A stretch of 22,349 nucleotides of DNA from Amoeboradix gromovi X-113. Lineage: Eukaryota; Fungi; Sanchytriomycota. The notes below the pieces were generated by a model, which worked only from the letters and a program-made list of their open reading frames with translations, was not told where the DNA came from and did not search any database. Where the stretch lies: contig JADGIF010000082.1 of assembly GCA_018985225.1 (NCBI GenBank), forward strand, positions 1 to 22,349, read 5' to 3'. A program made the translations under genes and the position numbers. Positions 1 to 22,349 of the stretch are shown one piece after another. Within the stretch, counting starts at the first letter, position 1, and every line of letters starts with the position of its first letter.

Positions 1-143
1 CTTCTAGTTTATTTTGAAAAGAGGAATACAATTAATGAAAGAAAATTGGTATAATAGAAGATCTTTTATTAATGATAGCATTTCCTCCGTATGGAGCACC
101 TCCTTTAAAAACGAGTTAGTCTAGTTTTTATATTTCGTGTCCC
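1..143 (-). mobile_element. Terminal part of a TIR element (MITE family), cut by the window edge
   Basis: The reverse complement of 1-143 aligns almost base for base with 10976-11119, the left end of the complete MITE. It ends in the family TIR AGTTAGTCTAGTTTTTATATTTCGTGTCCC. Confidence 0.9.
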
Positions 144-841
144 AAAAGATACCTGTCTTATGTAATCAGCTTTTCCTTGGTGCACATAAGGTTTTAGATA
201 CGATTTGATTCGCCAAACTTGTGCAACTATGTGAAGCACTTTTAATAAATGCTTCGATTTTCTTGCCTCGCATGGAGATAAAAACTCTGAGATAACTTCA
301 GCACCAACAAAGAGCCTTCATTGAGAAAAAGACACAGTAATCAAGTGAAAATCTTACGGTCAATACAATGACCCTTAAGGAGTCACTACGCCCACCCAGT
401 TCCAATATCAGAGCAGTAAAAAGAGCCCCGAGTCATTCAATGTTTGCCAAAATGTATAAAGACCAAATAGACAGAAATAAAGTGATTGCAAACCATTTCG
501 CCTAATCTATGGGTCACAAGAACTGAGGCACTTCTCTAAAAACTGTCTGATATGGGTTTTCAGTGAGTGCTCCATGCATTGCAAAAGAGCAAACCGAAAA
601 TTATAGCTAATATTCCTTAATAGCAGTAATGAAATTAAACAATGAGCCTATGTTTGAGAGAAAACAAAACAATGAGCTCACGAACAATATCCATGCTAAT
701 TTGTAAATATTCTTAAGCGCTTCATAGATGCATAGGGCGAAGTGGTTGTATTTTGAATCCATTAGTTGATTAGGGATTATAATATCACTAGGTAACGTCA
801 TTATATTCTGCTTTTAAGTTCCAACAAGTCAATTTCCCCCA

Positions 842-1309
842 ATGTTTGAAATAGTCCCAGCAAAAGCTCATCATGTATTTGATTTATTAACTTAGATGCT
901 AGACATGCAGAATATAAATTTACGCAACCTACCAGAAAATTACACCGTTAAGTACTTTGGGTATCATCTTATGCTGTGGCCTCAATTAAGTTTTGTCTGC
1001 TTAGTAGATGGCAAAGTAGCGGGATATTGCCTAGGTAAAATAGAAGAAGATGACAGGTTTCATGGACATATCACAAGTTTAGCAGTGCATCCCCAATATC
1101 GTAGGCTAGGGATAGCAAAAAGATTAATTACGTTATCAGTTATGCAAATGAGGGACACTTGGCAGACGAAAGGTGTTTATTTACATGTTAGAATTAGTAA
1201 CAAGAATGCTCAAGGCCTTTACGAGCAAATTGGGTTTAAGTTAGAAAGATTGGAAAAGTCTTACTACCAAGATGGCGAAGATGCTATTAGTATGAAATTG
1301 GTGCACTAA
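842..1309 (+). CDS. NAA10: N-terminal acetyltransferase NatA catalytic subunit (ARD1/NAA10); exons 842-874 and 896-1309
   Basis: Motifs NLxxLPENY, WPQLSFV, HGHITSLAV, RRLGIA, LHVRxSN and YYxDGEDA. Removing the 21-nt intron 875-895 gives the N-terminus MFEIVPAKAHHMLDMQ, matching the usual NAA10 start length. Confidence 0.93.
875..895 (+). other. 21-nt spliceosomal intron
   Basis: GTATTTGATTTATTAACTTAG: GT-AG ends, an in-frame TAG, and removal joins ATG 842 to the NAA10 frame. Confidence 0.85.
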
Positions 1310-1319
1310 TAAAAATAAA

Positions 1320-2501
1320 ATGTATTTTGGCTTGGGATTAATATCTAATCTTTTGAAAATGTTTGTACAACTCAAATCAACCAGCCTTGTCAGGACTAGG
1401 AAAATCAAACTTGATTGGGCGAAAATAATTTGCAAGCGTCTTCATAAACTAATTAGCATCGCAGTTAATGTTTTATCAACGAGAATGCGTTTGATTAAGA
1501 GGCGAGGTCCAGAAGACAACAGCCAAACTTTGCCTATCCTGAAAGGCAGCATCCCCACTGCAACCCAGATAGTCGAATCACCACTTGAGACTACGCCATC
1601 AACAGTACGGCTACCAAACCCATCCTCTGTTAGTACGCCTGGGCCAGAAAATTTTTCTGAAACTGTAATAACACCTTCACTTCCATCCCTAAGTACTGCT
1701 GCATTAGCGGCGCCAAAAGCCTCTCTAAAATCTACCAGGTCAACTGCAGTTTTCCAAAAAGGAACTCTGAAATCAAACTCTAACAAATCAAGCCCTGTAA
1801 CAAAAAACGGAATTCCAAATAATGGGACTATCGTTCCGTCTAATTTTGGTGATAAAGTGTCCCAACTGGATACTAATAAACCTGAAGAGTCTTCTAATTC
1901 CACTCCTATTACTCTGGGTGCAGTTAGTGCCTTGCTCCTAGTTGTGCTATTTGTTTTATTCTTTTACAACCGTAAATTAAAAAACAAAGCAGTAAATGAC
2001 TTGTTTGAAAAGGAAGGATATAAAGAGCCAGAGAAATTGTCAATTTATGGTAACAGGCATGCAATTGATACATCCAGTAGTGCATTAAATGAACCACAGA
2101 GTCGTGGTGTGTCTAATTTGCAAAATGCATCGGTGCACCCAGCAGGCGCATTTTATGGTCACTACAATGACCAAAATAATTCACAAATGACTGATGCAAC
2201 TTCTCGATCTTCTGAATACCTCAGATCACGGGCAGAATACAACCCTAAATCACCGGAAGATTACAGAACCTCAAATTTCCCAAGCATGTACTTCAACCAG
2301 CCTCCAAATGTAGAGATGGAAAGAACTTTGGCACTACACAACGCAGACGATGCAGATGAATATAAAGTCCAATCGATGATATCGGATATCACTGTATATA
2401 CTCTAGATTCAAACTCAGCAAATGAGAGTGTCGGTCAATCAACAAGAACTACGCTGATGATGTCAGCATTTGATATGAAGACTGATCAAATAAATTATTA
2501 G
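1320..2501 (+). CDS. Ser/Thr/Pro-rich single-pass membrane protein of unknown function; true start may be ATG 1485
   Basis: Low-complexity S/T/P-rich region, one hydrophobic helix (ITLGAVSALLLVVLFVLFFY), a basic stop-transfer RKLK, then a disordered tail. Confidence 0.7.
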   Translation: MYFGLGLISNLLKMFVQLKSTSLVRTRKIKLDWAKIICKRLHKLISIAVNVLSTRMRLIKRRGPEDNSQTLPILKGSIPTATQIVESPLETTPSTVRLPNPSSVSTPGPENFSETVITPSLPSLSTAALAAPKASLKSTRSTAVFQKGTLKSNSNKSSPVTKNGIPNNGTIVPSNFGDKVSQLDTNKPEESSNSTPITLGAVSALLLVVLFVLFFYNRKLKNKAVNDLFEKEGYKEPEKLSIYGNRHAIDTSSSALNEPQSRGVSNLQNASVHPAGAFYGHYNDQNNSQMTDATSRSSEYLRSRAEYNPKSPEDYRTSNFPSMYFNQPPNVEMERTLALHNADDADEYKVQSMISDITVYTLDSNSANESVGQSTRTTLMMSAFDMKTDQINY

Positions 2502-2749
2502 ATACTTCATGTTTTAGTTGCCTGGGCTACTCATAAGTTGAGCTTTAAGTTTAGATTTGGCAATTACTACCAACATCCAGAGATGCAATCCTACCATTAA
2601 CTTTTATAAAATTCTAACAAACATTATTTTCATTTATTTATTATCAAAATCATTAATTTAATACAGCGCACTTGTGAAGAATTCGCTTCTACAATAGCAG
2701 TAATAATATCAAGCACTGCAGTAAATAATTTAGTGCTTAAATCTATTTA

Positions 2750-4261
2750 TTAATTTTGTAACCCTTGGTTTCTTACCGACAAGAATTCTCTAAAATTCGA
2801 GGCAGTTTCTGCCTTCAAGTATTCTTTCAAGGAAGGCAAGTAGCTTTTCATTTGCTCCAAGCACTGATTGTATGTCTTAGTGCTGCTAGCATATTTAGAT
2901 TTGGCTCTGATGTTATTGAAATCTAGTAGCAATTCATCGTCCCAGGTATGTTGCTGGTAACGTGATTCTATTTCTGCTATTACATTATCCATGTCCCTAA
3001 GCATCGTGTTGTATTCAAATCGTTTGTTTTCATCATTTATTATTTCATCTGGTAGCTCAAGTGAATCTGCTACCGGATTAAACACTCCATTTAATACATC
3101 GTTGATAAACACAGTAAAATCCTGCATTTTAAATAAATTGATTGATTCTATCTTTTCCTTGGTATCAAAAAAATTGGAGCAAATGCTGAAGTAATTGCCA
3201 TAATCCATTGCGAATAATCCTTTATTTATCTTGACATACGGCCATAGCGCTGCAATATTCAAATGGTACTCGTCAAGGTCTAGAGTACTAATTTCTCTAT
3301 TATCATGTCTACTGCAAACATTTAAATTTTGAAGCATTAGTTGATTATAGTAATTTTGTACTTTCTTGGCATTGCTCTTGCTTGGAATTCCGAAGTTGGA
3401 TTGTATGTAATTGGCAATAGATACTGTCTTATACAACTTATTAAGTTGTTTTAAGTCACTCTTTCCAGTTGAGGTGCGAGCTAAAGTACGGGACAACATA
3501 GGTGGAACATGAAACTTAAAGAGAAGTGCCATAGCGTTTATGTTGTAGTAGTCTGAGTCCTTGGGGTAATAGTAGTCTGAGTGGCTAAGCAGTGAATCCA
3601 ATGATTCAAACAGGAGATAAGCTAAATAACCAATATGCTCGAATCTTTTTTCTCCAGCCGAAATAGCCGTTATGAATTCCATTCTGCCCAGATTTGCCAA
3701 CAGTAGAATTTTTTTGGACATAGGATCTGCTACATCAATTGTAGGATATTCTCCATGAAATGTAGGACTAAAATCAATGTTAATGCGGCACCAATTTCTC
3801 CAGTTAGGGAATTTAAGATTTAAATTATACCCAAAAGCATTCAAGTTGTGATTGTTTTGTAACGCTATTTTAACACCTGAACGCAGATGAGTTGTAATCT
3901 CAGTTATTTCTTTCTGGTTTATATCACTGTTTAACTTATTTTTAGTCAATTGCATCAAGCAGGCAAGTGCAAGTCTACTAAATATGTAGACATCTAAACT
4001 TTCTCCAAACATATTGACCATGTTGGAGCTAAATACAGGTTCATCCTGTAATGATCCCAATCTCGACAAACGTTCTTCAAATTTAACTGGATCGATTTCA
4101 AGTATATTCCTAATATTATCTTGAAGTTCTTTATTGGCCGAGATATCATGAGTGACAAGATACTTTAAACAGTTGAAAGGGTTGGGCTTAATGATACCGT
4201 AGCCAGTGCATCTTGCTAGCTTCCATTCAAGTGCAAATATAAAGAATGCCAAATAGATCAT
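2750..4261 (-). CDS. Hypothetical protein (503 aa), probably secreted
   Basis: Long uninterrupted ORF with a short hydrophobic N-terminus (MIYLAFFIFA). No domain recognised. Confidence 0.75.
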   Translation of the reverse strand: MIYLAFFIFALEWKLARCTGYGIIKPNPFNCLKYLVTHDISANKELQDNIRNILEIDPVKFEERLSRLGSLQDEPVFSSNMVNMFGESLDVYIFSRLALACLMQLTKNKLNSDINQKEITEITTHLRSGVKIALQNNHNLNAFGYNLNLKFPNWRNWCRINIDFSPTFHGEYPTIDVADPMSKKILLLANLGRMEFITAISAGEKRFEHIGYLAYLLFESLDSLLSHSDYYYPKDSDYYNINAMALLFKFHVPPMLSRTLARTSTGKSDLKQLNKLYKTVSIANYIQSNFGIPSKSNAKKVQNYYNQLMLQNLNVCSRHDNREISTLDLDEYHLNIAALWPYVKINKGLFAMDYGNYFSICSNFFDTKEKIESINLFKMQDFTVFINDVLNGVFNPVADSLELPDEIINDENKRFEYNTMLRDMDNVIAEIESRYQQHTWDDELLLDFNNIRAKSKYASSTKTYNQCLEQMKSYLPSLKEYLKAETASNFREFLSVRNQGLQN

Positions 4262-4502
4262 TTAATGTATGTAGGGGGAAATAATGATGAGAGTGGGGTA
4301 CTATTATCCAACTCGAGTTTAGAAAGTGGTACAAATTGCGCAATATTCGATTTATTGCGTGTGCAACAGGAGAGTTTCCATATTGTTGCGAGATATCACA
4401 AGTAAGCTGTGACAGCCATTGCGAGTAAATTCAGCATCAGCCTAAGATTTTTACGGCCTTGGCTGTAATCTTTTTTAGAGAAAGTAAATGAATGTGTATT
4501 TA

Positions 4503-6228
4503 TTATTTTCGTGCACTAGGCTTTCGTCTGAGTGATCCGAATCTGCTCAATGAAGCGGTGCCTTTACTTATGGACCCAATTGTGGGGGACGTGGTCTTAT
4601 TACCGCTGTTTTGCCTTCCTAGTGTGGTGGCATTTCTACTTATTGTGTTTTTCTTCTCTTCCGAGATTTCATCGCCATTTAAAGAGTCCAAAGATGACCT
4701 GATCACTTGATTTTCAGTTACGCCAGGAATACATGTATCGCTGAATAAGGGCAGGGCTTCAAATCCGACAAAATCGTTGGGAAACATGTTTCTAAGCATT
4801 TTATAAAGTGAATATGGCATATGTGGTCTTGCTTTACGAGCTCTAAACGGAGGTAGTTCCGACTGCCATCTAGGTATATCTTCTTTCATCCATGCGTATT
4901 CTTTTACTCTTTTGGCTACTGGCCTCTTTTGCGGGTTCTTCTGCAACAAATCTAAATAAACAAAAACTACCTATTAGTAATCTTCTTAAATTGTAGTCTA
5001 GCTCCTCGGGTATGAAGGCTTTTTGTACTTTAATTGCTTCGTACAATTTTGCAATATCGTTGTCTTCGATTTCAAACGGTAACTGACCTAAAACCATAGC
5101 ATACAGTATTATGCCACAGGCCCAAATATCCACTTCAAACCCTACAAATTTTGTATTTTCATCCAGTGTTTCTGGCGCCATAAACTGGTGAGTTCCAGAG
5201 AAAACAACAAACTTTGGAACTGGTTCAAAAGGGGAGGCTATTTCAGCAATTCCGAAATCGCTGATCTTCAACACGTTGTCTGTACGCAGCAAAATATTAG
5301 CTGGTTTAATATCGCGATGCGCAATTCCTTGTTGATGTAAATAGTATATTCCATCCATTAACTGTTTGAAATAGTTTTGAACTTGTGAAAGTGGGAGCCT
5401 ACCGTTTGGAGACCTATCTAGCATAGTTTGCAATGTAACAGTACAATACTCAAATATGGCATACTGTTTGGTCACTTGCTGTAGATTTTTATGGTGCGGA
5501 ACTATTTTTGGATCGTCAGGATTAATTTTCGCATAAACATCAATTAGTCTGATTATATTAGGGTGCTTTAGTTTTCTCAATATACTTATCTCCTTATGTA
5601 TATTTTCCAATGCGCCTGTCATTTTTTTAAGTTTTTTATAACTAAATATTTTAATTGCAACTATTTGCAGAGTTTCTGAGCAAATAGCTGATTTAACCTT
5701 TGCGAAAGCGCCATGACCAAGTCCTTCGTGGAAAACATAACTTCCTACTTTCTTATATTCTTGTTCATCAGTCTTCCATACAATATCTTTGCTCTCCATT
5801 CTAACTATAAAATTATCACTACTTACCTTTTTTGACAACAAATAATTCATGTACTCATTATTTACATCAGGCTGTATTGAAAATTGACTACTCTTTCTGG
5901 ATTTTCTTCTGAATTTTGGGCTATTTATGGTTTTGGGCTTACTAGCGGTACTTCCGTTTGATTTTATACTCATGCTGGATCTGTTAGATCCTAAACTCTC
6001 TAAATCTAAATTTAGCGATGCAATTCGCTGCTTATGTGTTTTAAATAATAAATCTTCACTTCTGAATTTTTTTAATTCGGATTTAGGTAAAACAAAAAGA
6101 TTAGACATACTTTTAGATTTTACAAGTGGCCTTTTTTTAAGTGGATCATATGGCACTTTGGTTATTTTTAATTCACCTCGAAAACGAGATGGGATCGATA
6201 TACTTTCATTACTTCGCGAGGTTGACAT
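4503..6228 (-). CDS. STK11: Ser/Thr kinase STK11/LKB1 orthologue; exons 6228-4971 and 4951-4503
   Basis: LKB1-like segments FIVRMESKDIVW, SETLQIVAIKI, KKLKKMTGALENIHKEI, FEYC..LQTMLD, YFKQLMDG, LKISDFGIAE..PF and GFEVDIW. A 19-nt intron joins the two ORFs and restores subdomain XI (LLIDLLQKNPQKRP). Confidence 0.88.
4952..4970 (-). other. 19-nt spliceosomal intron
   Basis: GTAGTTTTTGTTTATTTAG on the minus strand. Removal repairs the frameshift between ORFs 4870-6228 and 4503-4949. Confidence 0.88.
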
Positions 6229-6405
6229 TGTGGCTTATTTTCAACGATAAAAATATTTTGTCGTATAGTGATTGCTTTTGAAGGCGTTGCTTTATTTTGC
6301 GCGGATCTACTTAAATGGAACTCACATTAAAAAACTAGGTTTTATTAAAACAAATGCCTCAAAAATATAACTAGTCCTATAGTAACTCATTTAGTGACCT
6401 TGTTT

Positions 6406-6570
6406 GAGTTTATCGTATCATGTCATTGTTCTCACTGTATGCTCGCATTAGTAGCAAGCTCCTGCTCTCGAAATAAGCGCAGTAGCTTCGTAGACAAAGT
6501 TTGCTTCGTTTTACTAACATTATGAACAGTTGGTTGCCAACAATTGGAAATTGAATTGTAGAATCGAGCA
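6406..6570 (+). pseudogene. Possible highly degenerate Fanzor1 C-terminal remnant
   Basis: In-frame EFIVSCHCSHC...KVCFVLL..*..GC.....L*NR follows the Fanzor1 spacing E-F-x-T-S-x-x-C-x-x-C ... W-N-R-D, with stops and substitutions. Confidence 0.3.
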
Positions 6571-6600
6571 CTAGAAAGTGAACTTCAGAACAGAATATAC

Positions 6601-6650
6601 GGGACGCACTCTATTGTAACGAGACTCTCTCAAATGTTTCGAAAAAGTGA
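6601..6650. mobile_element. Isolated TIR end of the GGGAC family
   Basis: GGGACGCACTCTATTGTAACGAGAC...GTTTCGAAAAA resembles the end at 17935 (GGGACATACTCTACAAAACTAGAC...GTTTCAAAAA). Its partner end was not identified. Confidence 0.55.
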
Positions 6651-6892
6651 AATTGATAATTTCGAATACAGGCGATCCAGTGATGTCTATTGACTCTTGT
6701 TTCGTGTTGATAAAAGTAAATCTCTTCAGTCGGTTCGATGGTATAAGCAACTATGGTTTTACTTTGTGAAAATGAGACTAGAGTTGATTTCATGTGAATT
6801 ACTTTATGAAAAGAGAGTAGGATCGTGAATACTGTGTGAAAACGAAACCAAGAAAAATAATCGAGATGAGTTGATATATAACTTTTTTACTT

Positions 6893-7054
6893 TTAATATG
6901 CTTTTCTATAGGCTCCTAACTCTTCTCCAATAATACAAACACCGAGCAAACCTCCATTTGAATCATCGTAATGCTTTTCATCATACTTTATCTGAGTTTT
7001 ATTGGCATCTAATTTGATTCCTTTCCATGATCCCGATTTCTCAATAAATTCCAT
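6893..7054 (-). pseudogene. Probable detached C-terminal piece of the 7096-8409 gene
   Basis: Frame MEFIEKSGSWKGIKLDANKTQIKY...LLGVCII lies just past the stop in a shifted frame. TQIKY parallels HQICF near the end of the paralogue at 19824-21653. Confidence 0.45.
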
Positions 7055-7095
7055 TTTGCTATTATGCTTTTTCTTCTAAACGATTGTAAAGTATT

Positions 7096-8409
7096 TTAAT
7101 CATCCGTGGTCATGCCCTTATAGTTTCCCGTTCTATTAGACCAAATAAATTGTCTCAACAGACAACCGTTTTGAATTTCCAATTCGACCGCAGTCTTTTT
7201 AACAGCAAAGCAAACAAGACCAGCATGGACATAATCTTTTTCGAATTTCTTGTATTTTCCTCTTCCATCTTTTGAAAGTGCATAACTTAAACAAACATCC
7301 ATGTCAGTACCACAATAAAAGCCGGGGCCCAGTTCTGTTGCATATCTGATGCAAATTGGTTGAATACGTTGCGATATGGAGACAGCTGAATCTAAAGTTG
7401 TTGCATGGAATACAAACTCATATTCATTGCGATCAACAATCCCCATCATATCATTAATTTGACCAAATAGAATGGACTGCTTTTCAGCGTTGTTATATTT
7501 CCAGATGAATGTGTTTTTGAATGGCGTTAATGCCTCTTCATTGAAGATGATGCTTCTATCTTCGATGTCGACTAGAATAAACAATAGGCCCCAATGATCT
7601 ATCATGAGCGGATCCATATCAGATATATCTTGGATAAGTTGATCTTTAGAAATTTTAAATTCAGATAAATAAACCATGTTGTGAATTTGCTGTTTCTTTT
7701 CCAAGTAATACATAAAAGTTTTTAAATAGATAGGGCTATGTAATACACAGTTGTCTCTGTGCCTATCAGATTCCAATTCTGACTTTAAAAGCAATTGTTC
7801 CCAAACTGGACACCACACTAAATCAACAATGTTCTGATCATTATGAGTTTGACTAAATACATCAAAGTGGTCATGTACGACAAAGAATGATGAAATATCA
7901 TTACAAGTAAAGTCTAAAATGTGTTCAGCATCTCTTTTCAACATGGCACGAGAAACAAAGAAATAATGTCTACAGAAATGGTAGAGTTTAGACATTCTCC
8001 TCCTCTTAAGGTTATTTCTACGCTTTCTGACAAAATGTGTGCAGTTGCACGTAAATTTGTTGTCCTTGACTTGAACTATAGCGTCAGCTATCTCTGTTAT
8101 ACCATACCCCATTACCAGTTCAGACAATACGATAATAGAATTGGGCGAGTCCAACTTGTCTACAAAAATTAAACCAGTGATTGAATTTACAATTTCTTCG
8201 ATGTTTACCAGTGTCAAATGCTGAAAGAAACCAGTACGCAAATTCTTTTTCAAGATATTATCAGGGCGCATGGCAGCTCTAAAAGCATATTTATATTCCA
8301 GAATCTCTCGTAGTCGCCCATCTCCATGTTTCCATAATTCAAGAGGAGGTTTCAAGTAGCTATTTAGGTTATAGATAGGCTTAGTTATTCCTCCAACGAC
8401 TTCCATCAC
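7096..8409 (-). CDS. SWIM-type Zn finger + ADP-ribosyltransferase-like (DUF3990-like) protein, probably truncated or decaying
   Basis: CNC-x(n)-CRH SWIM pattern. C-terminal FVFHATT...ELGPGFYCGTD...SYA resembles H-Y class ART fold motifs. First ATG at 8406, abutting a Fanzor element end. Confidence 0.65.
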   Translation of the reverse strand: MMEVVGGITKPIYNLNSYLKPPLELWKHGDGRLREILEYKYAFRAAMRPDNILKKNLRTGFFQHLTLVNIEEIVNSITGLIFVDKLDSPNSIIVLSELVMGYGITEIADAIVQVKDNKFTCNCTHFVRKRRNNLKRRRMSKLYHFCRHYFFVSRAMLKRDAEHILDFTCNDISSFFVVHDHFDVFSQTHNDQNIVDLVWCPVWEQLLLKSELESDRHRDNCVLHSPIYLKTFMYYLEKKQQIHNMVYLSEFKISKDQLIQDISDMDPLMIDHWGLLFILVDIEDRSIIFNEEALTPFKNTFIWKYNNAEKQSILFGQINDMMGIVDRNEYEFVFHATTLDSAVSISQRIQPICIRYATELGPGFYCGTDMDVCLSYALSKDGRGKYKKFEKDYVHAGLVCFAVKKTAVELEIQNGCLLRQFIWSNRTGNYKGMTTDD

Positions 8410-8520
8410 TTGGATTTAGAAATGGTCTCAAATCGAGAATTTCCACAGAGAACTAGCAATCCTAGGTGCTCCGTTACAGTGATTGCTCACGCTTGCACTG
8501 CCCTAAGGCGGGATTGAATA
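8409..8520 (-). ncRNA. Candidate Fanzor2 omegaRNA scaffold / element right end
   Basis: Overlaps and follows the NRDHMAARNI frame. Stems CAGTG/CACTG, AGCAATC/GATTGCT and a terminal hairpin GAAATTCTC-GATTT-GAGACCATTTC. Homologous to 13830-13908. Confidence 0.6.
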
Positions 8521-8578
8521 AGGACACATATTTTATGTATATGTTCCTTGCTGCCATATGATCTCTATTGTTGCACAC
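8474..8578 (-). pseudogene. Fanzor2/TnpB C-terminal remnant (RuvC-III)
   Basis: Translates VCNNRDHMAARNIYIKYVSLFNPALGQCKREQSL*, matching the TnpB/Fanzor (D/N)RDxxAARNI motif. Confidence 0.8.
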
Positions 8579-8885
8579 GTGATAAGACTAATGACATGAA
8601 TTATTAAATAAATAGTTAGCAGATTTATTTATCGTTGATTTCTTTTGAGGACGGGTTGAAAGACACCTAATTGTTCCATGTTTGGACCAGTTCCTCAACG
8701 TTGATGAACCTATACTGCACTGTTGGTTTTTTCTTTACGTTCCATTTACCATTTGCGAAATGAAAAATATCGAGCACATGAGGTATTGGAAAAGTCATGA
8801 AATTATACAAAAATGCATACAAATTCGGGATAAATGATTTATTAAAGAAAGCAATCGAGCTGTTAATTTAAGTCAGATTTTTACG

Positions 8886-9086
8886 AGTCTATCAAGTAAA
8901 GTAGTTGGAAATATGGTGGCCACTGCGCTTGAAGTTGAGTTGTAAATAAGAGGAAGACGTTGATTAAATGTGGTGAATTATTCACTACTCAGACGTGCAC
9001 AATGCATGGTACTCTGAAGAAAACTAGCTTTGCTCATGTTTTGTGGAAATCCTTGTTTTTCTCGTATATCAGGACTTTTAGTTAGG
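8886..9086 (+). pseudogene. Internally deleted Fanzor2 remnant plus element right end
   Basis: SLSSKVVGNM, then in a shifted frame KTLIKCGELFTTQTCTMHGTLKKT (E at 8975), matching E-x-Y/F-T-S-x-T-C-x-x-C-G. The tail TGTGGAAATCCTTG...CAGGACTT matches the tail of the 13792 copy. Confidence 0.72.
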
Positions 9087-9112
9087 AACTTATTCCTTGA
9101 AACCCACTTCAT

Positions 9113-9928
9113 ATGAACAGAGAAATTTCATCATTACATTTGCAGAAACCGCACTTAATCAGTGTAAAACCAACCACGTCTATTGGTCAAACGCTTGAAA
9201 TACTAAAAAAACACAACATAATTTCAATTCCAATCCAATCTCATGACAAGGATCACGGTTTTATTGGAATCATATCAGCCTTTGATATTTGCTGTTATAT
9301 ACTAAGAAAGAACAATTTTGATCATCACATTGAGAGCGCCTTGAGCTTGAATAGCGATTCGGAGTCATTTGTTTTAATCGAGGTTGCTGCATTTGATACC
9401 TTAAGAACAGTGATGAACCACTTGTCTACGGTACATAGACTTTTGGTTGTCGATAAGAAGAGACAGTTTTTAATCTCCCAATCAGACATAATTCGCTATT
9501 TTTATGAACATCCAATAAAAGAGGAAGAGTGCCGTAAGACTCTTGAACAAGTCTTTCCGGTCAGAGACATAATGTCTATCACGACCACATTGTCAGCTAA
9601 AGAGGGATTCGAGAAGCTAAAAACTTCGAATCATTTGGCATTGCCAATAGTTGATGAAAATAACAAATTTGTGCATGTATTAAGCAGTGCAGATCTTAGA
9701 GGTATTGATCAGCAAACTTTCAAACTCTTGGATCTAAAAATATTGGACTATTTGACTAGCATTAAAAAACAGAAACCAAAGACTGCGACATTGCAAACGA
9801 CAGTTCAGGATGTGATGAAGTTGAGTGTAGCTAATCTAGCGCACCGTACATTTGTATTGAGTGCGCAGGGAGAAATAATCAATGTGATTTCATTGACTGA
9901 TTTAATCAAATTGTTTTTAAAAGAATAA
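9113..9928 (+). CDS. Tandem CBS-domain protein (AMPK-gamma/Sds23-like)
   Basis: Four CBS repeats: NIISIPI..FIGIISAFDI, VHRLLVV..LISQSDII, LALPIVDE..VLSSADL and AHRTFVL..VISLTDLI. Confidence 0.88.
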   Translation: MNREISSLHLQKPHLISVKPTTSIGQTLEILKKHNIISIPIQSHDKDHGFIGIISAFDICCYILRKNNFDHHIESALSLNSDSESFVLIEVAAFDTLRTVMNHLSTVHRLLVVDKKRQFLISQSDIIRYFYEHPIKEEECRKTLEQVFPVRDIMSITTTLSAKEGFEKLKTSNHLALPIVDENNKFVHVLSSADLRGIDQQTFKLLDLKILDYLTSIKKQKPKTATLQTTVQDVMKLSVANLAHRTFVLSAQGEIINVISLTDLIKLFLKE

Positions 9929-10098
9929 ATAGTATATCCACCGTCTAATACACAGGACTCTTGATTAATTTTCTGATATTTTTTTGATTACACGATGACT
10001 TTTGTGTAATACTTTTGGCTTCAACATGTATAAAACTTATGCACTCCTCGGTAAGCGGTACTTTCAATAACCCGAATTTAAAGCTAAAAGTGAACAAC

Positions 10099-10944
10099 AT
10101 GCTGCATAAGCACATAAAAGATTATAAAATAATCAAAGCTTTGGGTACAGGTGCCAATGCTACAGTTTATCTGGGAGAAATAGTCGACCATGAAAAACAT
10201 AATAAACATTCATTTCTACACCATCACCATAACCATAATAGCGCACTGCAGAACTATGTAGCTATAAAACAGCTGCATACAGAAGATCAAAAACATGTGC
10301 AGCATTTGACTGAAGAGTATTGCATAGCAGAATCACTGCATCATGAGAACATAATCCGAGTTCTCGATCTGTTTTATGAACACAGATGGTGCTATGTAAG
10401 TGAATATGGTGGAGTAGAATTATTCAAATGGATAGAAGACGGAATGACTACACTCAAATGTAACGCTATTCTAAAACAATTGCTAAGTGCCATTAAATAT
10501 CTAAGTGACAAGGGCATATGCCATCGCGATATCAAACCAGAGAACATATTGTGCAAAGACGATGTTTGTCGCATATGTGACTTTGGTTTAGCTGTTCGAT
10601 ATAAAACGGAATTTGATGATGAAGAGCAACTTGTACACGGTGTAGAAGGCAGCGATCCATACATGTCACCTGAAATATGGAGTGGTACTTATAGAGGTCC
10701 GCCCGTAGATGTGTGGGCTGTAGCAATTGTTTATACCGCAATGGTGTTGAAAAAGAAAGTGTGGTGTAAGGCTACTGAAGATGATAAATATTATATGCAA
10801 TTTATACAACAGGGTAGAAAATGGAGAGATTTATCAAAATTAACTGATGCGGCGTTGACATTGGTCATTAGCATGTTAGACAGTGATCCTGATAAAAGAA
10901 TAACTGCAAAAGACGCATTAAACTATACTAACTTTAATTTGTAA
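10099..10944 (+). CDS. Ser/Thr protein kinase, fungal HAL/NPR-like family
   Basis: GxGxxAxV, VAIK, HRDIKPEN, DFG, GSDPYMSPE and VDVWAVAIVY..M....W..A...D..Y. ATG 10099 preferred over the TTG start in the track. Confidence 0.88.
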   Translation: MLHKHIKDYKIIKALGTGANATVYLGEIVDHEKHNKHSFLHHHHNHNSALQNYVAIKQLHTEDQKHVQHLTEEYCIAESLHHENIIRVLDLFYEHRWCYVSEYGGVELFKWIEDGMTTLKCNAILKQLLSAIKYLSDKGICHRDIKPENILCKDDVCRICDFGLAVRYKTEFDDEEQLVHGVEGSDPYMSPEIWSGTYRGPPVDVWAVAIVYTAMVLKKKVWCKATEDDKYYMQFIQQGRKWRDLSKLTDAALTLVISMLDSDPDKRITAKDALNYTNFNL

Positions 10945-10975
10945 GCGAATAAATTGTTGAAATGTTACAGGATCT

Positions 10976-11461
10976 GGGACGCCAAATATAAAAACTAGAC
11001 TAACTCGTTTTTAAAGGAGGTGCACCATACAGAGGAAATGCTATCATTTATAAAAGATCTTCTATTATACCAATTTTCTTCCATTACTTTCAATCCCCTC
11101 TTCAAAATAAAAGTAGAAGACCCTGCATCTCGTTCAAATTTATGTGGTCTTTGAGCATCTAAGCAAAAGGTGCATTTTATTAGACGGTACTCTTATCTAT
11201 TTCATTTTGTAATGTTGTACTAACATCATTACTCTTATCTATTCTAGTTTTTACAGAGTAATAGTGATATTTTATTTGAAATAAAGATTGGATGAAAGAG
11301 CAAGAGAATAGCTGTACAGAATATTTATTTTCCTTTTATACTCGTCAACTCCGCAACTTGCTGAATGTCCACTCGCCTGTTAAGTCCATAAAATTAATAA
11401 AGCTGAAATAATGTTCCAAGTTGTTATAGAAAGTTAGTCCAGTTTTTATATTTGATGTCCC
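10976..11461. mobile_element. Complete 486-bp MITE with 30-bp TIRs and a 4-bp target-site duplication
   Basis: Left GGGACGCCAAATATAAAAACTAGACTAACT versus right AGTTAGTCCAGTTTTTATATTTGATGTCCC (27/30 inverted match). ATCT on both flanks (10972-10975, 11462-11465). No ORF. Confidence 0.93.
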
Positions 11462-11924
11462 ATCTGTTTGTTGAGATATTTTAATAAAAGAATGTCTAGA
11501 TTTTTTTGTTAGACGTATCCCGAGACAAGATCAGATTTTGCCTTATGTACAAGAGCAATAGCAATTCGCCTTTATTCTAGGTTGGGAATCTTTGTAATAC
11601 ATCGCAAAAATAAGAACATGCTTGTGCTTAGTACACAAGAAGAGAATTGGAAGTTAAGACCTTACACACCATCTTACCTTTGATAAGTGACTACCATTCT
11701 GTTTTAGTGTTACATTATCAATGTAGATTCATTCACAAAATAGGGCAAGTTGTGAAGCCTGATTACAGCACTGATGAAAATCTGGTTGGCAACAAAATGC
11801 ATTTAAATGCCAAGACTCCACGGTACTAAATAAATACGTTAATCGTAATAGAAATCTAAAGCGATGGGGTTATTTTCAGATTGCATCTCTCATTTTATCA
11901 TCCCGATTTGAAACATTCATCAAC

Positions 11925-13764
11925 ATGCAGCAGCAGTCAAATTTGAAAAAAACAAAAATGGAATCAAATGATTTATTTAATGATCTAGTCTCCATCAAAC
12001 CGAAAAAACCAGCGACCAATAAATTACCTACACCGATGACTGCCCAAGTGAACAAGAACAATTCTCACCATGATTTTGATGTTGGCCTACTCAACAATGG
12101 TAATTCTAATACTGATAATACCGCTAGTGTTGCTAAGACACCTACCGTATCTGCTGATCCCCCTTCAAATGATGATTATTTAAACTTATTTCACCTACAG
12201 CCACAAGCGCAACAGATTAGCAGCGATTTCAGCATATTTAATAATTCAAGCAACTCAAATAACCATGTCCGTAGTAGTACAGCTCCGCCTAACTTGTCCG
12301 CACATTTTGATTTACTATCTGATCAGCCAATAACTCACTCCAAACCGGTTCAGGCGACTCCTCCATCAGCTGATCAAGCACCTTCACCAAAACATATAGT
12401 ACAGATTTCTAAGCCCATCAAATCTACGTCTCCTTTATTACCTCCAGAATTACCCTTAATTGACCAACTAACGCAAATGGGATTTGATCCTATTCAATCC
12501 AAGCAGGCAATACAAATTCACCCTTCTTTAAATGAAGCAGTTGATTATCTCGTTAATGGTCAAAAACCCAACAATCAACCTTCGTCTTCAAACCTAGTGT
12601 TTGGCTTATTAAGCAAGGCATCCAAAATTGCTAAAAGTACAATTGCTAGCACTACTAATACTTTTTCAACCTCCATTGCCAGCACTGGCTATTTCAATCC
12701 CGTTGATCCTAATAAAGATGGCCTATATAACAACAAACCAACTGCAACTAAGCCGAATCATCATTTGGTTGATGATACCGCAAGAAGAAAGGCAAAGGAG
12801 TTAGAGCAAATCAAGTTGCACTGGTACACACAAATTGAGAACAATTTGCTGATTTCTATTTGTGACGCAAAGCAAAATGGCGATGACTTCGTGAAACAAG
12901 GACAATATGCTTCGGCAATCACATGCTACAGTGGCGTAGTTGTGGTGGCCAAACATCCGTTGATGAGTTTAATAAAATTAGAAATTGCAGGTTGTCAATT
13001 AGAGACGGGACTATACAAGGAATGTTTATCAAACTGCAATGATGTGATACAAATGACGTGCATGGATGTAAATGAGCAATTTCCCATGCTTATGATTAAA
13101 TCACTGGTTGACACTAATATAGATGGATTTCAATTTAATAAAAAACAGTTAATGCAAACATTGGTGTTAAAAGCAAAGGGTTTAGAAGGACTAGAGAAAT
13201 ATGAACAACTCTTGGAATTCGTTGGTAAATTAAAGTCATGCCAGGTGGCAGAAGCAGAACAAGAACTAAGAATACTAAGAGATGTACACAGCAGAGTGAA
13301 TCAACACATGAACAAAATAAATAATACCATACCTATTACAACGACAATACAGGTAAATCAATATGTTCAGGACAGTAAGCGAGTGCAAGAGATGAGGTCT
13401 GAACAAGCACTCAAGGAGAAGCAGCAGCAACAAGAACTTTCAATAAAAGACGAAGTGGATCTAAGAATTAAACAGTGGAGTATTGGTAAAGAACATAACA
13501 TTCGGATATTGTTGACCACTATTGGACCCTTAATGAAAGAGATTGGAATAGAGTGGGTGGATATCCCGATATCCGGGATTATGCTGCCTTTACAGATAAA
13601 AAAAGCTTACATGAAAAGTGTCAGTAAACTACATCCTGACAAGGTAAAAATAAATAATGCAGTTACAGAATGCAGATGTAAGACAATCTTCTATGGCACA
13701 ACATGTGTTTAGTATATTGAACACAGCCTATGAAGCATTAAAAGCACAGCACCCAGAATTATAG
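11925..13764 (+). CDS. SWA2: Auxilin-like clathrin-uncoating factor (UBA, TPR-like and J domains); exons 11925-13643 and 13663-13764
   Basis: UBA (QLTQMGF..AVDYL), TPR-like (KQNGDDFVKQGQY), and J domain W..GKEHNIRILL..IKKAYMKSVSKLHPDK, continuing after a 19-nt intron as LQNADVRQSSMAQHVFSILNTAYEALK. Start could be ATG 11958. Confidence 0.85.
13644..13662 (+). other. 19-nt spliceosomal intron
   Basis: GTAAAAATAAATAATGCAG. Removal restores the last J-domain helix. Confidence 0.88.
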
Positions 13765-13791
13765 AAAATAAACAGTTTATTAATGATATCT

Positions 13792-14035
13792 CTGATTTCA
13801 AGTCCTGGCTTACTAGAATATCAAGGATCTCCACAGAGAAATACAAGCTAGTCGCTACATTACCGTGTTTCCTCGTGCCCGGGTACCTTAAGGCGGGATC
13901 GAATAAAGATGCAAGTAGACTCGTCTCCAAATTGTTTTCTTCCGAATTCCGCACCATACGCACGTCTGACTAGTAAATGCTCCATAATATTCAATCAAAT
14001 TTTATCACAGAAAATTGCCATGGTGAGAAAAGGAA
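13792..14035 (-). pseudogene. Fanzor2 remnant with candidate omegaRNA tail
   Basis: LIEYYGAFTSQTCVWCGIRKKT (13960-13974 = TSQTC), then a deletion, then SLFDPAL and a tail homologous to 8441-8523 and 9040-9086. Confidence 0.8.
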
Positions 14036-14155
14036 AACATCATTTTCATGAATTACAAAACTGTAGAAAGAGGACTCTCGGAGCTTCGAAATGCGCGTAA
14101 TCACGAAAAGTTGTTTATTCAATGAAAGTTCTTATACTGCACAGGCCTTATTGTG

Positions 14156-14566
14156 TTAAAGGGGGACACCTTGAGTAACAGTCTGGGCAGGCCCGGTATT
14201 ACTTGAAGTAGAGCCAGTTTGAGCGATTGCATTAGCAGGTAAATTCGATGGTTTAATGGTGGTCTGGACAGGTCCGGTATTACTTGAAGTAGAGCCAGTC
14301 TGAACCACCACGTTTGCAGGTACATTTAACGGTTTAGGCTTCCATCCCAGCAGCTTTTTTATTTTACTAAATACTAGATGATTATCTGGTGTTAAACCCA
14401 TAATACCGGCTAAAATGCTAACACCCATTAAGCTCCAAGATACAGCATTTCCATATCGTATAAGCTTACTGGTCGATGAGTCAGCTGGTGACATTGCAGG
14501 AAATTTTTCCACTGACTTAGGAAGAGTAGGAAGGGCATACATACATAACAATAACTGCAAAAACAT
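14156..14566 (-). CDS. Small secreted or membrane protein with two 27-aa-period repeats
   Basis: Signal-like N-terminus, an internal hydrophobic segment, and repeats PANVVVQTGSTSSNTGPVQT / PANAIAQTGSTSSNTGPAQT. Confidence 0.7.
   Translation of the reverse strand: MFLQLLLCMYALPTLPKSVEKFPAMSPADSSTSKLIRYGNAVSWSLMGVSILAGIMGLTPDNHLVFSKIKKLLGWKPKPLNVPANVVVQTGSTSSNTGPVQTTIKPSNLPANAIAQTGSTSSNTGPAQTVTQGVPL
14181..14327. repeat. Intragenic direct repeat, 81-bp period
   Basis: CCGGTATTACTTGAAGTAGAGCCAGT is identical at 14193 and 14274, with similar flanks. Confidence 0.9.
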
Positions 14567-14913
14567 GAGGGAAAAGGAGATGAAATTATTTCAAGTACAA
14601 CTTGCAACACAAATGAATACAGATTGCACAAGATATTTTGTCACGCAATTGTTTAGAATAGTCTTTGCATGATCTGGAAATCACTGTATAGCAACAATTT
14701 CAAAGATACCAGAGAACTTCAATAAGACCTTACAATTTACCAATCATTTTGTGGAATTCAAAACCTTTGTGTAACGATAAGTAGAATTGTTAGCGCTAGC
14801 GGTTTCCAAAAATTCAGCCGTTACTGCAATGGCAAATATTTGCCATATTCGCAAGAACTCATCGGATAATTTCAGAATTTTCAATACTCATTGCGTCCCT
14901 AGACAGTACTGTA

Positions 14914-16041
14914 ATGATTATACCTCTATACATTTTAATTCTCTATGTTAAAGCTCAGCAAATGCAACAAGTTTTTGATTTAAATGAATGCATAAAGAAA
15001 CCAGATTTAGATCTGGGAATGATTGCTAGTATAGGTGACAGTGTGTTAGCGGGGTATGGTAGTCGACAGTATGCTGCGTGGCCCTTTTTTAGTCCCCTAA
15101 ATTTCCGTGAAGACAGAGGTGCCACCCTTGTAAATGGCGGTGATGAAGATATGTGGAGTCTGTACAAGATTGCCTCCTATTTTAATCCGGAATTAGAAGG
15201 TAAATCGACGGGCACACATTTCTTTAATCTCTGCAGAAAATTTCTTTGCTTTTGGCCATTCAACAGTTATCGTAAAACTGACGGTCTAAATGTTGCAGCC
15301 ACAGGCTCTTTTGCTAGTGATATTATGCGGCAAGCTAAGGAACTGGTGAAAAGATCTAACGCTTTAATAGTTAAGAAACCAGAACTTATTAATAAGTGGA
15401 AACTGGTAGTCTTTTTGGTAGGTCTAAACGACCAGTTTAACTTTTGCAAGGGGCACGAAAGTTCGCTGGAATATTTTGAGTACTACGTCCGCAATTTTCT
15501 TAATTATCTAAGGCAAAATCTGGATCATGTTATCGTAGATCTTCTGAGCCTATGGAACATGGACAAGATGGTTGACTTAAGCTCAAGACATCCTAGTTGT
15601 ATGCACAACAATAGACAGAACTTGTTCAAATCTGTCGCGCCTTGTCCGTTTGACAAAAAAAATGGCACTGAGTTTAGAAAGACGATGAAAGCTTACCAGA
15701 TGGGACAAAATGAAATATTAAGAAACTTAGCAAGTGAGTATCAGAATGGAACAGCATGGTCCAGAAAGGAAAAGATGAGCAAGCCATGGGTAGCTAAACC
15801 TAGCACGTTTAAGGTTATTTATGATCCAAGTGCAGAAGAGATGGACTTGAATTTGTTGAACTGGAATTCGTTAACTGATACAGACTGCAGCCATCCTACC
15901 AAGGAAATGCATGAGAGACTGGCTAGTGTATATTGGCATAACTTGTTTTTATCAAGCAAAGACAAGCTGAGAAATCAATTTCAAGCATTTCAAAGTGGAT
16001 TCATTAAATATACCTGTCCAACTAGTATCAAGTTTGATTAA
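14914..16041 (+). CDS. Secreted GDSL/SGNH lipase, phospholipase B1-like
   Basis: Signal peptide plus blocks IGDSVLAG, LNVAATG, WKLV..LVGLND and DCSHP. Confidence 0.9.
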   Translation: MIIPLYILILYVKAQQMQQVFDLNECIKKPDLDLGMIASIGDSVLAGYGSRQYAAWPFFSPLNFREDRGATLVNGGDEDMWSLYKIASYFNPELEGKSTGTHFFNLCRKFLCFWPFNSYRKTDGLNVAATGSFASDIMRQAKELVKRSNALIVKKPELINKWKLVVFLVGLNDQFNFCKGHESSLEYFEYYVRNFLNYLRQNLDHVIVDLLSLWNMDKMVDLSSRHPSCMHNNRQNLFKSVAPCPFDKKNGTEFRKTMKAYQMGQNEILRNLASEYQNGTAWSRKEKMSKPWVAKPSTFKVIYDPSAEEMDLNLLNWNSLTDTDCSHPTKEMHERLASVYWHNLFLSSKDKLRNQFQAFQSGFIKYTCPTSIKFD

Positions 16042-16091
16042 GAATAAATTTGTTGTACTGTAATACTTTTCAGTTTTTAAAGGCCGAGATC

Positions 16092-16910
16092 ATGTCACAT
16101 TCATTTAAAGAGGCAAATCAAATTGCAAAAGAAAGAATAGAAACTACTTTTAAATCACCCAGAGAGTATAACAAACTAGCAAAGCAAATTCGAGAATATT
16201 TAGTTAAATCAGAAGAGTCAACAAAAGTATTACCGCTGTCAGAATCTTTAAAAGCAAAACCCAGAACAACATCTGCCAAGAAGATTGAAGAAGATTTGGG
16301 CAATGCGGCGCACAGAAAGAATTTGATGGAATACAAAACTGAATTAAGGGGGCAAATAACATTGTTAACAGTGGTATCACTTTTGAACAATACAAAAAAT
16401 AAAGTGGAAGCCAAAAGAGTAGAAAGAATTCAAGTTCGGAATAAGGTGTTGGCAGCAGAGGTAATAGCTAAGTGGTACAGAAAAATACTAATTCGACGAA
16501 GAGAAGCTAAAAGAGTCTGGGCGATTGCGACAATCCTACCACAACTACTGAGATTTGGACTTGCAAGAAGAGAAATAAAGCGTCAAAAGTATGCGCTGAT
16601 CGTGTACAACTTCATTCAAGAGTCATTCAACAGTGGTATTTTGATTAACCTTGTACATGCTTATCAGACAAAGGTCGTCAACTGTCAAGGAATCATCAGG
16701 GTTTTTTTGGCAAAAAATAAGGCTAAATTTGAATTGAGAGTTTTGCAGGTTGAGCAATACGAGAGAAAAACTAAGAAAAGATACAAAACAGTGATTGGCA
16801 CCTCCAAGACACTTTTAATCAAAAACTTGATGAAAGAAGAAAGAAAAAGAGATTCTACTGCGCATCACTTGTTGTTTACACAGCAGGAGTTATCAAAGCA
16901 TTTTGATTAA
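16092..16910 (+). CDS. Basic helical protein with degenerate IQ-like motifs
   Basis: AAEVIAKWYRKIL and VVNCQGIIRVFLAK resemble IQ motifs. First ATG at 16092. Confidence 0.6.
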   Translation: MSHSFKEANQIAKERIETTFKSPREYNKLAKQIREYLVKSEESTKVLPLSESLKAKPRTTSAKKIEEDLGNAAHRKNLMEYKTELRGQITLLTVVSLLNNTKNKVEAKRVERIQVRNKVLAAEVIAKWYRKILIRRREAKRVWAIATILPQLLRFGLARREIKRQKYALIVYNFIQESFNSGILINLVHAYQTKVVNCQGIIRVFLAKNKAKFELRVLQVEQYERKTKKRYKTVIGTSKTLLIKNLMKEERKRDSTAHHLLFTQQELSKHFD

Positions 16911-16942
16911 TTTATTAAGTCCTAAATAAATTTACAATTTTA

Positions 16943-17932
16943 TTATTTGCCGCTTACTTCAAATAAAACCAAAGATAGTGCCATTATTACCATTCCTGCC
17001 ACTACACTCTTGCTTACATATCTATCTTTTGGATCGTACTTGTGAGCTGTCGGTAATCTATATTAATCATTAAATTACAATTCTGCAATGGATATGTAAA
17101 TCATCATTCCTGCAACTAAAGCAAACATGAACGCAAATCCGACACTTTCTGTAACATCGTCTGAGGTGCTAGAGGTCCACTTAAGAATATAATAAGCAAT
17201 AAGTCCGCCAAGAGGTTCCGTTAGTCCAGATGCAAATCCTATCAGAAATGACTTTAGTTTACTTTTAGTGGCGTAATAGACAGGTAGTGCGACAGCAATG
17301 CCTTCAGGTATGTTGTGAATAGCAATTGCAACTGCCAAAGAGGCACCCAGCTTAGGATCTGAAAGAGTAGCAAAGAATGTAGCTATACCCTCTGGGAGAT
17401 TGTGCAACGCTATAGCTAAAGCAGAGAGTATCGACATTTTGGCCAAGGAAGCAGCATTTCTTTCGGATTCATCTTGTACTAAATTATCAGCTGATGAAGA
17501 GACAGAAGAGGTTTGTTGTGCAATTCGTTTCTTTGCAACAGATTTTGCTTTCCTCTTTAAAGGCTTATGGGGAGAAGTGTCTTTGTCAGTAAGTATATCT
17601 GCTGAAGGTTCCAGGTGGAGATTGTCGTCCGGAATCATGAAATGTACAATGAAATCTAAGAATACACAAACCAGCATGCCAGAGAAGAATGCAACTGTAG
17701 CGCAGAGCACCGGACTATTCTCTGTAGCTTTTATGTTTCTAAACATCTCAACACTTTCTCGGTAAATCTCTGTAAAGCTTATATAAATCATAACACCTGC
17801 GGACAAACCGAGGCATAATCCAAGTACTAAGTTATTATTTGCGTCTCTCAAAGCAAACGGAATTAGAGCTCCTAAACCAGTAGCGCCACCTGCAGCCAAT
17901 GTTAATAAGAATGCGAGCAAAACTGGCTCCAT
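16943..17932 (-). CDS. zupT: ZIP-family zinc transporter (ZupT/GufA type); exons 17932-17079 and 17057-16943
   Basis: SAGVMIYISF, ALHNLPEG, AIHNIPEG and SGLTEPLG. A 21-nt intron restores ELLPTAHKYD and the final TM helix. Confidence 0.92.
17058..17078 (-). other. 21-nt spliceosomal intron
   Basis: GTAATTTAATGATTAATATAG on the minus strand, containing an in-frame TAA. Confidence 0.88.
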
Positions 17933-18014
17933 ATGGGACATACTCTACAAAACTAGACAAACTTTCTAAAACAAGTTTCAAAAATGTTGAGTAGCCCTGC
18001 TATAATGTCCCATA

Positions 18015-18700
18015 TCAAACACCTAGAACCCATGCCTTAGGCAAACACTGTTTGTTACTAATTCCTCTTCTATTCCAGTATGGTTCTGTGCCATGCTTCA
18101 CTACACTGCGAATGTCATAAATATCATTATAACACGCATTTACAACTTGGTTTGCGACTGAATCACAGCTGGTACACTGACTACCATGGGTATCTAAAAT
18201 ATCAATTAATCTCGGATATTTGCCGTCATTACCATAGCAGTGGTAACAGGTTTTGGCTGTTTTTAATTTAGGAGGAAGCTAGGGCAGCAAGTTTCTACCG
18301 AAAGACACATTGATTTCTTATTTGGGACACTAAGATAGCATTTTCTGTTGTAATCGCCATCACCATAGTAAACTGATTTGCTATCAAAATATTTAACTCT
18401 ACATAGTAGTTTTCTTTCTACCGCTTACTTCACGTTCTTAGACAATATATTTCTGAACAAAAGCAATCTTAACGTCAAAATAGTTGAATTTCATTTAATC
18501 TAGAATGCCTGTAAACGAGGCTCACCTGCTTCTCACATCCCATATCCGTATCTTGGCAATGAAAAGTGCATATGCAAGTATCTAAACAATCCATAAATCT
18601 AAGAAAGGTCAATAGTTTTCTAGAGACCTGTACTAGTACGTTATTTATCCAGAGTATTTTCGTTTTTCTCGAATGTAAGACAGCCACTGGTATCCTAAAT
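18015..18700 (-). pseudogene. Fanzor1 pseudogene (C-terminal half)
   Basis: With stops and frameshifts: VYYGDGDYNRKCYLSVPNKK...FLLN*, KTAKTCYHC...QCTSCDSVANQVVNACYN...RSVVKHGTEPYWNRR. This is the GDG..P.K segment, Zn finger and decayed RuvC-II/III of Fanzor1. The 5' limit is approximate. Confidence 0.85.
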
Positions 18701-19171
18701 GTACTTTTGAGATCAAAGTTGTACACTATGAGTTTTGTAAAATAAATAAATATTGCTTTAATTGAATGAACCCGTCTCCAAGTTTACTTCTGTCAAGGAA
18801 ATTTACTCCTCGAGCAACTTTTAAGCCCAGTGTATCCATTTATACACCTTGACGACCTTTACACTGTGGTAACTAGACCAGGCTGGTTTCATGTTAGTTA
18901 CACTGTGAAACTCAGACTAGGAAAAGTTTCAAAAAATTTGGGACACATTTTAACCCAATCAACATTTCAGATTAGTGTTTCACACTTTTAACCCAATCAT
19001 ATTAAGAGATTTTTTACACAAAGAGCACGCAATGTACATTTTACCTTGTTGTCAGTCTTTTAATAGAACAGAGTATTTACACACGAGCTATAATCCAGTC
19101 AATTCTAAAACAATTGTCGTATGTATTACGAGACAAGATGGCGCAGGAAGACATCCCACATGAAAATAAAT

Positions 19172-19399
19172 CTACATCATTAGATTTATTCGTTTGGCTA
19201 CTTCCAAAGCTTGTGTCTTTGTTGCAAACCCCCATCGCTTGTTCATTATCAGAGGGGTACTTTTAGTATACGTAGTTTTATATTTATAAAGTGATTTTAT
19301 CCAACCAGCTTTTGGCCCTTTTCCTTTATATTTCAATGTAACAACATAATAGAATTCATTCTTTTTGTATTTTTTTACCTTCCTGATGGTAACTGACAT
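19172..19399 (-). CDS. Small basic protein with an AP2/integrase-arm-like motif
   Basis: 75 aa, Lys/Tyr-rich, beta-strand-like N-terminal part ending in KRWGFATKTQALEVAKRI. Confidence 0.45.
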   Translation of the reverse strand: MSVTIRKVKKYKKNEFYYVVTLKYKGKGPKAGWIKSLYKYKTTYTKSTPLIMNKRWGFATKTQALEVAKRINLMM

Positions 19400-19823
19400 T
19401 TATATAATTATATCATTAAAATAATTTCTTTAACTACCAGCCCGACTTGTGTGAAATTACCAAGACTTGTCCAATATTAAATCGAAATCCATTGGATTAT
19501 GTTCGATAACATTGAATACATGGTTTCTTTGTATTAAATAATTTATTAATTAGCTCCTTCATCGTCAGTCTCATTCTCATCTCCATTTTCTACTGCAACT
19601 GCTACTATATTAATGAAATAAAAAGATCTTCTACTTTAAATTCAACCGTGTAAAATATTAATCTTTGAAATTCAATACAATTTGTCTAGTCTAGTTTTAC
19701 AGAGCAAGTCCCAAATATCATCAAATCTTTTACATAACTTACTATTTAATTATGAGACTTAAAACCCAATTCATATTTTGATTTGTTTGTAAATCTTTAC
19801 TCCCTCCTTTGAGACTGTCTCAT

Positions 19824-21653
19824 ATGTCAAAAATGTACCTCTACAACATAGAACTAGTCTCAGAACTACAAATAGATCATCAGAAGCTACACAACGATTT
19901 GACTTGGGTTTTGCAATCAGTCGTAACTGAAAAAGCTGAATCTAATAAAACTCAAATAAAATCAAATGTTCTAGCTTCCCAATCAATAGCTGAGTTAACA
20001 GACACTGTCGTGACTGGGAATTATTTTGCTTTGGGTTTTGGATCTTCTGCATATCTTAGTTCCACTGAAATCTCAAATGAAGTCATTAGCAACGAGAAGA
20101 AATCTATTCAGCTTGAGTTTCGTCATAAAGAATGTTATGAAGTTATTTCATTCGATATACGGATGAGGAAAGAGTTTCGAAAGACTGTTGATGCAATCAA
20201 ATTCAAAGCTGTTGCTTTTAATAAGAGAATTACTTTGGAAGATAATGCTAGGGAATTCTTGGTTCAACATATGAACGACCCAAAAAGGTTACAAATCTTG
20301 GATGATCTTAAAGGGCTTTGCTACTCAGATCCAGTTAATTGTACTGTCATTGTTACCCTAAAGGGGCATAACTATGTTTTTATTACACTAGAGGAAATAA
20401 ATAATAAACAACCCCAATTAAAACGTCCTCGAAAAAACCCAAAGGATCGCGCTAGATTATTGCAAAAAAAAGATGATTTCCTTTCAAATACAGTAAATTG
20501 TATTCAAGGAACGATGTATTGTCCACATGGTAAACATGCTGTGAATTCTGGTTTAAAAAAAAGAAATCAAAGATTGTATTGTCCTATTCATATAAATATG
20601 TGGATTAGAGGAAGCATATCTCATTTTGGAGATTTTAGAAAAATCCCACGAACTGAAGATTACAAGAGCGTCACAGATTGGTTTTCTTTAGACTTGGAAG
20701 AAGTATTATCAAAATTTGGAATAAAAGAAGATTTTTTTCTTAAATATTATAATCTGTCCAGTTTTGATGATATCTATGAAGAGGGCTCCTACTTATCTGA
20801 ACAATCAATAATAGCATCTGTTGAAGACTATTTAATCGAAACTACCATAGACAAAGACGTCGACGTTTTAAAGGATATATTCTGCGAAGATCATAGTTTT
20901 TTTGAAGAAGTTTTGCAAGAATTTCAAAAGACGGATGATCCTATTTGGATTTGTATTGTCGAGCTGTATTATAGCAAAATGAATCCAATTACAAAAGAAA
21001 AATTAGAGGAGCATTTTCATGGTAATGTGAGCGTCTCGCAGTCTATCGATATAAAGCACCCGAGTTGTGAGAAATGTTGCTTGGATGGTCAAAATAGTAA
21101 AGCATTTATAAGAGAACGTTGTGAAGACGATCTCAATGATAGCACCAAAGAAAACTATATTATTATTTACCATGGCAGCAATGGAGATACTTGGATAGAA
21201 TGGTTGGATCGCTGTGTTCCACTTCGACAAGCTAGAGCTGGAGATTTTAATTTGATTGATGAATCTGCCTTTTATTGTTCATTTGACTATGCATCTGCAG
21301 AAGATATGGCTTTTAAACGAAACAATAGGAACTTTGGGGTTGTAGTCAGCTATTGGCTTCATCGTGATTATTCGAAAGATTCGAACTTTTATAACTTTGA
21401 GACTACAACAGACAAATGGGAGAAATCGATTGTAGGATATAGAAGGAACCCTTTAATTGATAATGATATTCGGGCAAAACTCTGTTTACAAGGTCCTAGA
21501 TGTGGCAGAATATTTCAAGTTACGCAAGGAACAGAAGAACCGAAAGAACATGATAATTTTGGCCATCAAATTTGTTTTAAAGAGCAAACATTCTTACAGA
21601 AATACGCTGAATTGAGATCAATAGATTTTATTTTACCAATTGAGACGACATAA
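19824..21653 (+). CDS. Zn finger + ADP-ribosyltransferase-like (DUF3990-like) protein, apparently intact
   Basis: YCPHG...LKKRNQRLYCPIH parallels the paralogue's finger. C-terminal IIYHGS...GDFN...AFYCSFD..SA..MA...GP...QICF. First ATG at 19824. Confidence 0.75.
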   Translation: MSKMYLYNIELVSELQIDHQKLHNDLTWVLQSVVTEKAESNKTQIKSNVLASQSIAELTDTVVTGNYFALGFGSSAYLSSTEISNEVISNEKKSIQLEFRHKECYEVISFDIRMRKEFRKTVDAIKFKAVAFNKRITLEDNAREFLVQHMNDPKRLQILDDLKGLCYSDPVNCTVIVTLKGHNYVFITLEEINNKQPQLKRPRKNPKDRARLLQKKDDFLSNTVNCIQGTMYCPHGKHAVNSGLKKRNQRLYCPIHINMWIRGSISHFGDFRKIPRTEDYKSVTDWFSLDLEEVLSKFGIKEDFFLKYYNLSSFDDIYEEGSYLSEQSIIASVEDYLIETTIDKDVDVLKDIFCEDHSFFEEVLQEFQKTDDPIWICIVELYYSKMNPITKEKLEEHFHGNVSVSQSIDIKHPSCEKCCLDGQNSKAFIRERCEDDLNDSTKENYIIIYHGSNGDTWIEWLDRCVPLRQARAGDFNLIDESAFYCSFDYASAEDMAFKRNNRNFGVVVSYWLHRDYSKDSNFYNFETTTDKWEKSIVGYRRNPLIDNDIRAKLCLQGPRCGRIFQVTQGTEEPKEHDNFGHQICFKEQTFLQKYAELRSIDFILPIETT

Positions 21654-21667
21654 AAGCATAATAATTA

Positions 21668-21925
21668 GAAGGATACACCTCGAAGAAATGCTACAATTGC
21701 AAGAAGGATGCCAATGGGAAAGAATATGGAAAACGAAAGCGACTTAGGACATGCGAAACATGCTCCACAGTCGTCGATCGCGATGTAAACGCAAGCTTGA
21801 ATATACGCGACGTGTTTATTAGTTATACGACAGAGTATAAAAAGCCTAGCTGGCAAATTCGTCCTTTATTGGATGATATCAATATTAAAGGAGCGAGAGG
21901 TCTCAATGGACGCCTCAAGCAATGA
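21668..21925 (+). pseudogene. Fanzor/TnpB C-terminal fragment with intact motifs (Fanzor1-like tail)
   Basis: 85 open codons without ATG: EGYTSKKCYNC...RTCETCSTVVDRDVNASLNIRDVF...KPSWQIR, with RuvC-II Glu, CxxC/CxxC and RuvC-III Asp. Confidence 0.93.
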
Positions 21926-22154
21926 CTTTTATAGCACTAGTTTTACATGTCCCGAATGAAGAAGAAAACAACGAGAGTGAATAAATTGATACATTTCAAG
22001 TAATCTAAATCAACTCTAATTTTTATTAAAAGAAAGTATTTATTCTTTTTTTATTGTCTTGTAGAAAAGTCAAACTGATACCAGTCACGGTGAAATGTTA
22101 ATAGTGAGTAGTTTTTAAATTCTTTCTGTGTGATTTTATTGGTTTGAATAGTTG

Positions 22155-22251
22155 GTCTAGTTTTTATATTTGAATTGCAATGTTATTTTCAAATTGAAAT
22201 ATCTCAAAATGAAAATTTTCGACTTAGTCTAGTTTTTATATTTGATGTCCC
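22155..22251. mobile_element. TIR right end with a subterminal repeat
   Basis: TTAGTCTAGTTTTTATATTTGATGTCCC ends at 22251, nearly identical to the MITE TIR. The 19-mer GTCTAGTTTTTATATTTGA occurs at both 22155 and 22227. Confidence 0.85.
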
Positions 22252-22349
22252 ATTTGTATGTATTTTTATATAATTTCGTGACAACGGAATCAATGGATGT
22301 AACTCTGAATATATCAAATCTAAAGAAATAACTAACAGTTGTAGTATAC

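Follow-up and report, generated by a model that had tools for sequence, protein, structure and literature searches.

Fanzor relics in an Amoeboradix gromovi contig are probably pieces of cut-down transposon copies from at least five families

Fragments resembling the C-terminal end of TnpB/Fanzor nucleases recur along one contig of the sanchytrid fungus Amoeboradix gromovi (22,349 nucleotides, analysed whole and called the window here), and they raise the question of whether they are a stock of guide-RNA loci served in trans by intact Fanzors, as the original prediction proposed, or something more ordinary. All five of the places named in that prediction do carry TnpB/Fanzor C-terminal sequence, as judged by translation and profile searches of the window, and five further Fanzor pieces accompany them (Table 1). 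The scoring profiles were made from outside proteins, with obvious fragments of this genome taken out. A Fanzor2-like profile scores 8504-8581(-) at 11.9 bits, 8945-9001(+) at 5.5 and 13936-14004(-) at 9.8, against 4.8 for the best of 30 shuffles; a Fanzor1-like profile gives 10.6 bits at 18063-18266(-), together with 18314-18385, and 69.8 bits at 21668-21886(+), where the best shuffle reaches 6.3. For the piece at 8886 the protein score is marginal but the DNA is clear, with 77-80% identity to other family A copies (E to 3e-17), and PF07282 exceeds its own cut-off at 21677-21925. The relic near 18 kb finds only itself in a DNA search and is matched to other loci by tblastx (E 3e-14); of the extent proposed for it, 18015-18700(-), the part at 18021-18400 is supported by the profile, whereas 18400-18700 is not.

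Table 1. Fanzor-related features located in the window
Feature	Position	Strand	Remarks
Family E right end	8..143	+	Contig start cuts element
Family A copy 1, mini IS607/Fanzor2	8430..8862	-	Full left end at 8862; right end lacks last ~28 nt
Parts of family A copy 1	8654-8716; 8504-8581	-	TnpA helix-turn-helix start; Fanzor2 RuvC-III tail (both by profile)
Family A copy 2, older	8868..9087	+	Zinc-finger start joined by deletion to decayed right end
Family E complete 486-bp Fanzor1 ghost	10976..11461	-	Inverted repeats ~30 bp, GGGAC termini; not in original prediction
Family D decayed 3' end and right end	11722..11891	+	24 bits, E 7e-9; shuffles at most -1.4; not in original prediction
Family A copy 3	13795..13997	-	About 70-78% identity to other copies; right end decayed
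Family F Fanzor1 relic, frameshifted	17935..18400	-	Zinc finger and decayed RuvC-III, then 77-nt hairpin right end
GGGAC-type repeat facing inward, possible family F left end	19689..19713	-	Flanks ATTT/ATAT, one mismatch; medium confidence
Family C Fanzor1 relic	21667..21925	+	Sole truly 3'-only piece, without left end; starts 14 bp past host ORF
Family E left-end-type inverted repeat and second partial one	22150..22251	-	Sits at C-AAAT within family A copy 4
Family A copy 4, left-end region only	22252..22349	+	Interrupted by family E end; cut by contig end; not in original prediction

Single fragments reach only 5-12 bits as protein, and the genome was probably whole-genome-amplified and then decontaminated by filtering (PMC8371127), so that chance matches or contaminating bacterial or viral contigs deserve consideration. 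Yet the DNA profiles lie far above shuffles, including the family A profile on all three Fanzor2 pieces, and the pieces sit among eukaryotic genes (kinases, CBS, ZIP, GNAT), in a setting where unique sequence has a flat depth of 33-34 and contigs assembled from the run bridge the junctions between elements and flanks. This reading is already largely refuted and we consider it highly improbable. The window pieces are relics of at least five Fanzor families (A, C, D, E and F), and the expectation that two clades would be present was borne out, family A being Fanzor2 and the others Fanzor1. What they retain of a Fanzor is limited to parts of its C-terminal half. A 614-aa ORF at 19809-21653 was considered as a missing Fanzor 5' part and rejected, since it is one of a separate, small family of genes; nor does it align to the ORF at 7096-8409.

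Family A is an internally deleted IS607/Fanzor2 element of ~600 bp that has lost its middle and retains a left end with the start of the IS607 TnpA and a right end with the Fanzor2 tail; the TnpA start fused to this tail scores 8.7 bits, against 6.2 for the best shuffle. Thirty-five two-ended copies of 569-624 bp have sharp ends in unrelated flanks, begin with CAG and end with GAG, and lack both inverted repeats and a visible duplication; these ends would fit recombination at an AG core with a CAG motif. The Pfam tail domain gives 560 candidates when every family is counted, whereas the RuvC-I part of family A was found at only 4 places. The proposal that every copy kept its 3' end and lost its 5' end fails here: family A has 421 left and 441 right ends genome-wide, so that for transposon ends 5' pieces are as frequent as 3' pieces, an outcome that the prediction had itself set against its claim. 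Within the window, the copy at 8430-8862 has its full left end and TnpA start, and family E has both of its inverted repeats. Nor do the relics form a cluster, because family A, with 4 copies in the window, is about as dense elsewhere in the genome, where loci retrieved with other aims carry 4.3 per 22.3 kb. The idea of a large dispersed set of loci did hold, since there are hundreds genome-wide.

The four copies in the window are in varied states of decay. Copy 1 retains RuvC-III and has no zinc finger, and its deletion subtype also occurs at loci L006 and L007; it lies inverted at the 5' side of copy 2, an arrangement that could account for the left part absent from the latter. Near copy 3, a candidate remnant of its left end at 14020-14126 is a weak match (3.3 bits). 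The copies of family A share no more than 93.5% identity with their nearest neighbours. Within the retained frame, private changes come close to neutrality (ratio 0.87), while all changes pooled give 0.24, and the family therefore appears to descend from several once-coding parents. Because the assembly was made from short reads and is interrupted at repeats, it may have collapsed intact parents and young copies that are identical. The window, for its part, begins and ends inside elements.

Eukaryotic IS607-Fanzor2 elements, in which the TnpA serine recombinase overlaps Fanzor2 and inverted repeats and duplications are absent, have been described before (Bao and Jurka, 2013, PMC3627910; ApmFz2, PDB 9b0l; Yoon et al., 10.1101/2023.08.09.552727). 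Here the TnpA-Fanzor2 overlap, the shifted catalytic glutamate and the absence of inverted repeats and of visible duplications are the same, but family A is a ~600-bp deleted derivative, more than 400 copies of which are well preserved in this fungus-like genome, and its apparent AG core and CAG motif would differ from the known GG and GGG.

Family E is of a second known type, the Fanzor1 ghost. Its complete copy in the window is flanked by a 4-bp target duplication, AGAT, with C before it, has a hairpin right end, and contains a relic of the second Fanzor1 CxxC and of RuvC-III at 11064-11207; end counts across the genome give at least 461-593 copies. In Spizellomyces punctatus, the Spu-1 Fanzor1 ghost loci are ~500 nt long, with ~30-nt inverted repeats, no Fanzor gene and a conserved CA that precedes the left repeat (Saito et al., 2023, PMC10432273); there are 134 ghost copies with a TA duplication, together with 19 full-length genes and an expressed omegaRNA (PMC10432273). 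Family E resembles them in its length of ~500 bp, its ~30-bp repeats and the one-sided motif before its left repeat, and differs from them in its higher copy number, in a 4-bp duplication of variable sequence rather than TA, in keeping a RuvC-III coding relic, and in that full-length genes and an expressed omegaRNA are on record for S. punctatus. Families E and A have both ends, no Fanzor gene and a left-end motif, as ghost loci do, and the piece at 21667-21925 lacks a left end. Neither a family E repeat nor a relative was found in a search of viral contigs, and no Fanzor lay close to any of four loose repeat matches.

The remaining families are further Fanzor1 relics. The family C piece is 91% identical to C496, and the longest relatives of this family, C305 and C744, are broken. 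The right end of family F finishes in a GGGAC-type repeat, with a hairpin fold at z -3.6 and the same layout at locus L096. Inverted repeats of the GRGAC type are found in families D, E and F, and D and E also show 4-bp duplications, mostly ANNT; the family F case hangs on its uncertain left end. GRG termini are the rule for Sola2 transposons, and Sola2-type features (GRG termini, 4-bp duplication) are present here. A 4-bp duplication is also the rule for Sola2 transposons, and Sola2-Fanzor1 elements of Dictyostelium fasciculatum and Polysphondylium pallidum have often had their transposase region deleted (PMC3627910). Likewise, Fanzor1 here lies within inverted-repeat elements that have AT-rich 4-bp duplications, although the repeats are ~30 bp and the duplications fit ANNT and not the stricter AWWT. 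In a tree of what are short fragments, families C, E and F fall on the Fanzor1 side and are closer to outside proteins than to the intact members of family D.

Did Fanzor activity shape these copies, or did they simply follow their transposase? Left ends of family E stand after CA-NNN in 425 of 461 cases (92%), right ends in 201 of 593 (34%). Two-ended deletion derivatives are a normal product of any DNA transposon, and under pure hitchhiking by the transposase alone Fanzor would never have acted on the ghosts and the one-sided C would reflect asymmetric target capture. The 34% of the mirror base at right ends exceeds the expectation for a genome of 35% GC, so that the preference of the transposase appears partly symmetric, and in some E subtypes the upstream hairpin is partly lost. 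Against this, the base before the duplication tracks the Fanzor clade despite termini of the same type: it is C for family E and for two outside full-length E-clade genes, which are also preceded by C-ANNT, whereas at six family D sites it is T in 5/6 and C in 0/6. Moreover, a right-end hairpin is kept in both E and F with unlike sequences. We regard hitchhiking as the whole account as rather unlikely, and the asymmetric C at family E left ends is probably a trace of past guide function. It could also stem from an asymmetric transposase.

Intact Fanzor1 and Fanzor2 genes do exist elsewhere in the genome, as had been anticipated. Three appear intact, the Fanzor1 genes C363 and C1184 and the IS607 Fanzor2 gene C542, and all have the whole D-x(125-275)-TS-xx-C4 zinc finger-x(5-50)-RD motif, DPG and a shifted catalytic E. 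C542 is an intact pair of TnpA, which matches PF00239, and Fanzor2, whose best solved match is 9b0l. Family D is a Fanzor1 family still with intact genes: a profile of it and its relatives matches 8gkh, 9cer and 9cf0 (E 6e-47 to 1e-34), and the predicted fold of its intact protein has SpuFz1 as top match (E 8.5e-17). Derivatives resembling ghosts also occur in family D, along with short contigs that match its intact gene at 89-98% identity. At locus C1157, a 436-aa open E-clade frame at the start of a contig is a candidate intact gene.

A rival picture is that of a dispersed guide-RNA repertoire still at work, with intact Fanzors loading it in trans today, and perhaps of use to the host. Saito et al. 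proposed such help for ghost loci and could not test it (PMC10432273), and ghost omegaRNAs do function with SpuFz1 in human cells (PMC10432273). The catalytic residues of the three genes, the family D derivatives and the possible gene at C1157 would all suit this idea, as would the foldable structure kept in hundreds of right ends: many A and E copies elsewhere fold well, with z to -2.6 (A) and -5.4 (E). However, the families of the intact genes are different ones, with about 43% and 54% identity in the tail, and no right-end scaffold was found in common between the intact genes seen and families A, C and F, or E; among the families compared, only D shares its right end with an intact gene. 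Cross-service of ghosts by these genes was rejected on account of this unshared scaffold. The right ends of family A in the window are damaged, with broken scaffolds in three copies, and across the family the right end (conservation 0.92-0.96) stands hardly above the left (0.92-0.93). Private mutations are neutral, and the guides would be random flanks that match empty sites only. In the right ends of A and E, covariation does not rise above shuffles (family A is 94.5% paired; 0/20 pairs covary in E), a test of little power because identity is about 90%. An Rfam search gave no match, a search of sequencing runs found one DNA run holding the sequence and no RNA run, and a literature search returned no papers joining Fanzor with sanchytrids. 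A role for these loci as today's suppliers of guide RNA is unsupported, and we think a live repertoire improbable.

The explanation that we favour, and think probable, is that the copies are non-autonomous transposons with internal deletions, drawn from at least five Fanzor families; they would have spread in bursts in the past, and most are by now in decay. Both ends would survive because a transposase acting in trans needs both in cis, the serine recombinase TnpA for A and a predicted Sola2-like enzyme for D, E and F; the Fanzor tail, which overlaps both the right end and the omegaRNA, would be kept for that reason. As long as every family possessed an intact Fanzor of its own, ghost omegaRNAs probably directed the cutting of empty alleles beside a target motif, predicted as C-ANNT for E and CAG for A, which would favour retention of the insertion and, in E, leave the C on one side. 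Once matching nucleases were lost or rare, the copies would have drifted neutrally, and their present state would be mainly that of selfish debris rather than of a host guide library. There is a small chance that some ~1000 still-foldable ghost omegaRNA loci exist in this 10.5-Mb parasite genome, with at least one family, E or D, still transcribed and loaded by an intact Fanzor1; if so, this would be the densest natural Fanzor guide repertoire known to us, with a target motif readable from hundreds of insertions.

The original interpretation is therefore partly supported as a whole. The pieces are ordinary cut-down transposon copies with both ends, present in hundreds in a small fungal genome and mostly dead in the window; they add a rich case to an already known type of element, the Spu-1 ghosts, and do not make a new system. 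Hundreds of independent insertions offer unusual statistics on the natural role of Fanzors. The one-sided target signature (92% against 34%), which is unlike between Fanzor1 families whose ends are of one type, leads to testable predictions of target motifs, and three apparently intact and distant nucleases, two Fanzor1 and one IS607 Fanzor2, are available for ordinary biochemistry.

The Fanzor fragments in the window are genuine, new representatives of an already known element type, and are present at striking density. Translation shows TnpB/Fanzor C-terminal motifs at all five places where the original prediction had put them, and with profiles from outside proteins four of the five score clearly above shuffled windows. 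The piece at 8886-9030 stands as a clear DNA match with a marginal protein score, while in the 18-kb relic, predicted to span 18015-18700, profile support covers 18021-18400 and not the remainder. Five additional pieces had been overlooked. Genome-wide (a low-GC eukaryotic assembly of 10.55 Mb in 1319 contigs, the window being contig C1151), the anticipated profile search succeeded: PF07282 returned 560 candidates, and all 150 of those scored lay above the cut-off. We regard it as highly improbable that the fragments are an artefact. A literature search turned up no publication linking sanchytrids with Fanzors.

Fanzor-related and neighbouring features of the window, and family B loci elsewhere in the genome
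Feature	Position	Remark
Family A, copy 1	8430-8862	right end without last ~28 nt
Family A, copy 2	8868-9087	
Family A, copy 3	13795-13997	
Family A, further copy	22252-22349	overlooked
Family E, complete	10976-11461	overlooked
Family E, two partial ends (the additional pieces 8-143 and 22150-22251)		
Family D	11722-11891	overlooked; decayed right end
Additional piece	8-143	overlooked
Additional piece	22150-22251	overlooked
Family C, 3'-only piece	21667-21925	
Repeat family	6591-6781 (+)	
Repeat family	228-574	
Direct repeats	14181-14336	two of 75 nt, in 136-aa ORF
437-aa ORF	7096-8409 (-)	no Pfam match
614-aa ORF	19809-21653 (+)	intact
Family B	L033, L036, L040-L043, L047	contigs C459, C392, C1028, C689, C373, C690, C404

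The original prediction held that every copy had kept its 3' end and lost its 5' end, but family A, an IS607/Fanzor2 mini-element, has instead lost its middle, since its terminal 25-mers occur 421 times (left) and 441 times (right) in the genome and its RuvC-I region at four places only. The best copies align as a single, sharp-ended element of 569–624 bp, in whose left part the start of an IS607 TnpA is fused via a deletion to the Fanzor2 tail. Nor is there a local cluster, as four family A copies in the window match a background density of 4.3 copies in every 22.3 kb. Copies differ pairwise by at least 6.5%, and private changes in the retained frame give a near-neutral ratio of 0.87 versus 0.24 for all changes pooled (majority sequences were computed solely for mutation counting in the fungal transposon copies), which points to several coding parents and later decay. 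The termini, CAG on the left and GAG on the right, hint by analogy with IS607 at AG as the core and CAG as the target motif. The right end of well-kept copies is predicted to fold as three hairpins, with no covariation seen there; copy 1 is truncated, and for copies 2 and 3 the predicted right-end folds do not surpass those of shuffled sequences, so that the scaffold-guide junction is intact in none of these three.

Among the family A copies seen, the longest (L057, on contig C385) is broken, its TnpA part inverted relative to its Fanzor part. Family B, a further IS607-Fanzor2 family, has about a dozen longer, broken copies, and the genome contains 12 PF00239 loci. The 437-aa ORF begins where the right end of copy 1 is lost and has by eye an H..GFY motif resembling ADP-ribosyltransferase folds; no alignment was obtained between it and the 614-aa ORF. 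The latter has a weak C-terminal match to DUF3990 (ADP-ribosyltransferase-like), and its distant paralogues elsewhere in the genome are intact on C426 and C1317 but broken on C240 and C497. Two further repeat families, with GGGAC-type termini present or nearby, match loci L034 and L020/L082, and no Fanzor motif was seen in them. The 75-nt direct repeats are an ordinary coding repeat.

The complete family E copy is outwardly a plain MITE, with inverted repeats of ~30 bp and a 4 bp ANNT target duplication, and directly inside its right repeat it holds Fanzor1 sequence, namely the second CxxC together with the RuvC-III region; it falls into a group that also contains one fragment and two outside proteins of full length. 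Exact 21-mers of its ends occur 461 (left) and 593 (right) times genome-wide, and a protein search gave 911 candidates. CA-NNN lies upstream of 425 left ends (92%) versus 201 right ends (34%), whereas before the left ends of family D, of equal terminus type, the same position is T in five of six cases and C in none. C-ANNT also precedes two outside E-clade genes, and the C before family E left ends mirrors the CA ahead of Spu-1 ghosts (PMC10432273). This one-sided flank is the best sign of past Fanzor action at family E loci; the alternative is an asymmetric transposase. Pure hitchhiking of the mini-elements we consider unlikely. Contig C1157 has at its start an open E-clade frame of 436 aa, which could be a matching gene.

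Genome-wide, joints between 8560-8863 and 10975 are many, family E being often inserted inside family A, so that it spread after or alongside A. On a metagenomic contig (L103, from ENA) the E-clade Fanzor P0113 is full-length, has related ends and is flanked by C-ATGT; the dCMP deaminase, U-box and AAA_25 genes around it may point to a giant virus.

Of all the pieces only the family C relic at 21667-21925 is clearly 3'-only, and its longer relatives are broken. The 18-kb relic (family F) has a terminal 77-nt hairpin closed by a repeat of the type found in its relative L096, and the element may stretch as far as the left repeat seen at 19713. The first ATG of a ZIP zinc-transporter ORF falls within the family F right-end repeat (17935-17941), the real start probably being the following ATG. 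A separate, unrelated Fanzor1-like family (L024:274-1170) forms a long branch in the tree and has an internal deletion.

Intact Fanzors of two clades do exist in this genome, as predicted, and its Fanzor proteins have EukProt entries with SPAdes/TransDecoder names. The two Fanzor1 proteins, of 685 aa on C363 and 734 aa on C1184, have DPG, the shifted E and RD all in place, with profile and predicted fold matching SpuFz1, and C542 encodes an IS607 TnpA and a Fanzor2 whose nearest solved structure is ApmFz2. The intact nucleases are lineages separate from C and A: D is ~43% identical to the C tail, and the A tail shares 54% identity with C542. No right-end sequence common to the intact genes (D, C542) and A or C was found, which leaves the proposed guide service in trans unsupported; since the assembly breaks at repeats, the missing parents are not proven absent. 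One DNA run holding this sequence was found, and no RNA run. A live guide-RNA repertoire today seems to us less likely still than hitchhiking.

In families A and E both ends are kept and the Fanzor gene is absent, as in ghost loci, with intact genes seen alongside deleted derivatives for family D only. Given two-ended deletion derivatives at very high copy number, a family-specific one-sided flank and neutral decay in family A, we think it probable that these elements spread by transposases supplied in trans, and that past RNA-guided cutting of empty alleles would have favoured motif-flanked insertions. The Fanzor tail would have survived because it overlaps the right end, and most copies would be inactive at present. 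The window elements would work in like manner to the Spu-1 ghost system (PMC10432273) and to Sola2-Fanzor1 and eukaryotic IS607-Fanzor2 elements (PMC3627910).
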